Source of the DNA: a virus
Direction: 5' to 3' (one strand)
IMG/VR virus record: IMGVR_UViG_3300048080_000202
Location: 1,859 to 65,858 of that record
Length of the DNA stretch: 64,000 nucleotides
Shown here one piece after another: positions 1 through 64,000 of the stretch (positions are counted from its first letter, which is position 1; every line of letters begins with the position of its first letter). The notes beneath the pieces were generated by a model, which saw only the letters and a list, made by a program, of their open reading frames with translations, did not search any database and had not been told where the DNA came from. Position numbers and translations under genes: made by a program.

Positions 1-820
1 ACAGACCATTCTTGTGGAGTTCAAGGGAGGTTACGGGAGAGGGGGATTGCGTGAGGGTGAAAATAAGATTCACCCCATTGATGGTTCCCGAAGGAACTTC
101 ATCCGCGAAGCTGACAGTGAGAGTGAGTGTGGGCATGGTGGGATCTCCAAGAGGGCTGGACGGTTCCAGAATGTCCCGCTCATACCGTTGGGTGGGACGG
201 AGGGAGAGATACTTCGGGGCCATGTAGCCAGCCTTGAAGGAACTCATGGAGGTGAGATCCCGAAGGAAGGCCGACTTGTATCTCAGGGCTTTGTTGGTAT
301 CTTGGTTTGGGCCGTGCCGGAGGTGGGAGCGAAAGAGGAGATAGTTATTGGCGCTGATGGCGGCCCAGGCGGGGAGGGAGGTGGTGGAGGTTAGGGTGCC
401 AAAGGAGAGAGTCTTGGGGTATTCATAGGTGATGGTGCCGGAGACACTGGGGGCGGGCCAGAAAGCAATCTCGTCAGTCCCCTCATTCTGATAGAACACC
501 ACCGGCAGATTGGCGTTGGAGTTCCGCCACTCCCGCAAGCGGATGTTGAGTTCTTCAGTAGTGCGCTGCGCCAACCTGCGGTTGTTCCAATATACCGCGT
601 CCACACGGAGCATGTCCGATGGAAGAGTGGTTGTGGCGCTGGCGGTTATGGTGGTAGAGGTCCCCCACACAAGCTCGTATTGGTCCTGGACCCGATCCTG
701 CCATTGGTCCACATAGGCGGCGAGTTCGGTGTCTGTCCAATATTTGCTGTTTGGATCAAGAAGTTCACGCCGAGCGGCGTTTATGAACTGCTGCTTGGTC
801 CACCGGACATAAAGGGGCAC
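1..820 (-). CDS. Head-tail adaptor/connector-like protein (partial, runs off the left edge)
   Basis: Manual translation from GTG at 820 (MPLYVRWTKQQFINAARRELLDPNSKYWTDTELAAYVDQWQDRVQ...FWPAPSVSGTITYEYPK) is open to position 1. It is absent from the ORF track because there is no stop in the window. The 'W-T-D-x-E-L-x-x-Y' start, the 'WPAP' motif and the position after the capsid genes are typical of adaptors. Confidence 0.65.
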   Translation of the reverse strand, partial: MPLYVRWTKQQFINAARRELLDPNSKYWTDTELAAYVDQWQDRVQDQYELVWGTSTTITASATTTLPSDMLRVDAVYWNNRRLAQRTTEELNIRLREWRNSNANLPVVFYQNEGTDEIAFWPAPSVSGTITYEYPKTLSFGTLTSTTSLPAWAAISANNYLLFRSHLRHGPNQDTNKALRYKSAFLRDLTSMSSFKAGYMAPKYLSLRPTQRYERDILEPSSPLGDPTMPTLTLTVSFADEVPSGTINGVNLIFTLTQSPSPVTSLELHKNGL

Positions 821-837
821 AACTAATTATAACACTA

Positions 838-1449
838 TTAGAAGATTTTTGCGTGCCCATGGTTTCTGCAAATACGCCGAGCTTGGTCTAGGAATTCCTC
901 TACAGTTCTCTCGCGTTTTGACAAGTTACACCACTTACAACATGCCACCACGTTATCTAATGTGTAGCCTTTCAAACTATCAACACGATCAATACCGTTA
1001 TAAATAAAAGGACGAGAGCGTATTGAGTTTGTCAGTTTATCTCGCCTTGGAGGCTTGGCCACATTTTCTGGGGCTTTTCCACAGTACCAACAAAATTGAG
1101 AAGTAATTCTTTCAAAGTCTTCTTCTGATAATTTAAATTCGAGGTCTCTATCTTTTGCGGCATATTTATACATGTAGTATCGAGCAATAGCTGCTTTACT
1201 CCAACGATCTCTTAGTTGTGCAAGTTCTGGATTTTTTGCGGATTTAACGCGTTGGCCTTTCAGACATCCACAACTTATCGTTCGCTCTAAAAGCAACAAA
1301 GATTCTCGAACATTAGTTATCCTTCCACAATCGCATTGACATTCCCAAAATGTGCGTTTTGTGTTACCTCGTACTACTCCGGGGCCAGTGATAACTAATT
1401 TACCAAATCGAATTCCTATAAGCTCGGTTCTACTATTTAATTGTTGCAT
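838..1449 (-). CDS. Free-standing HNH homing endonuclease
   Basis: N-terminal 'RFGKL...WECQCDCG...SCGCL' DNA-binding module; C-terminal 'CWYCG...NGIDRVDSLKGYTLDNVVACCKWCN' nuclease motif; looks more AT-rich than its neighbours. Confidence 0.85.
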   Translation of the reverse strand: MQQLNSRTELIGIRFGKLVITGPGVVRGNTKRTFWECQCDCGRITNVRESLLLLERTISCGCLKGQRVKSAKNPELAQLRDRWSKAAIARYYMYKYAAKDRDLEFKLSEEDFERITSQFCWYCGKAPENVAKPPRRDKLTNSIRSRPFIYNGIDRVDSLKGYTLDNVVACCKWCNLSKRERTVEEFLDQARRICRNHGHAKIF

Positions 1450-2968
1450 ACCAAGGAGTATATACTTTGGTTATTGCTGCGTGGACAACTTCCCCACTCA
1501 CTGCTCCCATTGCACAAACCGGCCCCTCCGCAATAATTTCCAAAGTGGTATCATTACGAACAGCAGCCGTTGGACAACTTTCCCGGGAATAGTGTAACTG
1601 CTTGCAAGGAAAGCATTTAGCAATTTCTGGGTCAGGCGTTAATGCCTGAGTATTTAACCAATGTTTTGTTAAATCTTCCGGAGCCGAATGCGACATCATG
1701 ACGATCTTCGGGGTTTCAAAACACCCTGCTGCATTCAAGATTCCTGTCTCAGGACCCATCACCAAATCCACATGTTGCGTGAGGCACATGATTTTACGGA
1801 TGTCCACGGCTCCTGCCATTTTTACCAAGCGTGGGTGATCGAATTCCAGCAGGCGTCCCATTTGGTCTCCACATGTGATCATCACAGAGTTGGGATGAGC
1901 GTTGAGCCAATCAGTCATCACGGGCTCGAAGAGGCCGTAGATTTTGTGAAAACTGGAGCCAGTAAGGGAATAGAGGATCAGAAACTTGGACTTGTATTGC
2001 TTTCGAATATCCCTTGCCCAGCGTTCTTCTTCGGGGGAAAAGTAAAGCTCTCCTCGTGGGGATGGGATCTCCCCCTTGCATCCACCCAACTCCATCGTAA
2101 AATCATAGTAATTCTTTCCACTCCCACGCCATTGTCGAAAAGATTTTGGGCTGTAGAATTCAGCGCGTCCTTCAACTGCGAGAAGTTTTCCTTCGATGGA
2201 TTCAGAGAGGTTGACGAATTCGTCATATTCGGGTTTCCAGAGATCCCAGTATTCTCCGAGTTGGGGGTTGGGAATTCCCTCGCGCTCCTGGCAGATAATG
2301 TTGTCAACAAAGGGATTGTGGTTGAGCATGGATTTGGAATAGGAGGTGCAATTTACGGTGACATGATATCCTTTGTTCTTCCATGCTCGGATGAGCGGAG
2401 TGATCATGATCATGTCACCGAAAGCCCCGTAGCGAACAATACAGACACGTTTGGGGGTGGGGGGTTTGGGTTCAGAGATATCTCCGCGTTTCTCCGAGAC
2501 CTTCTTGTAGATTTGCAGAAGGTGTCCTTCGTGAGTATATCTCCCTTTACACTTCCACCCCCCAGAACTCGCCACAAGTTTATCGACAGATTCGGGGGTG
2601 AAGGAAGAGATAACAGTTGTAGAAAGCTCGGCGGAGATGGGAAGGAAGACAAGGAGGTGGCCTCCGGGGCGAAGCTTGGTGGCAGCCTCCTGCACCAGCT
2701 TCTTTGGGTCTTCTAAGGCTTCAAGGGCCTTGGATATGAAAACCCAATCGAAGGCATTCTCCGCGTAGATAGACAAATCATCCGTACAGATATCACAAGC
2801 GGCGGCTCCTGCGGGGTTAACACCGGCGCAGAAGACGTTGATGGTTTTGGCAGCACGGGGAAGAATGGGTTCGTTTCCCATCCCGAAGTGCAACCCTTTA
2901 CCGATTAGATATCCGACGGAGCGAAATCTCGCCCAATCAAATGTCGTCATCGGTGTCGTTGGCCGCAA
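1433..2968 (-). CDS. Glycosyltransferase family 9 (heptosyltransferase-like) with N-terminal methyltransferase-like domain
   Basis: 'RVCIVRYGAFGDMIMITPLI' and 'VDLVMGPETGILNAA' match GT9 (RfaF/RfaQ) motifs; the N-terminal 'FDWVFISKALE...LRPGGHL' resembles class I methyltransferases. Confidence 0.8.
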   Translation of the reverse strand: MRPTTPMTTFDWARFRSVGYLIGKGLHFGMGNEPILPRAAKTINVFCAGVNPAGAAACDICTDDLSIYAENAFDWVFISKALEALEDPKKLVQEAATKLRPGGHLLVFLPISAELSTTVISSFTPESVDKLVASSGGWKCKGRYTHEGHLLQIYKKVSEKRGDISEPKPPTPKRVCIVRYGAFGDMIMITPLIRAWKNKGYHVTVNCTSYSKSMLNHNPFVDNIICQEREGIPNPQLGEYWDLWKPEYDEFVNLSESIEGKLLAVEGRAEFYSPKSFRQWRGSGKNYYDFTMELGGCKGEIPSPRGELYFSPEEERWARDIRKQYKSKFLILYSLTGSSFHKIYGLFEPVMTDWLNAHPNSVMITCGDQMGRLLEFDHPRLVKMAGAVDIRKIMCLTQHVDLVMGPETGILNAAGCFETPKIVMMSHSAPEDLTKHWLNTQALTPDPEIAKCFPCKQLHYSRESCPTAAVRNDTTLEIIAEGPVCAMGAVSGEVVHAAITKVYTPWYATIK

Positions 2969-3413
2969 GCGGGGTGGCGAAGCCGAGGGTTAGGAGGAAC
3001 TCACCACCGGGGCGGACTCTGCGAGTCTTTCCGGAGTGAGCTTTCATGTGGGAGAGAATGCGTTGAGTGGAGAGGGGAATGGTTTCATCACAGACATCAC
3101 AGCGGAAGTCTTGGAGTTCCACGCCGGTTTCTGCGAGGCGTGCCCACCCAGGCCATTCCTTCTCGGATTCCTTGAGGGTGAGTTTGAAACCTCCCCCATG
3201 TTCCGGGACGTGAGCAAGCATGGTGTCCACGCTGCGTGGGAGGCGAGTGTGGCAGGACATATCTCGGCGATGAATTGGGGCGTAGCCGAGGCAGAGGATT
3301 TCTTTGGGGTGAAGACGGGCTTTGATAAAAGCCAGCCAGTTGGTGAGGGACTTGGGAGAGTCGGAAGCTCTCACTGGTGCGATATCGGGCATTGGGACTC
3401 CAATGAAAATCAA
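2937..3413 (-). CDS. Hypothetical protein with C2H2-type zinc finger
   Basis: 'CDVCDETIPLSTQRILSHMKAH'; lies in operon order between the capsid-associated gene and the GT9 gene. Confidence 0.6.
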   Translation of the reverse strand: MIFIGVPMPDIAPVRASDSPKSLTNWLAFIKARLHPKEILCLGYAPIHRRDMSCHTRLPRSVDTMLAHVPEHGGGFKLTLKESEKEWPGWARLAETGVELQDFRCDVCDETIPLSTQRILSHMKAHSGKTRRVRPGGEFLLTLGFATPLAANDTDDDI

Positions 3414-3452
3414 GGGTGATTAATGGCTCACCCTCGGAAGCCAGTTTAAGAG

Positions 3453-3863
3453 TTAGCTATAAAGCTCGCCTTGCTCGTACCAAATGTCATACGTGCCATG
3501 AGACTGATTAGCTGAAGCTGTAGCAGTCCCAACGACAGTGACAGTGGATTCACCACCGGCGGCAAATGTTCCAGTTGCTCCTGTGGGGGCTCCTGTCACA
3601 CTCTCTCCAGCGGTTCCTGCGGCAATAGTAACCATAGTGTTTGTGCCGTTAAGGAAGTTGAGCTTGTTAGTTGTGGTTACACCAGCAGTGATAGTCTTCA
3701 CATGAACCTTGGTGACTGCTGTTCGACGAATAAATGCGGGCATTTCAACTGCGTCGGCAACAGTTACCACTTGCGCGGAGGCAGTGGCAGTTAAGGTTGT
3801 GGTAGACGTGAATCGTGCTGGCACTTGGACGCGAATGTTGTATTTGGGATCTGAATAACTCAT
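3453..3863 (-). CDS. Capsid decoration/cement-like protein
   Basis: 136 aa, Thr/Ala/Gly-rich predicted beta protein immediately after the major capsid gene, with an RBS (AGGAG). Confidence 0.55.
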   Translation of the reverse strand: MSYSDPKYNIRVQVPARFTSTTTLTATASAQVVTVADAVEMPAFIRRTAVTKVHVKTITAGVTTTNKLNFLNGTNTMVTIAAGTAGESVTGAPTGATGTFAAGGESTVTVVGTATASANQSHGTYDIWYEQGELYS

Positions 3864-3875
3864 ATTTATTCTCCT

Positions 3876-4826
3876 TTACGCGCTTGTGACAAACACGATG
3901 TGCTGCTCGGCATCGGCTGCGAAGTTCCAGACGATCTTGAAGCCCAGAAGGGCATACCAAGCCATTGCCATGTCTCGACCGAAATCTTGCGGAACTTTCA
4001 TGCGGATCTCTTCGGGAATACAAACTCCCTCGTAGACCGAATCAGCGCCGAAGAAAACAGCCTGACCACGGAGAGAACTCAAGCCAATGGTGTTGGAAAG
4101 AAAGCCGGTTTCCTGTATGAAGCGAACTCCGTAGAAGGTTCCGACTTCGCCAGTGAAGATATTCTTGGCGAATTCGCCGGTGTATTTGCTGATGTCAATC
4201 CATCCACCAGTTCCACTATCTGCGTGCATTCCACTCATGGCGGATACAGAAGCTACGCAAATGTAGTTCTGGCCGTCGTATTTGGGGACATTACGCTTTA
4301 GCAAGAAATCAACCACTGAGCGAACATTTGCAGCGGTGAGATCGGCGGAGGCAGTAGCGGTAGCAGTACCGTTGGTGGTGAAGATGACAGAGTTAGTCGC
4401 AGACATTACTGCGATGTAGTCGGTGGCCGCGAACTGTGCGCCTGCGGCGGACTCAAGAACCTTGACCTGATCGTCACGGAGTTTCATTTCCGTTACGCTG
4501 TCAATATCGAATTGTCCGAGGGCGTCGAGTTTTTGGGTATAAGGGACACTCAAACCGAATTCGGTAATCGTGCCGGTTCCCTGGTTGGTTACGTAGTTGG
4601 TTTCGGGGATGGTGGCTGTTTCGACCAGTGTGCCGCCTTGAGTAGCGACATCACCGGACTTGTCAAACAACCAGGTATCACCCCGTTTCTTCCCGACCTG
4701 TTCTTTAACGTCAATGAACTGACGAAGCTTAAAGTAAGGCTGTGCTTTGTGACGCAGCCGTTCGGTAAGATAAGGTACCGCCCAGTTACCACCCAAGGTT
4801 GATGTGGACCATAATTGTCCAGGCAT
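3876..4826 (-). CDS. Major capsid protein (N4-gp56-like family)
   Basis: 316 aa; 'FRQFIDVKE...G..GDT..F.K', 'GEVGTFYGVRFIQE' and 'DFGRDMAMAWYALLGFK' are typical of this capsid family; follows the scaffold gene. Confidence 0.9.
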   Translation of the reverse strand: MPGQLWSTSTLGGNWAVPYLTERLRHKAQPYFKLRQFIDVKEQVGKKRGDTWLFDKSGDVATQGGTLVETATIPETNYVTNQGTGTITEFGLSVPYTQKLDALGQFDIDSVTEMKLRDDQVKVLESAAGAQFAATDYIAVMSATNSVIFTTNGTATATASADLTAANVRSVVDFLLKRNVPKYDGQNYICVASVSAMSGMHADSGTGGWIDISKYTGEFAKNIFTGEVGTFYGVRFIQETGFLSNTIGLSSLRGQAVFFGADSVYEGVCIPEEIRMKVPQDFGRDMAMAWYALLGFKIVWNFAADAEQHIVFVTSA

Positions 4827-4843
4827 TTATTTCTCCTTGTGTG

Positions 4844-5665
4844 TTAATTGGAAAGACCCCGACCTGCATCAAGCAGAGCTTTGCGTTTGCGAATGTAGCT
4901 CTCGGGAGAAACATCCGGTTCTGCTGGCTTGGTCTCTGTTTGCCCACGTTCTGCAATCTGATTGGGCGCAAGCGGGGACGAGGAAATGACTTCCCTTCGG
5001 GTTGTCATGGCCTCTTCTTTTCCATTGGCACGATACCGTTGGATGCGTTTTCGGACTTCTTCAACCGCTTCGGATACGGCGGTTTTGTATTCTTTGATTT
5101 GAGAAGCGTGATCGGTGACTTTACCAGCCGACTGAGCGGCCTGGAGTTTTGCGGTCGCAAGACTGGTGATCCACGGTTCTTCTTCAATGATGTCGGGGTT
5201 TTTAGAACGAATGTCGTTGATGAATGCGTTGAGGTCTTGGCGGGTGTCGAATTCGACAAGGGATTCTGCCTTGGCGGTTTCGGTGACGCGCTGGGAGACA
5301 GCGGATTGCACGGTCTCGATCAGGGCCGCTTCGAAACCTTTGGTGTCGCCTTCTTTGAGGTAGTCAACCCAGGTTTTGGGGGTTTCCTTGGCGGCCTCCG
5401 CAGGCTTGGTGCGCTGCTCGATTGTAGAGATCTGAGCGATGACCGGGGCGAGGGCTTCGCGGATGATGGAGGCGAAGTCGGGAGAGACGGCAGCAGTGGT
5501 TACTGGTTCAGTAACAATGGGCTCGGCGGTTTGAGTTTCAACTACAGGCTCGGGGTGCTCGGAAGCATAGAGACGTTGATAAGCAGCTTCGCGTTGGGAA
5601 AGAGGGGCGGTTTCTGTGGAGGTGGATGTTGCGACAACGGTTTCTGTGGTTACGGGTTCAGGCAT
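4844..5665 (-). CDS. Capsid scaffolding protein
   Basis: Acidic, low-complexity, helical 273 aa ORF directly upstream of the capsid gene. Confidence 0.7.
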   Translation of the reverse strand: MPEPVTTETVVATSTSTETAPLSQREAAYQRLYASEHPEPVVETQTAEPIVTEPVTTAAVSPDFASIIREALAPVIAQISTIEQRTKPAEAAKETPKTWVDYLKEGDTKGFEAALIETVQSAVSQRVTETAKAESLVEFDTRQDLNAFINDIRSKNPDIIEEEPWITSLATAKLQAAQSAGKVTDHASQIKEYKTAVSEAVEEVRKRIQRYRANGKEEAMTTRREVISSSPLAPNQIAERGQTETKPAEPDVSPESYIRKRKALLDAGRGLSN

Positions 5666-5681
5666 GAATGGTCCTATTTAT

Positions 5682-5692
5682 ATTGTAGCACA
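5682..5692 (-). promoter_or_regulatory. Extended -10 promoter-like motif TGTGCTACAAT upstream of the scaffold gene
   Basis: TGnTACAAT; an identical 11-mer lies upstream of the portal gene (12210-12220). Confidence 0.55.
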
Positions 5693-5717
5693 ATTTGTGG
5701 GATTTGGTATAAGAATT

Positions 5718-6011
5718 TCAAATGGAGATTCCAATGGATGCGAGATATTCTTCAGCATCTTTGCCGCGTTTGAGAATTTTTTGCATCAAGGTGACAACGA
5801 AGTCGAGGCCGTAGATGCGGCCTGCGATTTGTTCGCGGGTGATGGGGGATGTAGTTTGGGCCCCAAGAGTGAGGGCGACAAGGGAGGAGGTGTATTGTTC
5901 GCGGGCCGCAAGGATCTTGGGGAGGATTACGTCAGTCCAGGCGATGTTGTCGAGAAGTGATTCGACATCCTGGGCTTGGTGGGCTTCGAGGAGAGCTTTG
6001 GGGTTGTTCAT
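5718..6011 (-). CDS. Hypothetical head-module protein
   Basis: 97 aa helical ORF overlapping the upstream gene's stop; typical position before the scaffold gene. Confidence 0.6.
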   Translation of the reverse strand: MNNPKALLEAHQAQDVESLLDNIAWTDVILPKILAAREQYTSSLVALTLGAQTTSPITREQIAGRIYGLDFVVTLMQKILKRGKDAEEYLASIGISI

Positions 6012-7195
6012 AGACGGATTCCAATGGAGAGGGAGGTTTTTTGATATTGGACAGGGGTGCCAGCGGTGCCGATACGACCTCGGGCAGAGATGGTGCGGTC
6101 GGTGGTAGCGGTTATGCGTGCGCGGGCGAGGATAGTGCGGTCGGCTTGGAGGGTGATGCTGGCTTTGGAGGTGACAGTGCGGTCAGTAGTTACTGTTATT
6201 CTCGCCAAAGACAGAATGGTTTTGTCAACTGTGGCTGTGATCCGAGCGAGGGCGGGGATTGTTCGATCAGTAGTTACTGTAATACGTGCTCGGGATTGGA
6301 TAGTCTGATCGGTAGTGGCTGTGATCCGAGCACGCGCTGTGATGGTTTGGTCTGTGACGGCCCCCGTGACGATGTTTGCTTTGGCAGTGATGACTTGATC
6401 AGTGGTTACTGTGATTCGGGCTTTGGCTGTAACAGTTTGATCCGTTGTGCCAGCGATTCTTGCCCTGGCGGTGATGGTTTGATCTGTGGTATCTTGTGCT
6501 CGGATCTCCAACATCACCCCACGCCAAGCGACGTTGCCTGTCCAAGTGGCGCTGGACAGGTCTTCCCAGGCGTCGTTTCGGAATTGGCATTCATGCCCCG
6601 TGGCGGGGCTGTTGTAGTTTCCGTCGGCCCCGGCGGTTTCGGTCCAATTGGTTCGTGGGGTGGTGGCTTCGTTGGCAAGGTGGACGAAGAAGGCGAGTGG
6701 GCGGTTGGAGGGTTTTTGAGAGGTGGTGGCGGTGCAGGTGCCAGAGGTTGCGGCGGCGGTTCCGAAGGTGGGATTTTGGACAACCGCATTAGCTGCATCG
6801 GTGCCGCCCCAGCCGGTAACCTCAAATTCAGTAATGCCTGCGCCGGTACGGTTGGAACCCCAAGTGCCGATGACAGCGGCGGTGGATGGGGTTCCCCCGG
6901 CGTCCGCCACCCATACCGAGAGAATATGAGTGGTGCTGAGAAGATTGGCGGCGAGGGTGAGTTTGGTGAAGGCTACGCCATGGCCATTGACAGCGGTGGG
7001 ATCGGTGGGACTGGACGCAAGACTGGCGTTGATGAAAGCGACAAGGAGGGAGTTGGCAGCTGGGGTGTAGGTGGGAGCGCAGGTGTAAGTGACGGCAGCG
7101 CCGGTGCTGTAGATACTCGATCGGTATGTAGTGGTAATAGCCATCGAGGGGGCTATCCGAGCCCGAGCCGTGATTCGCTGTCGCCGTGTTGCCAC
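6008..7195 (-). CDS. Virion protein with ten 14-aa tandem repeats
   Basis: Beta-rich N-terminal domain followed by repeats of consensus TxTTD(Q/R)TIxA(R/K)ARI. Confidence 0.7.
   Translation of the reverse strand: MATRRQRITARARIAPSMAITTTYRSSIYSTGAAVTYTCAPTYTPAANSLLVAFINASLASSPTDPTAVNGHGVAFTKLTLAANLLSTTHILSVWVADAGGTPSTAAVIGTWGSNRTGAGITEFEVTGWGGTDAANAVVQNPTFGTAAATSGTCTATTSQKPSNRPLAFFVHLANEATTPRTNWTETAGADGNYNSPATGHECQFRNDAWEDLSSATWTGNVAWRGVMLEIRAQDTTDQTITARARIAGTTDQTVTAKARITVTTDQVITAKANIVTGAVTDQTITARARITATTDQTIQSRARITVTTDRTIPALARITATVDKTILSLARITVTTDRTVTSKASITLQADRTILARARITATTDRTISARGRIGTAGTPVQYQKTSLSIGIRL
6071..6499 (-). repeat. Coding tandem repeat, about 42 nt unit x10, degenerate at DNA level
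   Basis: Repeats are visible in the translation (e.g. TVTTDRTIPALARI, TATVDKTILSLARI). Confidence 0.85.
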
Positions 7196-7198
7196 ATG

Positions 7199-7585
7199 TT
7201 ACTTGAGGACAATGAGTTGTTGGTGATTTTTCCCTTCAACAGTAGTTTGCCAGCCGAAGCAGTGTTCGATGGTGTGGGAGAGTTCACTCCAGCCAGCATT
7301 AAGGGAGTGGGTGTGGCGACGAAAGTAGATGAGACGAAAGGGGGAGGTTTCGGGGGTGTCGGTCCAGAATGGCACGCCGTCAATTTCGAAGTGTCCGTCC
7401 CGAAGATCCACGAGATACTTGTGGCCTTCGCCCTCAAGTTGAAACACCTCCACCTCATCGTAGCGTTTCATAACATCGAAGAATGCGCTGCGAAGGGGGT
7501 CGGTGAGGGAGGTGTCGAGGAGGGTTTGGAAATACTCAGAACCGTCTGAGTATCTTACGCCAAAGAGATACTTTAGGGGTGTCAT
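7199..7585 (-). CDS. Hypothetical phage protein
   Basis: 128 aa ORF in operon context with 'LIYFRRH...CFGWQ' motif. Confidence 0.6.
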   Translation of the reverse strand: MTPLKYLFGVRYSDGSEYFQTLLDTSLTDPLRSAFFDVMKRYDEVEVFQLEGEGHKYLVDLRDGHFEIDGVPFWTDTPETSPFRLIYFRRHTHSLNAGWSELSHTIEHCFGWQTTVEGKNHQQLIVLK

Positions 7586-7760
7586 TGGATTGAGGGGGAT
7601 CGATGGGATTCGATTGAGGTTGGGGATTATAGTCCCAAAGGATAGAACCTGGGAATTTCAGGAAGCGTCCACAAGCACACGTTGCTACCATTTCGCCATT
7701 GGCGTCAACGGAGACTTCTCGTTCGGTGGGTTCACCGCAGAGGGCACAGAATAGTTTCAT
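7536..7760 (-). CDS. Small zinc-ribbon protein
   Basis: 'CALCG...CACG' Cys pairs; tight operon spacing. Confidence 0.5.
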   Translation of the reverse strand: MKLFCALCGEPTEREVSVDANGEMVATCACGRFLKFPGSILWDYNPQPQSNPIDPPQSNDTPKVSLWRKILRRF

Positions 7761-7762
7761 AT

Positions 7763-8290
7763 CTAATTCTCATTATAACGGAGTGTATAAGTGATATTGG
7801 CAGTATCACCAGCGGCGGGTGTGGTGGTTTGGAGTTGATGGGTGAGATAGTTTGTGAAGCAAGGGTTGGTGGTCATTGAGGCGGCTTTGCCAGCGCTCGC
7901 GGGGCCGGTGGCACCAAACCACACTGCACGCCCGGAGGTGATGGCGATTGCGGTGGTTTGATCAAAGGTGAGATTGGCGTTGGCGGAGGCAGAAGGAGTG
8001 GCATACAGCAATCGATCGGCATCGACAGTCATTGCGGGCTGACCTTTGGCTACTAATCCAGTTCCAAGAGCGGTGGTAGTGTGCGCCCAAAGGCCGGTGG
8101 AGATTTGATTGAAGGTGCCGGAGAAATGACCAAATAGCCATTTGTCGAAGGAGTTTGCGCCTGCGGTGATGGGGGAGGCACTATAGGCGGTGGTGGAATC
8201 GTCGATACCCTTCCAATTGCTTTCTGTGCGGGCGTGGGTGATAGTTTCACCAGCACCGTTGGATTCGTCGAATTCGAATGTTGCGGCCAT
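7763..8290 (-). CDS. Putative structural protein
   Basis: Likely start ATG 8290 (MAATFEFDESNGAGET...), right after the upstream stop; Thr/Ala-rich, ending 'TLRYNEN'. Confidence 0.6.
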   Translation of the reverse strand: MAATFEFDESNGAGETITHARTESNWKGIDDSTTAYSASPITAGANSFDKWLFGHFSGTFNQISTGLWAHTTTALGTGLVAKGQPAMTVDADRLLYATPSASANANLTFDQTTAIAITSGRAVWFGATGPASAGKAASMTTNPCFTNYLTHQLQTTTPAAGDTANITYTLRYNEN

Positions 8291-8292
8291 GA

Positions 8293-8553
8293 TTATTTTA
8301 TTCCTATAATTGAAGTAGCGGTGGTGCCGGTGGACCAAACGCGGACACATCGGATGGGGTGGACAAGTCCTGCGGCGAGACTTACAAAGGTCACTGTGTC
8401 ACCATCATATAGGGTGACCTTGAGATCCCCGGAACCCCCAACATAGACACCACGGTAGGCGAACGGGAGATCGGCGGAATCATTGGGGGTGACGGCAAAA
8501 GCCCCGGTGGCGGGGCGGTCATAGGCGGTAGTGGAGGCGTCGGGATAGGGCAT
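8293..8553 (-). CDS. Head spike base protein (GTA Rcc01079-like)
   Basis: 'AFAVTPND...YVGGSGDLKV...PIRCVRVWSTGTTAT' matches the family as I recall it. Confidence 0.8.
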   Translation of the reverse strand: MPYPDASTTAYDRPATGAFAVTPNDSADLPFAYRGVYVGGSGDLKVTLYDGDTVTFVSLAAGLVHPIRCVRVWSTGTTATSIIGIK

Positions 8554-8681
8554 TAGTGTCTCTTGAAAAATTCAACTTGTTGAAGACGTTTTATAGCTTG
8601 ATCTCTGGAAGGATATACCTTACTTAAGCTCTTACCCTTGTGGGAGACAACCTTGTATCCACCTTTGGTCTTGACTATCAT
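8553..8681 (-). CDS. Small basic conserved phage protein (42 aa, below the ORF-track cutoff)
   Basis: Manual translation MIVKTKGGYKVVSHKGKSLSKVYPSRDQAIKRLQQVEFFKRH; TAATG overlap with the next gene. Confidence 0.7.
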   Translation of the reverse strand: MIVKTKGGYKVVSHKGKSLSKVYPSRDQAIKRLQQVEFFKRH

Positions 8682-9016
8682 CGAGGTGCCTTTAATCTGT
8701 AATTCCTACCAGCAACAATACCTGTTGTTCCGGCGACTACAAAATTGAGGGGTATAAAAGGACGACGGGTTAACTTTTCAACCAGTATCAAACCCCCCGC
8801 TAGCCCAATTTTCAAAGCAATTCCACGCCGCATGGAAAAGCCGCCCCGCGAATTACGAAGTAGTGGATTGACTTCTTGTAGTCCTGTTGAAGAATGCACA
8901 TCAAGAGCATTGGCGGCAATCATTGTTCCCACACTTAGTAGCCAAAGCTTTTTAGGAGCGGCGTGCAAGCTATTAGTTAGAACTAAGCAAAGTACCAGTG
9001 CCTTAATACTGAGCAT
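8678..9016 (-). CDS. Membrane/secreted protein (DUF5658-like)
   Basis: Signal peptide, 'ANALDVHSS...EVNPLL' motif and hydrophobic segments. Confidence 0.6.
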   Translation of the reverse strand: MLSIKALVLCLVLTNSLHAAPKKLWLLSVGTMIAANALDVHSSTGLQEVNPLLRNSRGGFSMRRGIALKIGLAGGLILVEKLTRRPFIPLNFVVAGTTGIVAGRNYRLKAPR

Positions 9017-9638
9017 AGGTTAGAAATCCCGTAATAGTACCAGTGACTGACGCTAAACACAAAGCATTAGCAGAGGCAGTTTCAAACAGATTGCTGCCTG
9101 AAGGGGCGCGGGCAGAGATGTTGCCATTGGTTGGCAGCGCCATTGCTGCTGTTAAGTCCACCGGACCCGTCACGCAATTGGTGCCTGTGCCGTATAAAAA
9201 CTTCGCTGTACCTGCCAGGCTTTCGGTGATAACAAAACTACATACTCGTACTTTCTTTGCAGACGCTAAAGCCACAATCTGAGTGGTTGCACCCGCAGTG
9301 ACACTGATAGTTGCGGAATTGCGGCAGGAAAATTGCCTATCCCACGTGGTGCCGTTGAATGTATAAGGCCAGAATTGTAAAAACGCACTAGAGCCATTTT
9401 GATCGGGAGTAAAAAGCCCAACAGCATTTGATACTCCATCTGCTCCATTACCTACTACTCCAAGACTGATACTACCTGAGGCATTGGCTCCAATTATTCG
9501 GACATAGAGTCCTCGGTCAGTAATAGCAGGAGGGCCAATTCCAGAAGTGATTTCATTATAATTACCATCGACAATTTTTACTGGGGCTTGGGCAAAAATC
9601 AGACCACTGAACAACAGTGCAATAAGAAGTTTTTTCAT
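9003..9638 (-). CDS. Secreted/structural beta-rich protein
   Basis: Signal peptide 'MKKLLIALLFSGLIFAQ'. Confidence 0.6.
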   Translation of the reverse strand: MKKLLIALLFSGLIFAQAPVKIVDGNYNEITSGIGPPAITDRGLYVRIIGANASGSISLGVVGNGADGVSNAVGLFTPDQNGSSAFLQFWPYTFNGTTWDRQFSCRNSATISVTAGATTQIVALASAKKVRVCSFVITESLAGTAKFLYGTGTNCVTGPVDLTAAMALPTNGNISARAPSGSNLFETASANALCLASVTGTITGFLTYAQY

Positions 9639-10183
9639 ATTCTATTTCCTGTGGGAGTTCCCTTCCCATTAAGCCACCACACAACGGATTCCCAGCAATA
9701 TCGAATGAGTTTCATGGAGGTGTCAAAAAGGATTTCGTCGGTTTCATCATCTAATTTCTTTAGTTCTTTGTTATCTTTGAATAAACTTCCATTGATATAA
9801 GTATAGACCACAAGAGTGGATTCTTGTACTTGGATATCAATTCTAAAGTCTTCAAGATTATAGAAAAGTTGAACGATACTTTTTTCATCCACGCCCACAA
9901 CCTTGTCTGCAATGAACTTCGTGAATTTATCCATTCGTTGGGTGATGAATTCCCCTTCTTTCTTTTCAAACTTTCGCTGCTTCGAGCCGTGGGACATGGT
10001 GGCAGCAGGGAGGTTGATACTCCAGGAGTCTGCTTTGGGTGGAAGGGACTTCTCGTTGTCATCGAATTCCTGTGTGGACCATTCGAGGAGTTGGAAGTCA
10101 GGGAGATAGTGTATGGTGGTTATGTGAGGATGGGATTGGGCAAAGAGTCCAGTGGAGAATAAGAAGTATATTAGGAATTTCAT
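9635..10183 (-). CDS. Secreted hypothetical protein
   Basis: Signal peptide 'MKFLIYFLFSTGLFAQ'; C-terminal 'RYCWESVVWWLNGKG'. Confidence 0.6.
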   Translation of the reverse strand: MKFLIYFLFSTGLFAQSHPHITTIHYLPDFQLLEWSTQEFDDNEKSLPPKADSWSINLPAATMSHGSKQRKFEKKEGEFITQRMDKFTKFIADKVVGVDEKSIVQLFYNLEDFRIDIQVQESTLVVYTYINGSLFKDNKELKKLDDETDEILFDTSMKLIRYCWESVVWWLNGKGTPTGNRI

Positions 10184-12198
10184 GTAGATACCTTGGGGGA
10201 CCTAGCAGCAGCGGCCTTTGCCTTCATAAGTTCAATCTCCGCTTCTTTCTTTTCCAATTCAAGTTCTGCAAGACGCTGTTGGAACTGCGCTTGCTGTGCT
10301 TCAGCCTGCGCCTTCGCTTGCTCCTGCTGCTGGCGCAGCGCCATGTCGATCATCGCAACCTGTTGAGCCATTTGCTCAGGGGCGAGTTTTTCAGCTTGCA
10401 TCGCGGCTTTGTTGGCTTCGATGGTGGCGGGCTCGGCGAGGATCTTCTCAATATCTCGGATACCCGGACGAAATGCTTCCATGATGCGACGAAGGAGTTC
10501 AGATTGATTGATATAGGGTGCCCAAGCTTCGGAGTTCTGTCCAATGATATTCATGAACTGAGTGAGATTCTGAAGCATCTCGGCTTTTTCAAGCTGGCCG
10601 GAGATCCCGGAGACTTTAATCTCATAGTCTCCTTGAATCATTTCTTGGATCTCTTCCTTGGTCATGCCACGGAGAACCTCGGCACCCTGGCCGAGGATAG
10701 AGGCAATTCGGGGATCGGAGTTTGTGTCGATGAATTGGAAGATCAATTCCCAAGCCATTTCAAGCATGGGCTTGAGGCCTTGTTCTTCGATATCCACCGC
10801 CATGTTGCCGAAGAAGGATTGGGAGTTGTCGTTTTTGATCTCGATCTCAGCAGCGGTCTGGGCTCCGCGAAAGCGAGGGAGGGCTTGTTGGATCTCGGAG
10901 ACTAAGGCTCCTTCTTGGTGGGCGCGGTCAAGCTGACCGGCGACCTGCACAGTGCCGGAGGAGATGTCCTCAAAAGTGATTGGTGTAAGTCCTTGTATGC
11001 CTGCTCCAGCCTGGGTGCGCCGGAATATCTTGCCAGGATGCAAGCCTGTTTCAAAGTCCTCGGGATTTTCATAAACATCAAGCGGTACCTCAAATACCGG
11101 CAGTAACCGGAACAGCAGGGTGTCCATCGAGAGATTGGCGAGTTTGTTGATGGCTCGGTCCACGCTTCGGACATTCTCAATGAGTCCCACACCTTCGGTG
11201 CGGAAGGGGAGGGAGAGGGGAGAGAATCCAATGTATGGAGCCTTGCGATGGAGATAGGGGTTGCGATCAACGAGTAGGGGAATGTCTCCCGCGAGAATCA
11301 CATGAGCATACTTCTCAATCACACGATTATTTTTAACAAGAGGGCCGTAGTATTCCGTGAGCTTGATCATGTCCACGTCGTTAGGAGTGGACGTGGGGGC
11401 GGGGGGTTCATCAAACCGAAATCGCCGACGATCTTGATCGGGGTTGATACGAGAGGTGGAGGCTTTTTCTACAACTTCGGCATCCAGGATTCCCTTCTCT
11501 ACCATGTCCCAGAGTTCCCATTTGGGGATCTCGATTTCTTCGAGGGTGCCAACCCATTGGTTGAGCTTGGAACCGGGGAGCCAATAGAAGTTGTATGGGT
11601 CCACGGCTCGGATGAACAAACGACCTTCCAGGATATCCTGTTGAATGAGTTGACGGCCCATTACGGGTTGACCGTTAGGACCCATCTGAGGCACTTGCTG
11701 CACCTGCGTCACTGTACGGGGCACCAGTCCCCACCACATTTTCCATACCCCAAGACCCATAATGAATCCACACTCAAGACCCTCGGAGAAGGATTCCTTG
11801 TATTTCGCCATGTCCATGAAGACTCTGACAAGATCGGTGGATTGCTGGGAGCGAGTCTGACCCGCCAGGTCGTCGGGATTGATGGGTTCGAAAGACCAGG
11901 GGTTGGGAGATGAAGAAAGAAGTCGTTTGATAACGTTTGTGGCTTGCTTGACGCTGTTCCAAGACTTCGGTATAATAAGCTTGCTTTGCCAGTCTTCTTT
12001 GTCTGTCCAATCCTCCACACCCCGATAGAGTTGCCAGCATTCGTCCCAGAGGTTCACCTTTTGGCGGCGGTTGTTTCGAAGGGTGCTCTTCCAAGAGAGA
12101 ATTTGAGTTTTGACTTCCTCGGGGGTTAGGGGGATTTCAGAATTGCTGGATTTAGCAAAATCTGCGGGGATGGCCGCCGAGAGCGAGGTGGTAGACAT
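10180..12198 (-). CDS. Portal protein
   Basis: 672 aa between terminase and scaffold/capsid; 'LIIPKSWNSV', 'GFIMGLGVWKMWW', 'RAVDPYNFY' and a coiled-coil Gln-rich C-terminus, as in P22/N4-like portals. Confidence 0.9.
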   Translation of the reverse strand: MSTTSLSAAIPADFAKSSNSEIPLTPEEVKTQILSWKSTLRNNRRQKVNLWDECWQLYRGVEDWTDKEDWQSKLIIPKSWNSVKQATNVIKRLLSSSPNPWSFEPINPDDLAGQTRSQQSTDLVRVFMDMAKYKESFSEGLECGFIMGLGVWKMWWGLVPRTVTQVQQVPQMGPNGQPVMGRQLIQQDILEGRLFIRAVDPYNFYWLPGSKLNQWVGTLEEIEIPKWELWDMVEKGILDAEVVEKASTSRINPDQDRRRFRFDEPPAPTSTPNDVDMIKLTEYYGPLVKNNRVIEKYAHVILAGDIPLLVDRNPYLHRKAPYIGFSPLSLPFRTEGVGLIENVRSVDRAINKLANLSMDTLLFRLLPVFEVPLDVYENPEDFETGLHPGKIFRRTQAGAGIQGLTPITFEDISSGTVQVAGQLDRAHQEGALVSEIQQALPRFRGAQTAAEIEIKNDNSQSFFGNMAVDIEEQGLKPMLEMAWELIFQFIDTNSDPRIASILGQGAEVLRGMTKEEIQEMIQGDYEIKVSGISGQLEKAEMLQNLTQFMNIIGQNSEAWAPYINQSELLRRIMEAFRPGIRDIEKILAEPATIEANKAAMQAEKLAPEQMAQQVAMIDMALRQQQEQAKAQAEAQQAQFQQRLAELELEKKEAEIELMKAKAAAARSPKVST

Positions 12199-12209
12199 GG
12201 GGTGATATT

Positions 12210-12220
12210 ATTGTAGCACA
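12210..12220 (-). promoter_or_regulatory. Extended -10 promoter-like motif TGTGCTACAAT upstream of the portal gene
   Basis: Identical to 5682-5692; 11 nt upstream of the portal ATG. Confidence 0.55.
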
Positions 12221-12236
12221 GAATGGAAGATTGTGC

Positions 12237-13100
12237 TCACTTTCTCCACCATTTTGACATATTGGGGAGATTGATGTTTCGGACCTTGAAGGTTGGCTGG
12301 GAGTTGAAGAAGTACTTGGCGTCATCCAAGGAGTGATTGTCCTTGTCTTGCATTTGTTCGCGATAGGACTTGGTGAGGGCTTGGCGCTCGGACATGGACA
12401 CATAGACTGTGGTTTCGAACTCCCGGATTTGATTCGGGCAGCAATCGAAGATGCAGAATAGGGGGTCTTTTTTGTCGAGGTCCCGCCAGAGGTCGTGGAT
12501 TTTGGCGATGAATGCTTGTTCATCTTGAATTCCCCTGATCATCTTGCGGACCCCGCAGTCCCACAGGAGTTGGTGAATAGAGGTGACGTTACCCTCGCGG
12601 GTTTGTTGGGTGGGGGACCAAAGGTTGGGATCGGCGGCGACATACTTGAGTTGATGCCAGTATGGGCACCCTAGGAGCTTCTGGGAGAACTCGGAGATGT
12701 TTGTACAGGGCTCGAAGAGTTCCCATATGCTGTAGATCACCTTGTCGAGCATGGTATAGACGTGGAAGCTGGAGGGATTTCGGGCACCGAAGTCGAATCC
12801 CCCCCAACAGGGGTGATTGCCAGGGATAGTGGGGTAGGGGTCCTTCACCACGATCTTGTCTTTGTTTGGCCCGAGTTCTGGGAAGATCTTCTCCCCCATC
12901 ATGGCAAAGTATTCGATTTCATACTCACGTGCCCATTTGGCGGGGGAGAGCCCGGCGCGGGCTTCCTTGATCCACTCGGGGTCACGTTTGCTGGGGTTTG
13001 CTGTGAAGTGTAATGTGCAAACGCAAAATTGATTCTTTGGATTCTTCCGAATCGTAAGACCCGTGGATTGGTGGAGGATTTCCGGGGCGGGGCTGCTCAT
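12237..13100 (-). CDS. terL: Terminase large subunit, C-terminal nuclease part
   Basis: 'HFTANPSKRDPEW...WAREYEIEY', RNase H-fold 'GGFDFGARNPSS' and 'DKDNHSLDDAKY'; no Walker motifs; directly upstream of the portal gene. Confidence 0.85.
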   Translation of the reverse strand: MSSPAPEILHQSTGLTIRKNPKNQFCVCTLHFTANPSKRDPEWIKEARAGLSPAKWAREYEIEYFAMMGEKIFPELGPNKDKIVVKDPYPTIPGNHPCWGGFDFGARNPSSFHVYTMLDKVIYSIWELFEPCTNISEFSQKLLGCPYWHQLKYVAADPNLWSPTQQTREGNVTSIHQLLWDCGVRKMIRGIQDEQAFIAKIHDLWRDLDKKDPLFCIFDCCPNQIREFETTVYVSMSERQALTKSYREQMQDKDNHSLDDAKYFFNSQPTFKVRNINLPNMSKWWRK

Positions 13101-13210
13101 CTATCACTCATATATTGTTGGCACTTGCACTTCTTACAAGCCTTCATGTTTTCATGATCGCTAGGATAGTGTTTACAAATGCAGTTTTGAGTATAAGTGT
13201 TTTTAGTCAC
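13097..13210 (-). CDS. 37-aa Cys/His zinc-finger microprotein
   Basis: Manual translation MTKNTYTQNCICKHYPSDHENMKACKKCKCQQYMSDR; its stop overlaps the TerL-nuclease ATG (ATGA). Confidence 0.6.
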   Translation of the reverse strand: MTKNTYTQNCICKHYPSDHENMKACKKCKCQQYMSDR

Positions 13211-14021
13211 CCAAGCACCTCTCCATAATCACCTTGAGATTCTCCTCCGTAACCTTCTCCCCGCCCTCAACCTCAAGTTGATTCTTACCATCAGGTGGAG
13301 TGCATATCATGTTGAAACTCGCTTGGGGGCCAAAGACGTTGGTGGGGTTTTTGAAAAAGTTATCTTCTGAGAATAGATTGGCGATGTGCCAGAAGCAGGT
13401 GTAGTCCAGGGAGGTGAGGGCTTGCCACAACGCTATTGCCTTTTTCTTGCGGTCATTCTCCACAAACAGAATCGGCTTGTGTTTGGAAATGGTTTCCGTT
13501 CCCCCCTTTAACACTTCCATTTCCATCCCTTCCACATCAATCTTTGCGAAACGAAGCGGGAGGGGGAATTCCAGATCATCAAGACGAACTTGTGGGATGA
13601 GGAGATTTTTCCATGCTCCTTTCTCTCCAACCTCTACACGCCCGTAGTTATACTGTTGATCATATCCCTCGAAGTCTGGGATCGAGACCATGGATTTCTC
13701 CGCTCCCACCGCGACATTCATCACCCTGACACTCACGTTGTTGATTGTGGCGTTGGCGGCGATCAATCGAGCGAAGTCGGGCTGAGGTTCGAAAGCCCAC
13801 ACCCTGCCCTCACGCCCCACACTGTGGGCCATGGGAATTGTTAGGCTTCCGAGATTCGCGCCGATATCGAGGGCGAGATCTCCGGGGCGGAGGATCTGGG
13901 AGAAGAAATTTACCTCGGGTTCGGAGTATTCACCGTAGGTGCGCAGGCTGCGACCGACGATATCGTCGGATGAGGGGAAAAACATGTGGCCGTGACGGCA
14001 CTTCAAGAGTTCGAGTTTCAT
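13203..14021 (-). CDS. FkbM-family SAM methyltransferase
   Basis: 'LDIGANLG', 'AFEPQP' and 'FAKIDVEGMEMEVLKG'. Confidence 0.9.
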   Translation of the reverse strand: MKLELLKCRHGHMFFPSSDDIVGRSLRTYGEYSEPEVNFFSQILRPGDLALDIGANLGSLTIPMAHSVGREGRVWAFEPQPDFARLIAANATINNVSVRVMNVAVGAEKSMVSIPDFEGYDQQYNYGRVEVGEKGAWKNLLIPQVRLDDLEFPLPLRFAKIDVEGMEMEVLKGGTETISKHKPILFVENDRKKKAIALWQALTSLDYTCFWHIANLFSEDNFFKNPTNVFGPQASFNMICTPPDGKNQLEVEGGEKVTEENLKVIMERCLGD

Positions 14022-14494
14022 AGTTTAACCAGCTTGCATCGACGAATAATTTCAGATGTGGAGAGACTTTTCTTCGGGCGATGGACAAAGAACTTTGGGA
14101 TTTTGAAACGACTGTCGTGCTCAAGATGATCTTCGCCTTGAATGCGGAAGTCAGGCTTCAACCCCGCTATTAACAACCTCATGTCTTCTTCCGCTGTGAT
14201 CTCCACCACAAAGTGGACATCCAGAAACCCCAATGCCGCTGCACGCTCAGAGAAGCACATCACCGGCCTGCCGACTCCTTTGGAGTCATTGATCTTGCGG
14301 TCGCTGTCGAGGGCTACCACCACAGTTTTCGCCCGAGCTTGCGCCTGGCGGATACACCGCATGTGGCCGGGATGGAGGAGATCGAAGGCTCCGTTGAGGA
14401 GACACACTGGATGTGCTAGCCCTACGGGCCAGAGATCTGTGGGACGCATCCACTCAGTCTGGGGCTCTTGTTCTACCCTGATAACTTTAGACAC
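14018..14494 (-). CDS. rfaE2: Heptose-1-phosphate adenylyltransferase-like (HldE domain II, cytidylyltransferase fold)
   Basis: 'NGAFDLLHPGH' (HxGH), 'VALDSDRKINDSKGVGRPV' and C-terminal 'LSTSEII'. Confidence 0.8.
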   Translation of the reverse strand: MSKVIRVEQEPQTEWMRPTDLWPVGLAHPVCLLNGAFDLLHPGHMRCIRQAQARAKTVVVALDSDRKINDSKGVGRPVMCFSERAAALGFLDVHFVVEITAEEDMRLLIAGLKPDFRIQGEDHLEHDSRFKIPKFFVHRPKKSLSTSEIIRRCKLVKL

Positions 14495-14603
14495 GCGGTT
14501 TCACAGCCATTTCTCCCCAACAACTGTCGTAGTGCTTCTGTGCGTGCTCCCACTTCACGAATTCTTTGCAATAGACACAGGTGAAACCGTAGCAATTAGT
14601 CAT
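14487..14603 (-). CDS. 38-aa Cys/His microprotein
   Basis: MTNCYGFTCVYCKEFVKWEHAQKHYDSCWGEMAVKPRV; the start overlaps the HNH stop. Confidence 0.5.
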   Translation of the reverse strand: MTNCYGFTCVYCKEFVKWEHAQKHYDSCWGEMAVKPRV

Positions 14604-15042
14604 GGTTAGCCGTATACGGTGATTTCTTATGCGGACAAATTCCTTTATTTGCGTGCTTGCCCCAGTTGCAGTTTGCACACAGAACTTGGAATCCTGACGG
14701 AAAATTATTTTTGATTAACCAACTGCACATATGTTTGGTAGAACGGGTTTTTCCTTTTAACTGTCTTCGATGTTCTGCCCCATTATTATTGATGTGATCA
14801 ATTGAAAGAAACTTGTAGTTGTCCTCACCACAACAAGCACAGAATGCTCCACCGTATGCTTCGTATACTATTCTCTTACGGTTTTCGTAACTTTTCGCGT
14901 GTTTCTCATTATCATAAACCACGCACTCAATACATCGGCAGGTACTTGGTCCATTGAGGGGTATGCCACAATCTACACACAAACCCGCTTCTTTTCTAGC
15001 AGCGCGCCGTTTCTTCATCCATTTAGTACATCTATCAGGCAT
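14596..15042 (-). CDS. HNH endonuclease
   Basis: 'CACCGE...LSIDHINNNG...FQVLCANCNWGK' with an intact HNH His. Confidence 0.85.
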   Translation of the reverse strand: MPDRCTKWMKKRRAARKEAGLCVDCGIPLNGPSTCRCIECVVYDNEKHAKSYENRKRIVYEAYGGAFCACCGEDNYKFLSIDHINNNGAEHRRQLKGKTRSTKHMCSWLIKNNFPSGFQVLCANCNWGKHANKGICPHKKSPYTANHD

Positions 15043-15046
15043 ACAA

Positions 15047-15908
15047 TTATCCCTCTATAATCGTATCTGTTGAGTCACGACAGACATGGTAAAAAAAGCC
15101 CAAATTTGCTGTACTAATCATTGTACACCTACCACCATTTTGTATAGATGGTTTAATAGCAGCAAAGGCTTCTCCCGCTTCTATTTGGAAAGCAGCTTCG
15201 TCAAAGAAACACCGCAGATGGGTGATATTGACGAATTTGGTCGGGGCCTTGAGGAAATCCAAGGATCTGACTGCTATTCGCAACACTTAATACCCCACTC
15301 CGGCTTTGTCCGAGAGTGTATTCTGTCTTAGTATAGTTTCGTAAAAACTTAGGTTGATGCTTTGCTATGAAGTCTGCTCGTTCAACCAGTTCTGCTGTTT
15401 TGGTAGAATCGTCTGACTGGAAAATTACTTGCCGTCCTTCATGATACATGACTTCCCAAGCGTAAAGTGTCACCACCAGCCACGTGGCCATCATGTCGCG
15501 GCTCTTCTCCAGTGCCAGAAGGGGATACTTCAGCCATGCTTCAATAATGGGAATCATGTAATCATAGAGTGGAAACGCTCGGGTACTCGGAAGCTCCAAG
15601 AAACTACTCCGGAGAAGTGAGGTAGGGGCATCCAGAATATCGTGACGACGAAGAAGGTGATCTCCCAGCTTGCTGAAGGTGTGGGTGTTGTTGTCGTTGC
15701 AGGTTTTGCACACATACATTGGATGGGGGTCTTGGGTGTAGACATAGGGGATTCCCGCGTGCCGTGAGGCATCGAGCCAATAGAAGATGTCATCTTGGCA
15801 TTTTTCCCATTCGGATTTGCCGAGGAGCCGAAGGAACCCAGCGGCTTTGCCCTTCGGGACTTTGGCGATGGACTCTAGAAGCTCTTTGGAGATGGAGATA
15901 TCAGTCAT
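15047..15908 (-). CDS. terL: Terminase large subunit ATPase part, needing a +1 frameshift at 15200-15206 (235 + 51 aa)
   Basis: Frame 1 has the degenerate Walker A 'LEKSRDMMATW' and ends 'HPSAVFL*'. The +1 frame continues 'DEAAFQ...MISTAN' (Walker B and coupling motif). Confidence 0.8.
15200..15215 (-). other. prfB-type +1 programmed frameshift cassette GCGGTG-TTT-CTT-TGA-C
   Basis: Exact CTT TGA C slippery/stop site with an SD-like hexamer 3 nt upstream, the same geometry as prfB. Confidence 0.7.
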
Positions 15909-16276
15909 TAGAATCGGCGGGATTCCTCAAGGCGTTCTACATCGTCATTTTTGTGATGTGTGGAAAATTCCACCATCAATGCAGAAGTGGCTTCGAAGTT
16001 GCTGAACCTATGCCAGCTTCCCGCAGGGATATCAACACAATCCTTCGCCCATCCCCGAAGAATATGAGTCTCTCCTTCAAGTTCCACTTGAATCAATCCT
16101 TCGAGACAGAGGAAGGTTTCGGACTTGAATATATGACGATGAAGGCTACTTTGGGACATCGGGAGGATTTCAAACAACTTCCCACAATAATCTTTGTTAA
16201 CGACGTAAAATTCAGTTCCCCAAATTTTACGTTCGATCTTTCGGCCTGCTTCGACGTATGATTTTTCGATATTCAT
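15908..16276 (-). CDS. Cupin-domain protein (sugar isomerase/epimerase-like)
   Basis: 'SSLHRHIFKSETF' and 'DIPAGSWHRF' cupin motifs; follows the heptose kinase gene. Confidence 0.8.
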   Translation of the reverse strand: MNIEKSYVEAGRKIERKIWGTEFYVVNKDYCGKLFEILPMSQSSLHRHIFKSETFLCLEGLIQVELEGETHILRGWAKDCVDIPAGSWHRFSNFEATSALMVEFSTHHKNDDVERLEESRRF

Positions 16277-17009
16277 TCAATTCCTTTATTGTACATGTCG
16301 CTGTCATAGGCTTTCCCACCACGACAGCAGACGCTAGGGATGCGAACTCCATAGCATCACTGCGAGGCCAGCGAACAGCAAACCCAGCGCTAAAAGTGTC
16401 TCCAGCACCGGATACCGATACAGGCGACATATTAAAAGCCTCCACATGTTCGATTTCCTTTCCAAACTCCAACAAACTCGCTCCATGCTCCCCCATTGTC
16501 ACCACACAGCGTTCGAAGAGATCATATTGGCTCTTGAACTCCGCGTATTCCTTGACATTCGGAAAGATCGTGGTGGTCCATCCGAGATACGGTGTGGGAT
16601 CACACTTTGTGTCCACGAATGTGGGGAGGTTCATTTCATATAACGCCAGCAAGACCTCTGGGGTGATGGAGCCCTTGGCATAGTCGGCAATCACAATTCG
16701 ATCGACTTTTTGTTTCTTCATCCATTCCAGATCAAACGGCGGACACGAATCATATTCATCCCAACGAGCAATCTGGTGGCCATCGGCGATCAAACGATTC
16801 TTGATTGGCCCCGTGTGTTCCCATTCCCACCAGGGTTCCACGGAGGCTCCGAGGGCGAGAATATTCATCCCAACATTCCCCGCTCCACCGGGGATTCTCT
16901 TCACATCGTTGATAAGGACAATGGGGATTGGGGATTCGGGGGAGAGCCTAGTGGCGTGGCCAAGGAAGTATAGATCTTGGATTCGGTCACCGATAACTAG
17001 GAATTTCAT
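16227..17009 (-). CDS. rfaE1: Heptose-7-phosphate kinase-like (HldE domain I, PfkB family)
   Basis: 'LVIGD...D.Y..G.ATRLSPESPIP...GGAGNV', 'IADYAKG' and 'SGAGDTF'. Confidence 0.9.
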   Translation of the reverse strand: MKFLVIGDRIQDLYFLGHATRLSPESPIPIVLINDVKRIPGGAGNVGMNILALGASVEPWWEWEHTGPIKNRLIADGHQIARWDEYDSCPPFDLEWMKKQKVDRIVIADYAKGSITPEVLLALYEMNLPTFVDTKCDPTPYLGWTTTIFPNVKEYAEFKSQYDLFERCVVTMGEHGASLLEFGKEIEHVEAFNMSPVSVSGAGDTFSAGFAVRWPRSDAMEFASLASAVVVGKPMTATCTIKELNEYRKIIRRSRPKDRT

Positions 17010-17012
17010 CGT

Positions 17013-17276
17013 TTATCCACTAACATATAAATTACTCGGTGAATCATCAATCCAAATATCTATATGTAGCCCTGCGTTCTTTACATACTCTGCTTTTGCG
17101 CTGCGATTGGTATGAACGGTTTCAATGTTTGGTACTGTTATAATTCCTTGGTTGTTTGGCCCACGTTTGGTGACGCAAACTACTGTGTGCCCGTAAGTTG
17201 TAGCGAGAGCAATAAAATCCTGCCAAAACTTTGGATCGGCTGTGTAGGTGCCATCATAATCAAGAGCAATTGTCAC
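17013..17276 (-). CDS. Small HAD-family phosphatase
   Basis: GTG start at 17276; 'IALDYDGT' (DxD), 'VTKR' and 'IWIDDSP'. Confidence 0.75.
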   Translation of the reverse strand: MTIALDYDGTYTADPKFWQDFIALATTYGHTVVCVTKRGPNNQGIITVPNIETVHTNRSAKAEYVKNAGLHIDIWIDDSPSNLYVSG

Positions 17277-17581
17277 TCCACCTCCTTCACCACATCCCGG
17301 AGGTTTTTCCATGCCCTTTCCACCTCCACCCACTGCTTGCGCTCCCGGATATCAATCACCTGCTTGCGCTCGGCGTTCCCACGTAACCACACCCAGTAAG
17401 AATAATTAAACGCAAAATTGTTGGCTTCTCGCTCGGCGGAACGCAGTGGGGGGACCCCAAGGGTATGGGCCAGGGTCCCCCAAACCACCCCAAGTGCTAG
17501 GAGGCGTAGCAGCACACGAAAGGGATGATGGGGAATCATCGAGGGGGGCTTTCGTGAGCGGGGTGGGAGCGTCAATCGCAA
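17273..17581 (-). CDS. Hypothetical membrane protein
   Basis: Hydrophobic stretch 'VLLRLLALGVVWGTLA'; the true start is probably internal. Confidence 0.45.
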   Translation of the reverse strand: MRLTLPPRSRKPPSMIPHHPFRVLLRLLALGVVWGTLAHTLGVPPLRSAEREANNFAFNYSYWVWLRGNAERKQVIDIRERKQWVEVERAWKNLRDVVKEVE

Positions 17582-17729
17582 GTTCCGTTAATTGCATCCC
17601 AAAGATGGGAGTCTTCGTGTTCAAGGGATTTAATTCTGTCTTGAAGAAATTCAAAACGTATTTGCAGGTCTTCAAGTTGTTCTTGAATTCGAGCTTCGAG
17701 CATCAATAAATCAAGATTCGTGAGTTCTC

Positions 17730-18011
17730 TCATTGTCTCCTCGGATTTTCATTTATTTCAGCATGTCTCACAGGTTGACCCTTTTCGTCGAAGGTAGCAC
17801 AGTGGTTACCTTCAAACACCACTACAAATGGTTGATCGATTGTGGATTCGTCCCACTCCTTTGACTCCACTTGAAAGATTAACATTCGCTGAAGAGTGGT
17901 GCTTATCCCGAATTGTTTGACTTCTCCGTTAATAGGCAGACCAACCCCATTCACGTAGTGAACCATCAATCGATAGATGTCATTTGGTTCGAAGACCAGA
18001 AGTCGGGTCAT
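17730..18011 (-). CDS. Hypothetical protein (paralog of 18353-18568)
   Basis: Shared pattern 'LM..Y.....LP.....L...VES.E'. Confidence 0.6.
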   Translation of the reverse strand: MTRLLVFEPNDIYRLMVHYVNGVGLPINGEVKQFGISTTLQRMLIFQVESKEWDESTIDQPFVVVFEGNHCATFDEKGQPVRHAEINENPRRQ

Positions 18012-18352
18012 AGTTCTTCTTTCGCGCCGAGAATAACTTTTATGGCTTCCTTTTCACACGTTTTCCATCCCGCGTTGAATCCGGCTTCGAAGGCCCCTCG
18101 TCTGCCAAAGAAATAGGAGACAATAGAGGAAGCAACCAATAACACTGCGGAGCCGATAGCGAGATAGTCTTGGGTCATATAATCTTCCAAAGGTGAAGTG
18201 TGCCCTCTGGTGGCCAGTTGTTTCCCGTCTGGGGCCACTCCGCGCTACTCGTTCCCGAGTTTCGGGGCGTTACTCCCTCATCAGGCGTATGACGGGCCAG
18301 ATGTCGTCTGCACAAGGGCACATTGACGACCCACGCTCTAACCTCACCTTTG

Positions 18353-18568
18353 TTAGACATATCGGCGTAAATCAAACTTCACTTCAATCACCGGATCTCC
18401 CCGAATCTCCGGACTCTCCACTTCTAGTGCAAGCTTGTTCGCGTGCTGGGGATTGAGCCGGAGGCGAACAGCCTTGGCGTCAGCGGGGAGTTGATCTTCT
18501 CCGAGATACCCTCGCATGATCTCCAACAGGGAATCGATGGTTACAAGCACTGCACGTGTGCCGGTCAT
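18353..18568 (-). CDS. Hypothetical protein (paralog of 17730-18011)
   Basis: 'IMRGYLGEDQLPAD...LALEVESPE'; ATGA overlap with the upstream gene. Confidence 0.6.
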   Translation of the reverse strand: MTGTRAVLVTIDSLLEIMRGYLGEDQLPADAKAVRLRLNPQHANKLALEVESPEIRGDPVIEVKFDLRRYV

Positions 18569-18954
18569 TTCACTTTCCTTATGCTCTGCACACTGTACAT
18601 TGGAATATCTAATGTCCTTCGAGCAGAATCATCTCCCGCTTCTTGAGCGATTACTATCCAATCTTTATCTTCGTATAATAAATATCCAACATCATTTAAT
18701 AGTGCCCCGACTCTATACTTCCCCGGAGCTACATTCCCGGCCCAATTCGCGGCGTCCAACCACGTTACTTCCACTATCTGTGGTTTCTTGAACTCCGGAA
18801 TCACTATCTCCCGCTTCTTGAGCCTCCCAAGCTTTCTCTTCATCTCCCTTATCCCTTTCAATTGTGATTGCCCCCGAGAATCCATAGGGGGTTTCTCCTT
18901 TGCACCGAGCCCGCAGGGGTCCGCCCACTCCAAGGTGGTCGATCCGCATTTCAA
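18565..18954 (-). CDS. Conserved phage hypothetical protein
   Basis: 'VEVTWLDA...VGYL..ED...IVIAQ...IP...V..I' pattern; the real start is probably 'MKRKLG'. Confidence 0.6.
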   Translation of the reverse strand: MKCGSTTLEWADPCGLGAKEKPPMDSRGQSQLKGIREMKRKLGRLKKREIVIPEFKKPQIVEVTWLDAANWAGNVAPGKYRVGALLNDVGYLLYEDKDWIVIAQEAGDDSARRTLDIPMYSVQSIRKVK

Positions 18955-19114
18955 TCATCTCTGAGGGTTCGTTGCAGATGATGCAGTTTTTAACCTCCCG
19001 CACAATGAAATCCTGTCCACACCCGGGGCACTTCTCAATCCGCAGGCGCAGCGGCCACGTGTGGCCTGCGGAGCATCTTGCGAATGTGCAGGGGGTGAGG
19101 GGTTTTTCTGCCAT
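18713..19114 (-). CDS. Zinc-ribbon protein
   Basis: 'RCSAGH', 'CPGCG' and 'CIICN' Cys pairs. Confidence 0.55.
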   Translation of the reverse strand: MAEKPLTPCTFARCSAGHTWPLRLRIEKCPGCGQDFIVREVKNCIICNEPSEMIEMRIDHLGVGGPLRARCKGETPYGFSGAITIERDKGDEEKAWEAQEAGDSDSGVQETTDSGSNVVGRRELGRECSSGEV

Positions 19115-19362
19115 TTATCTTGACACCATCCCCATACAGAATGGGCATACTCGATAAATCGGGAAATATCGTGCCCCGCAAATTGGGCAGGGTATAACAC
19201 GAGATGGTGTCATGAATTCTCCCCGCAATTCTCACACAACACATCGAACTTCACATCCCCGTCGGGCATACGCTTAGACTTCACAGTAAACACAGACTTC
19301 ACTCCGGGGACATCTGAAGTGTGGTCAAACAAGAAGTCAATAAAATCTTCACAGTAAAGCAT
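19115..19362 (-). CDS. Two coupled microproteins (19210-19362, 50 aa; 19115-19213, 32 aa CPxC-CPxC)
   Basis: Manual translation: MLYCEDFIDF...CENCGENS after SD GAGGTGGAGG, and MTPSRVIPCPICGARYFPIYRVCPFCMGMVSR with an ATGA overlap. Confidence 0.55.
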
Positions 19363-19380
19363 TCCTCCACCTCACCAATC

Positions 19381-19409
19381 ATTCTACCACAAACTCTCAC
19401 AAAATGCAA
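19381..19409 (-). promoter_or_regulatory. Sigma70-type promoter TTGCAT-N17-TAGAAT
   Basis: 17-nt spacer with extended TG, upstream of the SD and ATG at 19362. Confidence 0.7.
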
Positions 19410-19599
19410 TACCCTTTCTGGGGACATAGTAAGCCAGGAATTTTTCTCTTTCCTTTTCAAAACAATTGACTCGCCTCCCCTTATATATACACCCCTTGTT
19501 GTATCTCACAAGGCCTGACCATACAACAAGGGGGTGTTACATATATATAAATATATAATATTAAAAAATAAAAGAGTATAAACCAAGAAGAAAAACCCC

Positions 19600-19929
19600 T
19601 CACACATCTGGACAACCTCTTTCCTTCTCCCGTTGGCAGTTCAGACACAGGAGTTCATAGTCCGGGGATTCCATGAGAACTGCATGGTAGATTGAGTACC
19701 AACCTTCTTTCTTGGAGGTCTTACGTGTAACAAGTAATCCAATCACTTTATCATAACCACATCTCTCACATTTCCCCCCAAGCTTTTCAATCGCCTGTGA
19801 GCGAAGCTTTGCTTGATACCTCTTCTGAGGAGAAACCGGGGTCTCGGGCTTTTCAATCTTTGCTTTCTCCCAAGATTCCTTCACCCACCATGACTCGTTG
19901 ATTTGTTCTTGAAGTTCCGCAGGAATCAT
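19600..19929 (-). CDS. Degenerate HNH-like zinc-finger protein
   Basis: 'GGKCERCGY...YELLCLNC', lacking the 'DH' catalytic motif. Confidence 0.6.
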   Translation of the reverse strand: MIPAELQEQINESWWVKESWEKAKIEKPETPVSPQKRYQAKLRSQAIEKLGGKCERCGYDKVIGLLVTRKTSKKEGWYSIYHAVLMESPDYELLCLNCQREKERGCPDV

Positions 19930-19930
19930 A

Positions 19931-20260
19931 TTAGTCGGGGAGATTCAGTGGTGTCACCAAATTCCCCGTCCCCTTCATTTTGATCTCTTTTTCCCCATCC
20001 AAAATCCAACAATTCGCACAAAGTAACTGGCTAGTCTTCTCGCCCCACACAATATCTTCACAAATTTTAGCGACCGTTTTCTCCCGGGTATCCACTCGAA
20101 GCGCTCGTGAATCGTTAAATCCACACTTCTCACACTTTGATCCGTAGAATTCCAAAATTCTCTGTCTCTGCCTTTCCAAGAATTTCCTTTGGTACCCCCT
20201 CACCTTCTCTGGGTTCCTCTTCGCCCACTCCCTTTGGTATCCAATTTCTCCAATTTTCAT
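19931..20260 (-). CDS. Degenerate HNH-like zinc-finger protein (paralog)
   Basis: 'GSKCEKCGFNDSRALRVD...QLLCANC', with no catalytic His. Confidence 0.6.
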   Translation of the reverse strand: MKIGEIGYQREWAKRNPEKVRGYQRKFLERQRQRILEFYGSKCEKCGFNDSRALRVDTREKTVAKICEDIVWGEKTSQLLCANCWILDGEKEIKMKGTGNLVTPLNLPD

Positions 20261-20286
20261 ATTCAGTCTCCTTTGACTGTAAGGAT

Positions 20287-20315
20287 ATTATAACACACTC
20301 CTCTCTCGTTGTCAA
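20287..20315 (-). promoter_or_regulatory. Consensus sigma70 promoter TTGACA-N17-TATAAT heading the leftward arm
   Basis: Perfect hexamers, 17-nt spacer and extended TG; RBS GGAG before the ATG at 20260. Confidence 0.9.
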
Positions 20316-20745
20316 GAGAAAAGAATCGAAATGATATCTGAATTTTTTCTGTATTTTCCGCGAGTAACCCCACCGCCATACGCGCGTGCGCGTGCGCGTG
20401 CGATGGACTGACCCGTCCCCGTCAAAGGAAATGAATAGTACGTTTGGCGCTACGCGGGAAGAAAACAAACGACTTCGGATAATCCCAGGTATGCTAGGGT
20501 ATCACACGCGCACGCGAGGTCTTGCGGAGCGCTCCAGTAGTCTAACTATGGGAGTGGAGCGGGTCGCCTCTTCCGGCGGTCGAACTAGAATCCAGCGCCG
20601 GGCGATCTTCCGCCAGGTGGCCCGCCGTGGGCTGGGCGTGGCCCGCCCTGCGGTCGCAGGACATGAAGTGCAGGTATTGCCCGATTCGGCAATTATCAAC
20701 GGGTTAGCTTGTGGAAAACTGTGCAAGACCTGGGTATGGCTAACG

Positions 20746-20810
20746 GCTCACATGATCTGAGTTTGGGTTACTCACATTATCTAAGTGTCCAAGACTCATG
20801 ATATATGAGT
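20746..20810. promoter_or_regulatory. Three 17-bp palindromic operator-like sites (ACTCA-N7-TGAGT) at a 24-bp period
   Basis: GCTCACATGATCTGAGT at 20746, ACTCACATTATCTAAGT at 20770 and ACTCATGATATATGAGT at 20794. Confidence 0.65.
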
Positions 20811-21143
20811 GCAGGATTGACAGGATTATCTAAGGGTTTCAGGCGCATATTTCGGCATATCTGAGTGTTCGGCGCGCACATAGCTTTAGAATCAGCGGTA
20901 GTCATTACTGAGTAGGGCGAATTTACCGGCAGATTTTACCGGGCGGGCAGATTTTACACGATTCGGCGGAAGTTCCAGCGGAATCAACAGGATAGCGGCG
21001 AAAATCGCCGTGGAGCGGCTAGAATCGAGTAGAATTTACATGGGCGAAGAAAAAGCGAAGATCTTTAGAATCAGCGACTTGCGGCGGGTTCGAGGTTTGG
21101 CAATCGGGCTGCAACCTGGGGTCTGCGCCGAACCAGGCGAGTT

Positions 21144-21271
21144 ATGCTCTATAGTAGCACAGGATATGCGGAAAGGGTAGACGGGTTGAAGTCATGCTTC
21201 ATAGAATCCAGTCTAGAGCAGGGTACCGAACAATCTACCCTTTCCGCGCATCCTGCGCCCTATAGGAGCAT
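21144..21271. repeat. Imperfect inverted repeat with 38-nt arms covering the RBS of the first rightward gene
   Basis: 21144-21181 versus 21234-21271; the core GCGGAAAGGGTAGA/TCTACCCTTTCCGC is perfect. Confidence 0.8.
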
Positions 21272-21272
21272 T

Positions 21273-21629
21273 ATGGAACCACTCAAAACAGTAACACCAC
21301 TGGTAGCGGTCGAAGATCCAATGGCCGCTATCTGCGAAGAACTCAACGCTGCGCCGGAAAAGGCGTCGGAGAAATACCCGCCTTGCCCCGCTACGTTGAT
21401 GATTCGGGAAGGGAAATACGTCCTGGAAATCGACCCTTCGGTTCTGGCGAAGTTCCTTCACCCAATGAAGGAAAAGGCGAAGAAAGACAAGGCCGGTAAC
21501 GAACTGAAGCTGGCCGATGGCACGTCAGTGATGGAACGGCCAGGTGGCCGCACTACGTACCTCGCTGTGAAAGCCATCACCGTCAACAAGAGGGAGTTTA
21601 CCATCAACGCGAACGCTTTCCTGCGGTAA
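21273..21629 (+). CDS. Early hypothetical protein
   Basis: SD GGAG before ATG 21273; followed by a terminator-like hairpin. Confidence 0.7.
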   Translation: MEPLKTVTPLVAVEDPMAAICEELNAAPEKASEKYPPCPATLMIREGKYVLEIDPSVLAKFLHPMKEKAKKDKAGNELKLADGTSVMERPGGRTTYLAVKAITVNKREFTINANAFLR

Positions 21630-21645
21630 TTCCGGCAGGCACACG

Positions 21646-21686
21646 AACGGCCAGAGGTTAATAGCTTCTGGCCGTTAAGTGTTTTT
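21646..21686 (+). terminator. Intrinsic terminator-like hairpin
   Basis: AACGGCCAGAG/TTCTGGCCGTT stem followed by a T-rich tail (GTTTTTC). Confidence 0.55.
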
Positions 21687-21692
21687 CGGATC

Positions 21693-22157
21693 ATGTCACT
21701 AACTAGCAAAATCTACGGCGACCAGGAACGCGACGGTATTCCACGTGGCCCCGTTCGCAAGCGCCTGGCGTACACCTTGCCAGAGATCGGTGAGTGGCCG
21801 CAGGAGTGGTTCGAGACACCGGACCAGGCGCTGGGCAAGAGGATCGATCGAGACGTCGCTTATCGCGGACCGCGATTCAAGAAACCCGAGGTACAAGCTC
21901 CAGCCGAAAGGGACACCGCTCCGCTCACGGATATGGAAGTCCAAGCGTTTATAACAGCGTGTTTCGAGGGAGCTTCTTCCGTCCCCTGCTGCCCCGCAAC
22001 GGTCACCGACCAACGGGGGGAGTACACTTTGCGGGCGGGCGAACGGGTACAGCCCAAGCTACATGACCTCACTGGACTTCCTATCGTCCGTGTCGAGGGT
22101 ACGTGCATGGTACAACCCGTGCCAAGGCGGGCAAAAGGAGTATTAAAAAACCCATGA
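21693..22157 (+). CDS. Early hypothetical protein
   Basis: 154 aa; shares the 'CPAT...G.Y.L' motif with 21273-21629. Confidence 0.6.
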   Translation: MSLTSKIYGDQERDGIPRGPVRKRLAYTLPEIGEWPQEWFETPDQALGKRIDRDVAYRGPRFKKPEVQAPAERDTAPLTDMEVQAFITACFEGASSVPCCPATVTDQRGEYTLRAGERVQPKLHDLTGLPIVRVEGTCMVQPVPRRAKGVLKNP

Positions 22158-23415
22158 CCACCAGTATCTCTGACCCTGTTATCCTGTTAGAAGTCCAGGA
22201 CTGGTTGTGTGAGAAACCGGACTTCAAGGAATTGCGAATTTTCAAGCTCCGTTATCTCATGAAGTGGGGGATAATGCCTTTAGACGTTTTGGACAGAGTG
22301 ACGCGTGGGGAGTTGACGATGGCGGACGCCCTGGGAGGGGCGAAAGAATGAATGTGATTAGCATTCCTTGTGAATGGAAGTTGTTGTACTATGTGTATGC
22401 CCCGTTTTTGTTGTTTGCGAGGCAGCGCTTATGAACACCGAACACGAGGTGGACAAACGCGACACGAATGTGACTTTCTGTCGCACGTGTGGGTACCTCG
22501 CTGGTAAATCCCCCAAAGCGAGAGCGGAGTCGTTTTGCGTTGGGGATGTGAGAGACCCCGGGAAGGAGATTTTTGATGCTGAAGTTAGCTGAATGTCCGG
22601 TCTGTGAAACGTGCTTATACGACGGGCATTCACCCAAGACTCATGGGTTCCTGGCGAAGATGCGCAGGTTTGTGAGGCGTCACAAGGAGTGCAAACGTGC
22701 AAAGAAGAAATAAATGGGGTGTGAGAGAAGCACTATTGGCGGAAGCCCAACACATCCTGTGGTTGTTCAATAACCACTTCATCCAGGGTTGGGAGTTTGT
22801 GCTTCGCAGCACCCGGGTAAAGCGAAGGATGGAGAAAGTGGGGATGATAGTATGAAACACCAACGTATATTGTACGAGGAGATTCTTGCCAAGAATTTCG
22901 TTTGGCAAAAACTAGAGGAAGGTCATAGCGTGGCTATGGCAGTAGAGATTTCAGGAGTTCAAACAAAGTACTATGTTAATTGGGATTGAGCGTACCTCGA
23001 TTTAATTCTATAACATGCTTATAGAATTAAATGGGGGTTACTAAACGTTCACCTTCAAAAGCCATAGCAGATTTAAGGCGGGTAACCCCCAAAAGGGAGC
23101 CATTGGAATGACACACCCAAAGCGCGATGGATGGAAGGGCCGGAAGGCGAGTGGGGGACGGGCGAATGTGCCGGATACACGGGTGAAGCCCGAGCGTCCT
23201 CGGCAGGTGTGGGTGTTGGAACCGGGGTTGGAGCGTTTTGAACCCATGAAGATTTTGTCCACAGGAGATCGCACGTGAAATCCCCACGGTCCTATCTCCG
23301 ACGGCTGGGAAAGCGTCGATACCCAAGAAGTGGAAGCCAACCCAAAAGGAGCGTGCCATGCGCGATACCGAACCGATCGACGAGTAGACTAATGAGCAAT
23401 TCGACGGCCATGAGA

Positions 23416-23690
23416 TAGTGTTTCGACCCACCCTGCGAGGTAACATCCCCCAAGGCGGTATTGGGGTTTCATCCCTCGTGGGGGTGGGTGGGGTCACTAC
23501 AGTGGAGGCATCTAGCACCATAGGTGCAGAGTGAACCTAAGCACTCACGCTTCCCCCAAGAAATAGACCACCACGCGCAATACCCGTTGAAGCTAGAAAC
23601 ACACTCGGCATACGCGGGGCATAGCAGCAGGTGAAATAGTGTGATAGTAACCTGTGGAACGGAACTCTAATCCGTCGGAGTGGTGGTCTA
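23416..23690 (+). ncRNA. Candidate structured non-coding RNA
   Basis: Long hairpin 23416-23499, then a multibranch domain closed by an 11-bp TAGACCACCAC/GTGGTGGTCTA stem with a possible loop-loop pairing. Confidence 0.5.
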
Positions 23691-24487
23691 AAATAATTAA
23701 GAGGAAAGATATGTTTTCAAGATTGATTGTCGCAATCATGTTCATATGGGCGTTATTCGCCTTATTCACCTCCGAGGAGTACGAAACTCCTGAGAGTGTG
23801 AGTGTACCAAGGGTGAGGTTGTAAGGGAAGCCATGGAGCTAACTCTCCTCGACCGCCTCAAAGCAGAGAATCTCCTCCTCGCGGAGATTGACTTCCGTCG
23901 TGCATGTGAGGGGGATGTGAATGAGGAGCTTGCCATTCCGGCGATTGACCCCGAACACACATACCATCTTGCGCAGATTGTAGAGCACACACTTGTGGCG
24001 AGACACCTCCGAGAGTTAGAGGAGGAGTGGAGGGGGAATCCCGGGAACCCAAGGGTTGTGAGTACTCTTTCTGCTCTTGAATGTGCCGCGTGTGACATGG
24101 CGGGGGTGGCGGAGAGGATAAGGAAGGCGTGGGGGTATCGAAATGACTAAACTCCGGAAGTCCCAGAAGCATACCCTTCGTGTGTGGATTGCTGCAACTA
24201 GGAAAGCTGTTAAGAAGGGTAAAGAACCGCCTCCTGCCCCAAGGTTTAACTGAGGTTAATATGCAAAGATCGTGGAAACAAATCTTATTTCCAACCACTA
24301 TTCTAGGTCGCCCTTATACTCCAGAAGAGAAGCTAGCCACCGATGAGGACATGATGGGTGAAGAAAGGTGCGCGATGATTTACGAAATGCGCACTGGTGG
24401 GCGGTGTCTGCTGATAGATACAATGGTAGGTGGGTTTCTCACAGCTATGTTGCTGGCTTTAGTTGTAGTGCTGGTGGCGGTGGTTTT

Positions 24488-25012
24488 GTGAAAACCGTTC
24501 TTTTCGTCGACGGTGGGTATGTGGAGAAGATTTCCCAAGCCCGTTTGGACTACCGAAAGCTCCCAGGGGCGCTCCTCAAAGCTGTAGGGGGAGGTCACCT
24601 GCTTCGCACGTATTATTATGATTGTGTGCCAGGGCAATATGAGAGTAATAAGCAGAAGTTCTTGGATGCTTTAACATACATCCCAAATTTCGTAGTGCGA
24701 TATGGACACCTTGAAAAGCATGTGGGAAAGGATGGGGAAGAAGTATTCACCCAGAAGATGACGGATGTCCAGCTAGCATTGGATGTATTAAAAGCGGCAC
24801 AGAATGGGGTGGAGAGAGTGATTGTTATGACCGGGGACATGGATTTTGTCCCGGTGTTTGAAGCAGCAAGGGAGGTAATGTGTGAAGTGGTGTTGGTTAG
24901 TGGAACCGGGGTGACGCCGATGTTGGCGGGGAGTGTGGATAGGAAAGTGACGTTTGGGGGGGTGTTGCAAGAGGAATGTCGGTGGAAGAATGGGGAGGAG
25001 AGAATATTATGA
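24488..25012 (+). CDS. NYN-domain (LabA/DUF88, PIN-like) ribonuclease
   Basis: GTG start overlaps the upstream stop; 'FVDGGY', 'RTYYYD', 'QKMTDVQLALD' and 'MTGDMDFVPV' carry all the acidic catalytic residues. Confidence 0.85.
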   Translation: MKTVLFVDGGYVEKISQARLDYRKLPGALLKAVGGGHLLRTYYYDCVPGQYESNKQKFLDALTYIPNFVVRYGHLEKHVGKDGEEVFTQKMTDVQLALDVLKAAQNGVERVIVMTGDMDFVPVFEAAREVMCEVVLVSGTGVTPMLAGSVDRKVTFGGVLQEECRWKNGEERIL

Positions 25013-25863
25013 AATGCGCAGCATGGGATCGACTTATTGACTTAGGGGAACCAAGTTGTAAAGAGTCTAATGAAGAGTTCTTATGTACATTAGGAGATGG
25101 ACACCTATATGAATGCCATGCGCACAGTGCAAATGGGAACTGCCTTCATATTTGGATGGCGGTCAAGAAAACACCGCGTCAAGTGCGCATGGAGAGGAAC
25201 AACAGGAATGAAGGAAGGTAAGGGAGGAAATATGAACGAAGGTGAAACTCTCTTTAGTTTAATAGGTGCAATGCTTGATGGGCTTAAAAACCCGCCCCAG
25301 CCCATGTTTCGCACTCAATGTGATAATGGGTTATCTGTTTCTACTGTGAACACCTCTGATATGGGAATGGAAACAGCAATTATTGCGCATTGTCATGCGC
25401 ATCCTGTGGAGAGATACAAGGATTCTGCGAAAGCCGCAAAAGCGGGACACAAAAAGTGGGTGGAGTTTTGTAACCAAGAGAATGTGATTGGGAAGAAGAT
25501 TACTGAGCTTGGGTGTGGGTGTGTTGAGAGTAGGGAAATAACTCTATGAACAAAGAGTGGCAATTTATAAGACATCGACTTCGTGGTGAAGTGTTAACTG
25601 TGAAACGCAACGGGAGGACTTGGGCAGAATTCCTCCCCTCCACCCTTGATTCAGCCAAACTTTACGCAGAGCGGTGGTGTGTGTGAGTGAAAAGCAACGA
25701 AAGCAGTTGTGGAATAATGGTGTGGAGTTGGAAGCGTCAAAACTAGGAAACGTGCGGTCGCAATTGAGTCCTGATTGTGAGTGGAGTTTTACTGGGAAGA
25801 AGAAATTTGGGGGGAATGTGATTGCAGCAGAGAAATTGGTGGCTGGAAAGTTTGGTCGTTAAA

Positions 25864-25952
25864 GCTGGCATGGTAAAGAGGGGAGTTACATCATACTGCT
25901 ATTATGTGGGGGCGCAAGCTCCCAGTCGCTCCCTTCGTTTGTTCCTGCCAGC
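25864..25952 (+). ncRNA. Y-RNA-like RNA 1
   Basis: GCTGGCA/TGCCAGC terminal stem, TGGTAAAG/CGTTTGTTCC internal loop, GAGGGGAG/CTCCCTTC upper stem and a GCAA tetraloop hairpin. Confidence 0.75.
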
Positions 25953-25959
25953 AAAAGTT

Positions 25960-26032
25960 CTTGGGTGTGGTGAAGTTGGGGATTCCTTCATTTTGGAATG
26001 ATAAAGAGCCCCGGCGTTTGTGCCCACCCAAG
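25960..26032 (+). ncRNA. Y-RNA-like RNA 2
   Basis: CTTGGGTG/CACCCAAG terminal stem, TGGTGAAG/CGTTTGTGCC loop and GTTGGGG/CCCCGGC upper stem. Confidence 0.7.
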
Positions 26033-26038
26033 GAGAGA

Positions 26039-26134
26039 TTCCAACATGGTGAAGAGTGGAAATCCTTCATTGGAGCAGGAATGCTGCTTCGGCAAGCGCC
26101 TGCATTTAGGTCCGCTCGTTTGTTCCTGTTGGAA
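26039..26134 (+). ncRNA. Y-RNA-like RNA 3
   Basis: TTCCAACA/TGTTGGAA terminal stem, TGGTGAAG/CGTTTGTTCC loop, GAGTGGA/TCCGCTC upper stem and a UUCG hairpin; ends 17 nt before the Ro60 start. Confidence 0.75.
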
Positions 26135-26151
26135 GCATTAAAGGAGATAAT

Positions 26152-27507
26152 GTGAAAATCAATCATAAACCCGCTCCGATATTCACTCATGAAGGTGGAA
26201 GGGCTTCCAGGACGTCGGATGTTAATACGCTTCGACGGTTGGTGTTGAATTGTCTTCTTTGGGAACCGACGTTTTATGAAAGTGGCAATGCGATTGCGGC
26301 ACAGATTGCAAAGTTGGTGTCTAAGATTGATCCTCAAACTGTTGGTGATCTGGCGAAAGAAGCGCGGAATAATATGTATCTGCGGCATGTCCCATTGTTC
26401 CTTGCAAGGGAGTTGGCAAGAAAAGGTAATGGCTCGATTGTGGCAGATGTGTTGGAGGAAGTTGTACAACGTGCGGATGAGTTAACGGAGTTTCTTGTTA
26501 TTTATTGGAAGGACGGAAGGAGCCCTTTGAGTGCGGGGGTCAAACGCGGACTCGCCAAGGCATTCCGAAAGTTCAACGTCTATCAGCTTGCGAAGTATGA
26601 TCGCGCAAACACGGTGAGGTTGAGGGATGTATTGTTTCTTACCCATCCCAAACCCAAGGACCAAGACCAACAAGACGTGTGGGACAAGTTGGTGCAAAAT
26701 GAGCTTGAGGCTCCAGACACTTGGGAGGTAGCACTGAGCGCGGGGATGAACAAGAAAGAAACATGGGAGAGATTATTGAGGGAAAAGAGGCTGGGTGGAT
26801 TGGCTACTCTCCGAAATCTCCGAAACATGTTGTCTGTTAGTGTGGATGTGGAGTTAATCAAGGAACGTTTGAATGACTCCATGGGAAAGATATTTCCGTA
26901 TCGGTTTATCACAGCAGCTAAGTATGCCCCGAAATTGGAGGCTGCTCTCGAACACGCAATGCTTGGAGCGATTGATAAAGAGTTGGTTCTCAAAGGGAGA
27001 ACATGCCTTGTTGTGGATGTGAGTGGGTCGATGGATGGAGCAATGAGCAAGAAATCTGAAGCCACAAGAATTGACACTGCATGTGGATTGGCAGTATTAC
27101 TTCGTGAGGTGTGTGAGGACTTGGTGGTATATGCAACTGGGGGAGATGATGGAAGGAACATTCACGCCACAGCGGAGGTGCCTGCAAGACATGGATTTGC
27201 ATTGAGAGATGCAATTGATGGATTAAAGGGTAAATTGGGTGGTGGGGGAATATTTCTTGCTCAATGTATGGATTATATTGCCAGTAAGGAGAAAGCGGAA
27301 TTCGAAAGAGTGATTGTGTTGACAGATGAACAGGATTGTGATAGAAATCGCACAGCGATGTCAGCGAAGAAATTGGGGAAGGTGAATTATACATTGAATT
27401 TAGCTTCGTATCAGAATGGTACTAGCTATGGGAGCGGTTGGCATCTTGTGAATGGCTGGAGCGACCAAGTAGTGAGATATATTCAATTGTTGGAGAGTGA
27501 GCAATGA
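26152..27507 (+). CDS. rsr: Ro60-related (TROVE + vWA) RNA-binding protein
   Basis: 'THEGG', 'LRRLVLNCLLWEPTFYE', 'YQLAKY...LRDVL.L.HPKP' and 'TWE..LS'; vWA MIDAS 'VDVSGSM' and 'VLTDEQ'. Confidence 0.95.
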   Translation: MKINHKPAPIFTHEGGRASRTSDVNTLRRLVLNCLLWEPTFYESGNAIAAQIAKLVSKIDPQTVGDLAKEARNNMYLRHVPLFLARELARKGNGSIVADVLEEVVQRADELTEFLVIYWKDGRSPLSAGVKRGLAKAFRKFNVYQLAKYDRANTVRLRDVLFLTHPKPKDQDQQDVWDKLVQNELEAPDTWEVALSAGMNKKETWERLLREKRLGGLATLRNLRNMLSVSVDVELIKERLNDSMGKIFPYRFITAAKYAPKLEAALEHAMLGAIDKELVLKGRTCLVVDVSGSMDGAMSKKSEATRIDTACGLAVLLREVCEDLVVYATGGDDGRNIHATAEVPARHGFALRDAIDGLKGKLGGGGIFLAQCMDYIASKEKAEFERVIVLTDEQDCDRNRTAMSAKKLGKVNYTLNLASYQNGTSYGSGWHLVNGWSDQVVRYIQLLESEQ

Positions 27508-28220
27508 TTCATGGTTACAACGCTGAACCCACTGGAGGTTGGGTTATTCAGGGAGTTGTAAAAAACCCAATCGGAGTAGAATTAGAGGTGGATTATCAGG
27601 GGTATGAGCCAACTAATCAGCACTATTGTTGTATAGACTGCCATGGTCCTCGCAGCATATGGGAGGGCCAAAGACTAGAGTCAATTCAAACAAAAATTGA
27701 TGAAAAACTAGCAGAAGTGAAATGGCTGTTTCTCAAACGAGACAGCTCGCTCAAGAACGGCGTGGAGGTTGTGAGTCATCCGATGGGACTAGGGAGTCAC
27801 AAGAGAAAGTGGCCGGAGGTATTGGAGTTTTTGGGGGGTGTGGGAAAGTTGCGGCCACACGATGAACAGGGGCTTCATTTTCATTTTAAAGTTCAGGAAT
27901 ATCAGATAGTACGGGATTTTGTATTAGACTATCCTAAAGAATTACAAGAGATTGCGGGGAGGGGAGAGAATGAATTTTGTGTGTTTAACAAAGGAAATCA
28001 TCACCATTCTGTTATTAACCGCCGAGACGATAACAGATGTGAGTTTAGGCTCTGTCGATCGACAGTGAAGATAGATGAATTCTTTGCTCGTCTTGAACTC
28101 GCTCATGCGCTTGCATCGATTGCGAGTGTGGAGGAGATGGAGTGGGGGGAGTTTTGGGAGAGGTGTCAAGAGAGGCCGGTGATGTATAAGGAATTGTTAT
28201 TGATTGGGGGAAAGTCATGA
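27504..28220 (+). CDS. Amidoligase-like (COOH-NH2 ligase family) protein
   Basis: 'IGVELEV', 'DSSL.NGVEVVSHP', 'GLHFHF' and 'EFRL'. Confidence 0.7.
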   Translation: MIHGYNAEPTGGWVIQGVVKNPIGVELEVDYQGYEPTNQHYCCIDCHGPRSIWEGQRLESIQTKIDEKLAEVKWLFLKRDSSLKNGVEVVSHPMGLGSHKRKWPEVLEFLGGVGKLRPHDEQGLHFHFKVQEYQIVRDFVLDYPKELQEIAGRGENEFCVFNKGNHHHSVINRRDDNRCEFRLCRSTVKIDEFFARLELAHALASIASVEEMEWGEFWERCQERPVMYKELLLIGGKS

Positions 28221-30030
28221 CCCCACAATACCGACTGTCGGAGTTTGGCGGGGATATAGAGATAGTTGATAATAACACTGGATGGGTTGAGTGTGTGGTG
28301 GGTATAGAATATAAAGAGGACATGGAGAGATATGTGGAGTATTTGAATGGAAAAGACGTGGATGATCGGTTGGGGGCGGTGGAGAAATGAAACCAACAAG
28401 TTTAATATGGAATATTTTCCTAGTTAGTGGGTGTGCATATCTAGTATTTTGGAAAGGGGCGTCTCCCTGGTGGCTATTGATACTACCGTTTTTCACATTA
28501 TGGACAATCACCTTAGATAAGAAGGAAAAGGGATAAGTCTAAATGAAGTGTCCATTATGCAAGAGTAAAAAAACAGAATCCATAAGCCACTATGTGTACA
28601 CGGATTGGTGTAAGACTTGCGGGACATTGTTTAGAAACGGGGTTGTTAATCGCCCTGATCGTTGGGTGAGTGAAGCAGAGTTTCGGTGGTCAACAAAGAT
28701 GTTGCTAATTGAGCTACAGAAGAGACTTTTAACGAAAAGAGGTTTGAAACAATTAAGAGTAATAGCACACCAATGTGGGTGTGGTGCCCACAGTACTTGC
28801 TCAGACTGTCAAGTTCCAGAATGGATGAGGTTTACAAAATAGTGGACAAACCCCATATTGGGCTGTTGCTTTTTTGGATCTTTGCAAATCTTGTGGTGTG
28901 GTTTGGGAGGAAGAGATGAAAATAGTCGTTGGTATAATACTGATCTTTGCCCCACCGGAGGAATACGAGTGTTATGGAGATGACATATTGGATTCACGGT
29001 GGGTTTGTCCATGCCGGGTGTTTATGCTAGCAAGATTCGATGTGTTTTTACTATGAATCTCCTTGAACTCCTTTTCTGCCCCCAACACGGGATGTTAGGG
29101 GTGTTACTATTGATTCCCACTTCAGCGTGTTTGAGGTATGTAAAAGTTTGGTGGAGGAGGAGAAATGCTTGATCTAACAAAGAAGATACAAACACGAGGC
29201 GGATATCCTGTAAGAATACTTGAATCCAACCTCAGGGGAAATGATTTCCCAACTAGCAAAACTATCGCCATTCTCCACACATTCTTCGAAGGCACCGAAG
29301 GAGACGGACTTGAGTGAAAAAGCAATAACACTCCGTTTACTCTCCCCAAAGGAAGTATGTGAGGAATTCGGGCACCTCGCAATCACCATTGAGCCCGAGC
29401 AAGGGAAGTATGCAAAGTGGTGCCCGAGGTGCGGGGAGAGAGTGAGTGTGGATACGCCGGGGAGGATTGTATGAAATCAACTGCGTGGGGCATTGTTCTC
29501 GTGTTATTTTGCACGTTTGGACTCCCAACACTATTTTTGTTTGGGGCTAAATGGATAGCGGTACTGTCAAGGTGGTTGAATCTATGAAATCAATCATTAT
29601 CGTCGGAAACGTGGTGGATGGGTTGAATTTCTATGGACCGTTTGATAATGCGGGGGATGCAATGAAGTATGCGGAAGATATATTTAAGAATTCCACCTGG
29701 TTGGTGACGACATTGTATAGCAGGAATTCCCCAATAGTTCGAGGATTCAAAAATGTACTCTGACGGGCAAATAATTCACAATTTTGACACAGGGAAGCCT
29801 ATAAAAGTGGGGGATGGGCGATCTGCATTCGTGTGGGCTGGACTACCCAAAAGACATACACATTATTTAAGGGGTAAAGGAGTATTCTTGGCTGCCTCTG
29901 TTAAAGAAGCGTGGAAATTACTTCTTCAAGGACTTATTGTGCCTGCGCCTTGTGGGGAGAATCATTGTTGGGATTGTAGAAATTGGCTGAGTAATTCTAA
30001 AGCGAATTGGTGTAAGAATAAGGACCACAA

Positions 30031-30558
30031 ATGATCTTACAAAAACTATACGAACTCGCCAAGCACGTCAAGCCCGTGGGGAATGCTCGGGTGATGGCGG
30101 CGGTGGTGCAGAAGGGGAGGATTGTGTGTGTCGCAAGTAATGAGAAGAAGAGTGATCCGAGTCAAAAGAGGGCGAACAAAGGACTATGTAAATGTGGACA
30201 CATAAAATATGAACATGCTGGTCCTGGATGCTTGGCTGTTGTACAAGAGACCAAAGGATATTGTTTGTGTACGATGTTTGCAGCGATTGAAGAAGAGAGA
30301 ATCTACTGGCACGCCGAAACCAAGGTAATCAAACGTGCAAAGAAACTTATCAAGGATTCCAATGGATACTTGAATGGTTGTGTGTTGTATGTGGCGAGGG
30401 CGAAGAAGAAGGTGATTGAGAAAAACGTAAATAAATATGAGTTTTTTCGACGGATTGTTTGGACCCCCGGCCTCGCCCGCCCCTGCGAAGGCTGTTGGAA
30501 GGCGATTGCGGAGAGCGGGATTACGAAGGCGGAGTGGACAAAGGATGAGTGTTTCTGA
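30031..30558 (+). CDS. Zn-dependent cytidine/dCMP-deaminase-fold protein with inserted zinc finger
   Basis: 'HAE' and 'ARPCEGC' deaminase motifs; insert 'CKCGH...H...C...CLCTMF'. Confidence 0.8.
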   Translation: MILQKLYELAKHVKPVGNARVMAAVVQKGRIVCVASNEKKSDPSQKRANKGLCKCGHIKYEHAGPGCLAVVQETKGYCLCTMFAAIEEERIYWHAETKVIKRAKKLIKDSNGYLNGCVLYVARAKKKVIEKNVNKYEFFRRIVWTPGLARPCEGCWKAIAESGITKAEWTKDECF

Positions 30559-32044
30559 TAGAAACATGAGTGATGCAATTGATCAGATCGCTTATGATTT
30601 GAAATATTATCATTTGTTCCTTGATTAAAGACCCCTGGGATGCTGAGTACCAAGATGACTCACTCATCTCAGTCCATCCTGCAAGTGGGAAACAGAAGCC
30701 ACTAAAAACAGACAACGATCAATCCCTTCGGGGAAGTATCAAGTTCTGTCAGTGGTGGAAAGGAAGAGGAGTTTATATAATGATTATTCTTCCGCTCCCT
30801 CCTCTTTTTGCATTCCTATCCCCGGTGGTTGCAGGCTTGGGGGAAACGGGTGGACAAAATTTTCAAACTAGGAGAAACCAATGCAAAAGCTTAGGACTAC
30901 GAATAATGCGAACGGGCTTGGCACAGTCACATTGGGAACAATTTGCCTCATTAGTGGTTTGATGTTAATAGGACTTAAACTTCCTGTGGCAATTGGGGTA
31001 TTTCTTACTTTATTTGGGTTACGAGTATTATGGGTGTATTGTCAATGATTCAAATATCGGTTGGCCCAAGGATTCCGTTAGAGAAATTTTTGCGTGGTGA
31101 GATAAAATGTCCAAAGTGTGGAAAGGCTTGGAATCTTATTAGGTGTGTTTGTGGTTTTAACCCAAAGGCGAAGAAACAAAAGGAGAAATAACATGATTGA
31201 GATTGTAAAAGAACCACGCAAACCCAAAGAAGTTTTTACCGATGTAAGAGCCCTTCCTATGGGCTTATGTGTTGTAGACTGGGTGAATGGAAAGAGTTAT
31301 CTTGTTCTTACCCGTCCTATAGATGGTACTACCTGTATTAACATAGATGGTTTGAGCAGTGGGCACTGGATAAAAAATGGTTCTTACGTGAAAAAAGTCT
31401 ATAGAATTAAAGAGGTTATAGTGGAAGAGATATGAAACCCATTTGTAAGTGGTGCAAAACTAACCTCTGTGTATGGGGGATGGATTTGTGTAATCGTTGT
31501 TGGGAGCTGTTAAGAATTGCAGGTATTGAATGACCCACCGCCGTCGATTGTTCAACGCCACCAGAGCCCCAGTAAGAATATCCGTCCCCTCGGGTTCGAT
31601 CATCCTGCCAGTGTATGCAGGGATGGACTTCGTGGAAGACACGGAGAACAAATTGGTGGTATTGGATGGGGGATTGCGGGTTCCTGTAGTTAATGTAGAA
31701 AGTGGTTATGATATCCCTGATCCCGAAGAAAAGACCGTCTTTATTGTTTCTGAGGATGTATTTCGGATGGTGGGGCGGAGGAGAGATATGACAATGGTGT
31801 ATCCCGGAGATCGATCGATGTTTTTGAGAAGAGATTTCTGGTGTACCGGGAGAAAGGCGAGGGTGAAGTAATATGAAATGTTTGCATTGTGAGAGTGAGG
31901 ACCTCAAGTTTATTAAGGATGTGGGGAATTATTCCCTTACGTGGTGTAAAATGTGCGGAGCTTTATCACATTTTTATCTGTTTAACACAGGAGTGAATTA
32001 TAAAGAGATTCCACACACTTGTGTGGTTGATTTTTAAGGAAAAA

Positions 32045-32716
32045 ATGAATAACTACACCAAATGCAGGTGCGGATGTGTGCTTGCCTTACACGAAGGAAA
32101 AGGAGGCAGTGGGAGATGTATAAATAGCAGATTTACACACCCAACATTACTTGGCGCTTGCAATTGTGGTTGTTTTGAGGAGAAAATTATGAATTGCGTG
32201 AATCCAATGCAAGTAGAATGCGACCCCGGAATTCTATGTGACTGCCAAGATAATGAGGTATATTGTGTATTAAAAATTGGGCATAAAGGAGACCACCATA
32301 TTCATTCTTGTGGGAATTGTTGGATGTATCCAAATTTGAATAGAGGAGAAAACATCATGCTCGATTTAACCAAACCCATTCAAACCCGCAATGGCCGCGA
32401 GGCTAAGGTGTATGAAGTGTTTAAGGATTATTTACTTGGTGCTTGGAAAGACGAAAAAGTTACAGGTCGCTGGATTCCGGTTAGCCGTGATCTTAACGGT
32501 GAAGGACATAACTACACAGTTGGAAGGTTTGACTCTGGAACCAACTTCATCAACATCCCCGAGAGTTTTGGAATCCAGGGATGGGTGAATGTGTATAGTG
32601 ATGGGGCGATGTCGAAACCCTATAAAATTAAGGGATGCGCTGCTACTAAGATTGGCCCTGATGTTATTGCCTGCATCTACGTCAATAGAACTATTATTAA
32701 AGGGGAAGGCTTATAG
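32045..32716 (+). CDS. Three-module ORF with internal in-frame starts at 32189 and 32357
   Basis: Zinc-finger module, Cys/His 'GH' module and 'LDLTKPIQTRNGR' module, each preceded by an SD. Confidence 0.55.
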   Translation: MNNYTKCRCGCVLALHEGKGGSGRCINSRFTHPTLLGACNCGCFEEKIMNCVNPMQVECDPGILCDCQDNEVYCVLKIGHKGDHHIHSCGNCWMYPNLNRGENIMLDLTKPIQTRNGREAKVYEVFKDYLLGAWKDEKVTGRWIPVSRDLNGEGHNYTVGRFDSGTNFINIPESFGIQGWVNVYSDGAMSKPYKIKGCAATKIGPDVIACIYVNRTIIKGEGL

Positions 32717-32739
32717 TCTCTCCAGACCCTCACAGTAAA

Positions 32740-32952
32740 CCAAACGAAGTATGGATGCTTCCACGCAGACGGAGGAATAGGGTGTCGAAGACCACACACC
32801 TTGACTGTGTAATCCACAGTGAGTACTCCTATCACGACTTTCGTGGCTGCGATATGGCCCATACTTGAGCCGAAGGATGAATACCATAATGGGAAATCCC
32901 AGTGGTGAGCATCTGCGTTTGGCTATGGGGATACGGCTAACTGATAGGAGTA
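32740..32952 (+). ncRNA. Candidate pseudoknotted non-coding RNA
   Basis: Intergenic; TACTCCTATCA/TGATAGGAGTA (11 bp) crosses AAGTATGG/CCATACTT (8 bp). Confidence 0.4.
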
Positions 32953-33534
32953 GTTATAAATGAGATGTTATATTGGACTAGACGGTCATTTGTATGTGCG
33001 TGGCTTGTTAGATATTTTGCTTTATCGTTCTAAAAATAGGTGGATAATTAAGGGATGTGATGAATAAAGACATCATTCGCTCGATGTTCTTCCATTGGCA
33101 TCAATGCCATACGTGCCGGAGGTTGTATCGGCACATGGATGTGGGGTGTAAGGCATCTACTATCCGGGGGTGCCGAATAGTTAATTGTAATTATGTAGCT
33201 AACAAGCTATTTCGCCCAGACCATTTCCATAAATGTATTGTGTGTTCGGGGCTTATGCAGTGTGCAGGGGCGGAAGCGAAGGTTTGTGAGATCCGAAGAA
33301 TTCAAACGGTGTGCTTTGGGTGTCAGACAAATGTTGGAAAAGGGGTGATTGTATGAAATGTAATGGAAGACTTCGAATTAAGCAAAATGATTACTGTCAT
33401 GATAACGGTGAATTAGATCGTGTGAATATTGTTTTTATTTATTGCCAAGAAGATCTTGGGCACTCTAGTAAACATATACACCATAATCATGTGTTTTGTG
33501 TAACATGGGAGGAGAATAAAGTAGAAGGAGAGGT

Positions 33535-34227
33535 ATGAGCATTCAAATCATTGGCCCACAAAGCTCCGCCTCACGGGCTCTCCTTCAGGAAATGTGCGAT
33601 GGTCTGTCGGGTGATCTTCGAGTTGTATGGGGGAGGGAGATGGATAAGTGGACGCAGTTGAAAATCTTATTTTCAAAAGCAGTTCCTATTCCTGTATGTA
33701 CTGACGATTTTGAAAGCGCAAGATTGTGGGTCGATCGTGGAGTAATCACATGGGGACGAAAAATCAATCATACTCAAGGGCGAGATATTGCTACAAATCC
33801 AGCATCAAACAAATGGCGTAAATGTGATTATTGGGTGGAAGTAATTCAGGATGTGAAAGATGAATGGCGAATTCATGTGATGGATGGATTGGTGATTCAT
33901 TGTGAGAGGAAGGTTCATATTGATCTAATGGGGGCAATGGGTTTTAGTTGTAGACATAGACTACAGCCTAACTTATGTGGTGAATGTGGAGCGATTCGCT
34001 CCCATCGTAACAGTTGGCGCATGATTCGTGACCGGAAACCCAGTTTGCGGCTAATGAAATTAGCGAAGAATGCTGTTGCTGCACTGGAATGGGACCTCGG
34101 GGCAGTAGATATTTTGGAGAAATCTGATGGGGCTGGGGCTGTGCTTGAAGTTAATAGTCGCCCGGGATTGGATTCGAGGACGGCAAGGCAGTATGTGAAA
34201 GGGATTCAGAGACGGATACAAAGATGA
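33535..34227 (+). CDS. ATP-grasp domain protein (RimK/YheC-like)
   Basis: 'EWRIHV', 'RSHRNSW' and 'LGAVDIL...VLEVNSRPG'. Confidence 0.8.
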   Translation: MSIQIIGPQSSASRALLQEMCDGLSGDLRVVWGREMDKWTQLKILFSKAVPIPVCTDDFESARLWVDRGVITWGRKINHTQGRDIATNPASNKWRKCDYWVEVIQDVKDEWRIHVMDGLVIHCERKVHIDLMGAMGFSCRHRLQPNLCGECGAIRSHRNSWRMIRDRKPSLRLMKLAKNAVAALEWDLGAVDILEKSDGAGAVLEVNSRPGLDSRTARQYVKGIQRRIQR

Positions 34228-34922
34228 AATCTCACGGTGAGCACTCACGTTGCAACGCAGGATTTTGGACCCCCTTTAACTACACCTCCGGTCTTATGAT
34301 GGGGGTGGAGCTTGAGGTGGAGGCTCCGACTAACTCTAATGTGCTCCTAGATATAGACTGCGCCATTGAATCTGGTACCTTCCCGGCGGTTGTGAGTGAG
34401 AGTGATTCAAGTTTGAACTATGGTATAGAGATCATCTCACATCCAATGGATATCCAAGGCCACTACCGTGTGTGGCCGGATATTCTCAAACTCTTGCGGA
34501 AGAAAAAAATGCAAGGAGATTTAGCGGAAACCGCTGGATTGCATGTGACATTTGAAAGTATTCCGTTAACTGCAAGGGCGAATCAAATACTCAAAGAGCA
34601 TCAAGGGTTGATTTGCTTAATTGCGGGGAGAGAATATAGTGTATATTGTAGTTGGAGTCGGATTTATCAAGAACACGTCAGTATTTATAAGGAAAGTGTG
34701 CTTGCAGACCGAAACCACAAACCCATTCTTGATCAATCCCATTCTGTTTACGAATTTCGGCCATCTCGAAGTAGTGTCAAAGATCAAAAATTCTTTGCGA
34801 GACTGGAGATGGCACAAGCATTTCAAGAATGGGCAATAAGAGAGGAGCCTGTGAAGGAGTGGCCGGAGCACATGAGGACGTATGAGAATTTGGGAGCAGA
34901 GATGAGGAGATTGGGAGTATGA
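34224..34922 (+). CDS. Amidoligase-like protein (paralog of 27504-28220)
   Basis: 'MGVELEVE', 'DSSLNYGIEIISHPM', 'AGLHV' and 'YEFRP'. Confidence 0.7.
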   Translation: MKSHGEHSRCNAGFWTPFNYTSGLMMGVELEVEAPTNSNVLLDIDCAIESGTFPAVVSESDSSLNYGIEIISHPMDIQGHYRVWPDILKLLRKKKMQGDLAETAGLHVTFESIPLTARANQILKEHQGLICLIAGREYSVYCSWSRIYQEHVSIYKESVLADRNHKPILDQSHSVYEFRPSRSSVKDQKFFARLEMAQAFQEWAIREEPVKEWPEHMRTYENLGAEMRRLGV

Positions 34923-35300
34923 CCAAAGTAACCTTTTGTAGCTGTATTCATCCCGGCCAGGATAAAATCTATGGTCTCGGGCTGCGCCTGCACAATTCTT
35001 CGAAGAACAAACAAAGCATCAAACCGAATTGGAGGTGTACGGTATGTGGGAGGGTGAAAGAATGCTAGGAACAACAAAACGTGAACGCCGCTCACGTGCC
35101 TCTAAACATTCCACCGCCGCTCTTTATAAGCCCACCAAATTTGTAGTATCATGTCCATACTGCCAAAACAAGTGGGAAGGAAAGATAAAGGGTATGCAAG
35201 ACGGGATGCGGAGGATGTGTTGAGACTAGCCGCTGAATGTTGCGGACTGTTTATTGATTTAGAATAATTAGATATTCACTTTCAAATTTGGGACAGTAGA

Positions 35301-36632
35301 ATGAAGCACACAATCACACCACAGAACAAGAAATTTAGCTGCCGAGCTTGTGGTTTGTTTCATCATTATAATTATCGACAACCCTCAATAGTATGGCGGG
35401 CGTGTGGGTACTGTGGACACAATCACAACCCCAATCGCGCACATTATTGTTCGCAGTGTCAGAAATTTCATCCTACACGCAAGACTTTGGTTGGGCCAAG
35501 GTTTCTATGTCCAAAACTTCAGCAGTGTGCGAGATGTGGGAAAGCGGGAGTTAAGTGTAAAACTTGCCGCCGTTGTATTGCCTATTGTGGATGTGCGTGC
35601 AGAAGTTGTTTCTCTTGCCACCAAAAAACAGCGAGTCTTTGCCCAAATTGTCGAACGTGCCAAGAGCGTTGCTGTCTATGTGGCGGGAGAATTGGGCGGG
35701 AAAATGCTGTTTGGCAACAGAGTTTGGTGACAGTTAAAGAAGGAAAAATAGTAAACTCTCTTATTGATCAGGGTCTCGGTCGAACTATTGGACTTGAGAT
35801 TGAGTTGTCGGAGTTTGGGACGATCAAGAAATGGAAGGGTATAAGATATACCATTGCTCATGACGTGAGTGTAAAACCAAGTGGAGAGGAAATAGTGTTA
35901 GCTCCCACTTGTGGGAGGGAGTTTCAAGAAAACGTTTATAAACTTGGTACAGCTTTGATATATTCACAGTGTGAGGTTAATGAAACTTGTGGACTTCATG
36001 TTCATGTGGATGCAAAGGATTTCGGGTGGTGGGAAATTCGGAAACTTTTAATAATGTGGTTGGGGATTGAAAAGGAAATGTTTCGTTATTTTGTAGACAA
36101 TAAAGATAGGATTAAGGATCGATTCTGTCTTCCATATCGTGAGAGTGGGGGACACCCCTGTGCTTTTATAATTCCTAATTTTGAAACTGATCTTACCTCT
36201 CGATCTATCCCTATTTCCACCATTAAATCTATGTGGATTTCTATGTTTTATGACGGAAAGTTTATACCTCACCCCTCCGGAAAACCAGAGCTTATCCAAG
36301 GATATGAGGAAGGTTATAAATCTCATAAGAAAAATAAATATTCTCGCCCCCGCTATTATGCTCTCAACATCCACTCCTGGCTATATCGAGGGACAGTGGA
36401 GTTCCGTCTTAAAGAAGGTACCGTGAATGGAGTAGAGATCCGAGATTGGGCATTATTGTGTGGATGGATTGTGGAGATGGTGAATAGAATTACTTTTGAG
36501 CAAGCGTTACAAGTGTATAATAAGGGTATCGTAGCCCTTCGGGATCTCACATCCACATCGGAGTTTTCTATTAAAGACACTTTCATTCTCCCAGAGAGTG
36601 TGAGAAACTACATTACTAAAAGGATATCATAG
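35301..36632 (+). CDS. Amidoligase with Cys-rich N-terminal region
   Basis: Many CxxC pairs, then 'IGLEIE', 'TCGLHVHVD', 'RYYALN' and 'GTVEFRL..GT'. Confidence 0.85.
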   Translation: MKHTITPQNKKFSCRACGLFHHYNYRQPSIVWRACGYCGHNHNPNRAHYCSQCQKFHPTRKTLVGPRFLCPKLQQCARCGKAGVKCKTCRRCIAYCGCACRSCFSCHQKTASLCPNCRTCQERCCLCGGRIGRENAVWQQSLVTVKEGKIVNSLIDQGLGRTIGLEIELSEFGTIKKWKGIRYTIAHDVSVKPSGEEIVLAPTCGREFQENVYKLGTALIYSQCEVNETCGLHVHVDAKDFGWWEIRKLLIMWLGIEKEMFRYFVDNKDRIKDRFCLPYRESGGHPCAFIIPNFETDLTSRSIPISTIKSMWISMFYDGKFIPHPSGKPELIQGYEEGYKSHKKNKYSRPRYYALNIHSWLYRGTVEFRLKEGTVNGVEIRDWALLCGWIVEMVNRITFEQALQVYNKGIVALRDLTSTSEFSIKDTFILPESVRNYITKRIS

Positions 36633-36634
36633 TT

Positions 36635-37519
36635 ATGTGTGGAATCTTTTGTCTCGCCCCCCAAAACGCTCGAACAATCACTATGGCCCCATACCTAGCG
36701 TGGGAGATTGAAGGTCGTGGAAAGGATAGTTGGGGAGCGACAAATGGAGTGCATATTCATAGAGAATTGGGACCAATCACAGATAGTTTCAAATTCTTTT
36801 CACAATGGGACAATGCTTTGTATCATACTCGGCAAGCATCCACGGGGGCGGTAGTGTTGGAAAATTCTCACCCATTTTATGCGAAGGGAGATAAGGGGCG
36901 GGTTGTAGGGGTACATAACGGAGTCGTATCAAATCATGTCGAATTGAACAAAGATAATCACCGATCTTGCAGTGTGGATTCTCAACACATTTTCATGCAT
37001 CTTGCAGAAGGGAGGGATCTTGGGGAGTTGAGTGCTTGGGGAGTAGCAGTTTGGTTCATAAATAATCAAGAGGATGTTCATTTTATCAAGTTCAGTTCTA
37101 CAGCAGACTGGTATGTTGGGGAGTTAACATGCCATCCTGGGGAATTTGTGATGTGTTCATATAAGGAACCTCTTAGACGTGCGGCAAAAATGAATGGATT
37201 AGGAGAAGTGGAGTATTACAAGATTAACCCGGGTTATGAATATATTATTCGAAACGGGAAGATTTTGCAGGGGCAGGAGATTTATAAATACCGACCCCCA
37301 GTAATGGTTGCACACAATAATGACAGCGCTTTCGGTCATGTTTATACTGGGGTTCATAATAGTTCTTGGGAGACATGCACAAACTGCCAAAATCACTATA
37401 TTGATGCTACCAAGGATCTTGTGTGTTCTGACTGCTTCAATGCTCTCACCAATGTAAATGGAGATATTCCTCCCACAGTTTGGAGAAAAAATGGGCCGAC
37501 CCAAGAAGTCAGAGTATAA
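36635..37519 (+). CDS. Class II glutamine amidotransferase
   Basis: N-terminal 'MCGIF', 'RGKDSWG', 'HTRQAS.G...ENSHPF', 'HNGVV' and 'VDSQ'. Confidence 0.9.
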   Translation: MCGIFCLAPQNARTITMAPYLAWEIEGRGKDSWGATNGVHIHRELGPITDSFKFFSQWDNALYHTRQASTGAVVLENSHPFYAKGDKGRVVGVHNGVVSNHVELNKDNHRSCSVDSQHIFMHLAEGRDLGELSAWGVAVWFINNQEDVHFIKFSSTADWYVGELTCHPGEFVMCSYKEPLRRAAKMNGLGEVEYYKINPGYEYIIRNGKILQGQEIYKYRPPVMVAHNNDSAFGHVYTGVHNSSWETCTNCQNHYIDATKDLVCSDCFNALTNVNGDIPPTVWRKNGPTQEVRV

Positions 37520-37799
37520 TCCCAAAGATGCAATGCTTGACGAGTTTCGTGAAAGTGCGAAGCTTGCAAAAGTTACTAGAGATCTTATTCGTCAACAAAT
37601 AGATGAGGTAATCACAAGGATTACCCCACAGACTTCTGCGAATGATAGAATGGAAATTATTGAGCAATTAGCGGACATCTATGCAAAACTTAGTCGAGCA
37701 ATGGAAACGACGTGGAAAGGCTTGGTGGCGAAGGATGGTTCCATTACGGAAAAGGACCCTAGCCTCCAAGAATTGCTTGATCTCGCGAAGAGAGGGTGA
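37491..37799 (+). CDS. Hypothetical helical protein
   Basis: SD GGAG before 'MGRPKK...'. Confidence 0.55.
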   Translation: MGRPKKSEYNPKDAMLDEFRESAKLAKVTRDLIRQQIDEVITRITPQTSANDRMEIIEQLADIYAKLSRAMETTWKGLVAKDGSITEKDPSLQELLDLAKRG

Positions 37800-38146
37800 A
37801 ACTATGCCATTCACAATCGTGCATTTGAAATTAAAAGTAAAAGGTAAACCAAAAGATGTCAGCACATTTTTTCAACTTATGAGAAGTTTGGACTGGGATT
37901 TTCCTATAGGTACAGGAAAACTGCCAGAAACAGGAAAATGTTATACGCAATGTGATTGTGGAGGATTTGTGTGGAAAGGAGCAGCGCTTACTAAAGAAGA
38001 GATAATGCGTGGGGCAAAGCAATGTAACGTAACAGTGAAGAAACTTTCGATGATATTAGAAGGTGAATGTCAAAAGAACTATCAAACTTGTGAGAACGTA
38101 CCATTTATTGAAGCCACAGTTACAACGACTAATTAGAGGAACTCAA

Positions 38147-38815
38147 ATGATGATCGATCTTCCAGGAGAATATATTGAGGGATGTGTAGATTATTTGGTA
38201 TATAATGGGTACCTTCCTTTTTTTAAGCCCTTGTCTTCTTGGTGCGTAGCGGGGGGTTTTTTAAGAGGAATGATTACTAATCAAAAGTTTACCGATATTG
38301 ACGTATTCATTAAAGGAGATAAAGAGCATCATACATATAACAAAAATTATCGTCCAATGGTGGATATGATTGAAGTAGTTGAATCTACCCCATTGGAAAG
38401 AGTTAAGAAATTTGACTTTACGTGTTGCATGGCGGCTATTGGACGGGGAAAGGATGGAAAATGGTGGGGAAAGTGCCATGAGAAATTTGTGGAGCATTGT
38501 AAAGATCGTAAGCTTGTATTAAATGAAGATTGGAATGGATTCTCAAACTGGGCGAGGATTGGTAAGTTTTTAGAACAGGGATGGAACATATCTGACACAA
38601 ACTTGGGAAGAATAACGAGAAAGTTGATGTTGGGAAACGGGACGACAGAGCAAGGAATTGATCCACAAATGGAGCCGGAGCCGCCAGATGTTATGGAAGC
38701 CGTGGAGCCACTACTGAGGAGCCCTAGGCATCTCGCAACGAGTTTTTTGAATACGGATAATTCACCGCCCGGAGCAGCCAACCCCATGCCGTGGCCGTAT
38801 TCATCACTAAGATAG
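38147..38815 (+). CDS. Nucleotidyltransferase (CCA-adding/poly(A) polymerase head-like)
   Basis: 'VAGGFLR...TDIDVF' and 'FDFTCCMAAI' signature motifs. Confidence 0.8.
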   Translation: MMIDLPGEYIEGCVDYLVYNGYLPFFKPLSSWCVAGGFLRGMITNQKFTDIDVFIKGDKEHHTYNKNYRPMVDMIEVVESTPLERVKKFDFTCCMAAIGRGKDGKWWGKCHEKFVEHCKDRKLVLNEDWNGFSNWARIGKFLEQGWNISDTNLGRITRKLMLGNGTTEQGIDPQMEPEPPDVMEAVEPLLRSPRHLATSFLNTDNSPPGAANPMPWPYSSLR

Positions 38816-38816
38816 T

Positions 38817-39872
38817 ATGTTATACATCGACTACAGTGCGAAGCGACTTTTTGAATTCTGCCCATGGGCATGGTTTGAGAGGTATGTGAATAAAAGGAAG
38901 GCCCGGGAACGTGAGGGTCAGAGGAATGATCCACTGACGTTGGGGAGTCTTGTTCATAAGGGGTTAGAGGCGTGGTATAAAAATGGAAACATTGATACAG
39001 AAATGGCACAAAGCGTATCCGAGCTTAACCCAACACCAGAATGCCTTGCGGAAGCGTCTACACTTGTCTCCAATTACATCTCCACATATCCCCAAGAACT
39101 CTGGACGCCGCGACTTTTTGAACACCCGCTTCACCGTACTTTATTCAATGAGTGCGAACTCGTTGCTAAAATTGATGGAAGCTTCTCTCTTGAAGAACAA
39201 ATAAGGATTCCCGGAGGTTGGCAAGGTGAAGGCATTGAGCTTGAATCTGGAATGTATGGCCTTGAGCACAAAACCAAGTCTGCCAATATTGACAAAGGGC
39301 TATATGTAAAATCTTGGCAGACAAACCTCCAGGCAGCTTTTCAACTTCTTGCTCTGCGAGAGCACTTCGAGAATGTCCGAGGCATCCTTGTTAATGTGCT
39401 GGAGAAGCCGCGGCCGTATGTGCCGAAATGTGTGTGTAAAAATTGCAAAAATTTGCTCGAACGAGCAACTTATGTCGCGACCGCCAGTGGCCACATGTGC
39501 CCGATTTGTGGGGCGGAACAGGTGTTGAGTGCCCTAAAAGGCCCGAGGGTGGAGAGGAAGTATGAATGTTGGAGGTTTTTGGTAACGAGAGAGGAGGGAC
39601 AGCTTGCAGGAAGTTTGGATGAGATTATTCAGACTTCTAAGGATATAGAAGCAATGTTGGATCATGGGATGGAAGCTCGTCCCCCCAACCGTGAGAACTG
39701 TGTTACCCCTCGGCAGAATAAAACTTGTGAATATTTCACGCCACACTTATACAACACAGGGACCGCAGGCACAGAGTTTCAGGATCAAGAGGATTATGTT
39801 GGTGGGGGGATGTTCGGATTTGTCCCCGCCCAGAATCTTCTTGACACCAGAGTGAGGAGTGTGGTAGAATGA
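38817..39872 (+). CDS. PD-(D/E)XK exonuclease (Cas4/RecB-like)
   Basis: 'CPWAWFERY', 'LGSLVH', 'AKIDG...LEHKTKS' and a C-terminal Cys cluster. Confidence 0.85.
   Translation: MLYIDYSAKRLFEFCPWAWFERYVNKRKAREREGQRNDPLTLGSLVHKGLEAWYKNGNIDTEMAQSVSELNPTPECLAEASTLVSNYISTYPQELWTPRLFEHPLHRTLFNECELVAKIDGSFSLEEQIRIPGGWQGEGIELESGMYGLEHKTKSANIDKGLYVKSWQTNLQAAFQLLALREHFENVRGILVNVLEKPRPYVPKCVCKNCKNLLERATYVATASGHMCPICGAEQVLSALKGPRVERKYECWRFLVTREEGQLAGSLDEIIQTSKDIEAMLDHGMEARPPNRENCVTPRQNKTCEYFTPHLYNTGTAGTEFQDQEDYVGGGMFGFVPAQNLLDTRVRSVVE
39841..39870 (+). promoter_or_regulatory. Sigma70-type promoter TTGACA-N18-TAGAAT within the end of the nuclease gene
   Basis: Hexamers with extended TG, upstream of SD GGAGG and TTG at 39901. 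Confidence 0.7.
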
Positions 39873-39900
39873 CAGTTCAAGACCTAAATTTGGAGGCACT

Positions 39901-40746
39901 TTGCCAGACATCGCAGGAATAAAGATTCATAACACAAGGGATTTATTCAATGAAGCAACGAAGATATGCGCGTTGGTGTACTCTGCTCCGGGGGTGGGTA
40001 AGACAACCTTTGCGGCGACGCTGGATAAACTCACACGTCGCCTTTACAACAAACCAACTCTCTTTGTTGCCATCGAGGCAGGGGAGGGGGGAGGTACTGC
40101 CAGTATACAAGATGCCGGTATCGATTACGTGGTGCCAGAGGATCGTGGGGAGTTGGACAAACTTCTTGCAACTCTGCAATCAGACACTCACTATGCTGGG
40201 GTTGTGTTCGACTCAGCCACCGAAGGTGTGAAACGATACATCCAACCCTTCGCCTTGTCGATGGAGAATGTAAAGGAGAAATCCCCGTTGCGTACCCTTG
40301 GGGTCCCCGGACGCTCCGATTACCAAACCATGGGTGAGATGATGCGGAGTGCGAGTCAGAGATTGATCAATCTCACTACGAAGAATAAAAGAGATGGCTC
40401 CCCAGACCTCGATATCCGCAAGCATGTGATCATGACCGCGCTTCAGAGGGTTAAGACAGAGAATGATGAGATTGTGGCGATTGGGCCAGACCTTCCTGGA
40501 GCTATGATGATCACATCCACCGCAATGTTTCAACAGGTGTTTGCGTTGAAGATTAAGCAGATGGTGGAGAGAGACGCGAATGATCCAAAGAAAGCAGTGA
40601 GGATCACGAAGAGAGTGGTGATGACAGAGGGGGATGGGTTGATGATTCTTAAAGATCGGTTCAATGTTTTTCCAAAAGAGTTTGAACCGGACTTGGATAA
40701 GGCGTGGGATCAGTATTGGGTTCCTAAACTTCAGGGGGCGAGATGA
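39901..40746 (+). CDS. AAA_24/Sak4-like recombination ATPase
   Basis: Walker A 'YSAPGVGKTT' and 'VVFDSAT'; follows the exonuclease gene. Confidence 0.8.
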   Translation: MPDIAGIKIHNTRDLFNEATKICALVYSAPGVGKTTFAATLDKLTRRLYNKPTLFVAIEAGEGGGTASIQDAGIDYVVPEDRGELDKLLATLQSDTHYAGVVFDSATEGVKRYIQPFALSMENVKEKSPLRTLGVPGRSDYQTMGEMMRSASQRLINLTTKNKRDGSPDLDIRKHVIMTALQRVKTENDEIVAIGPDLPGAMMITSTAMFQQVFALKIKQMVERDANDPKKAVRITKRVVMTEGDGLMILKDRFNVFPKEFEPDLDKAWDQYWVPKLQGAR

Positions 40747-41267
40747 AACACAGTAGTTATGAGTGTGATAGATGTCATAAAACACACCTAACCCAGACAT
40801 ATTTTATCTCAATGCATAATACAACATTTGCACTAAGCCGATATGATCTTTGTGAAGAGTGTTTTAAGTTTATCAAAACTTGGATACTTAGACCATGAAA
40901 CTCGTCCCCTGTTCCTATGTTGGCTGCCGGTATCGTCGTGATAATTGGGAGCAAAAACCTGACGAACAGCCACGAGCCCATCAACAAGTCGAAGTCCCCG
41001 ACAACCACGAAGGCCCCGCATACTGCTCAACCGTGTGTCAGGTGTGTGATAATTTATCATGAGTTATAGTCGGGGAGAATTTTACGTGTATGACGACGGG
41101 GAATATATGAATATTTCAGTCGGCAGATATTCAAAAGCTCATACTATGTATACTCCAAATTTGACAAAGGAAGACTGGGATAAGATTGATCCAGAGTATT
41201 TGAGGATTCCTTTGAGAGTTTTTGATAAAATTGTGTTGGAACGTTTTAAAGATATTGTGGGGACATA

Positions 41268-41591
41268 ATGACTGACATCTTCGATAGAGAATTTCCGTTA
41301 GAGCACATTCTCGGGTGTGTGGGTAAAGGGTGGCATTCTATTGTCACCCGTCTTATTAGTGATTTGAAAGAACTTGGATGGGATGGAAATCTCAATCAAA
41401 TCAAGGAAAAGTTTGGTGGCTTGAGATTCTATATTGGTGCGGGGACAAAGGAGATATATGATAGGATCGCTAAAGCTGGGGATGAATCCTTAAAAACATG
41501 TGAAATGTGCGGGAAGTTAGGGAAGCCAAGAGGAACTTGGTACGTTAAAACACTTTGTGCGAAGTGTTTTCGAAGGGGACAAAAGGGGTAG
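41268..41591 (+). CDS. Conserved phage protein
   Basis: 'GWHSIV...QIKEKFGGLRFY...CEMCG' pattern. Confidence 0.65.
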   Translation: MTDIFDREFPLEHILGCVGKGWHSIVTRLISDLKELGWDGNLNQIKEKFGGLRFYIGAGTKEIYDRIAKAGDESLKTCEMCGKLGKPRGTWYVKTLCAKCFRRGQKG

Positions 41592-41594
41592 GCT

Positions 41595-41996
41595 TTGCAA
41601 AAACTGGATAAACGTTATATTGCTGGATTCTTTGATGGGGAAGGAAGCATTGGAATATATCGTAATAAAGGTTCCAAGGACGACCGTTATTTATCTGGCT
41701 ACAGAAGACCTTGTTGGGTTCGTGTTGTTACTATAAATGTTGCTTATAAATCAACTTTAAGCTTGATTCACAAGCAATTTGGAGGTTCATTTAGATTATT
41801 ATACGGTAGAGATAAAAGATGGAAGCCAATCTGGTCTTGGAGTATTGGGTCAAAAGAAGGTATCAAAAGATTTTTAACCTTTATACTATCCTACATAAGA
41901 GAAAAGAAGAAACAAGCTAAAGTAATGATAAGAGTTTGTAATAACAAGTTGAATGATGAAATTGCAGCAAAGCTGTTAAAAGAGTTAAAAAAATGA
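41595..41996 (+). CDS. LAGLIDADG homing endonuclease (single motif)
   Basis: 'YIAGFFDGEGSIGI'; AT-rich and free-standing. Confidence 0.9.
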   Translation: MQKLDKRYIAGFFDGEGSIGIYRNKGSKDDRYLSGYRRPCWVRVVTINVAYKSTLSLIHKQFGGSFRLLYGRDKRWKPIWSWSIGSKEGIKRFLTFILSYIREKKKQAKVMIRVCNNKLNDEIAAKLLKELKK

Positions 41997-42943
41997 TAAG
42001 CTCATACCCAAAAGTGTGGAATCTCGGTCACCGAGCAATCCGGGATCTATTCACCGCCCCGTGTGTAGTCGAAGAAAAAGTTGATGGCTCTCAAATCAGC
42101 TTTGGAATGATTGATGGTGAGCTTCATATCCGCAGTAGGGGTGCCACGATCAATCCCGACGCCCCAGATAATATGTTTAGTCTTGGGGTAACAGAGATCA
42201 AGAAACTTGCACCAATGTTGCATCCGGGGTGGATATATCGAGGGGAGTATCTGAGAAAACCAAAACACAACACCCTCACATATTCTCGAAACCCAAATAA
42301 ATATATCATTATTTTTGATATCCAAACTGGAGAAGAAACATATCTTGATGCGACCGATCGCCGAAACGAATGCTCAAGTGTGGGGTTAGAGGTCGTACCA
42401 ATTCTTGGAATGTTCGGGGGAGGTCTCCTTACAACTGATATATTGAAGGGTTTGTTAGAGCAAGAGAGTTTCTTGGGGGGCGTAAAGATCGAAGGTGTGG
42501 TCGTAAAACCCGTTGATTATAATCTCTTTGGTGAAGACAAGAAAGTTTTGATGGGGAAGTATGTCTCGGAAGCATTCAAGGAAAAGCATTCGAATGAGTG
42601 GAAAAATAGTAATCCAAGCAATGGGGACATTCTCCTCAACCTTGGTGAAACGTATCGAACAGTACCAAGATGGGAAAAAGCTGTGCAACATTTGCGGGAT
42701 GCTGGGACGTTGGAAAACTCTCCACGAGACATCGGGTCTATTATTCTTTCGGTAAAGAAAGATGTGCAGGAAGAGTGCGAAGACGAAATCAAAGATGCCT
42801 TATGGCGTTGGGCATGGCCACACATTCAAAGGAAGATTGTGGCAGGGGTGGCCGAGTGGTACAAAGAACGTTTATTAGAACAACAATTTGCGCAGGACGG
42901 GGTTCGAGACCCCGCACTGGCAGATGCCGGTGATGGTGTATAA
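41993..42943 (+). CDS. ATP-dependent RNA ligase (Rnl2-like family)
   Basis: Motif I 'EEKVDGS', III 'YRGEY', IIIa 'IFDI', IV 'EGVVVK' and V 'MGKYV'. Confidence 0.8.
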   Translation: MISSYPKVWNLGHRAIRDLFTAPCVVEEKVDGSQISFGMIDGELHIRSRGATINPDAPDNMFSLGVTEIKKLAPMLHPGWIYRGEYLRKPKHNTLTYSRNPNKYIIIFDIQTGEETYLDATDRRNECSSVGLEVVPILGMFGGGLLTTDILKGLLEQESFLGGVKIEGVVVKPVDYNLFGEDKKVLMGKYVSEAFKEKHSNEWKNSNPSNGDILLNLGETYRTVPRWEKAVQHLRDAGTLENSPRDIGSIILSVKKDVQEECEDEIKDALWRWAWPHIQRKIVAGVAEWYKERLLEQQFAQDGVRDPALADAGDGV

Positions 42944-42959
42944 CTGGGAGCACGGCGCG
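42889..42959 (+). ncRNA. Circularly permuted tRNA-like element (T-arm, acceptor hairpin, D-arm; YrlA-type topology)
   Basis: CGGGG-TTCGAGA-CCCCG T-arm, CACTGGC-AGAT-GCCGGTG acceptor hairpin, GTGT-ATAACTGGGA-GCAC D-arm, closed by TGCGC/GCGCG. Confidence 0.7.
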
Positions 42960-42965
42960 ACGACC

Positions 42966-43040
42966 GTGACCGTAGCTTAATGGTAAAACGATAGTTTGTG
43001 GGACTATTATATGAGGATTCAAATTCCTTCGGTCACCCCA
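42966..43040 (+). tRNA. tRNA-His(GTG), atypical
   Basis: GTGACCG/CGGTCAC acceptor, C73, encoded CCA, and ATAGT-TTGTGGG-ACTAT anticodon arm. Confidence 0.8.
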
Positions 43041-43101
43041 TATTTGTAGTACTATTTTGGTTCGCGAACACCAAATAATTCGCAAATAAGGAGGAAGTAA
43101 A

Positions 43102-43566
43102 TTGGCTGATTCATTTGATTATGTACACTTGGGAGACATTGATCTCTCCTATAAACCCATTCCTGCGGCGGTGTATACCCTTCAGGTGGTAAAGGGAGAG
43201 ACTAAGGAATTCCAATACAAGAAAGGAGAACGTGCAGGGACTTCTGGAAGTATGCTGAAGTTCCAGTTTGCAGTGACGGACCACGCGGAGTATTCGGGGC
43301 GTCGGCTGTTTGCAGCGTTCTTCCCGAATGACTTTGATTTGAGGAATCTCCGTCGTCTCCAAGACGCCACGGGGGTGGTTCAAGAGCAAGGGGAACCCCT
43401 CACCGAGTGGGCGGTTCGTCTTGCAGAAATCAAACCCACATTCAAAATCCCGGTGCTTCTCACAAACGCGAAGGATTTCTCGCAGAAGGGGAAGGATCGG
43501 TTAGATGAAACTGGGAATCCTATTCCCGAGAACACACTGAATTGGAAGGAGGTTTCACCGGCGTAG
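43102..43566 (+). CDS. Single-stranded DNA-binding protein (DUF669-like)
   Basis: 'PIPAAVY.LQV...MLKFQF.V...YSGRRLF' OB-fold pattern in the recombination/replication cluster. Confidence 0.65.
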   Translation: MADSFDYVHLGDIDLSYKPIPAAVYTLQVVKGETKEFQYKKGERAGTSGSMLKFQFAVTDHAEYSGRRLFAAFFPNDFDLRNLRRLQDATGVVQEQGEPLTEWAVRLAEIKPTFKIPVLLTNAKDFSQKGKDRLDETGNPIPENTLNWKEVSPA

Positions 43567-43678
43567 GATTGGGCAAGGTCGAAGGGAAACCTTCATTGTA
43601 GTTGGCCTAAACCCAACGGTGGCGGGGATTCCAGGCACCCTCAAGGCCCCCTTAATGCCAAAAAGCCACCGACTTTTT

Positions 43679-43755
43679 GGGGTTGTCGCCAATTGGAAGG
43701 CCGGGTGGGGTAACTCCTACTCCATATGAAGGTTCGAATCCTTCCAACCCCACCA
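43679..43755 (+). tRNA. tRNA-like RNA with non-canonical anticodon arm (no readable anticodon)
   Basis: GGGGTTG/CAACCCC acceptor plus ACCA, D-arm GCC-AATTGGAA-GGC and T-arm GAAGG-TTCGAAT-CCTTC. The anticodon arm is an 8-bp stem with a TAAC loop. Confidence 0.7.
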
Positions 43756-43777
43756 ATCACTCTACCAAGGATACATT

Positions 43778-43924
43778 ATGTTATGTGCATGGTGCAAGGC
43801 TCGAATAACGGTTGATGAAGAAGAATACTTCAATGACAAGAAATATTGTTCAAGTCATTGTGTGAATATGGCTGCTGGAGAGCAGCGGTTGAAGGATCGT
43901 TATGAGGAGAAGGATGACGAGTGA
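43778..43924 (+). CDS. 48-aa TRASH/FCS-type zinc-finger protein
   Basis: Manual translation MLCAWCKARI...KKYCSSHC. Confidence 0.55.
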   Translation: MLCAWCKARITVDEEEYFNDKKYCSSHCVNMAAGEQRLKDRYEEKDDE

Positions 43925-44004
43925 CCCAGGAGCAATTTCACTTTCAATCATAGGGATGGTGATACTTTATATTATCTTAATGAATAATAACGACAAGGGG
44001 ATGC

Positions 44005-46734
44005 ATGTCTGAGAAGCCGGACTTCTGCCAAAACTGCCCCATCAATAATTTTACAGAAGGCTATGTCCCTTTGAAACTCGGGGCCTCGGATGATCTCGGA
44101 GTAGGGGAAGCGGCGGGGGAGAATGAAAGTCGGGAGGGAATTCCGTTTGTGGGCGGAGCCGGAGTGTGGTTGGACTCCCTTTGTCGCTCCGCAGGAATGA
44201 AGAAAGGAGATTTGAATCTTGTCAATGTTATTGGATGTCAGCCTCGGGGTAATGTGTTTCCTACTTCTAGCGATTGGACCCACACTGATCACAAAACGGC
44301 TTTGGAAGCTGTAGAGTATTGCCAAAGAAACCACTTTGAACCCGCGTTGCAAGGGAAGAGGTGGCAGTTAGAAGTTGATACTACAACAAGCGATCTTGTA
44401 TGGAATCAAACACAAGTTCGCACTAAACCCTGGAAACGTATCATTGCCCTCGGTGACCACGCACTCCACGCTTTAACGGGTAAACGTGGCATCGGGAATT
44501 GGAGGGGATCTCCACTGACGAGTCGGCTGCCACTCCTGGGGAACCCCCCTCCTCCTCACATCATGCCCACTCTCCATCCCGCATATCTCATGCGGCAGGC
44601 AAGTATGTTTAGTATTGCCCGGAGGGATTTGCTGAAACCGATGGTGCTTCCACCGGAGAACTATGAACTCTATCCAACTCTTGCGGATGTTCAGGCGTTT
44701 CAATCCCCCGTATTTGCCTTCGATCTTGAATGGGATCGAAATGGAGATATCACACTGTGTGGACTTACAGATAGATTGTATCAAGCGATCGTTATTCCTT
44801 GGCAGGAGCCATTTATTGGAGAGTTAAAGAGAATCTTTGAATCCGCCACCGATATCATAGGCCAAAATATCATCATGGCGGATTGGCAGCATTTGGAGAG
44901 GTTGGGATGGAATGTAAAAGCACGCTTGCATGATACGATGCTCAAACAGCATCTTATCCAGCCCGACATGCGGCATGGGCTGCATTTTATTGCAAGTGTG
45001 TTTACAAACAAGGTGTTTTGGAAGGGTGGAGGAAAGGAAAAAGATGAAGAAGAAGAGGGAAATGTTGCATATGAAGCAACGGGGGCTCAGTGGAAGACCT
45101 GGAATGACCCACTCCGTGGGATTCCTCGTGAACAGGGAGGATATTTTGGATGCGTCTCCGCCGACGAAGCTTTCCGACTTTACAACGCGCGAGATAATGA
45201 TGGAACTTTCCAGGCTAATGTACCCATCCACCAAACATTGGTTAAATACGGGATGGAGTCCATATATTGGAATATATCAGTTCCTGTGGCCCACGAATGT
45301 CGAAGAATGTCCGGGCGAGGAATTAGAATCGACAGAACCAAGATACGAGAGGTAAATGAGAAACTCACCACAGAAATTACCGAAGTCGAACTCCGACTCC
45401 CTGAGGGACTACGACCTTTTGGAAAGTCAATATCACGAAGTCACCGATTGGATACTCCAATTATTGTCCCAAAGCGCAAAGAATGCCGAGGAACAAAAAA
45501 GAAAGCTCACGAGGTTTGTGAATGGACATTCGAGAAAGAGGGAGAGTGGGAGTGTCCAGGGTGTGGGAAGCTCTATCGAAGTGGGAAGTTGAAGGTAGTT
45601 AAAACAGAGAAGAGAGAAGAGATCAAAATTATTCGCCCCTATGCTTCTTCTCGGCAGCTTCAGGTGTATGCAGGAAGTGTGGGGTGTAAGGATATCAAGA
45701 ATCGAAAGACGGGTAGGAAGACCACCGGAAAGAGTGCCCGAAAGGTGTGGGGAAGGGAACACACTGAGTTTACCCTTGTAGACATACTAAAGAAACTTTC
45801 GACATTAAAGAACAATTTTGCGAAAGGGAAGCTTTTAGACTATGATCGAATATATTTTCAACTCCTCCCCCACGGTACCTCTGAAGGTCGTCTTTCGTGC
45901 AGAGGGCTTCGTGATGGAATTGACCCCAACATCCAAAACCAGCCTAAGAGCATTCGAGGAATTTATATTCCCGACTACTCCGATTGGGGATTTGTTGAGG
46001 CGGATTGGTCCCAGGGAGAAAACTGGCTTACTGCCTTTCTTGCGAATGATAGAGAGAGGCTTGCGCGCCTTGGCACTCCCGGATATGACGAACACTCCGA
46101 TCTCGCAAGCAGGTGCTTCAAGGTAGAGGTTAGTAAAACTATCAATAAACACCTGCGTAATCCTGGTAAGGTGGTTAATCATGGTAAGAACTATGGCATG
46201 GGTGTTAATCACATGCAAGAGAATCTTGCAATGGAGGGATTCAATTATTCCCTTGCAGATGTCAAGGAAATGAATATTGAATGGGAGAGGTTAAATGAGG
46301 GTACAGCGAGATGGCAGAAAGAAACGGTTAATAAAGTCAAGTCCCAAGGTTACCTTGAAAACCCTTTTGGAAGGAAGCGCTGGTTTTCGAGTCGAGATTA
46401 CGCTACCAAAGGTTTGGCTTTCAACCCTGCCTCAACTCTCGCGGACATGATGCTTCGGGTGATCATTGCACTGAATCCACGAGATTACTCTCAGGAGATT
46501 TCGAGTCTTGGGATTCAAGTCGTAGCCAATCTCCCCCCACAGTGGTTCCTTGCATGGACTGTGCATGATTCATTTATTCTCACAGGGCCATGGAAGTATC
46601 ACCGGGAGGCGGCACAGCAGTTGAGGGCGGTAATGGAACAGAAGTGGAATGCCCTGGATGGATTCAATTTATCCTGTGACATCACGGGGAGTGATGTTTC
46701 ATGGGGGGAGATGAAAGAGATTGAGGGGATATGA
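44005..46734 (+). CDS. polA: Family A DNA polymerase with N-terminal family-4 uracil-DNA glycosylase-like domain
   Basis: UDG 'CQNC...GEAAG...PFVG...NVIGCQP...HPAY'; exonuclease 'FDLEW'; polymerase 'TSEGRLS', 'ADWSQGE', 'KVVNHGKNYG' and 'TVHDS'. Confidence 0.92.
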   Translation: MSEKPDFCQNCPINNFTEGYVPLKLGASDDLGVGEAAGENESREGIPFVGGAGVWLDSLCRSAGMKKGDLNLVNVIGCQPRGNVFPTSSDWTHTDHKTALEAVEYCQRNHFEPALQGKRWQLEVDTTTSDLVWNQTQVRTKPWKRIIALGDHALHALTGKRGIGNWRGSPLTSRLPLLGNPPPPHIMPTLHPAYLMRQASMFSIARRDLLKPMVLPPENYELYPTLADVQAFQSPVFAFDLEWDRNGDITLCGLTDRLYQAIVIPWQEPFIGELKRIFESATDIIGQNIIMADWQHLERLGWNVKARLHDTMLKQHLIQPDMRHGLHFIASVFTNKVFWKGGGKEKDEEEEGNVAYEATGAQWKTWNDPLRGIPREQGGYFGCVSADEAFRLYNARDNDGTFQANVPIHQTLVKYGMESIYWNISVPVAHECRRMSGRGIRIDRTKIREVNEKLTTEITEVELRLPEGLRPFGKSISRSHRLDTPIIVPKRKECRGTKKKAHEVCEWTFEKEGEWECPGCGKLYRSGKLKVVKTEKREEIKIIRPYASSRQLQVYAGSVGCKDIKNRKTGRKTTGKSARKVWGREHTEFTLVDILKKLSTLKNNFAKGKLLDYDRIYFQLLPHGTSEGRLSCRGLRDGIDPNIQNQPKSIRGIYIPDYSDWGFVEADWSQGENWLTAFLANDRERLARLGTPGYDEHSDLASRCFKVEVSKTINKHLRNPGKVVNHGKNYGMGVNHMQENLAMEGFNYSLADVKEMNIEWERLNEGTARWQKETVNKVKSQGYLENPFGRKRWFSSRDYATKGLAFNPASTLADMMLRVIIALNPRDYSQEISSLGIQVVANLPPQWFLAWTVHDSFILTGPWKYHREAAQQLRAVMEQKWNALDGFNLSCDITGSDVSWGEMKEIEGI

Positions 46735-46896
46735 AAAGATATGTTATTCACGGTGGTATGGAGAATGTGGAAATATTCGTCGGAGATAGAGCCTCGGAAA
46801 TTCATGTTATCCATACAGAAGATGGTCAGAGTTTTATAGGAAGAGTAAGAACAGAGAAACTAATAGAAGGTCTAAGGATTTTAATGGAAGACTATT

Positions 46897-47148
46897 ATGA
46901 TTGTTATCAAAGTTGAACTCTGGCCCCTTGGGGATGAATCCGCTGCGAGGGAAATTGCCCGAGGGAAGATTATAAATGACGGAACGGGAAATATAGACGG
47001 GTTTGTTGATCCAACTATAGGAAACTATGATGTCTTCTTCTATGAAGACAACCAGCAAAACCCCATACTAGGTTCCCGTGTCGAAGGTTATTGGCGTTCG
47101 TCATCGGTATGGTGTCTTATCAAAAGAGCTTTAAAGGAGATGTATTGA
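46897..47148 (+). CDS. Conserved phage hypothetical protein
   Basis: 'MIVIKVELWP.G.....IA...I.NDGTG...GNY' pattern. Confidence 0.6.
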   Translation: MIVIKVELWPLGDESAAREIARGKIINDGTGNIDGFVDPTIGNYDVFFYEDNQQNPILGSRVEGYWRSSSVWCLIKRALKEMY

Positions 47149-47369
47149 ATGAAGATTAGCGCACGAGGAAATAGTGTTTTGATTTCTATTCCAAGAGGAG
47201 AAGTTCAGCAACTTGGGGTGGAACAAGATGGAAATGTGGTAGAGGGACTGACACTTGATGCAATGGTGTTTGGGCGCAGATTGATGGTGTCGATTTGTGC
47301 GGAGAAAAAGGAGTATCCACAGGTAGAAAACGAAGACCGAAATGATTATGACAACGGGATTGATTCTGA

Positions 47370-48521
47370 ATGAATCTCCTCTCCACTATCCCACCTACCT
47401 CATCCATCCGCACCTGGATGAGAATGCTCAAAATCACAGAGATCCCATTGGGATTCCAACTCTCAGTGTTTCTATCGGCGGTTGGGGCGCTCTTTAAAAG
47501 ACATATCTATGTTGACCAACAGCTTTGGAAGGTCTGGCCGAATCTCAACGTCCTCCTCGTTGGCCCATCCGGCATTGGAAAAGACACCGCTATTGATCAG
47601 GGAGAATGGCTTCTTCGTAGTATCGGATATGACCGGATTATTGGAGGACGTACAATTGAATTCCTTATCGCGGAGATGTCTGAAATGGGTGATCCTGCTG
47701 CTTGCGTGGTGCTTGCTCCAGAGCTTACAGCGTTTCTTGGCCAGAGGGATTACCAAAAATCCATGGTCCAAGATCTCACCAACATCCTCACTTCCAAGGA
47801 TTACCTTAACGTTTCCCAACGGTCAACTGGGCCGCGTCTTATTACACGTCCCACGGTGACGATGATAGCGGGGAGTACAGAGGCGTGGCTTCATAAGGCG
47901 ATGCCAGAGGGGGGGTTGGATGGGGGATTTCTTCCAAGGTTCCTGGTGGTGTGTGAGGAGTATCCTTCTCGACATGTGCCGTTGGTGAAACACAGTATTG
48001 ATGTTCATGAACGTTTGGAACACGAAGATCTCCGTGTGCAAATTCTTGCGGATGTGGTGAATATTATGAATCGATTCCCCACCCCCCGGGAGATCATTAT
48101 TCTTGAAGACGCGAAGTGGGCCTATACAAACTGGTATGAAAATCGCATGAAAATGTTTCCAAAGACTGTGCAGGCATATGCGAATCGCTCTCGGGATCAA
48201 GTACTGCGTCTTGCAATGCTTTCAGCGGTGTGTGATAATCGGGAAGCCATTGATGTAATGGATGTGAATTTTGGAATTCAATTCATGAAACTCGTGGCGC
48301 TGCGATTGGATTCTGCCGTGCAACCCCCCACCACCGAAGCTCAATGTGCTAAGATGGTGATGAATATGATCCCCGCGAAGCGAGAGCAAATTTTGAAGCT
48401 TGTTGGAAAAACTTACACAATGCAGATGATAAAAAATGCTATGGATTGGCTTGTGCAGAGTGGGCAAATTAAGGCTGGGGCAGAAGGAAAGCTTGACTTT
48501 GTGAGGGAGAATGTGGTATAA
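47370..48521 (+). CDS. DUF3987-type AAA helicase (primase-helicase associated)
   Basis: 'WPNLNVLLVGPSGIGKDTA', 'PELTAFL' and 'GGFLPRFLVV'. Confidence 0.8.
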   Translation: MNLLSTIPPTSSIRTWMRMLKITEIPLGFQLSVFLSAVGALFKRHIYVDQQLWKVWPNLNVLLVGPSGIGKDTAIDQGEWLLRSIGYDRIIGGRTIEFLIAEMSEMGDPAACVVLAPELTAFLGQRDYQKSMVQDLTNILTSKDYLNVSQRSTGPRLITRPTVTMIAGSTEAWLHKAMPEGGLDGGFLPRFLVVCEEYPSRHVPLVKHSIDVHERLEHEDLRVQILADVVNIMNRFPTPREIIILEDAKWAYTNWYENRMKMFPKTVQAYANRSRDQVLRLAMLSAVCDNREAIDVMDVNFGIQFMKLVALRLDSAVQPPTTEAQCAKMVMNMIPAKREQILKLVGKTYTMQMIKNAMDWLVQSGQIKAGAEGKLDFVRENVV

Positions 48522-48522
48522 T
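48493..48522 (+). promoter_or_regulatory. Sigma70-type promoter TTGACT-N18-TATAAT in the end of the helicase gene
   Basis: Hexamers with extended TG; an ATG lies 6 nt after the -10 box (48529). Confidence 0.65.
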
Positions 48523-48881
48523 ATGATTATGCAACTAACCTTTAGAGTTCGTGTGGGCCTTGTAGATGCTTGGAACCCTCCATGGCCTGAGAGGATGCCA
48601 AGAAGGAATTCTCTTGTAAGAAGTGGAATAAGGTGGTGGAGAGACAACGCACATTTCTGCCCAGATTGGGATTTCATGTACATAACACCTTCCGATCCAG
48701 AGATAGAGGCTTGTATATGTTAATTTGTCAGTCCTGTGGAGGCCAAGTACATGGGAAGGATGGAAGTGGGAAGTATTCCACAAACTTAATTGTCAAAGAA
48801 TGATTGATTTGAGTAATAATTGTGGTATGCATCCAATATTACCTAAGTACTATCCAGATATTATTTTAAAGGAGCTACCTA

Positions 48882-49553
48882 TTGCCAGCACCAGTTCATC
48901 GTCTTAAGAAGTCTGAAATCGTTTGGCTCGCTAACAACAAGTGTGTCGCACATTGTCATGACTACCTTGGCCATTATAATTGTTACCTATTAGAGAATCC
49001 CAACCGCCAACCGAAGATAGGGTACTTCGACATTGAATCCACGGATCTTGTCGCCAACTTCGGAATCATGCTCTCATATTGTATCAAGGATGGAGCATCC
49101 GATAAAATCTATTCAGATGTGATTCGAAAATCAGACCTTGGAAATGAATTTGAAGACAAAAGACTTGTCCAAAATTGCATCCGAGACCTTGGAAGATTCG
49201 ACCGCATCGTAACGTTTTATGGCACTCGTTTCGACATTCCGTTTGTGCGAACCCGCGCCGTACACGCTGGGATTGACTTCCCCAACTACGGTACACTTGT
49301 TCATACTGATCTCTATTTTATTATTCGGAACAGGTTTCGTCTTCGCAGAAATGGTCTTGAATCGGCCTGTCGAACGTTGCTTAATAAGACTGATAAGACT
49401 CACATCAATGAAAAGGTTTGGCGAAAGGCGGGACGAGGAGACGCAAAAGCTTTAGCATATGTGTTGGAGCACAACAAGTTTGATGTGCTTGATACGGAGA
49501 AGTTGTATAATAAAGTCACGAATTACTTTATGCGAAGGGATACAAGTGTATAG
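48882..49553 (+). CDS. RNase H-like 3'-5' exonuclease (YprB/RNase_H_2 type)
   Basis: DEDD motifs 'FDIES', 'GTRFDIPF' and 'HNKFDV'. Confidence 0.85.
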   Translation: MPAPVHRLKKSEIVWLANNKCVAHCHDYLGHYNCYLLENPNRQPKIGYFDIESTDLVANFGIMLSYCIKDGASDKIYSDVIRKSDLGNEFEDKRLVQNCIRDLGRFDRIVTFYGTRFDIPFVRTRAVHAGIDFPNYGTLVHTDLYFIIRNRFRLRRNGLESACRTLLNKTDKTHINEKVWRKAGRGDAKALAYVLEHNKFDVLDTEKLYNKVTNYFMRRDTSV

Positions 49554-49562
49554 AGGAGGGGT

Positions 49563-50099
49563 ATGAAAGACCGTGGAAATTGGATCAAGACGTTTACAGG
49601 ACAGAAGTTCTATGTTCTTGATCCAATGCCAGAAGAGGTGTATATTGAAGACATCGCCCACGCGCTGTCGAATCAATGTAGGTTTGGGGGACACGTCAAA
49701 GACTTCTACTCAGTAGCAGAACATTGTTATAATGTTAGTATCTTGTGTTCTGATCATTTCAAACTTGACGGCCTTCTTCATGATGCTTCCGAAGCATATC
49801 TTGTGGATATTCCAAGACCCATTAAACACATGATTGATCTCGATGGATATAGAAGGATCGAGACATTAGTTCAAAACTGCATAGATTGGAAGTGGGATGT
49901 AGCTCATGCCAACGCAAAGCCCCAAGATAATCAAATGCTTGCGTTTGAGATTCGAGAACTTATGTTAAATCCATTGGAGTATAATATAACTTTCCCAAAC
50001 AGTTCTTTTGGAATTAATTGTTGGGAACCAAAACGTGCAGAAAGGAACTTTCTTGAACGATTCTACGAGCTTCGATCAAATAGTACAAAGGCAATTTGA
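49563..50099 (+). CDS. HD-domain 5'-deoxynucleotidase (YfbR/YfdR-like)
   Basis: 'DIAHALS.QCRF.GH', 'SVAEH' and 'LLHDASEAY..D'. Confidence 0.9.
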   Translation: MKDRGNWIKTFTGQKFYVLDPMPEEVYIEDIAHALSNQCRFGGHVKDFYSVAEHCYNVSILCSDHFKLDGLLHDASEAYLVDIPRPIKHMIDLDGYRRIETLVQNCIDWKWDVAHANAKPQDNQMLAFEIRELMLNPLEYNITFPNSSFGINCWEPKRAERNFLERFYELRSNSTKAI

Positions 50100-50367
50100 A
50101 CATTGCGAGGAACTGCTTGAAAAAAAGGGCCACGACTACACAGATGGAACAGACCGATATTTCAACTTCACCTCTATTGCCAAACACCTGGGAATATCTC
50201 CATTCCAAGTTTGGTCTGTGTACTTCCTTAAACACATCTATGCCATCACTACGTTCTGTGGAAGGGGTCGTGTAGAGTCGGAACCCCTTGAAGACCGGAT
50301 AACAGACGCAATAAACTATCTCCTTCTTTTGAAGGGTATGCTCCAAGAGTTCAAAAAAGAGGTATAA
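50053..50367 (+). CDS. Nucleotide-modification-associated/MazG-like all-alpha protein
   Basis: 'KKGHDY...YFNF' and 'EDRITDAINYLLLL'; TTG start after SD AAGGA. Confidence 0.6.
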   Translation: MNDSTSFDQIVQRQFEHCEELLEKKGHDYTDGTDRYFNFTSIAKHLGISPFQVWSVYFLKHIYAITTFCGRGRVESEPLEDRITDAINYLLLLKGMLQEFKKEV

Positions 50368-50680
50368 TGTATGTATGTTAGCATGCTCACAGAAGTTGAG
50401 TGACTATAAACTGGGGGTGTGGTTTTGCAAACATGAAGCTCAATGGATGGTGGTTTACGGGGACGGAAGTTTTGATGTGATGTGCGAATTTCATTTACCG
50501 TGTGATGCCAGGAATATAGTGAGGAGAATTGGGAGTGCATGAATAGATATTATTGCAAGTTATGTGGAAAGCAAGCACAAGCATATTATGAAGGGCAAGC
50601 GGGAAAGGATTTGAAAGATAAAAGAAGCCTTGGGACTTGGAGGTGCGAAACCTGTGGTAAGGTTCCTGTAAGGAGAGAGC

Positions 50681-51172
50681 GTGCTTAACATCGGACTTGA
50701 CTTCGACGGGGTGATTTGTGAGTGGAGAGATATTCCCAAAAAAGAAAGAACTTTAGAGAATTATGACAAAATCCCTTTGATGAAAGAAGCCGAGGATATT
50801 CGTGAGATATGGGATGTGGGAAATGATCTAACAATTATCACTGCTCGTCATTACCCCAACGCAAGAAATCATGTGTATGATTGGTTAGATCGTGAACTTC
50901 CAAATATCTTAACACACACAGGGGATGGGGAATGTGTGGATGTTATCGCGGGCGTTCCCACCATTGATAAATGGCGGGTTCTTCAAGCTATTGGAGTAGA
51001 TATATATATCGATGACAACACACGAGCCATTTACTGTCTCCCTAAAAGTATCACTCCAATCCTATTTCGCGGGACTCATAACGCACATTTACCGTGGGAT
51101 GGGCTGGAAGTTAACAATTGGCCAGAATTAGTTACAATGATTAAATTTCTTAAGGAGAAATTGAAGAAATGA
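50681..51172 (+). CDS. HAD-family 5'(3')-deoxyribonucleotidase-like
   Basis: 'IGLDFDGVI', 'ITAR' and 'YIDDN'. Confidence 0.8.
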   Translation: MLNIGLDFDGVICEWRDIPKKERTLENYDKIPLMKEAEDIREIWDVGNDLTIITARHYPNARNHVYDWLDRELPNILTHTGDGECVDVIAGVPTIDKWRVLQAIGVDIYIDDNTRAIYCLPKSITPILFRGTHNAHLPWDGLEVNNWPELVTMIKFLKEKLKK

Positions 51173-51561
51173 AGAAACTTGTTTTAGCATTAGCGTTGTT
51201 TTTCACCCCACTGTTTGCAGAGGTGACATGGGATGAAGTGAAATCTCAGATTCCTGGGAAGGTGATGATTCTTCCGCCAGATGCCCAGCCCAATCTCACC
51301 AATCTCAATAAGACCTTTGTGTGGATGGGGACTGTGGGATTGAATCAAGACAAGGTGACTTTGGCGGACTTCGATTTTGTGGCTGTTCTTGTGTTTTCCA
51401 CTGCTGCTCCTGGAGTACATCAATACACACAAATTCATGTGATATTCAAGAGTCTTAAAAGCGGCGGGCTTGAGCCACACAGCTTGATGTATATGGATAA
51501 GTTTGGAACATACCCAACTGCGGTGAGTTTGATGAATTTGACGAAGAAGAAATCAGAGTAA
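51169..51561 (+). CDS. Secreted hypothetical protein
   Basis: Signal peptide 'MKKLVLALALFFTPLFA'. Confidence 0.55.
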   Translation: MKKLVLALALFFTPLFAEVTWDEVKSQIPGKVMILPPDAQPNLTNLNKTFVWMGTVGLNQDKVTLADFDFVAVLVFSTAAPGVHQYTQIHVIFKSLKSGGLEPHSLMYMDKFGTYPTAVSLMNLTKKKSE

Positions 51562-51833
51562 TATACGTTCCACGGCCATTGGCCTGGGTGGTCAGAGGGG
51601 AACCACGTATAGAATCCCCTCAAGAAATTTATGATCTGGTGTCTATTTTGCGGAGCCAAACTGATACACTTTAAGTGTAAGATTGTTTGCTCGAATTGTC
51701 AGCAAATATGGGAGAATTGCAATGGAGATTAAATTAGAGTGTAAAAGACATCCAAAATATAAAGCTATACGAAAACCCTCTACAGGCTGTATTCTTTGTT
51801 GGAGATATTACCATGCCTTAGAGGATCAAAATC

Positions 51834-52247
51834 GTGATTAACCTCATCATCCTCAAATCCGACATCGCCAAGTTCGCCCGATGGGCAAAGACACACTTCC
51901 CCAAAGAAGTCCTTTGTGCAATGATTGGGGAGAAGGAGGACGGGGGGATGTTGGAGGTCCGATATCTCACCAAGCCTATTATTGGTGACAAGGAGGGAGT
52001 TGAGTATTCTCTTGAACAATGGAGGATTGTACAGGAAGAGACTCGAAGTGGTTTGAGTTTCATCGGCACCATTCATTCCCATCCAAACGTACCTCCGCCC
52101 GTTAGTCCCTCAGCATATGATATTGATAATGCTTCGGGTAATGAAAAAGTGTATGGGATTTGTGGGGTGTGGAAAGAAGAGGGAAGACTGAAGACGAAAA
52201 TTGAATTCTTCAGTGGAGGGCCGGAATTGAGGGTGGGAAAGATCTAA
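51834..52247 (+). CDS. JAB/MPN (JAMM) metalloprotease
   Basis: N-terminal 'PKE' Glu and 'IGTIHSHP...PSAYD' Zn motif. Confidence 0.85.
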   Translation: MINLIILKSDIAKFARWAKTHFPKEVLCAMIGEKEDGGMLEVRYLTKPIIGDKEGVEYSLEQWRIVQEETRSGLSFIGTIHSHPNVPPPVSPSAYDIDNASGNEKVYGICGVWKEEGRLKTKIEFFSGGPELRVGKI

Positions 52248-55200
52248 TAGTTTAATCCCTGCTTCCTTAATTCTTCCCTCACAATATGCTTCGCCCAAGC
52301 AGGAATACTATCATCCGTATTGATCCAATGATCTACAAAGGCTTTTGGATCTTTTGTCTCCCCTGCACTGCGGGCGGCCTCTTTTAATCCCGTATACAAT
52401 TCTCTTATCATAGCTGATTGCTTTGTTTGAAGAATTAGCTTTGGATCAATAACCACAGTTTGACCTTTGAGTTTGTTGAGAGGGTAAAGGCTCATTTCTT
52501 CTGGAGCCAACTTCTGTTGATTCAAGAAATCTGCCACTGTATCTCCCAAGGTCCCTTCCCCAACCTTTGACCCCAACGCCTTTCCTATCAATGTGTGAAC
52601 AAGGAAGTTTGCGCGGTCATTGCCAAAGTCTCCCATCAAGTCCCCAAGCTGTAATCCAGGAATTGAAGTAATAAGCTGCTCAAGCTTTGATTGAGCGCGG
52701 ATGGTTTCTCCAAGCTGGCGACGAAAAGGGTGCGTGGTTGTGACGGGCTCGCCTGTGAAGGGATCGATGCGTGGGGGAAGCCAATTGGCGAGGCCGGGGA
52801 TATTAGCCATGGTAGGGCCATAGAATTCTCTCCCCTCGGTATCTCGTTGAATGAGTTGGGATTCGAGGGCTTTATTTCCTGTGGCTTTTCCCGCCGCTCC
52901 AGCAATATCTTGGATGGCTTTTCCGCCTGTAAAGAATGATGCGAGTTGTTGACCGATCTGAGTGTAAAGCACCTTACTCCAAGCTTCGGGATTTTGAGAT
53001 GTGAAGTTTCTCACCAGGTCGGCAATTGAGAGAATTGGAACCTCTTCTACTCGACGGGCTCCAAGAACTGCGTCAGTTAATTCAGAAGGGGATACATTAG
53101 GAGGACGGCCTTCAATGTTAGCAGTGACATATTCTGCTAAGAGACTATACATGTGGAATGGTTGATAACTTCGAGTGTCAAGAAATTCGTCCTTTCCAGA
53201 TGCGTCTTTTTGTCCAGTTTTGTATAGGTAAAATTTTGATCCCGCTAATGGTGACTGCCGCATTGCTACAGCCGCTCCGAGGTACATCATTCCTTCCACA
53301 CCACGAGCGAGATGGCGCACACTTTCTGCGTGTTTTAAACCTCCGTCTAATCCATCTGTTAGAGTTTTTCTAAACTCCGGATTAAGCATGTCCATCCAAT
53401 TGAGTGGACTGCGTTCGGTGAGGTACATGTAGCTGTTGATAAGGAAGCGAGGAAATAGGGGGCCAACACTTGTGACCCAGGGATTGTCGCGGTAGATATT
53501 GAGGATCTGTTTTGCGAATCCCGCTTCCGGATTGAACCGAAGACCTTGTTTGTAAGAATGATTAAAGGCATCATGCAAAGCGGCGTCGAATTCCAATTGC
53601 TTCGCGGTTCTTTTTTTTGTCTCTCCAATCAATTCTGTGGGATTCTGGAGTTTCTCATATACCTGCTCCATTGAGTATCCAACTCGTTTCATGTTTGCTT
53701 CAAGACGGGCTTGGAAGGTAAACTTTCCTTGTTGCCATTCTGCGGAGCGATTCAGAATTGTGAGATGATCGGCAAGGGTTTGAGCACGGGGTTTGACGGT
53801 ATCTGCTGTTAGTTCTGCGGCGGTTCGAAGAACAGCGTCATTGAGAAGAGTGTTTCCTTTGAAGCGTTTGTGTTCGATGGGGAGGGACTTGAGGATGTCA
53901 TCGATCTTTCCACGATTCTCCACACGATCAAGCATGGATGTGAAGGCGGCGGCGGAGTCGATGAAGTAATCGCTAATTGGACGTGATTCTCCTTTTGCTA
54001 CTCCAATTCCAGTTTCAATCAGTCCAACTGTGGCATCGTTGAATACTTGTCCAATTGTCATCGCCCCCGCTACTCGCACGTTTCGAGCAGTAGTAGTGGG
54101 TTGAATAATTGAGTAAACTCGCCGTCCTTTGGCGATTTTAGCCATTGGGCCTGCGTTAAAATCTTTCCACATTCTGCTAACAATCGGCCAATGATAGACT
54201 CGATTGGCTTCTTTGGTGGCAGAGATTGAGTCAAGGATTTTTAGTCGAGAAATGGCGGCGGAATCTCCAGCCAAGGCATCGATACTGAGGTCATGAGCGA
54301 GATCCGCGAGGACCGCCAACCCCTTTCCGTGTTCAGAGAATGTATATTCCAACGCATCTCCAACATGTTTGGCAGCTTCCACAACAGGAAGCGCGTGTTC
54401 AATGGCGATACTTCTAACAAGCTCTCCCCCAATCTGGTCAGATCGTACTGCTTGTGATACTGCGTCGATCATTTGAAGTCCGGCCTCGCCTCCGGCGTTA
54501 ATGCGTGGGGCGAGTTCTTGGAATAACGCAGTGTCGAGGGAGGCTTTAGTGAGGGATTCTAATTCTTGGCGTTGAAGAGTTACAGGACCAATTGGAATTG
54601 TGGCTTGTGGGGGAATGGGACGTTCGGTTCTTTTCTCTACTTCTTTCATCAATGAATCAAGAACAGGAAACTTTTCACTCTTGAGTACTTCTGTGGCGGG
54701 GGCTGATGCTTGTGTGGGAGTGACTCTGGGTTCGCGGGCGGCAATTTCCGCTTTGCGTGCAGCAACATCTCCTGCGGTTACAAACCTCGGAGGAGTAGGG
54801 GTTGTGACTGGGGCGGGTTTGGTGAGGCCTGCCATTCTGCCTAGTCCGGCAAGAACGGCGGTTTTTCCAAGTGCTTGAACGGCGGTTTTTCCAATTTCCT
54901 CTCCCGTCATTGGAGAAGAAATAAACTTTGCGATTTCTGCCGCTGGGAGCGCGTCGTTGATTGTTCTCTTCGCGGCATCTACTACAATTTGAAGATCTTC
55001 ATCCGCTCGGAAGGTTTCTTTGCTGGATTCGATGAGAGTTCGACGGGGCTGCCCTGGCTGTAATCCCCGTCTTTCCCGTTCTTGATCGAGATTGGAGATG
55101 TAAAGATCGCTCATTCCAAGGGTGAAGAGATTTAATCCAGATTTTCCAAAACCTGCGATTCGATTGAGAATTCCCTCGGGATGCTCCGTGGCCATGGGAA

Positions 55201-55486
55201 TTGGAATGGGGGATAATGCTTGAATTGGGTTCACGGCCATTGTCATTGCACCACGAAGAGCTTCGTGGCCTTCTTCCAAGGCTCCTAGCACTGTCCCCGG
55301 CCAATCTCGAAATCCAGAAGTTATGATATTAGGGACAAGTCCTCCCACTGACCTTGTGGCGTTAGGGTCCTTTTTAAACAGGGCCTCCGTCATCTGCATT
55401 GCAGATTCTGCTAAGGGAGATATTGGGGCAGCCCCCGGAACAGCCTGTCGGGTTCGTCGAAGCAACTCTTCAAGTGTAAGTGGCAT
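52244..55486 (-). CDS. Large internal virion/ejection protein (P22 gp16-like position)
   Basis: 1080 aa helical protein, last of three ejection-type genes. Confidence 0.65.
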   Translation of the reverse strand: MPLTLEELLRRTRQAVPGAAPISPLAESAMQMTEALFKKDPNATRSVGGLVPNIITSGFRDWPGTVLGALEEGHEALRGAMTMAVNPIQALSPIPIPMATEHPEGILNRIAGFGKSGLNLFTLGMSDLYISNLDQERERRGLQPGQPRRTLIESSKETFRADEDLQIVVDAAKRTINDALPAAEIAKFISSPMTGEEIGKTAVQALGKTAVLAGLGRMAGLTKPAPVTTPTPPRFVTAGDVAARKAEIAAREPRVTPTQASAPATEVLKSEKFPVLDSLMKEVEKRTERPIPPQATIPIGPVTLQRQELESLTKASLDTALFQELAPRINAGGEAGLQMIDAVSQAVRSDQIGGELVRSIAIEHALPVVEAAKHVGDALEYTFSEHGKGLAVLADLAHDLSIDALAGDSAAISRLKILDSISATKEANRVYHWPIVSRMWKDFNAGPMAKIAKGRRVYSIIQPTTTARNVRVAGAMTIGQVFNDATVGLIETGIGVAKGESRPISDYFIDSAAAFTSMLDRVENRGKIDDILKSLPIEHKRFKGNTLLNDAVLRTAAELTADTVKPRAQTLADHLTILNRSAEWQQGKFTFQARLEANMKRVGYSMEQVYEKLQNPTELIGETKKRTAKQLEFDAALHDAFNHSYKQGLRFNPEAGFAKQILNIYRDNPWVTSVGPLFPRFLINSYMYLTERSPLNWMDMLNPEFRKTLTDGLDGGLKHAESVRHLARGVEGMMYLGAAVAMRQSPLAGSKFYLYKTGQKDASGKDEFLDTRSYQPFHMYSLLAEYVTANIEGRPPNVSPSELTDAVLGARRVEEVPILSIADLVRNFTSQNPEAWSKVLYTQIGQQLASFFTGGKAIQDIAGAAGKATGNKALESQLIQRDTEGREFYGPTMANIPGLANWLPPRIDPFTGEPVTTTHPFRRQLGETIRAQSKLEQLITSIPGLQLGDLMGDFGNDRANFLVHTLIGKALGSKVGEGTLGDTVADFLNQQKLAPEEMSLYPLNKLKGQTVVIDPKLILQTKQSAMIRELYTGLKEAARSAGETKDPKAFVDHWINTDDSIPAWAKHIVREELRKQGLNY

Positions 55487-56457
55487 TATTTACGGGGTTC
55501 AATTTGGATGTTCTTGAAAAGTTCTCCCCACTTATCTTTTTCACTCGTGGTATGCCGAAGTCTCTTCATTGCTTCCATGATTCCGACAGCACGATTTTGA
55601 AGTTGGGGATCTTTCATCACCATGGCTTGAACTTGATTGAGGATGGAATTGAATTCTTGCTCTGTCCATTGTTCTGGAGGTTTGTCAATTTTCCGCGCAA
55701 TTTGATTTAAAAGTCCTGCGGCAATTGTTTCTTCTTCGGCCTCTTTTCGTCCAGAATAGGTGGGGGTAGTTGAACGAGCAAGAATCCCCGCAATGATTGG
55801 TTCACTCTTTAGGCGAAAAGCCTCTCGAAAAGTTATTTCTTCGTTTCTCACTGCTTCAGCAAGGGTTTCGTCAAGACTTGCATCTTCAGGAAACTTGCCG
55901 GTAGCTTGGTAAGTTAATACACCTTTTGGGCCAAAGAGTTTGAAAAATGCGGGGTTGGTGCGAATAAAATCCGCACGACGTTTTAATTCTGCTTCTGCAA
56001 CGTGTCCTTTTATTTGTTCTTGAAGATTGGCGGCTTGTAATGCTTGTTGTTCCATTGGGACAGGAATTACTCTCTGTCCGGCAATGTCCACTCCACCCAT
56101 TGGGCCAGAAGCACCCTGGTCAATTCCTGTGGCTTCCATGGAAGGAAGAGAAGTTACCTTTCCCGCACCAGTATCTTGTAAAATTTTGTACAAATCATCT
56201 CGTTTAGCACGTTCCTCTACTCGTAAACGTTCTTCATTTTGTGCCTTTTGTGAAGCTTCAAACCGTTTTTGGACAGCAAGATTCTCTGCCTTGGCTTCAG
56301 CAAATCTTCCCTCTTCAACAGTAGCTTGACGCTGTTGAATGGCGTTTTGCATCTGCGCAAGCGTCATTCCCTGGGTGAGAGCCCGCCGCTGACGGATATC
56401 TTCATCCCGGGCATCCATACCCTTTAGAAAAGCATCGAGGAAAGAGTTCTGAGGCAT
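55486..56457 (-). CDS. Ejection protein (gp20-like position)
   Basis: Gln/Ala-rich coiled coil, starting 'SFLDAFLKG'. Confidence 0.6.
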   Translation of the reverse strand: MPQNSFLDAFLKGMDARDEDIRQRRALTQGMTLAQMQNAIQQRQATVEEGRFAEAKAENLAVQKRFEASQKAQNEERLRVEERAKRDDLYKILQDTGAGKVTSLPSMEATGIDQGASGPMGGVDIAGQRVIPVPMEQQALQAANLQEQIKGHVAEAELKRRADFIRTNPAFFKLFGPKGVLTYQATGKFPEDASLDETLAEAVRNEEITFREAFRLKSEPIIAGILARSTTPTYSGRKEAEEETIAAGLLNQIARKIDKPPEQWTEQEFNSILNQVQAMVMKDPQLQNRAVGIMEAMKRLRHTTSEKDKWGELFKNIQIEPRK

Positions 56458-57359
56458 TAGCGTCTCCGAAGAGAAGTGGAAGTAGATAGGGGAGGCATTC
56501 CGAAGCCGATGGAACCGGGGATGTAAGGATAGCCATAGGGATTTCGGGGATCAGCAGCAGGTGGGGTGGTGTCGATACCACTGATGTTTCCGCCTCTTGC
56601 AAGATTGCCTCCAGGAAGCATTCTTGGCCCCATGTTTCCAAACATTCCCCCAATATTACTTAGCAATCCACTTGTGAAGCTTGGGCCTTGAGTAGTCTGG
56701 GTAGTGTTACCGGTAGTTTGTCCGGTAGTGTCAACTTGTCCGGCGGTATCCTGCGTGGTCTCTCCGGTTTGATCAAAGTCTGTGGTGCCGGTGGTACGTT
56801 GCCCACGTGGGCCGGAAGCAAGGAAGTTGTTGGCAAGGCCAAATAGATCATTAAAGCGTTTACCTTGGGCCTCTTGTTCCATGAATGGGAGATTACCAAA
56901 GAACTGTCCAGCTTGTCCGGATCGTCCCATTTCGATGTTTTGGAATCCTGTCGCGGCTCTGCCGGAATCCAACCCCCCTGAAGACGCAAGGTTTTGCTTT
57001 AAATTCTCTCCCGCCGCTGCGGATAGGTCGTTGAGATTGGATAGGAAGCTTGCTTTTTGGGCCTCTCCGTAAATCGGCTGCCCCGCCCGGTGAAATTGAT
57101 CCTGCATTCGCCGTTGCTGCTGAGAGCGAAATGCGGCCATCTCAGGAGTCTCGGATGCCTGCGTGGTTTGGTCAATTCGTTGCTGTCCACGTTGAGCGGA
57201 ACTTCCCCTCGTTTGCCCAGTAGAGACCTGTCGGCCAGTTTGATTCTGGGTTTGATTTACTGTTTGTCCGCCTTGGTTCCCTCGTCCGCCAAGGGCACTG
57301 GCGACTGCGCCAACACCTCCGGCGATGAGTGAGGGGGCAAAAGGGGCGAGAAATGGCAT
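56457..57359 (-). CDS. DNA pilot/ejection protein (gp7-like)
   Basis: N-terminal 'SLIAGGVGAVASALGG' and a Gly/Gln/Thr-rich body. Confidence 0.7.
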   Translation of the reverse strand: MPFLAPFAPSLIAGGVGAVASALGGRGNQGGQTVNQTQNQTGRQVSTGQTRGSSAQRGQQRIDQTTQASETPEMAAFRSQQQRRMQDQFHRAGQPIYGEAQKASFLSNLNDLSAAAGENLKQNLASSGGLDSGRAATGFQNIEMGRSGQAGQFFGNLPFMEQEAQGKRFNDLFGLANNFLASGPRGQRTTGTTDFDQTGETTQDTAGQVDTTGQTTGNTTQTTQGPSFTSGLLSNIGGMFGNMGPRMLPGGNLARGGNISGIDTTPPAADPRNPYGYPYIPGSIGFGMPPLSTSTSLRRR

Positions 57360-57889
57360 GTGTGGTTCCTTTTAAGAAGGCCGAAATGAGACATTGCAGC
57401 GGGGAGATTGTCTTTGACAATCATGTCTGACATGATTGCTTCTTTGACAAATCCTACTCGTTTGGCGAGGGACTGTGCAAGATAATTAGTGGATGGAATG
57501 AAAGCACTGATGCGGAGAAGGGGAAGAGTTTCAAAGAGATGATTGATTACTCCTTGGACCGCTTGGTCAATCACTCGGGTTCCCCGAGCCCTGCGGGTAC
57601 AGGCGATGTGGAGATAGCCGTTGTGTGGGGAATTGGGTTCGAAGATAATGATTCCCACAATTGGTGCGGGGTGCTTCATCTTTAGCCAATTGTCGCGGTC
57701 GATCACACCGAAGGAGAGAACACGAGGAAGATAATTCTTAAGATATTCCACCACGTCTTCTTTTGTCTTTGGCGATTCATCTGTTACAAACATCGCCTGC
57801 GTGGCGGCGGTCCATCCCCAGACTCGGGGGATTTCACTTGTCGGAAACGGGCTTATTAGATCCAGGTTGGGGGTTTCGATTATCTGCAT
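57257..57889 (-). CDS. GNAT acetyltransferase (P22 gp14-like position)
   Basis: 'VGIIIF...YLHIAC...RISAFIP.TN..AQ.LA.RVGF..E'; directly precedes the pilot gene. Confidence 0.75.
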   Translation of the reverse strand: MQIIETPNLDLISPFPTSEIPRVWGWTAATQAMFVTDESPKTKEDVVEYLKNYLPRVLSFGVIDRDNWLKMKHPAPIVGIIIFEPNSPHNGYLHIACTRRARGTRVIDQAVQGVINHLFETLPLLRISAFIPSTNYLAQSLAKRVGFVKEAIMSDMIVKDNLPAAMSHFGLLKRNHTCHFSPLLPPHSSPEVLAQSPVPLADEGTKADKQ

Positions 57890-58166
57890 TTGGGGATTTC
57901 TCCGTGGGTTCTAGCTTGTATTTCTTGGTGAGTTCTTCTTGTACCTTTTGAAATTCCGCGAGTTTTTTGTTGGCATAGGCTTGCTTCATCAGGAAGTCAC
58001 GACCTTCAAGGGATTGCAGAAGGACAGTGAGTGCGATGTTGACTTCAGCGCGGGCCTCAGCGGCATCAGCTTTGGCACGTAGCAGGCGGAGTTCGTCTTC
58101 GGGGGCGAGGGCTGCGGCAAAAAGATTGCCAAGAAACACAAAAACGATAAGGCTTTTTCGGATCAT
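57834..58166 (-). CDS. Secreted coiled-coil protein
   Basis: Signal peptide; own TGCTATAAT motif (58190-58198) and SD. Confidence 0.5.
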   Translation of the reverse strand: MIRKSLIVFVFLGNLFAAALAPEDELRLLRAKADAAEARAEVNIALTVLLQSLEGRDFLMKQAYANKKLAEFQKVQEELTKKYKLEPTEKSPNADNRNPQPGSNKPVSDK

Positions 58167-58200
58167 AAATCTAAGGTTCTCCAGTAGTTATTATAGCATA

Positions 58201-58776
58201 TTACTTGATATTTTGCCTGCGGGCGTAGATTTTAGATAGGCGGGAGGTATCGATACCTTGGGAGGCAAGAGCTTCAAGGGTGGAGGCGACAAAGGCGGAG
58301 CGAGAGGGCTCGGACATGTTGATGTCGGAGGCAGAGGGTTCAGTTATAGAATATGCAAGGGCTTCTTGAGTTATTTTATCAGGATTAAACGCAGAAGAAT
58401 TAACCCCTCTGCGTTGTTCGATCTCTTCTCTGAGTTCTTTAGGAACAGTAATTTTGCTGAGATCCATAGAACGACTTAAACCATGGATATCTTCATGTTG
58501 AAGAACGCTAGTGAGATCTCCAGGAGATAGATCTGGATCGTATAAAGTGATATTTCCGGGCAGGTTCATCCCCTGATAATTTGAGTTCATAAATTTAAGA
58601 AGTTTTTTGCTAGGAAGCGTGTATCCACGAGATTCTCTTAGCTGGCCGAGGCCAGTGGGAGTAATGGAACCCATCACAAAGTCCGCGAGTTTCTTAAGGG
58701 GACCCCGGGTGTCTTGAAAATCCGTTCGTGGTTGCGTGATTCGTCCGATGTTGATTTCAGCCATTAGGCGCTCCAA
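58201..58776 (-). CDS. HExxH zincin-like metallopeptidase
   Basis: 'VLQHEDIH' with downstream 'QEALAY'. Confidence 0.6.
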   Translation of the reverse strand: MERLMAEINIGRITQPRTDFQDTRGPLKKLADFVMGSITPTGLGQLRESRGYTLPSKKLLKFMNSNYQGMNLPGNITLYDPDLSPGDLTSVLQHEDIHGLSRSMDLSKITVPKELREEIEQRRGVNSSAFNPDKITQEALAYSITEPSASDINMSEPSRSAFVASTLEALASQGIDTSRLSKIYARRQNIK

Positions 58777-59033
58777 AGGGGTTTGAGATATTGGGGATGG
58801 AAGCGGGTGATGATTGTGGGGCTTGGAGGAGTTATAGCTTCCCCGTACAGAGGGAATGCCATAACTGCGATTCCGCCGTTATAAGACACTGACACGTTTG
58901 CATATATGATATCATATCCAATATCCAAGCTATTATCACCACTTCGTGCGCCTTCTACACCATATCCACACATTGCCCATGTAGGACCGGCGGAGGCTGT
59001 GATGTTACGAAGGATTTGTGCCTTAATTGACAT
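58764..59033 (-). CDS. Small tail-associated protein
   Basis: 89 aa, coupled to the upstream tail gene. Confidence 0.5.
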   Translation of the reverse strand: MSIKAQILRNITASAGPTWAMCGYGVEGARSGDNSLDIGYDIIYANVSVSYNGGIAVMAFPLYGEAITPPSPTIITRFHPQYLKPLWSA

Positions 59034-60577
59034 TAACCTGTGAAAATTTCAGTAACACGCCCACATAGAGTGAAAGGAGCGTTGTTAGTAGTGGCGGTGT
59101 TGATAGTGTATGGTTGCCAAGTTTCATCATCCCAGGAGACAGTAAAGGAATCGGGATCAGTAGTGGCACGAGCTACGCCCACCATGTCCCAAAGCTGGCC
59201 GAGGATTGGGGGTTCTTGATTGAGGTTGTTGGTGGCTGTGCCGGAGAAATATGGATTAAAAGCGAACCAAGGCTCGAAGAATTCCGCGTCCCCAGATTGC
59301 CAAATAACTCCAGTTCCATTCACCGATCCTGCGATTCTCGCGGGGGTGTAGGTAATTAATCGAGGGGAGCCCACTCCTCCAGTGAGTCCGGAGGTTCCGG
59401 AAGCGGTGATTCGAGAGAAGGATGGGCCAGAAAGACTCAGGTATATCTGTCCTGTTAATGCTTGAAACCCCTGACGAAAGTTATTCCCGCCAATCGCGGC
59501 CCAAGCGGCTTCGTTCCACTCGGGGGGGAGAGTACGATCGGTTCGGAAGTCCATCAATTTTAATCCACCTGCGTGGGCGGAGAATAACATAGATTCCAGT
59601 GGAGTGGATGAATGAATTATTGCTTGATGGGGGTTGATGAATCCTTGGGTGGTTATTGGGGAGCCTTTGCTGATACCGAAGTTAGCGGGGGTCGCGAAGT
59701 TTGATGTTTGAGAAAGACTCACATAAGATGGATGGGCCACGGAAGCCCAAACCGATTGTTTGGCTGCGGCCATACACCAACTACGAACGGCTCCGAAGGG
59801 TCGAATTGTCCAATAGAGTGTAATATGGTTATCGGTTCCAACCGTGCCGGTATTGAACGTTCGAGTGCTTGCTGCGCTTTTAGCAAGGTAGCCACCGTGG
59901 GCGGGGACGTTGTGGGAACTTCGAAGTACACCTCCGGTGGAAAAGTTGCCAGAGATGGATGGAGTCACGGGATCGGGAATGTAGTTTGATATGACATTTT
60001 GAAAAACTCGGGTGACATAATTGGCTCCCGAGACCACAGCAATTGGTTGTTCAAGGGTCCAAGTAGGACGAAGAACAAGAAGAGATCCCATGACTGCGTA
60101 GTGGAGATAGAGACGTGTAGGGGGTGCGGGGAGTTTTATAACCTTTCGCCCCATCATAAATTCCCAGCCTGCGGAGGTTGAAGCAACTTGGGAGAGAGTT
60201 AGGTCAGCAGGGATACCATTGGCGTCCCAATTGCTGGGACGAGTAAGAGCAGAGAGTGTAAAATGTCCAAACTCAGCGTCAATAATTGTGATTGGAGCGG
60301 CGGCGTTGTTTTGGTCTTGGACATCCCATGAAGCGACGTTGCCAGGACTGGGGAGGGCGAAGACGAAGCTTTGGATGTCTCCATTTGTGGTGTAGTCGAA
60401 GTAGGAGATAACTGTAGTTACTGTCCAACCACCAGTGGTGAAAGCACTTGCCAAGCTGGTGCTGTAGACATCAAGGTATTCAGAAATAGGCAAACCCCCA
60501 CCAGTGTAGCCAATGACGTTTTGGAAATCGAGCTTGACTGATTTGGAGGAATACATTATGGAGTGCCTGCGGTACAA
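59033..60577 (-). CDS. Tail fibre/tailspike-like protein
   Basis: 514 aa beta-rich protein; C-terminal 'GQLWD...WQPYT' is shared with its neighbour. Confidence 0.6.
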   Translation of the reverse strand: MYRRHSIMYSSKSVKLDFQNVIGYTGGGLPISEYLDVYSTSLASAFTTGGWTVTTVISYFDYTTNGDIQSFVFALPSPGNVASWDVQDQNNAAAPITIIDAEFGHFTLSALTRPSNWDANGIPADLTLSQVASTSAGWEFMMGRKVIKLPAPPTRLYLHYAVMGSLLVLRPTWTLEQPIAVVSGANYVTRVFQNVISNYIPDPVTPSISGNFSTGGVLRSSHNVPAHGGYLAKSAASTRTFNTGTVGTDNHITLYWTIRPFGAVRSWCMAAAKQSVWASVAHPSYVSLSQTSNFATPANFGISKGSPITTQGFINPHQAIIHSSTPLESMLFSAHAGGLKLMDFRTDRTLPPEWNEAAWAAIGGNNFRQGFQALTGQIYLSLSGPSFSRITASGTSGLTGGVGSPRLITYTPARIAGSVNGTGVIWQSGDAEFFEPWFAFNPYFSGTATNNLNQEPPILGQLWDMVGVARATTDPDSFTVSWDDETWQPYTINTATTNNAPFTLCGRVTEIFTG

Positions 60578-61470
60578 AACATTAGGGCTGCACGGATGGT
60601 GTCACCGCCGGAGTGGGCGGTGAAGTTTTGAAAGCTGTGATTGTCGTAGGTGAGATTAGTGGACTCAATGTAGTCGCGATCAAATATCAGGGCGTCCCAT
60701 AGGAAGCCCTTGATCTTTGCAATCACTGCTCCAGTGTCACCCCATGCCATGGCAGCGGGGGAAACAAGTGGATACCATCCACTGGGGGCGGACATTGTGG
60801 GATCGACATTGGGACCTGTCCATACAAGGCCGCTTCCTGGTGCTGCACCATCTCGGCAGCCCACAAAACAGAAGCGAATACGAGAAGTGTCGGTGAATCC
60901 CGATTCCCAATAGCGCTCTCCATCGGAGTCGTTGAGATAAGAGAAGAAACGATCGGGGAAAGCCCACAGGCCGAGACGAAGTTGGGTGGCTTCGTAAGCA
61001 ATGAAGCAGTTGATGGTGGATTTTGCGGAGAGCACAAATGGAGGAATGTGGAGCATGGACACAAGTCCGGCGTTTTGCGATCCTCCGGTGGTTCCCGGAC
61101 GAAGCCACGTGAACTGCCATTTATTGGCCATCAAACGATATGTGGTGGAGAGGACTAATTGAAGTTCGCGGTCGGGGCTGCTGGGGAATATGGACTCATC
61201 AGAGGTCATTACTCGAATGTGGACACGAGCGGAGGGGGAGGAGTTTTGGGCGTATATGAGAACCTTGTATTGAGCGCCGTGATCGGGGGAGACTGCTGAA
61301 ATGAGTTTGAACGCAGAGTGACCGTTGATGGTGAGGGAACTTTCAAGTCCCCATCCCACCGCCACTAGAGGATTCTTAACCGCCGTGGCAAGGGCTGAAG
61401 GCGTAGCTCCGGATATCACGGTATTATTTCGTGTACCCGCATAGGCGATAAGATCCACAGTACGGGGCAT
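60556..61470 (-). CDS. Tail fibre-associated protein (paralog of the 59033-60577 C-terminal half)
   Basis: 'KGFLWDA...FQNFT' C-terminal motif. Confidence 0.6.
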   Translation of the reverse strand: MPRTVDLIAYAGTRNNTVISGATPSALATAVKNPLVAVGWGLESSLTINGHSAFKLISAVSPDHGAQYKVLIYAQNSSPSARVHIRVMTSDESIFPSSPDRELQLVLSTTYRLMANKWQFTWLRPGTTGGSQNAGLVSMLHIPPFVLSAKSTINCFIAYEATQLRLGLWAFPDRFFSYLNDSDGERYWESGFTDTSRIRFCFVGCRDGAAPGSGLVWTGPNVDPTMSAPSGWYPLVSPAAMAWGDTGAVIAKIKGFLWDALIFDRDYIESTNLTYDNHSFQNFTAHSGGDTIRAALMFCTAGTP

Positions 61471-62981
61471 TAAGTTTGGACCTCGGCAACAAGAGTACTA
61501 CCTGCGTTAGTGCTTCCGGCCTGAACAACGACCAGGGTGAGATGACCATCGGGTTTGAAGAAGACATATTCGCCGGTGGTGGCGAGGGGGAGAGCGCCGG
61601 TGAAATTTTTGTCAATATCGAACAAGCTTCCAACGATGCTTACCACGGGAAGCCTGGAAAACGGAAAAGTTCCAAGGTAGGGGGAATTACGGCCATCTGG
61701 AAGGCCTGCCCCAGAGGCGAGATAGGTTTCTTGCTGGCTGTCGGGGAAGGAGAGTTGGCCGAGGATGGCTACCTTACGGGAGTTTTCATTTCCTGCAAAG
61801 GGTTCAACATATAGGACATAGGCCACAGTGGCGGCAGTGATGGTTTCGAGGATTCCCACGAAGCTGCTTCCCCCCGTGCTCACACGAGCGAGGCGTCCAA
61901 AGATGCTTCGGATGTTGCTGGGGTGGCTGACGGATATCCACTCCGGCATGGTCGCTGAGAGTGTGCAAGTGCCGTTGATAGCGAGGGTGTATTGACCGGA
62001 GTCGTTGATGCGGAGGCCTGGGGCGGCGGGGGTGGTTCGGGCTGTGCTGGATGTGGAAATTGCGTTGACAATCTTCCATGGACCAAAGGAATCTTCACTC
62101 TTGGCTGCGCCCACCACGGCGATTACTGTGCGGGAGGGAATGAGAATGGTGTATTTGTCACGGATGCCAGAGGCGGTTTGGGGAATGCGGGCATCCCGAG
62201 CGTTGGGGGCTACGGCGAATTCCTCACGACGCATTTCGACGGGGAAGATAAGGTTGCGGTTGTTGGTGGTGTCGGTGTGAGCGGAGAGTTTGGTTTTGAA
62301 GTAGGATGTTCCGACAAGGAAGTCTTCAGAGTCCACACGTTTGACGGTCCATGTGGTAGTGGCGGAAGCAGTGGCGGTGCCAGTTATTGAGGTGATCTTG
62401 AATGCTTCGTATCCAAACTTCGATGCCGCGAAAGTGTTGTCGTTGATCAGGGCAAAGGAGTTTGTGCCAAACGGAATGTGTTCCAAACCACTCTCTTGGA
62501 TGTAACGGGAAGTGTTGGTGCTGTTGATGACTACGAGTCCAGTGTAGGGATCGGTGGTGTTGGCGAATGTGCCGGTGCCGTGATATTGAAGATTAGTTTC
62601 GTCAATGGAGGGGATGAGAAAGTGAATCTTGTCCACACTCCCGCCATTGGCTACTGTGACATCGTAGATTTCGAGGATGCCGGGGAGGTGCTGGCGGACT
62701 TTGAAATCAAGGGCTCCTGGAGATCCGGCATTACGAACAGCAAAGCGCTTGCGTTTGAAGATATCCAGTGCATCCTCAAGGTATTCCACATTCACTGCAT
62801 CGTGAAGTTCCGCAGGCCATGCGAGGTTTTTGATCCGATGCTCTCGCATGTTGAAGTCGTTGAAACTTCCACCTTGGTTGAGATGGATAATCAAACGATT
62901 CAAGAGAGTTTGCAGGGCTCTGCGAAGAGCCTCGGGATCTTCGGAGGGCGGGATCAGAATGGGTGGAATGGCGTTGGGCAT
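61470..62981 (-). CDS. Tail structural protein
   Basis: 503 aa beta-rich protein; N-terminal 'MREHRIKNLAWP...DAVNVEYL' resembles fibre-attachment motifs. Confidence 0.6.
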   Translation of the reverse strand: MPNAIPPILIPPSEDPEALRRALQTLLNRLIIHLNQGGSFNDFNMREHRIKNLAWPAELHDAVNVEYLEDALDIFKRKRFAVRNAGSPGALDFKVRQHLPGILEIYDVTVANGGSVDKIHFLIPSIDETNLQYHGTGTFANTTDPYTGLVVINSTNTSRYIQESGLEHIPFGTNSFALINDNTFAASKFGYEAFKITSITGTATASATTTWTVKRVDSEDFLVGTSYFKTKLSAHTDTTNNRNLIFPVEMRREEFAVAPNARDARIPQTASGIRDKYTILIPSRTVIAVVGAAKSEDSFGPWKIVNAISTSSTARTTPAAPGLRINDSGQYTLAINGTCTLSATMPEWISVSHPSNIRSIFGRLARVSTGGSSFVGILETITAATVAYVLYVEPFAGNENSRKVAILGQLSFPDSQQETYLASGAGLPDGRNSPYLGTFPFSRLPVVSIVGSLFDIDKNFTGALPLATTGEYVFFKPDGHLTLVVVQAGSTNAGSTLVAEVQT

Positions 62982-64000
62982 CAGTCCACCCTTGGTTTAA
63001 GAAGATCAAGTTGAAGCGCGGACATCTGATCTGGAGTACCAGCAACACTATAGAAACTCACACCCTTGCGACCCACGCGATAGAAGTCCACTGAAGAGTG
63101 CCAGACACGGAAGTCCTGGGAGGAATTCAGGCGTTGTTGGAAAATTGAGCCACGACCACCGGGACCAAAGGGGATGCGGGTGCGCCATTCTCGGCCAGTG
63201 AAAGTAAGTGTGTTGGTTTGGAAGGCTGTTCCATCGATCTCCCATGTGGAAGTGAGCGTGGAAGTTGTAGTGGGAGAGGCTTCAGTTCCAGGACCCGGCT
63301 CCGCGTCAATCTCAAAGAATCGTGCGAAGTCGAGTTGGGAGGCACCACCGGATTTCTTGTAAGAGATCAACCAAGTCTTCTTGCCAAAAGGTTTGGGCTC
63401 GGCTTCCAGGGTGGTACTGTAGTGCTTAAGGCGGGTGGAGTTGGTGTAAACTACATCCACATCCCCACCAACGGTGATGTTCGGGAGGCCGATATTGAAT
63501 GTTTGACGACGGGTGCCAACGAAGGTGTTGGTGGCTACCGCCGTTCCTTCTACAATGATTGTGCCAGTGGATGTCCCGAGGGGATTAAGTTCCGCCACCC
63601 AGGTTTTAATGATGCTGTCAGAGGGGAAGGTTTGGGGACCCCACTGGACGAGGGTGAGGCGATCTGGCTCCGCTTCTTTATGCCACCAAGTTTTGTAGTG
63701 TTTGAATCTCGCCCCACCCGAGACATTATAAATCATCCACATTGTGCGCCCATAGGTGTCTTCGGTGACAGCATTGACGTAGCTTTGACGTTGGGAGCCA
63801 GTGAAGGTGAAGGTACCGACGGCAATGTTATCTACCATCGCAGTTCCAAGAACTGTGTTTCCCAAACAGTTGAGGTCGCAGTCTACGGCGTGGATGAAGG
63901 ATTCGTCACCGGATTCCTTGTCAGTGACGAAGTTCTGCCAGCGGTCGGGTTCGGGGCGAAGGTGGAACCAGGTTTTGTAGTGCTTTAGAAGCCCTCCACC
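62981..64000 (-). CDS. Tail tube/DNA-stabilisation (gp10-like) protein, C-terminal part (enters from the right edge)
   Basis: The frame is open from 64000 (GGGLLKHYKTWFHLRPEPDRW...), so the TTG at 63865 in the ORF track is internal; contains repeated modules of about 78 aa. Confidence 0.6.
   Translation of the reverse strand, partial: GGGLLKHYKTWFHLRPEPDRWQNFVTDKESGDESFIHAVDCDLNCLGNTVLGTAMVDNIAVGTFTFTGSQRQSYVNAVTEDTYGRTMWMIYNVSGGARFKHYKTWWHKEAEPDRLTLVQWGPQTFPSDSIIKTWVAELNPLGTSTGTIIVEGTAVATNTFVGTRRQTFNIGLPNITVGGDVDVVYTNSTRLKHYSTTLEAEPKPFGKKTWLISYKKSGGASQLDFARFFEIDAEPGPGTEASPTTTSTLTSTWEIDGTAFQTNTLTFTGREWRTRIPFGPGGRGSIFQQRLNSSQDFRVWHSSVDFYRVGRKGVSFYSVAGTPDQMSALQLDLLKPRVD

Follow-up and report, generated by a model that had tools for sequence, protein, structure and literature searches.

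A terminase gene that is interrupted by a stop codon one codon ahead of its Walker B motif, and resumes in the +1 frame, raises the question of how, if at all, the uncultured sediment phage carrying it makes its packaging ATPase. The gene lies on the minus strand of a stretch of 64,000 nucleotides, hereinafter called the window, which is part of a 75,304-nt IMG/VR record rated complete by CheckV. At the break, window positions 15215-15200 (minus strand) read GCG GTG TTT CTT TGA C. The CUU UGA C of prfB, the gene for release factor 2 (RF2), is the best-characterized bacterial +1 shift site, and the initial annotation of the window, made from the letters alone, proposed a programmed frameshift of this type that would couple DNA packaging to the RF2 status of the host.

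The two frames of the terminase ATPase

The terminase large subunit (TerL) is encoded in the following segments of the window.

15201..15908, minus strand: zero-frame part of the TerL ATPase, codons 1-235 plus TGA; phrog_5989 (terminase large subunit), 5.5e-9
15200..15209, minus strand: candidate shift site, with one base more than in every relative
15047..15200, minus strand: +1-frame part of the TerL ATPase, codons 236-286 (DEAAF...STAN...IIEG) plus TAA; phrog_2 positions 353-416
12237..13100, minus strand: separate gene for the TerL nuclease domain; phrog_2 positions 421-594

The zero-frame ORF (15908..15201, minus strand, 235 aa) encompasses N-terminal helices, a C2H2-like beta-beta-alpha insert, a deviant Walker A motif, KSRDMMAT, and the Walker B strand, AVFL, and has the C-terminus ...QYHPSAVFL, followed by TGA, so that this frame ends one codon ahead of Walker B. 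From the shift site, the +1 frame is open up to a TAA at 15049-15047 and encodes DEAAFQIEAG...MISTAN...IIEG; beyond DEAAF, it includes 46 more codons, each aligned with the family. The fused product of 286 residues, which was built by reading TGAC as a single step, has 297 homologues of about 275-300 residues, aligned at 95-100% coverage in one open frame. The Walker B signature (hhhhDE) and the coupling motif are present solely in this +1-shifted product, and neither D236 nor E237 varies in two alignments, one of 19 and the other of 52 family members. A profile of 19 members matches T4 gp17 with E of 2e-7, such that SAVFL-DE aligns on the gp17 Walker B (D236/E237 on D255/E256), KSRDMMAT on the gp17 Walker A SRQLGKT, and S(S/T)AN on the gp17 TTT coupling motif. 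Thus, most of what the initial annotation described at this site was borne out, namely, the minus-strand sequence itself, the frame break one codon short of Walker B, the prediction that a +1 slip at CTT would restore SAVFL-DEAAF, in a product collinear with every homologue, the coupling motif in MISTAN and the identity of the shift heptamer to that of prfB.

Structural modeling is consistent with these alignments. When the nearest relative was modeled with AF2 (pLDDT 92.2), the strand formed by residues 232-236 ends at D236, and a Foldseek search with this model retrieved the gp17 ATPase domain as the best match (3e-10), followed by other TerL ATPases, which indicates that the product of the window gene has the ASCE ATPase fold of TerL. 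Both pieces are classified as terminase large subunit in PHROGs, and the gene can be described as a stand-alone T4-gp17-type TerL ATPase. Matches among GenBank phages are T4-like TerL proteins, with at most 22-23% identity to the ATPase. For the purpose of annotation, the 235-aa ORF and the 79-aa ORF that follows it (GTG at 15286, +1 frame) are one ATPase gene.

The same two ORFs could, in principle, yield two polypeptides that form a split ATPase, with the GGAG located 11 nt before the GTG serving the separate start. We consider this very improbable: the N-terminal 26 residues of the 79-aa ORF come from out-of-frame sequence and show no homology, the cut would fall within the Walker B strand, short proteins of this kind are absent from the records, and a search for separately called downstream ATPase fragments in the relatives produced no candidates. 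The same low probability applies to a variant in which the ribosome slips at UUU_C to give SAVFFDE. In that case, tRNA-Phe would pair perfectly with UUC in the +1 frame, but the ribosome would have no reason to pause on UUU, given that CUU, with 27.5%, is used more than any other Leu codon. Two further routes across the break were rejected. A sense reading of TGA is incompatible with its use as the stop of 57 of the 124 ORFs, and readthrough does not give back DEAAF; for transcriptional slippage, the T runs are just 3 long.

The Walker A sequence KSRDMMAT (window 15483-15506, minus strand; residues 135-142) is shared across the family, with Met and Ala in place of gp17 G165 and K166. The Lys just ahead of the Walker A Ser (K135) is invariant in the family and, judging by the alignment, may stand in for the Walker A lysine; this deviant P-loop resembles KSARVGYS of lambda gpA. 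Separately, in the N-terminal part of the ATPase (residues 67-89; window 15642-15710, minus strand), C67, C70 and H84 are invariant and H89 is present in at least 90% of the members; these residues sit on a predicted beta-hairpin and helix (strands 57-59 and 64-67; helix 78-89), and the segment is predicted to be a C2H2 zinc-finger-like insert.

All homologues of the ATPase end about 50 residues past Walker B. The nearest relative (locus L001) likewise has a separate nuclease gene, which shares 79% identity with that of the window, and the split of TerL into an ATPase of ~285 aa and a nuclease of ~290 aa is family-wide (window 12237-17009; L001, L023 and other loci), a point of practical importance for annotation in this phage family. 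The recurring gene order in related loci is PfkB kinase, cupin, ATPase, (HNH), cytidylyltransferase, (FkbM), nuclease, portal, that is, sugar-nucleotide genes (PfkB kinase, cupin, cytidylyltransferase and FkbM methyltransferase) are interleaved with both TerL genes. A search for a second TerL in the phage found none. As a separate observation, the portal gene of several relatives (L009, at 6124-8382, L010, L012, L018, L022 and L026) matches in two pieces that are 200-420 nt apart, with almost no query residues between them, which suggests, on the strength of these alignments, an insert near residue 170-180 (an intein, an intron or an extra domain).

The extra base and its phylogenetic distribution

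All sampled words of positions 14700-15700 are present in one public run, a sediment metagenome that is probably the source of the record. The Logan contig of that run (74,155 nt, word depth 26.6) matches the window over positions 14200-16200 with 0 differing letters and 0 gaps. The extra T is not peculiar to one assembler; the Logan contig, however, probably derives from the same reads and thus is not an independent sample, and minority alleles are not visible in contigs. The genome has 124 ORFs and is 96% coding, and, when the ORFs of the relatives were compared by tblastn with ~10 kb around terL, the two-frame pattern was detected at terL alone. A candidate second frameshift at window position 3876 turned out to be the stop of the major capsid gene, followed by the ribosome-binding site and start of the next gene.

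A sequencing or assembly artefact, in which a systematic insertion error added a T to a true TTT CTT GAC, is in our view hardly probable. Both assemblies probably come from the same reads, there is a T3 run on either side of the site, no sequencing platform is recorded, and no independent sample among the public runs searched contains the sequence. Against these considerations, the results of two assemblers are identical over 2 kb, at depth 26.6, the T runs are short, no other frame break occurs in the ~10 kb around terL of a genome with such a high coding density, and the chance of an error making the heptamer is only ~0.1%.

Comparison with the relatives bears directly on the origin of the extra base. 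None of the 63 distinct site sequences from 102 related loci contains it, all 63 being in frame, and there is no frame change in the ATPase gene among the 102 loci. In L077, the site is TTT CTT GAC, identical to the window sequence minus one T, so that the event can be described as the duplication of one T in an in-frame Phe-Leu-Asp; in the nearest relative (86% protein identity), the site is GGG ATT TTT TTG GAC, one base shorter than in the window. A degenerate pattern with one extra base between the His-Pro and Asp-Glu codons found 0 loci in IMG/VR and 0 in JGI metagenomes, whereas the in-frame control pattern found 19 IMG/VR loci. One locus, L046, in which the match seemed to end at residue 236, was considered as a second case of a shift and proved to be in frame. 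Given the lack of conservation and of any other copy in IMG/VR or JGI metagenomes, nothing shows that the site is selected or programmed, and the latter part of the original proposal was not upheld, the close homologues being in frame and devoid of the cassette. From the sequences compared, this unconserved single occurrence gives the impression of a mutation that the phage tolerates rather than of an evolved switch, and it is not evidence of a new regulatory principle.

Downstream of the site, pN relative to the nearest relative is 0.07 in codons 236-268, and P269, which is conserved in at least 90% of the family, is replaced by Leu in the window ATPase. Dating of the T event by pN/pS against the nearest relative was uninformative because synonymous sites are saturated (pS 0.74-0.88).

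The immediate neighbor of the ATPase gene was considered for a possible link with the extra T.

14596..15042, minus strand: HNH endonuclease gene; phrog_2255, 4.4e-8

This gene starts 5 nt past the ATPase stop, ~160 nt from the shift site, and is absent from the nearest relative. HNH homologues adjoin the ATPase gene in 10 related loci (L023, L029, L038, L039, L055-L057, L059, L080 and L083). A homologue at the same position as in the window is present in 7 loci, all in frame, and no shared signature was found at the shift site in the HNH-bearing loci. A link between the HNH gene and the extra T was therefore rejected as not seen in these 7 relatives, and, because the HNH-bearing loci are all in frame, a protective insert like that of T4 mobA/gene 60 is not supported in the family. 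The positions of the HNH genes vary among the relatives, including downstream of the ATPase gene, between the cupin and ATPase genes, and upstream of PfkB, and L059 has two HNH copies; such presence or absence at differing sites, as judged from gene order, fits the pattern of a free-standing homing endonuclease.

Genes for a family A DNA polymerase, primase, exonuclease, Sak4 and RNA ligase are located in the other arm of the genome, and no integrase was detected among the 25 larger ORFs scanned. With replication genes present and no integrase seen, a decaying prophage is unlikely, and a terL-null allele could hardly persist as the majority; apart from terL, this is apparently an intact, virulent 75-kb phage. 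In the early arm, ATP-grasp (RimK-like), amidoligase and glutamine amidotransferase-like genes are clustered (window 33535-37519). Matches in genome collections are only phage-like contigs (L106 and L107) in MAGs labelled Thaumarchaeota archaeon (63.6 kb contig) and Bryobacteraceae bacterium, and at least the contig in the Thaumarchaeota MAG is probably a mis-binned phage genome.

Context of the candidate shift site and the chance of the heptamer

The explanation that we favor, and to which we assign about an even chance, is that one T was duplicated recently and only in this lineage, and that peptidyl-tRNA-Leu makes up for it by slipping +1 at UUU CUU UGA C. Under this scenario, the ancestral in-frame TTT CTT GAC, which encodes the Phe-Leu-Asp at the end of the Walker B strand, would have become TTT CTT TGA C. 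The ribosome would pause with the weak stop UGA-C in the A site, and the peptidyl-tRNA-Leu on CUU would re-pair with UUU one base on, a slip that the weakly held E-site tRNA-Phe on UUU would favor. GAC GAA would be read next, yielding the normal 286-residue ATPase (SAVFL-DEAAF) with no aberrant residue, whereas terminating ribosomes would release a 235-residue fragment without Walker B. Because there is no Shine-Dalgarno (SD) stimulator, the shifted fraction would probably amount to a few percent, falling as RF2 activity rises, and we infer that this would be a sufficient yield of the ATPase.

The local sequence provides for such a slip. [quoted passage not shown] The codons with the fastest E-site tRNA release are UAU, UUA, UUG and UUU, and in a reporter with the RF2 site, frameshifting is inversely related to E-site pairing, increasing as the pairing weakens (PMC2377451). 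Two candidate stimulatory elements upstream of the site were considered.

15210..15215, minus strand: GCGGTG, proposed SD-like stimulator; not supported
15225..15286, minus strand: predicted hairpin; -21.8 kcal/mol, z -2.5, matched by 0 of 200 shuffles

The hexamer, which the initial annotation took for an SD-like element, does not stand out: the best anti-SD pairing is -5.6 kcal/mol (4 bp, GGUG), whereas the corresponding region of E. coli prfB reaches -10.7, and among 14-mers drawn at random from the window, 20% pair equally well. This weakens the case for a compensated slip, given that, with an SD 3 nt upstream, CUUUGA shifts at ~50% in E. coli and SD mutations nearly abolish prfB shifting (PMC10798248). 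In F. johnsoniae, where ribosomes are unable to use SD sequences, shifting at CUUUGA is ~7%, and the prfB SD has been lost in many clades (PMC10798248). The predicted hairpin, which came from one of two segments folded, is absent from the nearest relative (z -0.65), and there is no RNA structure downstream of the site (z -0.40). In vitro, +1 shifting at CUUUGA can be enhanced by a stable hairpin upstream (PMC6321510); we treat this one only as a lead because it ends 18 nt upstream of CUU.

Some of the local features could also speak for an evolved programmed frameshift, in which the T would have been selected to throttle the ATPase dose by host RF2 or to destroy the HNH target. The E-site, P-site, A-site and +4 positions are all optimal (PMC2377451), the HNH gene is close by, and the upstream hairpin is lineage-specific. 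Nevertheless, we consider such a device improbable because 0 of the 63 distinct relatives have the site, the two collection-wide pattern scans came up empty, the 7 loci with an HNH homologue at the same position are all in frame, and the hairpin is 18 nt off, was found in one of two folded segments and has a z of just -2.5. Coupling of packaging to RF2, as envisaged in the initial annotation, would follow from any shift at a UGA stop, and nothing suggests that the phage uses it. In the favored reading, at about even odds, the site would be a case of compensatory ('corrective') frameshifting of an indel rather than a conserved programmed device.

How often would such a site arise by chance? The window has no excess of CTTTGAC (11 copies vs 10 expected), only 4 of 3448 single-base insertions in the ATPase gene (0.12%) create CTTTGAC at the break, and a single ORF of the 124 in the genome ends in CTT TGA C, the zero-frame ATPase part itself. 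A random dead mutation or an error would, for these reasons, seldom look like this, and an indel that survived because it can be skipped would look exactly like the observed site. The screen from which the locus comes spans ~250,000 windows and hence is expected to include a few chance CTTTGAC breaks.

These counts, together with the genome context, bear on the alternative that the allele is dead or defective, that is, that the T is real but not usefully rescued and a non-viable variant was assembled. Such an allele could be complemented by co-infecting wild type, be a very recent mutant or come from DNA persisting in sediment. This possibility has to be taken seriously, even if we consider it rather unlikely: the frame is intact in each of the 63 distinct relatives, the site lacks an SD stimulator, P269L lies downstream at a nearly invariant position, minority alleles are hidden in contigs, and chance breaks are expected in a screen of such size. 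It is opposed by the finding that this is the sole allele assembled, at depth 26.6, by the intact appearance of the remaining genome, by the replication genes and the lack of a detected integrase, which do not fit a decaying prophage, and by the ~0.1% chance of a random insertion giving the exact heptamer.

A duplication compensated by slippage is supported by the inferred ancestral TTT CTT GAC in L077, by the failure to find a second TerL, by the rarity of insertions that yield the heptamer, by the presence of the T in the second assembly of a 96% coding genome, and by the lifestyle suggested by the gene complement (own replication genes, no integrase seen), in which a terL-null allele should not reach majority. 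Against it, there is one genome from one sample, the SD-like stimulator is missing, a large excess of truncated ATPase could poison the multimeric motor, the P269 to Leu replacement could hint at relaxed constraint downstream, and a few chance breaks are expected in the screen. If the slip occurs, the RF2 shift cassette would be seen to operate naturally in a gene other than prfB, and one that is essential to a phage, showing that an otherwise lethal indel can survive by landing on a shift-prone sequence; it would also offer a test bed for SD-independent +1 shifting, with a 10-nt site and a clear junction peptide.

Comparison with known recoding systems

The closest parallel at the level of sequence is the autoregulatory +1 shift of prfB (AGGGGG-N3-CUU UGA C), with which the terL site shares the identical heptamer CUU UGA C, a downstream frame in +1, a short and presumably useless zero-frame product and a weak E-site codon (UAU in E. 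coli, UUU in the phage). The terL site differs from prfB in that it lacks an SD-like stimulator and conservation among homologues, lies at codon 235 of 286 rather than near the gene start, and has no feedback logic because its product is not RF2.

Other forms of recoding have been described or proposed in phage genes. The initial annotation knew of no described case in a terminase, and no prfB-type shift in a terminase was found in the literature searched. The terminase of Streptomyces phage Hau3 is a proposed case of translational bypassing (PMC5009743). In both Hau3 and the phage described here, recoding would be needed for a phage terminase; in Hau3, however, the bypassing would involve a UUA codon together with a nascent-peptide signal instead of a one-base slip at a stop. 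In phage T4, gene 60 contains a 50-nt bypass next to the mobA homing endonuclease gene, and the insert protects from mobA (PMC5009743). There, as in the window, a recoding site in an essential phage gene adjoins a free-standing HNH-type endonuclease gene, but in the family of the window phage, carriage of the HNH gene is not associated with the insert, which measures 1 nt as against 50 in gene 60.

Compensatory frameshifting of indels is itself a recognized class, exemplified by G-run indels in herpesvirus thymidine kinase (PMC5009743). The terL site resembles the rescue of thymidine kinase in that a lineage-specific one-base indel in a viral gene would be overcome by low-level slippage at the indel, the unshifted product being useless, and differs in being a stop-driven +1 site with no long homopolymer.

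Follow-up and report, generated by a model that had tools for sequence, protein, structure and literature searches.

A stretch of 275 bases in an ORF-poor gap of a phage genome was found to fold into three adjacent RNA modules, an interrupted hairpin (H0), a three-way junction (M) and a four-way junction (J). The structure is real and non-coding, the + strand is favoured for it, and it lies outside the known RNA families. We tentatively read H0-M-J as an element that acts in cis on the early mRNA, in its processing or its stability; this reading is plausible and still short of probable. As it stands, the element is a well-folded orphan which gives no basis for functional claims. If the modules were conserved in closer relatives, they would make up an undescribed structured RNA in a phage that carries a Ro60-Y RNA system, a nuclease and an RNA ligase, and might reveal in what way phages arrange or shield the transcripts of such RNA toolkits.

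Genomic setting and coding potential

The source record is an IMG/VR virus of 75,304 nt, rated complete by CheckV. The window, i.e. the whole stretch of 64,000 nt that was analysed, covers bases 1859-65858 of this record. Left of ~19.1 kb the genes, packaging genes among them, are on the minus strand and read leftward, and a perfect sigma-70 promoter at 20315-20287 also points leftward. From ~21.1 to 52 kb every credible gene is on the + strand; the structured stretch therefore sits early in a rightward operon. The features of the gap and of the genes that follow it are listed in Table 1. These downstream genes include the NYN nuclease gene, 0.8 kb from the structured stretch, and the Ro60 gene (Rsr), whose start is 2,462 nt from the end of J. 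The Ro60 of this phage has thousands of homologs, of which the nearest are 59-61% identical.

Table 1. Position of the gap, of its structural modules and of the genes downstream
Feature	Position	Strand	Remarks
ORF-poor gap	22990-23710	+ strand operon	~720 nt; holds the 275-base structured stretch 23416-23690
Upstream part of gap	22990-23415	+	overall fold not significant (z -0.33); no convincing ORF
H0, interrupted hairpin, 84 nt	23416-23499	+	MFE -45.3 kcal/mol, z -3.41, 0/200 shuffles as stable
M, three-way junction, 51 nt	23504-23554	+	MFE -20.7, z -2.80, MFE = 40% of ensemble
Unpaired linker CCCAAGAAA	23555-23563	+	between M and J
J, four-way junction, 127 nt	23564-23690	+	MFE -43.4 kcal/mol, z -3.09, 1/200 shuffles as stable
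Candidate kissing contact	CACACU 23600-23605 (H1 loop) / AGUGUG 23638-23643 (H2 loop)	+	six Watson-Crick pairs
A-rich linker and first downstream gene	23691-23824	+	Shine-Dalgarno GAGG 23701-23704, ATG 23711
37-codon ORF, hydrophobic peptide	23711-23824	+	first gene 3' of the structured stretch
105-aa ORF	23833-24150	+	
103-aa ORF	24180-24491	+	
NYN-domain nuclease, 214-aa ORF	24368-25012	+	Pfam 3.6e-14; call in the record: 174 aa from 24488
150-aa ORF	25097-25549	+	
Ro60 (Rsr)/TROVE protein	26152-27507	+	Pfam TROVE 2.7e-16, phrog_850 7e-39

Two further hairpins were seen upstream in the operon. The only strong intrinsic-terminator-like site of the early operon is located at 21646-21676 on the + strand, just after ORF 21144-21629, and consists of a 14-bp hairpin and a T-run. 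An AT-rich hairpin (22994-23038; 20-nt arms with 14 perfect pairs, 5-nt loop) begins 5 nt past the stop codon that ends ORF 22789-22989. It lacks a U-tract behind it on both strands; it may mark a place of RNA processing, of factor-dependent termination or of protein binding.

The coding potential of the gap was analyzed with a codon-usage score trained on the 33 longest ORFs of the phage (at least 250 aa). The flanking + strand ORFs (21144-21629, 21693-22157 and 23833-24150) score ~10-12; nothing between 22990 and 23710 rises above ~5. The sole sizeable ORF in the gap, of 164 aa on the minus strand (23027-23521), is annotated as a gene in the record. We rejected the coding reading of this ORF: a comparison with 5.8 billion protein clusters gave no homolog, the ORF has no Pfam or PHROG match and no ribosome-binding site, and its codon score is under the listing cut-off. 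The earlier note, which had described a structured RNA here, had named a conserved protein-coding ORF as the alternative; such an ORF was looked for and none was found, the 164-aa ORF being an orphan without domains. The structured stretch is thus non-coding. Two small + strand ORFs, 23108-23278 (56 aa) and 23275-23418 (47 aa), are very rich in Arg and Lys. They have Shine-Dalgarno-like sites, a GTGA start-stop overlap and weak codon scores, and may be spurious. The TAG stop of the doubtful second one forms the first three bases of H0; if real, this 47-aa ORF would resemble an arginine-rich RNA-binding peptide sited just before a structured RNA.

Three modules and their strand

On the + strand, positions 23405-23700 have a MFE of -109.4 kcal/mol (z -3.52), a stability reached by 0 of 200 dinucleotide shuffles, and the three modules form independently of one another. 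All the helices named in the earlier note were recovered where it had placed them; it had described the hairpin H0 and the multiway junction J and had missed junction M between them. H0 folds as it had been described. Its lower stem has ~23 pairs (UAGUG/CACUA, UUC/GGG, ACCCACCC/GGGUGGGU, UGCGAGG/CCUCGUG) with two one-base bulges, and is surmounted by a 7x7 internal loop, a 6-bp top stem (CCCCAA/UUGGGG) and a 7-nt loop. M is closed by the stem GGAGGC/GCUUCC and carries the hairpins GCACC-AUA-GGUGC (23515-23527) and GAGUG-AACCUAAG-CACUC (23529-23546). The word TCCCCCAAG, at 23552-23560, recurs in H0 at 23446-23454.

The perfect 11-bp stem of J (P0, 23564-23574/23680-23690), described before as enclosing three helices, was confirmed and has no bulge. 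The first helix, H1 (CCCGU/GCGGG, 23583-23587/23614-23618), has a 26-nt loop in which an inner helix is possible; H2 (GCAGGU/ACCUGU, 23627-23632/23650-23655) has a 17-nt loop and H3 (ACGGA/UCCGU, 23659-23663/23671-23675) the 7-nt loop ACUCUAA. In a partition-function fold of 23405-23780, the pair probabilities of J are mostly at least 0.9 and all within 0.64-1.0, and those of M are 0.74-0.96. Kissing between the loops of H1 and H2 had also been proposed. The complementarity is present, but its significance did not hold: a six-base match occurs in 4.3% of loop shuffles (P = 0.043), which is not significant given the several possible loop pairs to count, and the putative loop-loop contact is suggestive only. 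The distance from the fold to the ribosome-binding site, given as about 20 nt, also needed correction, as the end of J and the Shine-Dalgarno are 10 nt apart, the 20 nt being the distance to the ATG.

The minus strand of the same stretch gives a weaker fold (MFE -102.3 kcal/mol, z -2.18). The region of M folds differently there (z -0.74), so that M is specific to the + strand. H0 forms a hairpin on both strands, with a MFE of -39.5 on the minus strand; it is 6 kcal/mol weaker there because four G.U pairs turn into A.C mismatches. J reaches z -2.10, and since its core pairs are all Watson-Crick, J alone cannot settle the strand. The + strand, which is that of the operon, is favoured by these predicted folds because the minus fold is weaker overall, M is absent from it, J is weaker and H0 loses 6 kcal/mol. 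The opposite orientation was considered in the form of a small antisense RNA, read from the minus strand across the leader of the 37-aa ORF, which would start from the promoter-like site at 23720-23693 and end after the closing stem, behind which the minus strand reads UAUUUCUU. At 23720-23693 the minus strand does contain a promoter-like sequence (TTGAAA-16-AATTAT), the stem has a U-rich tract after it in this orientation, and the all-Watson-Crick core of J folds on both strands. Yet promoter sites are no commoner than in shuffles (3 vs 2.2; 24 vs 24.8), the minus fold is the weaker one and M does not form in it, and we regard an antisense RNA as very improbable.

Known families and relatives

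Rfam 15 was searched with the whole window and with the 306-nt element, and also, at E <= 10, with the segments 22800-24300 and 19000-32000. At gathering thresholds the whole window gave only two tRNA-model matches, both outside the structured stretch. At E <= 10 the best matches of the 306 nt alone were at chance level (NiCo, 16.8 vs 37 bits; mir-1180, 18 vs 49). The NiCo alignment omits two of the helices of the family and bypasses the closing stem of J. The statement that the structure matches no known riboswitch or ribozyme therefore stands, the Rfam search proposed along with it having returned nothing at threshold.

Aptamers are often built as four-way junctions with loop-loop contacts, and J could be the ligand-binding domain of a new riboswitch for the downstream operon. 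It is a four-way junction right upstream of a gene start, and its best Rfam match, weak as it is, is a riboswitch at 16.8 bits. Against this, the NiCo score is far under the 37-bit threshold with two helices and the closing stem unused, neither a terminator nor an anti-Shine-Dalgarno competes with J, and none of the downstream genes is of a metabolic or transport type. The 37-codon ORF has its Shine-Dalgarno and start codon ~50% unpaired, outside the fold and not occluded by J. With no competing anti-Shine-Dalgarno either, no riboswitch platform is visible, and we give this reading hardly any weight. The proposal of a cis-regulatory element or a stand-alone ncRNA was therefore supported in part: the stretch is non-coding, folds better on the + strand and belongs to no known family, while regulation of the riboswitch type found no support.

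The helix lengths of J (5, 6 and 5 bp) recall a cloverleaf. A tRNA or tRNA-like RNA was nevertheless rejected: no Rfam tRNA model matches up to E = 10, the loops of J are 26 and 17 nt long, and the conserved bases are absent. ARAGORN at an 80% threshold found nothing in J, its only match (23661-23745) clipping the 3' end of the module.

The proximity of Ro60 led us to compare the element with Y RNAs. Chen et al. 2014 (PMC4201824) found YrlA-type Y RNAs no more than 4 kb from Ro60 and encoded on its strand. J agrees with this in place, ending 2,462 nt before Ro60, and, by its fold preference, in strand. CGAA is the motif that was used to find Yrl1 and Yrl2 of the Thermus phage phiLo (PMC12135203). 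Neither it nor the Ro-binding motif GNCGAAN0-1G occurs on the + strand of 23400-23700. No Y-RNA family appears among the Rfam 15 results for the structured stretch, at gathering score or at E <= 10, and J has no T-arm or D-arm mimic, the H3 loop ACUCUAA not being a T-loop. The phage has its own Y-RNA motif pair, TGGTRAAG ... CGTTTGTKCC, which is found exactly three times in the 75-kb genome. These sites (25871/25936, 25968/26015 and 26047/26117) correspond to three Y RNAs at 25864-26151; the strict pair is absent from the structured stretch. The identity of the element as a Y RNA was rejected, as it lacks the Ro-binding motif, tRNA-like arms and the motif pair of the phage.

Two side observations concern Y-RNA-like sequences. 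In the upstream part of the gap, 23161-23245 contains a GGCGAATG word fitting GNCGAANG and a relaxed form of the motif pair (GGTGAAG at 23182 and CGTTTT at 23234, 52 nt apart); no convincing Y-like stem was found in this segment, and its z is near 0. In three other phage loci (L003:5543-5669, L008:1520-1644 and L011:5666-5789), Rfam reports 'tRNAs' of 124-127 nt directly upstream of Ro60. They have normal acceptor, D and T arms, and an insert of ~50 nt in place of the anticodon arm, which carries the Ro-binding motif (GGCGAAG, GGTGAAG and AGCGAAG, respectively). From their sequences these RNAs look like tRNA-shaped Y RNAs, non-permuted and with their ends in the acceptor stem, unlike YrlA.

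Relatives of the element were sought with two covariance models, R1 for J (27 pairs) and R2 for H0 and M (45 pairs). The DNA searched comprised ~2 Mb around Ro60, NYN and terminase genes, and 61 whole related viral records, i.e. 50 viral records (47 chosen for Ro60 and 3 for NYN) and 11 terminase relatives. The metagenome Ro60 set consists of 80 loci among the matches listed, and the closest relatives are not in this set. In 80 viral and these 80 metagenomic Ro60 loci (the latter among the matches listed) R1 found only J itself, and it had no match in the 50 whole viral records, 47 of them with Ro60; J does not regularly accompany the Ro60 of phages. Both models found nothing in the NYN loci (viral and GTDB genomes) or in the 11 whole terminase-relative records, and no second copy elsewhere in the genome of the phage. 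No DNA similar to the structured stretch was detected by BLAST and nhmmer over the loci searched, so that in these collections the only sequence recovered by BLAST, nhmmer, R1 and R2 is the element itself. A stem pattern has 37 matches in IMG/VR, close to the chance expectation, none of them with the interior of the element. Scans with single proteins (Ro60, the 105-aa ORF, a 909-aa ORF and P0123) found no relative, and similar DNA or neighbour proteins were not found in cultured phages.

The element is missing from two complete terminase relatives (terminase 52-54% identical), and is therefore not a conserved part of the early operon of this phage group. The early regions of these two relatives have no detectable protein in common with that of our phage, save a 154-aa Ro60-like ORF in one. 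This ORF is like Ro60 residues 2-62. The two provirus records L267/L268 (G053, G054: 28185-28367, minus strand; terminase 54%) have only such a 154-aa ORF, divergent from the terminase as in this phage; it could be what is left of Ro60, or an N-terminal segment that exists on its own. A record with an 87% identical terminase (L253) is a fragment that opens within the ORF 18713-19114 homolog and misses the element by ~4.3 kb. Closer relatives of the neighbourhood are known from proteins: the NYN homologs P0122 and P0123 are 69% and 61% identical, and the homologs of the 105-aa ORF, P0125 and P0126, 49% and 53%. P0123 and P0128, a member of the P0126 cluster, are on one 47.7-kb JGI contig. The contigs of P0122 (JGI, 2,114 nt), P0123/P0128 (JGI/IMG, 47,733 nt), P0125 (ENA, 1,349 nt) and P0126 (Logan, 962 nt) are not in IMG/VR and lay outside the homolog searches.

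These results bear on a second function, in which J above all, or the other modules, would be a stand-alone small RNA cut from the early transcript, as the Y RNAs of this phage must be. Such an RNA might act as a scaffold, decoy or guide with Ro60, the NYN nuclease, the RNA ligase or the CCA-adding-like enzyme. J is closed and well defined with high pair probabilities, another gene-free gap of the phage holds the three Y RNAs, and the NYN gene and, within the 4-kb rule (PMC4201824), a same-strand Ro60 are near. The lack of a Ro-binding motif, of the Y-RNA motif pair and of tRNA-like arms argues against it, as do the absence of a similar RNA from the 160 Ro60 loci (the metagenomic ones among the matches listed) and the 50 whole viral records and the lack of a promoter or terminator of its own. 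We hold this reading to be possible and somewhat doubtful, nearly as likely as the processing element because another gap of the phage holds RNA genes. A more specific and rather unlikely form of it is that H0-M-J is a new lineage-restricted multi-domain ncRNA of ~275 nt, or J alone a new four-way-junction RNA of 127 nt, released from the early transcript and working with Ro60 and the three Y RNAs, the NYN nuclease and the RNA ligase, for instance as scaffold or decoy. If true, this would be an RNA class without described relative.

Structural background, possible function and comparable known systems

The fold was set against its background by scanning the + strand from 1 to 27 kb in 362 windows, each 150 nt long. 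Their mean z is -0.48, and 3.6% are at z <= -3. Window 23401-23550 ranks 4th of the 362; the window containing J has a z of only -1.8. Window 23701-23850, which covers the 37-codon ORF together with the first codons of the 105-aa ORF, ranks 2nd (z -4.1 in the scan, -3.04 with 200 shuffles). It is folded as strongly as the flagged element, so that the structured zone extends into coding sequence. A further strongly folded segment nearby is 21151-21300 (z -5 in the scan).

Perfect inverted repeats are also in excess: of those that reach 11 bp or more and fit within 150 nt, the window contains 12, vs 1.6 +/- 1.2 in shuffles. Half of them (6/12) lie at 19.4-23.7 kb, and the closing stem of J is one of the 12. 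Long perfect stems are clearly selected or generated in this phage genome. Several of the 12 are inside genes, hence such stems alone do not mark RNA genes.

Some of these repeats deserve a description of their own. At 20383-20517 a (CGCGTG)n repeat and its complement form an 18-bp stem around three hairpins, a junction-type element of ~135 nt which lies in the divergent control region beside the leftward promoter. Four independent perfect inverted repeats of 11-12 bp (at 23564, 32824, 52318 and 20383) each enclose 105-112 nt, and three of the four start and end with TA. A miniature transposon was considered for the TA-bordered repeats and dropped: the four share neither arms nor interiors, which rules out a single mobile element. 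The gene-free gap 32717-32975 (z -2.45) folds into an irregular long hairpin with an 11-bp closing stem, unlike J; a paralogy of J with this element (32824-32952) was rejected, the folds being different and neither covariance model matching.

This background has to be weighed in two alternatives. The inverted repeats could act as DNA, for instance in the initiation of replication, in recombination or in the binding of a protein, and perfect inverted repeats are indeed abundant in the early control region. The G.U pairs and the strand-specific M, however, point to RNA; the stretch has neither iterons nor an AT-rich unwinding segment and the replication genes are far off, which leaves a role as DNA very unlikely. 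The stretch could also be functionless, a lineage-specific spacer or a remnant of lost genes with a fold that is a by-product of a repeat-rich genome. It is a single copy with no homolog in the collections searched, the upstream 430 nt of the gap have no significant fold, and there is a selection effect, since the region was picked after all 64 kb had been read; the proportion of windows at z <= -3 and the repeats found in excess, several of them in genes, point in the same direction. Three adjacent modules, each with a z of ~-3 and a very well defined ensemble, argue against an absence of function, as do the preference of the fold for the transcribed strand via G.U pairs and an idle gap of 720 nt, which is unusual for a tightly packed phage genome. 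We consider this reading doubtful too, and as likely as the stand-alone RNA, because of the orphan status of the element and the genome-wide excess of inverted repeats.

No intrinsic terminator flanks the modules on the + strand and promoters there are no better than chance, so that the modules are most simply part of a read-through early transcript. Phage early transcripts carry processing hairpins between cistrons, such as the T7 R sites, the lambda N leader and sib. The geometry of RNase III-type hairpins (at least ~20 stacked pairs, an internal loop, a location between cistrons) is found in H0, and because of this likeness in shape to the T7 and lambda processing hairpins we favour, tentatively, the cis-acting processing or stability element. 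Further points in its favour are the z of -3.52 for the stretch and of ~-3 per module, the + strand preference amid genes of that strand, the ORF-free gap, a ribosome-binding site that is half open and outside the fold, and an early region in which long perfect inverted repeats and other strongly folded segments (21151-21300, 23701-23850) are frequent. The structured stretch would be an intercistronic part of the rightward early transcript, presumably transcribed with the operon, and H0 a putative RNase III-type cleavage site. A cut at H0 would separate the upstream cluster of small ORFs from a downstream message encoding the 37-aa, 105-aa and 103-aa ORFs, the NYN nuclease, the Y RNAs and Ro60. 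The new 5' end would carry M and J, ahead of the open A-rich ribosome-binding site, and the two modules may protect it. Against a processing element speak M and J themselves, which are more elaborate than a processing site needs, the absence of the element from the two complete terminase relatives, the z of only -1.8 for the window with J, and the occurrence of long perfect inverted repeats inside genes of the phage as well.

Among known systems, the bacterial and phage Y RNAs (YrlA) resemble the element by their location near Ro60 on the same strand and by a closed stem with a multi-helix module of ~130 nt. In YrlA-type RNAs, however, the Ro motif sits near the 5' end, in the stem of the two ends, whereas the closing stem of J is free of bulges. 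Four-way-junction riboswitches (NiCo RF02683, SAM-I and Mn2+ yybP-ykoY) likewise have a closing helix and three hairpins upstream of a gene, but J has neither their conserved cores nor an expression platform. The packaging RNA (pRNA) of phi29 is a multi-helix junction with two mutually complementary loops able to pair between molecules. Junction and complementary loops are alike in J, with no sequence or model match; our phage packages with a terminase, not with a phi29-type motor, and its loop complementarity is not significant (P = 0.04). The T7 sites R0.3-R1.3 and the lambda N-leader and sib sites have no sequence relation to the element, M and J are additional to them, and cleavage of H0 is a prediction only, for an uncultured phage. 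The likeness to these sites is one of place and shape: like them, the element is intercistronic in a polycistronic early operon and has no terminator tail, and the hairpin H0 is, like theirs, long and irregular, spanning about two helical turns and with its internal loop beneath a short top stem.

What the first reader, a model, noticed from the sequence alone, without database searches (positions are those of the whole stretch)
25864..27507. Three tandem compact Y-RNA-like genes feeding directly into a phage Ro60
Seen: the 290 nt before the Ro60 start are tiled by three self-complementary elements of 89, 73 and 96 nt. Their stems differ in sequence but all pair (GCTGGCA/TGCCAGC, CTTGGGTG/CACCCAAG, TTCCAACA/TGTTGGAA). 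All three keep the same internal loop, 5'-UGGU(G/A)AAG...CGUUUGU(U/G)CC-3', and a (U/A)UNC(A/U)UC tract after the upper stem. That is covariation within one genome. Established: bacterial Ro60 (Rsr) binds Y RNAs encoded beside it, including in some phages, and YrlA-type RNAs carry a tRNA-like domain. Inference: these are Y RNAs that lack the tRNA-like domain and differ only in their apical modules, possibly three adaptors that route one Ro60 to different partners or substrates.
Basis: partly seen in the sequence, partly recalled or inferred. Interest (0 to 1): 0.9.

Follow-up and report, generated by a model that had tools for sequence, protein, structure and literature searches.

The report
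Three short Y RNAs before phage Ro60
Three small structured RNA genes directly in front of a phage's Ro60 gene belong to the widespread bacterial and phage Y-RNA family that partners with Ro60. They are a new example of a known system whose only unusual trait is that none of them carries the usual tRNA-like part.

Summary
Three stem-closed elements (25864-25952, 25960-26032, 26039-26134, + strand) fill the gap before a TROVE/Ro60 gene (26152-27507) in a complete 75-kb phage genome.

A covariance model built only from short elements upstream of related Ro60 genes, with no window sequence, finds exactly these three in the whole genome (E 5e-13 to 3e-9). It also finds 268 more in 162 related loci. 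Every one lies on the Ro60 strand and upstream of the gene.

The shared "handle" is UGGYGNAG / CGNNNNUUCC plus NUACUUC. It is a variant of the published bacterial Y-RNA Ro60-binding motif GNCGAA(N)G plus YUAY.

The tRNA-like domain is absent. Rfam YrlA gives no hit in the genome, although it does detect tRNA-like members in the relatives' arrays.

Short Y RNAs without a full tRNA-like domain are already known (YrlB, Yrn2, phiLo Yrl1/Yrl2). Tandem arrays are common, and this scan has reported such arrays on many other genomes. The verdict is a new member of a known kind. The "three adaptors" idea remains untested. No RNA data exist for this phage.

The parts
25864..25952 (+). Y RNA-like gene 1 (W1, 89 nt). 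Closing stem 25864-25870/25946-25952. Handle UGGUAAAG 25871-25878 and CGUUUGUUCC 25936-25945. Second stem 25879-25885/25929-25935. UUACAUC 25886-25892. The apical part is a mini-hairpin with a 7-nt loop CUGCUAU plus a GC-rich hairpin capped by GCAA.
   Evidence: Sequence; fold z -4.6; R1 hit 44.8 bits, E 2e-11. The G-to-A change at handle position 5 occurs in only 3 of 271 family members. The apical type (7-nt loop plus GNRA hairpin) recurs in relatives.
25960..26032 (+). Y RNA-like gene 2 (W2, 73 nt; stem extendable to 25958-26034). Closing stem 25960-25967/26025-26032. Handle UGGUGAAG 25968-25975 and CGUUUGUGCC 26015-26024. Second stem 25976-25981/26009-26014. UUCCUUC 25983-25989. It has a single small apical hairpin and is the minimal type.
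   Evidence: Sequence; fold z -3.5; best R1 hit, 50.1 bits, E 5e-13. The UGCC variant in place of UUCC occurs in 3 of 271 members.
26039..26134 (+). Y RNA-like gene 3 (W3, 96 nt). Closing stem 26039-26046/26127-26134. Handle UGGUGAAG 26047-26054 and CGUUUGUUCC 26117-26126. Second stem 26055-26060/26111-26116. AUCCUUC 26062-26068. The apical part is a small hairpin plus a longer hairpin capped by UUCG.
   Evidence: Sequence; fold z -3.2; R1 hit 38 bits, E 3e-9.
26141..26146 (+). Shine-Dalgarno AAGGAG, 5 nt before the GTG start of Ro60. It lies in the loop of a weak AU hairpin.
   Evidence: Sequence; fold of the 331-nt context.
26152..27507 (+). Compact Ro60 (TROVE + vWA) gene, 451 aa, GTG start.
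   Evidence: Pfam TROVE 2.7e-16 and vWA_Ro60 7.8e-4; PHROG 850 7e-39; PDB 9KOP/9L5Y phiLo Ro60 3.6e-29 over residues 5-448. The start is supported by the invariant N4, T12 and G15, and the MIDAS D289-x-S291-x-S293 is invariant in 28 homologues.

Best explanation
The 290 nt before the phage Ro60 gene encode three tandem Y RNAs of the bacterial/phage Y RNA-like (Yrl) family. All three are of the short kind: a Ro60-binding handle plus a small apical module, with no tRNA-like domain.

Each RNA is closed by pairing of its 5' and 3' ends. Directly above that stem sits the conserved handle, 5' UGGYGNAG facing 3' CGNNNNUUCC. It most likely forms a distorted helix (G-C, G-C, Y.U, G.U), followed by a 6-7 bp stem and the NUACUUC motif.

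By analogy with characterised Y RNAs, the Ro60 ring binds this handle. The apical part then points away and either gates Ro60 or tethers it to another factor. In Deinococcus, Salmonella and phage phiLo that factor is the exoribonuclease PNPase.

No promoter or terminator is predicted nearby and the spacers are only 6-17 nt. The three RNAs are therefore probably cut out of the same long rightward transcript that carries Ro60, as happens in Mycobacterium smegmatis.

What is shown: family membership, structure with compensatory changes, strict linkage to Ro60 genes, and absence of a tRNA-like member in the genome. What is inferred: expression, processing, Ro60 binding and the partner(s).
For: - **Independent model.** Model R1 was built from 12 short elements of relatives only. 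That alignment is 92% paired, with compensatory changes at 12 of 13 pairs; shuffled and slid controls are far lower. R1 hits exactly the three window elements (E 5e-13, 2e-11, 3e-9) and nothing else in the window or the genome.
- **Linkage to Ro60.** R1 gives 132 hits in 82 metagenome loci and 136 hits in 80 bacterial genome loci (mostly Acidobacteriota). All are on the Ro60 strand and upstream of the gene. It also hits upstream of Ro60 in Xanthomonas phage Tenjo, Brevundimonas phage Gurke and CcrColossus.
- **Pairing across the family.** On 135 matches, 94% of cells are paired against 36-47% for slid partners (that alignment is fitted to the model).
- **Match to the published motif.** The handle corresponds to GNCGAA(N)G and the downstream YUAY described for YrlA/YrlB (PMC4201824). 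C and U alternate at the fourth position in the same family (156 U, 114 C).
- **Homology to true YrlA.** In relatives, the same handle encloses tRNA-like domains that Rfam YrlA recognises. The short and long forms are therefore homologous.
- **The protein.** It is a full-length Ro60 homologue with an intact MIDAS motif.
- **Precedent.** Phage phiLo Ro60 binds two short upstream Yrl RNAs and host PNPase in vitro (PMC12135203).
Against: - There is no expression data. Only the source DNA run holds the sequence.
- The literal motif GNCGAA is not present; the window has GGUGAA and GGUAAA.
- W1 and W2 each carry a substitution at a near-invariant handle position (3 of 271 each), which might weaken binding.
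- The published phiLo Yrl1/Yrl2 are not matched by R1, so the one phage case with binding data does not transfer by homology.
- No + strand promoter or terminator was found in 23000-28245, so release as discrete RNAs depends on unverified processing.
Confidence: 0.85

Rival explanations
1. The three structures are cis-acting parts of the Ro60 mRNA leader. Ro60 binds them on its own transcript, just upstream of the ribosome-binding site, and so controls its own translation or mRNA stability. They are never released as separate small RNAs.
For: The last element ends 6 nt before the Shine-Dalgarno sequence and 17 nt before the start codon. In many relatives the last element ends 19-60 nt before the gene. 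There is no predicted promoter or terminator between the elements and the gene.
Against: In M. smegmatis, upstream Y RNAs made from one precursor with rsr are processed and accumulate bound to Rsr (PMC4201824). In many relatives, elements of the same family lie 300-1300 nt from the gene, too far for RBS occlusion. The two roles are not mutually exclusive.
Confidence: 0.09
2. The elements are decaying remnants of a once mixed array. They are former YrlA-type genes that lost their tRNA-like inserts, and they no longer function.
For: Most related arrays contain a tRNA-like member and this one does not. W1 and W2 carry rare substitutions in the handle.
Against: All stems are intact and differ through compensatory changes. 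Both rare substitutions keep or improve pairing in the handle: G.U to A-U, and U.U to U.G. The same short types, both the minimal one and the 7-nt loop plus tetraloop hairpin one, recur in many genomes. Other arrays also show no tRNA-like member (L005, L015, L072, L078).
Confidence: 0.04
3. The region is something unrelated: chance palindromes, a repeat family, terminators or attenuators, or the 83-aa ORF 25904-26155.
For: Mechanical ORFs overlap the region. Rfam has no family that matches it.
Against: The CM E-values come from a model that never saw the window. All 268 relatives sit in the same place and orientation with respect to Ro60. The substitutions preserve base pairs rather than codons. 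No terminator-like T tracts are present.
Confidence: 0.01

Closest known systems
YrlA (Rfam RF02553; Salmonella Typhimurium, Mycobacterium smegmatis, more than 250 bacteria and 22 phages; Chen et al. 2014, PMC4201824)
   Same: It is encoded next to Ro60 on the same strand. A 5'/3' closing stem carries the Ro60-binding motif (GNCGAA(N)G there, GGUGAAG or GGUAAAG here), followed by YUAY (UUAC in W1) and a UUGU-type 3' strand. In relatives of this phage the very same handle encloses YrlA-type tRNA-like domains.
   Different: The window elements have no T arm, D arm or acceptor-like arm. They are 73-96 nt long, against about 115-160 nt. RF02553 gives no hit at E<=10. The handle has U instead of C at the motif's third position.
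YrlB (S. Typhimurium, M. smegmatis) and Yrn2 (Deinococcus radiodurans): the second, shorter Ro60-bound Y RNAs (PMC4201824)
   Same: They are short and lack a complete tRNA-like domain. They lie in tandem with other Y RNAs upstream of rsr and are processed from a common precursor. [quoted passage not shown]
   Different: In those species they accompany a tRNA-like Y RNA, whereas here the whole phage genome has none. That paper reports that BLASTN searches with YrlB found orthologues only in other Salmonella enterica serovars.
Thermus phage phiLo Ro60 with Yrl1 and Yrl2 (PMC12135203; PDB 9KOP, 9L5Y)
   Same: It is a phage Ro60 (27% identity, E 3.6e-29, full length) with two short Y-like RNAs just upstream. 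Binding to the phage Ro60 and to host PNPase has been shown in vitro.
   Different: The published Yrl1/Yrl2 were picked by a CGAA motif and are not matched by model R1. R1 instead hits an element just 3' of the phiLo gene. phiLo is a 178-kb thermophilic phage.
Y-RNA arrays of cultured phages: Xanthomonas phage Tenjo, Brevundimonas phage vB_BpoS-Gurke, Caulobacter phage CcrColossus
   Same: Their Ro60 proteins are the closest among cultured phages (44-47% identity). The same handle is present, with 3-5 tandem R1 hits upstream.
   Different: Their arrays mix short members with tRNA-like ones (RF02553 E 2e-10 to 7e-3). Some of the tRNA-like ones are annotated as tRNA genes.
Metazoan Y RNAs (Rfam RF00019)
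   Same: The overall plan is the same: the termini pair, a conserved distorted helix binds Ro60 mainly through the 5' strand, and variable pyrimidine-rich distal parts bind other factors.
   Different: There is no detectable CM match. The motif is different (GGUCCGA/UUGAC), and in animals they are separate RNA polymerase III genes.

Membership tests
Bacterial/phage Y RNA (Yrl) family in the broad sense | Encoded within a few kb of a Ro60/TROVE gene, on the same strand | tested here: met
   The elements lie 19-290 nt upstream on the + strand. All 268 family hits in relatives are likewise upstream on the gene's strand.
Bacterial/phage Y RNA (Yrl) family in the broad sense | Literal Ro60-binding motif GNCGAA(N0-1)G near the 5' end (PMC4201824) | tested here: not met
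   The window has GGUGAAG (W2, W3) and GGUAAAG (W1), with U in place of C. Within the same aligned handle, 114 of 271 members have C and 156 have U, so this is a natural variant of the motif rather than a different site.
Bacterial/phage Y RNA (Yrl) family in the broad sense | Stem formed by the 5' and 3' ends that carries the motif, supported by covariation | tested here: met
   Handle pairs G2-C (A-U in three relatives) and G5.U (A-U in W1) are shown.
Bacterial/phage Y RNA (Yrl) family in the broad sense | Physical association with Ro60 and Ro60-dependent accumulation | not testable with these tools
   No RNA run holds the sequence. This needs RIP, EMSA or Northern blots.
YrlA (RF02553) | tRNA-like domain (T arm, D arm, acceptor-like stem) | tested here: not met
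   RF02553 gives no hit at E<=10 in 25600-26400, at E<=1 in the window, or at E<=10 in the genome. ARAGORN and the Rfam tRNA model find nothing there. No T-loop motif lies in the region. As positive controls, RF02553 hits relatives.
YrlB/Yrn2-type short Y RNA | Long hairpin closed by the termini, small pyrimidine-rich loop, no complete tRNA-like domain, second gene beside another Y RNA | tested here: inconclusive
   The architecture fits: W2 is a single hairpin with UUCCUUCAUUUU, and W1 and W3 add a tetraloop hairpin where some relatives carry a T-arm. Sequence homology to the named RNAs could not be tested.
Metazoan Y RNA (RF00019) | Match to the family covariance model | tested here: not met
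   No hit.
Ro60 / TROVE protein (the partner gene) | TROVE HEAT-repeat domain plus vWA domain with MIDAS motif | tested here: met
   Pfam TROVE 2.7e-16; vWA_Ro60 7.8e-4, below its cut-off. DxSxS (D289, S291, S293) is invariant among 28 homologues. Full-length match to phiLo Ro60 structures. The ring fold itself was not modelled.

The most novel reading that the evidence does not exclude
This complete phage genome runs a Ro60 system with no tRNA-mimicking Y RNA at all. Its three short Y RNAs share one handle but have recurrent, distinct apical types: minimal hairpin; 7-nt loop plus GNRA hairpin; small hairpin plus UUCG hairpin. Each could dock Ro60 onto a different partner, for example host PNPase, the phage NYN nuclease (24368-25012) or the phage RNA ligase (41993-42943). 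tRNA mimicry would then be dispensable, and the apical module would be the address label of Ro60 during infection.
Probability: 0.15. Interest if true: 0.55.

Novelty: new member of a known kind. Interest (0 to 1): 0.3.

Why it matters
On its own this locus adds one more phage to the list of Ro60/Y-RNA carriers.

Two points are of some use. First, a handle-only covariance model (R1) recovers about 270 Y RNAs with perfect strand and position specificity. About 70% of them are short forms, a kind the 2014 survey could not find by computation and that Rfam 15 does not match. Y-RNA arrays are therefore larger and more modular than annotation suggests.

Second, a complete phage genome whose array lacks any tRNA-like member is a counter-example to the generalisation that each species has at least one tRNA-like Y RNA. 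It also offers a small, clean system (three RNAs of 73-96 nt plus a 451-aa Ro60) for asking what non-tRNA-like Y RNAs do.

Tried and rejected
- **Rfam.** Gathering and permissive thresholds gave no Y_RNA, YrlA or tRNA hit on the elements. No Rfam 15 family reached the thresholds on the window's three short elements.
- **Searches for close relatives.** A single-protein scan of viral contigs found nothing. A distant DNA search of phage records with 24000-29000 found no match.
- **My first regex scan.** It was too strict on the 3' motif and missed several elements, for example in L003. The covariance model replaced it.
- **Pseudoknot idea.** I considered pairing between GAAG of the handle and CUUC of the NUACUUC motif. 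I rejected it by reading the variants: W1 (AAAG/CAUC), L057 and L009a (GAAG/CAUC) change one side without compensation. CUUC is instead mostly the 5' strand of a small UUC...GAA hairpin.
- **Conserved partner gene.** The ORF after Ro60 (27504-28220) has no similarity to the ORF after Ro60 in L005.
- **Promoter and terminator scan.** Nothing was found on the + strand between 23000 and 28245.
- **Reviews.** PMC10870794 and PMC6542706 are not held. The supplementary tables of PMC4201824 are not held, so I could not check which phages and which short RNAs were listed there.
- **phiLo.** Its published Yrl1/Yrl2 region is not matched by R1, so it gives functional precedent but not homology.
Full report
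**What is there**

The window is part of a 75,304-base IMG/VR virus record that CheckV rates 100% complete. It encodes a portal protein, a DNA polymerase and a primase.

Between the stop codon of a small upstream ORF (TAA, 25860-25862) and the GTG start of a 451-aa ORF (26152-27507) lie 289 nt. This stretch holds three stem-closed elements on the + strand:
- W1, 25864-25952 (89 nt);
- W2, 25960-26032 (73 nt, with the stem extendable to 25958-26034);
- W3, 26039-26134 (96 nt).

All three elements share UGGU(G/A)AAG after the 5' stem strand, CGUUUGU(U/G)CC before the 3' stem strand, a second 6-7 bp stem, and a UUACAUC, UUCCUUC or AUCCUUC tract.

Each folds as proposed and better than its shuffles, with z-scores of -4.6, -3.5 and -3.2. 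The three domains form independently in the 331-nt context. Of 13 core pairs, 12 are canonical in all three and 10 of those differ between them.

**The gene**

The ORF is a compact Ro60.
- Pfam TROVE scores 2.7e-16, with a weaker vWA_Ro60 match.
- PHROG 850 'RNA-binding protein' scores 7e-39 over nearly the full length.
- It is similar over its full length to the solved Ro60 of Thermus phage phiLo, 9KOP/9L5Y, at E 3.6e-29.

In an alignment with 27 homologues, the N-terminal residues N4, T12 and G15 are invariant, which supports the GTG start. The MIDAS residues D289, S291 and S293 are also invariant.

**Relatives**

The closest Ro60 proteins (46-61% identity) come from metagenomes. Their contigs have unannotated gaps upstream of the gene.

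Reading those gaps shows the same kind of element in tandem: two in L005, four in L003 and two in L002. All carry the same handle.

In L003 and L002 the handle also encloses canonical tRNA-like domains. Rfam's YrlA model recognises these below its threshold, at E 2e-6 and 0.0035. The short elements and true YrlA-type RNAs therefore share one homologous handle.

**An independent test**

I aligned 12 short elements from relatives, with no window sequence (A3). The two-helix structure is 92% paired, and 12 of 13 pairs show compensatory changes. It is far above the shuffled and slid controls.

The covariance model built from this alignment is R1.
- **In the window:** it finds exactly three significant hits on both strands, namely W2 (50.1 bits, E 5e-13), W1 (44.8 bits, 2e-11) and W3 (38 bits, 3e-9). 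The next hit is at E 0.29. The whole phage genome has no further copy.
- **In metagenome loci:** across 82 loci it finds 132 hits at E<=0.001, all on the Ro60 strand and all upstream of the gene, with 1-5 per locus.
- **In bacterial genomes:** across 80 loci, mostly Acidobacteriota, it finds 136 more hits with the same perfect strand and position specificity.
- **In cultured phages:** it hits 3-5 tandem elements upstream of Ro60 in Xanthomonas phage Tenjo, Brevundimonas phage Gurke and Caulobacter phage CcrColossus.

On the 135-row alignment, 94% of cells pair against 36-47% for slid partners. That alignment is fitted to the model, so this figure is supportive rather than independent.

**The handle**

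Over 271 elements the 5' motif is U-G-G-Y-G-N-A-G. The frequencies are U 98%, G 98%, G 99%, Y (U 58%, C 42%), G 99%, N, A 85% and G 92%. The 3' motif ends in UUCC in 250 of 271 elements. Among the 135 matches of alignment A4, 111 carry NUACUUC after the second stem.

This corresponds to the published bacterial Y-RNA features: the GNCGAA(N0-1)G motif thought to contact Rsr, and a conserved YUAY that follows it (PMC4201824).

The window's GGUGAAG is the commonest form in this clade. W1's GGUAAAG is rare (A at that position in 3 of 271), and so is W2's UGCC (3 of 271).

Cross-tabulation suggests the so-called internal loop is partly helical. G2 pairs with the last C, and three relatives have A with U there. 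G5 faces U in 262 elements, A-U in 3 including W1, and G-C in 1. Y4 faces U as a mismatch, and in W2 this becomes U.G. Both rare window variants therefore keep or improve pairing.

**No tRNA-like domain**

RF02553 (YrlA) gives no hit at E<=10 in 25600-26400, at E<=1 in the window, or at E<=10 in the whole genome. ARAGORN and the Rfam tRNA model find only two tRNAs, near 43 kb. No T-loop motif lies in the region.

The same searches do detect tRNA-like members in most related arrays: L002, L003, L009, L012, L025, L037, L038, L043, L052, L057 and the three cultured phages. Arrays without such a hit are a minority: the window, L005, L015, L072 and L078. Those other loci are contig fragments, whereas the window's genome is complete.

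Element lengths in the family fall into two groups. There are 187 elements of 100 nt or less and 77 of 110 nt or more.

W2 is of the minimal single-hairpin type. W1 has a 7-nt loop (CUGCUAU) plus a GNRA-capped hairpin, and that type recurs in L003, L015, L076, L081 and L069. W3 has a UUCG-capped hairpin in the place where many 85-95-nt relatives carry a T-arm.

**How it most likely works**

By homology and position, these are Ro60 partner RNAs. In characterised systems, Ro60 binds the conserved helix near the paired termini, mainly through the 5' strand. The distal part of the Y RNA binds another protein:
- PNPase in D. radiodurans and Salmonella (PMC4201824);
- host PNPase in vitro for phage phiLo, where the complex slows PNPase (PMC12135203).

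I infer the same division of labour here.

Transcription is probably read-through from an upstream early promoter. No sigma-70-like promoter or intrinsic terminator is predicted on the + strand between 23000 and 28245. The spacers are 6-7 nt, and the last RNA ends 6 nt before the Shine-Dalgarno sequence. Release would therefore need processing, as shown for M. smegmatis YrlA/YrlB.

The neighbourhood has an RNA-metabolism flavour, but no link to the Y RNAs is shown. It contains:
- a NYN nuclease-domain protein at 24368-25012;
- a deaminase, a PD-(D/E)XK nuclease, and an RNA ligase at 41993-42943;
- two tRNAs.

**Rivals**

- A purely cis-acting autoregulatory leader is possible but less likely, because family members often lie hundreds of nt from the gene.
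- Decay remnants are unlikely, given the intact, compensated stems and the recurrent short types.
- Chance, repeats or coding sequence are excluded.

**Comparison with what is known, and novelty**

Several Y RNAs upstream of rsr, including short ones without a full tRNA-like domain (YrlB, Yrn2), were described in 2014. Phage Y RNAs were reported in the same paper (22 phages), and phiLo added two short phage Yrl RNAs in 2025.

This scan has already reported tandem Y-RNA arrays next to Ro60 in many other genomes: 93 notes in at least 89 genomes. My results agree with those notes, which I did not re-test.

The window is therefore a new member of a known kind. Its one distinctive trait is that a complete genome lacks any tRNA-like member. 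This runs against the 2014 generalisation that each species has at least one. The adaptor hypothesis is plausible and in line with the literature, but it is untested.

**Limits**

- There are no RNA data.
- The reviews and the 2014 supplementary tables were not available.
- E-values from R1 are rough because calibration was shortened.
- Absence of tRNA-like members in fragmentary contigs is not proof of absence.

Noticed in passing
L091:2981-3044 (Thermus phage phiLo, MH673673): Model R1 hits an element just 3' of the phiLo Ro60 gene (29 bits, E 3e-7). It overlaps the start of the annotated CDS phiLo_25 (3014-3250). The published Yrl1/Yrl2 lie upstream and are not matched. phiLo may carry a third, unreported Y-like RNA.
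   Followed up: partly
L092:3124-3267 (Bacteroides phage crAss001, gap 3' of TROVE gp96): The ~900-nt unannotated gap after the crAss001 TROVE gene holds a 144-nt match to the tRNA model (46.6 bits) and a weak R1 hit (3190-3257, E 0.17). In crAss-like phages the Y RNA may lie downstream of Ro60 and be tRNA-like.
   Followed up: no
L087:1266-1340 and L088:628-695: The annotated 'tRNA-Ser' of Brevundimonas phage Gurke and 'tRNA-Gln' of CcrColossus lie in the Y-RNA arrays and overlap sub-threshold YrlA hits. They are probably tRNA-like domains of Y RNAs rather than tRNA genes.
   Followed up: partly
L009:2880-3084: Just 3' of a related TROVE gene there is a sub-threshold match to archaeal RNase P RNA (RF00373, 42.5 bits, E 7e-9, gathering score 84). 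It is an unexplained structured RNA candidate.
   Followed up: no
window 42843-42915: A D-arm-like and T-arm-like sequence (GGGGTTCGAGACCCC) lies inside the 3' end of the RNA ligase ORF (41993-42943), just before tRNA-His (42966-43040). Neither ARAGORN nor Rfam calls it.
   Followed up: no
window 27504-28220: A 238-aa ORF overlaps the Ro60 stop codon (ATGA), which suggests translational coupling. It matches only PHROG 16683 (unknown function, 3.8e-13). It has no similarity to the ORF in the same position in L005.
   Followed up: partly
window 24368-25012: A NYN-domain (putative RNase) protein (Pfam 3.6e-14) lies about 850 nt upstream on the same strand. Together with the RNA ligase at 41993-42943 and two tRNAs, it gives the early arm an RNA-metabolism character.
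   Followed up: partly
L012:1028-1172 and L072:900-968: Three elements have UAG instead of UGG in the handle together with UUCU instead of UUCC. This is a compensatory G-C to A-U change and supports pairing of handle G2 with the last C.
   Followed up: yes

What the first reader, a model, noticed from the sequence alone, without database searches (positions are those of the whole stretch)
42889..42959. Circularly permuted tRNA mimic written into the last codons of the RNA ligase gene
Seen: a T-arm (TTCGAGA loop) comes first, then the acceptor 3' strand, a 4-nt AGAT loop, the acceptor 5' strand and a D-arm with a GG loop, all closed by TGCGC/GCGCG. It overlaps the ligase's last codons (AQDGVRDPALADAGDGV*) and ends 6 nt before tRNA-His. 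Established: this T-before-D topology is the tRNA-like domain of YrlA Y RNAs, and permuted tRNA genes exist in some algae and archaea. Inference: this may be the tRNA-mimic module missing from the three Y-like RNAs, or a ligase substrate, decoy or feedback element on the ligase mRNA.
Basis: partly seen in the sequence, partly recalled or inferred. Interest (0 to 1): 0.8.

Follow-up and report, generated by a model that had tools for sequence, protein, structure and literature searches.

The report
Stand-alone back-to-front tRNA mimic in phage
The flagged 71 bases are a real, conserved small RNA shaped like a tRNA with its arms in rearranged order and no anticodon; it matches the tRNA-like half of bacterial Y RNAs but lacks their Ro60-binding handle, and its overlap with the RNA ligase gene is an accident of one phage's gene order.

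Summary
Observation confirmed. Window 42889-42959 folds alone into the described permuted cloverleaf: closing stem, 4-nt variable region, T arm, 7-bp acceptor hairpin capped by AGAU, D arm, closing stem. It ends 6 nt before tRNA-His and covers the last 17 ligase codons.

It is not a one-off. Two related uncultured phages carry the same architecture upstream of the same SSB-like gene (L028, L031) at 57-73% identity. Nine of 21 pairs change on both sides; with two distant members it is 13 of 21, and no shuffle of 500 reaches this.

The ligase link is incidental. In L028 the element follows a phosphoesterase-like gene, with the ligase about 17 kb away. In L031 it overlaps an unrelated 67-aa ORF in another frame. 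The closest relative, L024, has neither the element nor the extra codons.

The layout is co-linear with the tRNA-like domain of YrlA. My model finds genuine YrlA domains beside phage Ro60 genes (CcrColossus, L122). The element lacks the Ro60-binding stem, lies 15 kb from Ro60, and is missed by Rfam's YrlA model.

The scan has noted similar permuted modules in other phages. Verdict: new variant of a known kind.

The parts
42889..42893 (+). Closing (anticodon-stem-like) helix, 5' strand UGCGC; pairs with 42955-42959
   Evidence: MFE fold. All 5 pairs show changes on both sides across 5 family members.
42894..42897 (+). Variable-region equivalent, AGGA (AGGA in L028, UAGA in L031)
   Evidence: Alignment A4.
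42898..42914 (+). T arm: 5-bp stem CGGGG/CCCCG and T loop UUCGAGA
   Evidence: Aligns to tRNA model positions 38-71 as a truncated hit of 13.4 bits. Three stem pairs covary.
42915..42932 (+). Acceptor-like 7-bp hairpin CACUGGC/GCCGGUG capped by AGAU
   Evidence: Seven bp with a 4-5-nt cap in L028 and L031 too. Three to four pairs change on both sides.
42933..42935 (+). 3-nt linker AUG (AUG in L028, AUA in L031); tRNA and YrlA have 2 nt (UA)
42936..42953 (+). D arm: stem GUGU/GCAC and a 10-nt loop with GGG; holds the ligase stop codon UAA at 42941-42943
   Evidence: In the MFE but not the centroid. The stem is invariant in window, L028, L031 and L122. L135 has GUCU/GGAC, one compensatory pair.
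42954..42959 (+). G (position-26 equivalent) and closing helix 3' strand GCGCG
42960..42965 (+). 6-nt spacer ACGACC. RNase P cleavage at the tRNA-His 5' end would make this the 3' tail of the element (inferred).
42966..43040 (+). tRNA-His (GUG) with encoded CCA; present only in this phage's version of the slot
   Evidence: ARAGORN. Rfam tRNA 53.2 bits. Absent from L024, L028 and L031.
41993..42943 (+). Rnl2-type RNA ligase ORF (316 aa). Residues 300-316 (AQDGVRDPALADAGDGV) are read from the element and are not conserved.
   Evidence: PF09414 and phrog_548 cover residues 2-296. Homologs are about 300 aa and end at ...QF(E/D).
43055..43083 (+). Conserved leader motif (TTTTGGTTCGCGAACACCAAATAATTCGC) before the ribosome-binding site of the next gene; right anchor of the variable small-RNA slot
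   Evidence: Identical in L024, L028 and L030. Single copy in the window.
43102..43566 (+). 154-aa OB-fold, SSB-like gene; the constant downstream neighbour of the element in the three core phages
   Evidence: Homologs P0122-P0127. Synteny. AlphaFold model pLDDT 83, best PDB matches PrgE and SsbA at E about 1e-3.

Best explanation
Window 42889-42959 encodes a conserved, autonomous tRNA-shaped RNA module of the YrlA type. It has a T arm, a 7-bp acceptor helix closed by a small loop, and a D arm. A 5-6-bp helix closes the module where a tRNA would have its anticodon stem, and there is no anticodon loop.

Shown: the architecture is conserved with compensatory substitutions in related phages. It resembles the tRNA-like domains of Ro60-linked phage Y RNAs. 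It lacks a Ro60-binding stem. The overlap with the ligase ORF is a lineage-specific junction by-product.

Inferred: the T loop and the D-loop GG form a tRNA elbow, so the RNA acts as an L-shaped tRNA mimic that cannot decode. Most likely it is a ligand, decoy or substrate for tRNA-recognising factors. It is co-transcribed with the replication and repair genes, and RNase P processing of the adjacent tRNA-His would release its 3' side. Its 7-bp acceptor helix could let RNase P open the cap, as happens in Mycobacterium smegmatis YrlA.

Whether it cooperates with the phage's Ro60 and its three handle-only Y RNAs is open.
For: Fold of the isolated 71-mer. Rejoined halves are accepted by ARAGORN. 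The element is the only positive of 1034 hairpins in the window, against 1 positive in 40 shuffled windows.

Homologs came from synteny plus a single-sequence covariance model. L028:2269-2340 scores 54.5 bits (E 7e-13) and L031:2299-2371 scores 17.4 bits. With the three-sequence model they score 94, 86 and 80 bits.

Covariation: 98% of cells pair, 9 of 21 pairs change on both sides, and 0 of 500 shuffles reach this. Controls with partners slid by 1-3 columns fall to 31-55% paired. With L122 and L135 added, 13 of 21 pairs change on both sides, including one in the D stem.

Independent MFE folds of L028 and L031 recover the closing helix and the T arm; the acceptor hairpin appears in the L028 fold and in the L031 centroid, only partly in the L031 MFE.

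The ORF overlap is not conserved. L028 has a stop 5 nt upstream. L031 uses another ORF and frame. L024 lacks the element and its ligase ends ...KQFE-stop.

The layout is co-linear with the Rfam YrlA consensus. The model hits the YrlA domains of CcrColossus (33 bits, E 1e-8) and Alcala. It also hits L122, which lies about 210 nt upstream of a TROVE/vWA Ro60 gene inside a long-stem Y RNA. For YrlA biology and the RNase P precedent see PMC4201824 and 10.1101/312249.
Against: Thermodynamic support is modest: z -2.4, -0.3 and -0.6. The D stem is missing from the window and L028 centroids and from both L028 and L031 folds.

The rejoined element passes ARAGORN only at the default threshold. Its 5' half alone gets no Rfam tRNA hit.

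There are only three close members and two distant ones. The alignments were fitted to the model, which favours the structure.

Rfam YrlA gives no hit at E<=10. There is no Ro60-binding stem.

In two of three phages ribosomes read into the element, which would unfold it on translated mRNAs.

No Ro60 homolog from contigs of the length of the L028 or L031 phages appeared among the top 120 hits (inconclusive).
Confidence: 0.6

Rival explanations
1. It is a cis-acting mRNA processing or stability element. A tRNA-like structure at the end of the upstream cistron is recognised by RNase P or other tRNA-processing enzymes. This punctuates the polycistronic transcript, or protects the new 3' end of the upstream mRNA, and there is no trans-acting role.
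For: In all three core phages the element abuts or overlaps the end of the upstream ORF, although those ORFs are unrelated: ligase, phosphoesterase-like, and a 67-aa ORF. No promoter or terminator signal separates it from its neighbours. The 7-bp acceptor helix fits the RNase P requirement noted for M. smegmatis YrlA (PMC4201824). In the window, an RNase P cut at tRNA-His would leave the element as the 3' terminal structure of the ligase mRNA.
Against: In L135 a related module lies downstream of the SSB-like gene, not upstream. The closest structural relatives are trans-acting Y RNA domains. Full tRNA elbow features are more than a simple protective hairpin needs. An RNase P cut in the window's cap would remove the ligase stop codon.
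Confidence: 0.2
2. It is a non-functional relic: the junction of two tandem or rearranged tRNA genes (3' half of one, 5' half of the next), carried along with tRNA-His by recombination.
For: Tandem tRNA junctions mimic this topology, and Chen et al. filtered them out as false positives (PMC4201824). In my pattern search 51 of 97 hits were such junctions. The slot holds variable tRNA cargo: tRNA-His here, a tRNA-like gene in L030, nothing in L024. The ARAGORN score is marginal.
Against: No tRNA halves flank it. Upstream is ligase coding sequence homologous to L024, and 6 nt downstream tRNA-His begins. The acceptor and closing helices pair perfectly, and pairing is kept through 9-13 compensatory pair changes at 57-73% sequence identity. 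A decaying relic would not do that.
Confidence: 0.07
3. It is a ligase-specific element: a substrate, decoy or feedback device on the ligase mRNA. For example, RNase P cleavage in the cap would strip the stop codon and down-regulate the ligase.
For: In this phage the ligase ORF ends inside the D loop, and the putative RNase P site (42925/42926) lies upstream of the stop codon.
Against: The association is not conserved. In L028 the ligase is about 17 kb away on the same contig. L031 has an intervening ORF. L024 and 22 other ligase loci lack the element.
Confidence: 0.05
4. It is a true circularly permuted tRNA gene that is processed, by joining of its ends and opening of the acceptor cap, into a decoding tRNA, as in Cyanidioschyzon or Thermofilum.
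For: The rejoined halves form a cloverleaf. An RNA ligase and a nucleotidyltransferase-like gene are present in the phage.
Against: The flanks cannot build a canonical anticodon loop: ACGACC plus upstream U has no U33 and no purine 37. The flanks differ completely in L028 and L031. There is no bulge-helix-bulge motif and no splicing endonuclease context. The linker has 3 nt and the D arm is atypical.
Confidence: 0.02

Closest known systems
YrlA (Y RNA-like A; Rfam RF02553; Chen et al. 2014, PMC4201824; Wang et al. 2018, 10.1101/312249), tRNA-like effector domain
   Same: Same order of parts: short anticodon-like helix, variable region, T arm with UUCGAGA-type loop, loop-capped acceptor helix, D arm with GG, closing strand. 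It is co-linear with Rfam model positions about 23-87. A model of the element detects real YrlA domains next to phage Ro60 genes. A tRNA gene lies next door, as reported for some Y RNAs.
   Different: There is no Ro60-binding stem or GNCGAA-type motif; the closing helix stops after 5-6 bp. It lies 15.4 kb from Ro60, not within 4 kb. Rfam gives no hit. The D stem is GUGU/GCAC, not GCUC/GAGC. The linker has 3 nt, not UA. The acceptor helix has 7 bp, not about 6.
Mycobacterium smegmatis YrlA (7-bp acceptor stem, cleaved by RNase P, then CCA-added; PMC4201824)
   Same: A 7-bp capped acceptor helix stacked on a 5-bp T stem, which is the feature Chen et al. link to RNase P cleavage.
   Different: Cleavage of the phage element is untested. 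The element has no Ro60 handle.
Unnamed permuted tRNA-like modules in phage tRNA gene clusters
   Same: T arm, 7-bp capped hairpin and D arm with the same GUGU...UGGNAGCAC D arm. They are not called by ARAGORN and are absent from Rfam.
   Different: They match only the core of the model (positions 7-67, 22-30 bits), have A-rich flanks in place of the closing helix, a 2-nt linker, and lie inside tRNA arrays.
Circularly permuted tRNA genes of Cyanidioschyzon merolae and Thermofilum pendens
   Same: The 3' half precedes the 5' half, and the acceptor helix is initially closed by a loop.
   Different: Those mature into decoding tRNAs through a circular intermediate. Here no anticodon loop can be formed and the flanks are not conserved.
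tRNA-like 3'-end modules processed by RNase P (mascRNA / MALAT1 type, Rfam RF01684)
   Same: A tRNA-like structure embedded at the end of a longer transcript. The 3' half of the element gives a sub-threshold 23.6-bit match.
   Different: mascRNA has the normal arm order and an open acceptor stem, and it is eukaryotic. The match reflects only the T arm.

Membership tests
YrlA (Rfam RF02553) | tRNA-like domain with the T arm 5' of a loop-capped acceptor-like helix 5' of a D arm, closed by an anticodon-stem-like helix | tested here: met
   Fold. Conserved with covariation. Co-linear with the Rfam consensus.
YrlA (Rfam RF02553) | Conserved tRNA tertiary nucleotides: T loop UUCRANN with G53-C61, GG in the D loop, UA linker, Levitt pair | tested here: inconclusive
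   The T loop and GG are present in all members. The linker is AUG/AUA, not UA. The Levitt-pair equivalent cannot be assigned with confidence.
YrlA (Rfam RF02553) | Ro60-binding module: extended terminal stem with a GNCGAAN0-1G-type motif flanking the tRNA-like domain | tested here: not met
   The flanks do not pair beyond one extra base pair in the window, L028 and L031. No motif was found. L122, by contrast, has 9-bp and 7-bp outer stems.
YrlA (Rfam RF02553) | Encoded within about 4 kb of Ro60 on the same strand | tested here: not met
   Ro60 is at 26152-27507. The element is 15.4 kb downstream on the same strand.
YrlA (Rfam RF02553) | Scores with the Rfam covariance model (gathering score 69 bits) | tested here: not met
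   No hit at E<=10 in a 401-nt search or in the whole 75-kb genome. Phage YrlAs themselves score only 30-50 bits.
YrlA (Rfam RF02553) | Bound by Ro60/Rsr; modified by TruB and DusA | not testable with these tools
   Needs pull-down and modification mapping.
Permuted tRNA gene (decoding tRNA after processing) | Rejoined halves score as a bona fide tRNA | tested here: inconclusive
   ARAGORN calls it only at the 100% threshold, against 102-120% for real phage tRNAs. The 3' half scores 13.4 bits and the 5' half gets no hit with Rfam tRNA.
Permuted tRNA gene (decoding tRNA after processing) | The termini can form an anticodon loop or processing motif that is conserved | tested here: not met
   The flanks are unrelated in the three phages and give no U33/R37 loop.
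Tandem-tRNA junction (artefact class) | The T arm and D arm belong to two complete neighbouring tRNA genes | tested here: not met
   No tRNA overlaps the element. Upstream is ligase coding sequence shared with L024. A weak 15.6-bit 'tRNA' at 42842-42922 borrows the conserved EWYK codons.

The most novel reading that the evidence does not exclude
This may be a 'split Y RNA'. The phage encodes the two modules of a YrlA separately: three handle-only Y RNAs in front of Ro60, and a free tRNA-like effector module 15 kb away. The free module would work with the Ro60 particle in trans. Alternatively it would work independently of Ro60: after RNase P opens its cap, it becomes a two-piece, anticodon-less tRNA that engages the phage's RNA-repair enzymes or soaks up host tRNA-targeting defence factors.
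Probability: 0.15. Interest if true: 0.8.

Novelty: new variant of a known kind. Interest (0 to 1): 0.58.

Why it matters
The effector that binds the tRNA-like domain of bacterial Y RNAs is still unknown (10.1101/312249). A naturally detached tRNA-like domain, conserved on its own, would show that the domain has a function that does not need covalent linkage to the Ro60 handle. This phage also keeps Ro60 with handle-only Y RNAs. The element is therefore a compact 71-nt bait for finding that partner.

It also adds to growing evidence that phages carry many anticodon-less tRNA look-alikes that standard tRNA finders and Rfam miss. For annotation, it shows that the 17 extra ligase residues are read-through into an RNA gene and are not part of the enzyme.

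Tried and rejected
1. Rfam at gathering and E<=10 thresholds gave no YrlA or other family for the element. The half-by-half truncated search gave only 13.4 bits for the 3' half.

2. A canonical-order pseudo-tRNA at 42842-42922 (15.6 bits) is rejected. Its '5' half' is the conserved EWYK coding sequence, which is also present in ligases without any element.

3. Exact or IUPAC searches for the element, the tRNA-His and the leader motif found nothing in viral, metagenome and genome collections. blastn against 50,697 phage records found nothing.

4. Relatives of the ligase (22 IMG/VR contigs, searched whole) have no homolog of the element. The hits in GC-rich L011 are noise.

5. Close relatives of Ro60 and of the 154-aa gene could not be found by the search for related loci.

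6. Whole-record searches of the L028 and L031 contigs were not possible. The indirect Ro60 check is inconclusive.

7. Trans pairing between the element and the individual Y RNAs is not above shuffled controls (z -0.3 to +0.6). The concatenated Y region scored z -2.6, which I judged uninterpretable.

8. Handle-like words in the ligase 3' coding region (GUGGUACAAAGA, CGUUUAUU) are judged coincidental. They sit side by side and follow from conserved codons.

9. An 11-bp pairing of 42845-55 with the tRNA-His 3' end is about what chance gives.

Full report
**What is in the window.** The window is part of a 75-kb uncultured phage. The ORF at 41993-42943 is an Rnl2-type RNA ligase: PF09414, with phrog_548 covering residues 2-296 of 316. 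The parts are a closing helix UGCGC/GCGCG, AGGA, a T arm CGGGG-UUCGAGA-CCCCG, a 7-bp acceptor-like hairpin capped by AGAU, a 3-nt linker, a D arm GUGU-loop-GCAC with GGG in the loop, one G, and the closing strand. Six nucleotides later tRNA-His begins at 42966. The ligase stop codon lies in the D loop.

**Is it more than chance when taken alone?** The isolated 71-mer folds into this permuted cloverleaf as its minimum-free-energy structure: -31.5 kcal/mol, z -2.39. When the two halves are rejoined with any 7-nt loop, ARAGORN calls a tRNA, but only at its default threshold. Real phage tRNAs tolerate thresholds of 102-120%.

I ran a permuted scan of every 7-bp hairpin. It found this site as the only positive of 1034 hairpins in the window. 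It found 1 positive in 40 dinucleotide shuffles of the window, and one GC-rich coding false positive in 158 kb of other phage DNA.

Rfam finds no family for the element and no YrlA anywhere in the genome. The 3' half aligns to tRNA positions 38-71 at 13.4 bits. The 5' half gets nothing. A weak canonical-order 'tRNA' at 42842-42922 (15.6 bits) borrows the conserved EWYK codons of the ligase and is not real. On its own, then, the structure is suggestive and nothing more.

**Comparative evidence decides it.** Twenty-two IMG/VR ligase relatives end near ...QF(E/D) and have no such element, even when their whole contigs are searched. The closest ligase relative, L024 (73% identity, 300 aa), has the same gene order. 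Its ligase ends ...KQFE-stop, and only 41 nt separate it from the next gene. The alignment shows that window 42891 to about 43054 is an extra block that starts exactly after codon 299. The block comprises the element, the spacer, tRNA-His and 14 nt, and it is flanked by a 5-nt repeat ATTTG.

Searching by the downstream 154-aa gene gave further relatives. A covariance model built from the window element alone then hit L028/L029:2269-2340 (54.5 bits, E 7e-13) and L031/L032:2299-2371. With a three-sequence model the three score 94, 86 and 80 bits, and the next best hit in 0.95 Mb scores 32 bits.

The three sequences are 57-73% identical and keep every helix. 98% of cells are paired, and 9 of 21 pairs change on both sides: 3 in the closing helix, 3 in the T stem and 3 in the acceptor helix. 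None of 500 shuffles reaches this. Structures with partners slid by 1-3 columns fall to 31-55% paired. Independent MFE folds of L028 and L031 recover the closing helix and the T arm; the acceptor hairpin appears in the L028 fold and the L031 centroid.

Two distant members bring the count to 13 of 21 covarying pairs. This includes a G-C to C-G swap in the otherwise invariant D stem. One caveat is that the alignments were fitted to the model. Another is that the two distant members were found by the model itself.

**The ligase overlap is incidental.** In L028 the element starts 5 nt after the stop of a 177-aa gene with a weak (sub-threshold) phosphoesterase-family match. That phage's ligase lies about 17 kb away on the same contig. 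In L031 the element overlaps the end of an unrelated 67-aa ORF, read in a different frame from the window. L024, L030 and L031 all continue ...TTT GA(G/A) after the phenylalanine codon, whereas the window has TTT GCG. The window's junction is therefore derived, and the 17 extra residues are read-through into an RNA gene.

What stays constant is the downstream neighbour, a 154-aa gene. Its AlphaFold model (pLDDT 83) best matches OB-fold SSB proteins, PrgE and SsbA, at E about 1e-3. The gene sits in an exonuclease/Sak4/SSB/DNA-polymerase module. The slot in front of it is a hot spot for small RNAs. It is empty in L024. It holds a tRNA-like gene plus a hairpin in L030, the element plus hairpins in L028 and L031, and the element plus tRNA-His in the window.

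**Comparison with known systems.** Chen et al. 2014 and Wang et al. 2018 describe YrlA as a Ro60-binding stem plus a tRNA-like domain. In that domain the T stem-loop precedes a capped acceptor-like stem-loop and the D stem-loop. It may derive from dimeric tRNA transcripts. The M. smegmatis YrlA, which has a 7-bp acceptor stem, is cut by RNase P and CCA-added.

The Rfam YrlA consensus, seen on Xanthomonas phage Alcala and Caulobacter phage CcrColossus, is co-linear with the element from the inner 4-bp helix through the variable region, T arm, capped helix, UA linker and D arm. My model hits those genuine YrlA domains: CcrColossus at 33 bits, E 1e-8, full length.

Its best hit outside the core family, L122, lies about 210 nt upstream of a TROVE/vWA Ro60 gene. 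It sits inside a long-stem Y RNA and carries the same GUGU/GCAC D stem.

The window element lacks everything outside the tRNA-like domain. Pairing stops one base pair beyond the closing helix in all three phages. It is 15.4 kb from Ro60. It therefore works like, and probably descends from, a YrlA tRNA-like domain, but it fails the membership features that define a Y RNA.

A pattern built from the shared T loop and D arm found 97 IMG/VR sites. Of these, 51 are ordinary tandem-tRNA junctions. The other 46 are free permuted modules, mostly inside phage tRNA clusters. Rfam does not recognise the two tested directly, and they match only the core of my model. Earlier notes of this scan describe such modules in other phages.

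**Mechanism.** The following are shown:
- a conserved, autonomous, tRNA-shaped fold with no anticodon loop;
- probable co-transcription with flanking genes, since no promoter or terminator signal intervenes.

The following are inferred:
- elbow formation by the T loop and the D-loop GG;
- recognition by tRNA-binding factors;
- 3'-end definition in this phage by RNase P processing of tRNA-His;
- possible RNase P opening of the 7-bp capped helix.

I found no pairing above chance between the element and any single Y RNA.

Rival readings are scored separately: a cis processing or stability element, a relic junction, a ligase-specific device, and a true permuted tRNA. The relic and ligase readings are disfavoured by covariation and by the variable upstream partner.

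**Limits.** Only three close family members are known. Exact-match searches of viral, metagenome and genome collections found no more. Function is inferred from shape and relatives.

Noticed in passing
window 43679-43755; L030:996-1084; L031:3192-3262: The CCA-ended tRNA look-alike with an aberrant anticodon arm, downstream of the SSB-like gene, has counterparts at the same position in L030 and L031. L030 has the same acceptor and T arm with a long insert in the anticodon region. L031 is called by ARAGORN as a tRNA with a 2-nt 'anticodon'. It appears to be a second conserved anticodon-less tRNA mimic in this phage group.
   Followed up: partly
window ~43617-43672; L028 ~2980-3030; also L024 and L030: A conserved hairpin RNA with a CUUAAUGCC motif (GGCGGGG...GGCACCC...CUUAAUGCC...GCCACC) lies between the SSB-like gene and the tRNA look-alike in four phages. 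It has no family assignment.
   Followed up: no
window 42965-43040: tRNA-His has discriminator C73 and an encoded CCA, but the base at -1 is C, not the G-1 normally encoded in bacterial tRNA-His genes. G-1 would have to be added after transcription, or this tRNA does without it.
   Followed up: no
window 43055-43083: A 27-29-nt leader motif (TTTTGGTTCGCGAACACCAAATAATTCGC) just before the ribosome-binding site of the SSB-like gene is identical in four phages whose proteins differ by 15-27%. It is a likely operator or translational control site.
   Followed up: partly
window 40747-41996: Relative to L024, where the Sak4-like gene abuts the ligase, this phage has about 1.25 kb inserted. The insert holds two small ORFs and a LAGLIDADG homing endonuclease that overlaps the ligase start.
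   Followed up: no
L030:152-224: In a relative, a canonical-order tRNA-like gene (anticodon loop AUUGUAU, possibly tRNA-Thr UGU; ARAGORN 'tRNA-???') overlaps the ligase stop codon. A strong hairpin follows it. This is another case of an RNA gene abutting the ligase end.
   Followed up: partly
L122:1650-1880: A 134-kb phage carries a complete Y RNA upstream of a TROVE/vWA Ro60 gene. The Y RNA has 7-bp and 9-bp outer stems around a tRNA-like domain with the GUGU/GCAC D stem. A second Y-like RNA without a tRNA domain follows and shares the word GCGCGACGGA.
   Followed up: partly
L041:6521-7000; L035, L037, L043-L047 and others: 46 'free' permuted T-arm / capped 7-bp hairpin / D-arm modules occur in IMG/VR phage contigs, mostly inside tRNA arrays. 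Four lie in tandem about 700 nt downstream of a Ro60-like gene in L041. ARAGORN does not call them, and Rfam finds no family for the two tested directly (L035, L064).
   Followed up: partly
window 42845-42855 with 43027-43037: An 11-bp complementarity joins the ligase coding sequence (GGGGUGGCCGA, where the usual Leu-Pro codons are Val-Ala) to the 3' acceptor strand of tRNA-His. It dominates the fold of the 206-nt region. By rough count it is about what chance gives.
   Followed up: no
window 42855-42885: The ligase 3' coding region contains side-by-side words (GUGGUACAAAGA, CGUUUAUU) that resemble the two strands of the handle shared by the three Y RNAs at 25864-26140. I judged this coincidental, because it follows from the conserved EWYKER codons.
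   Followed up: partly
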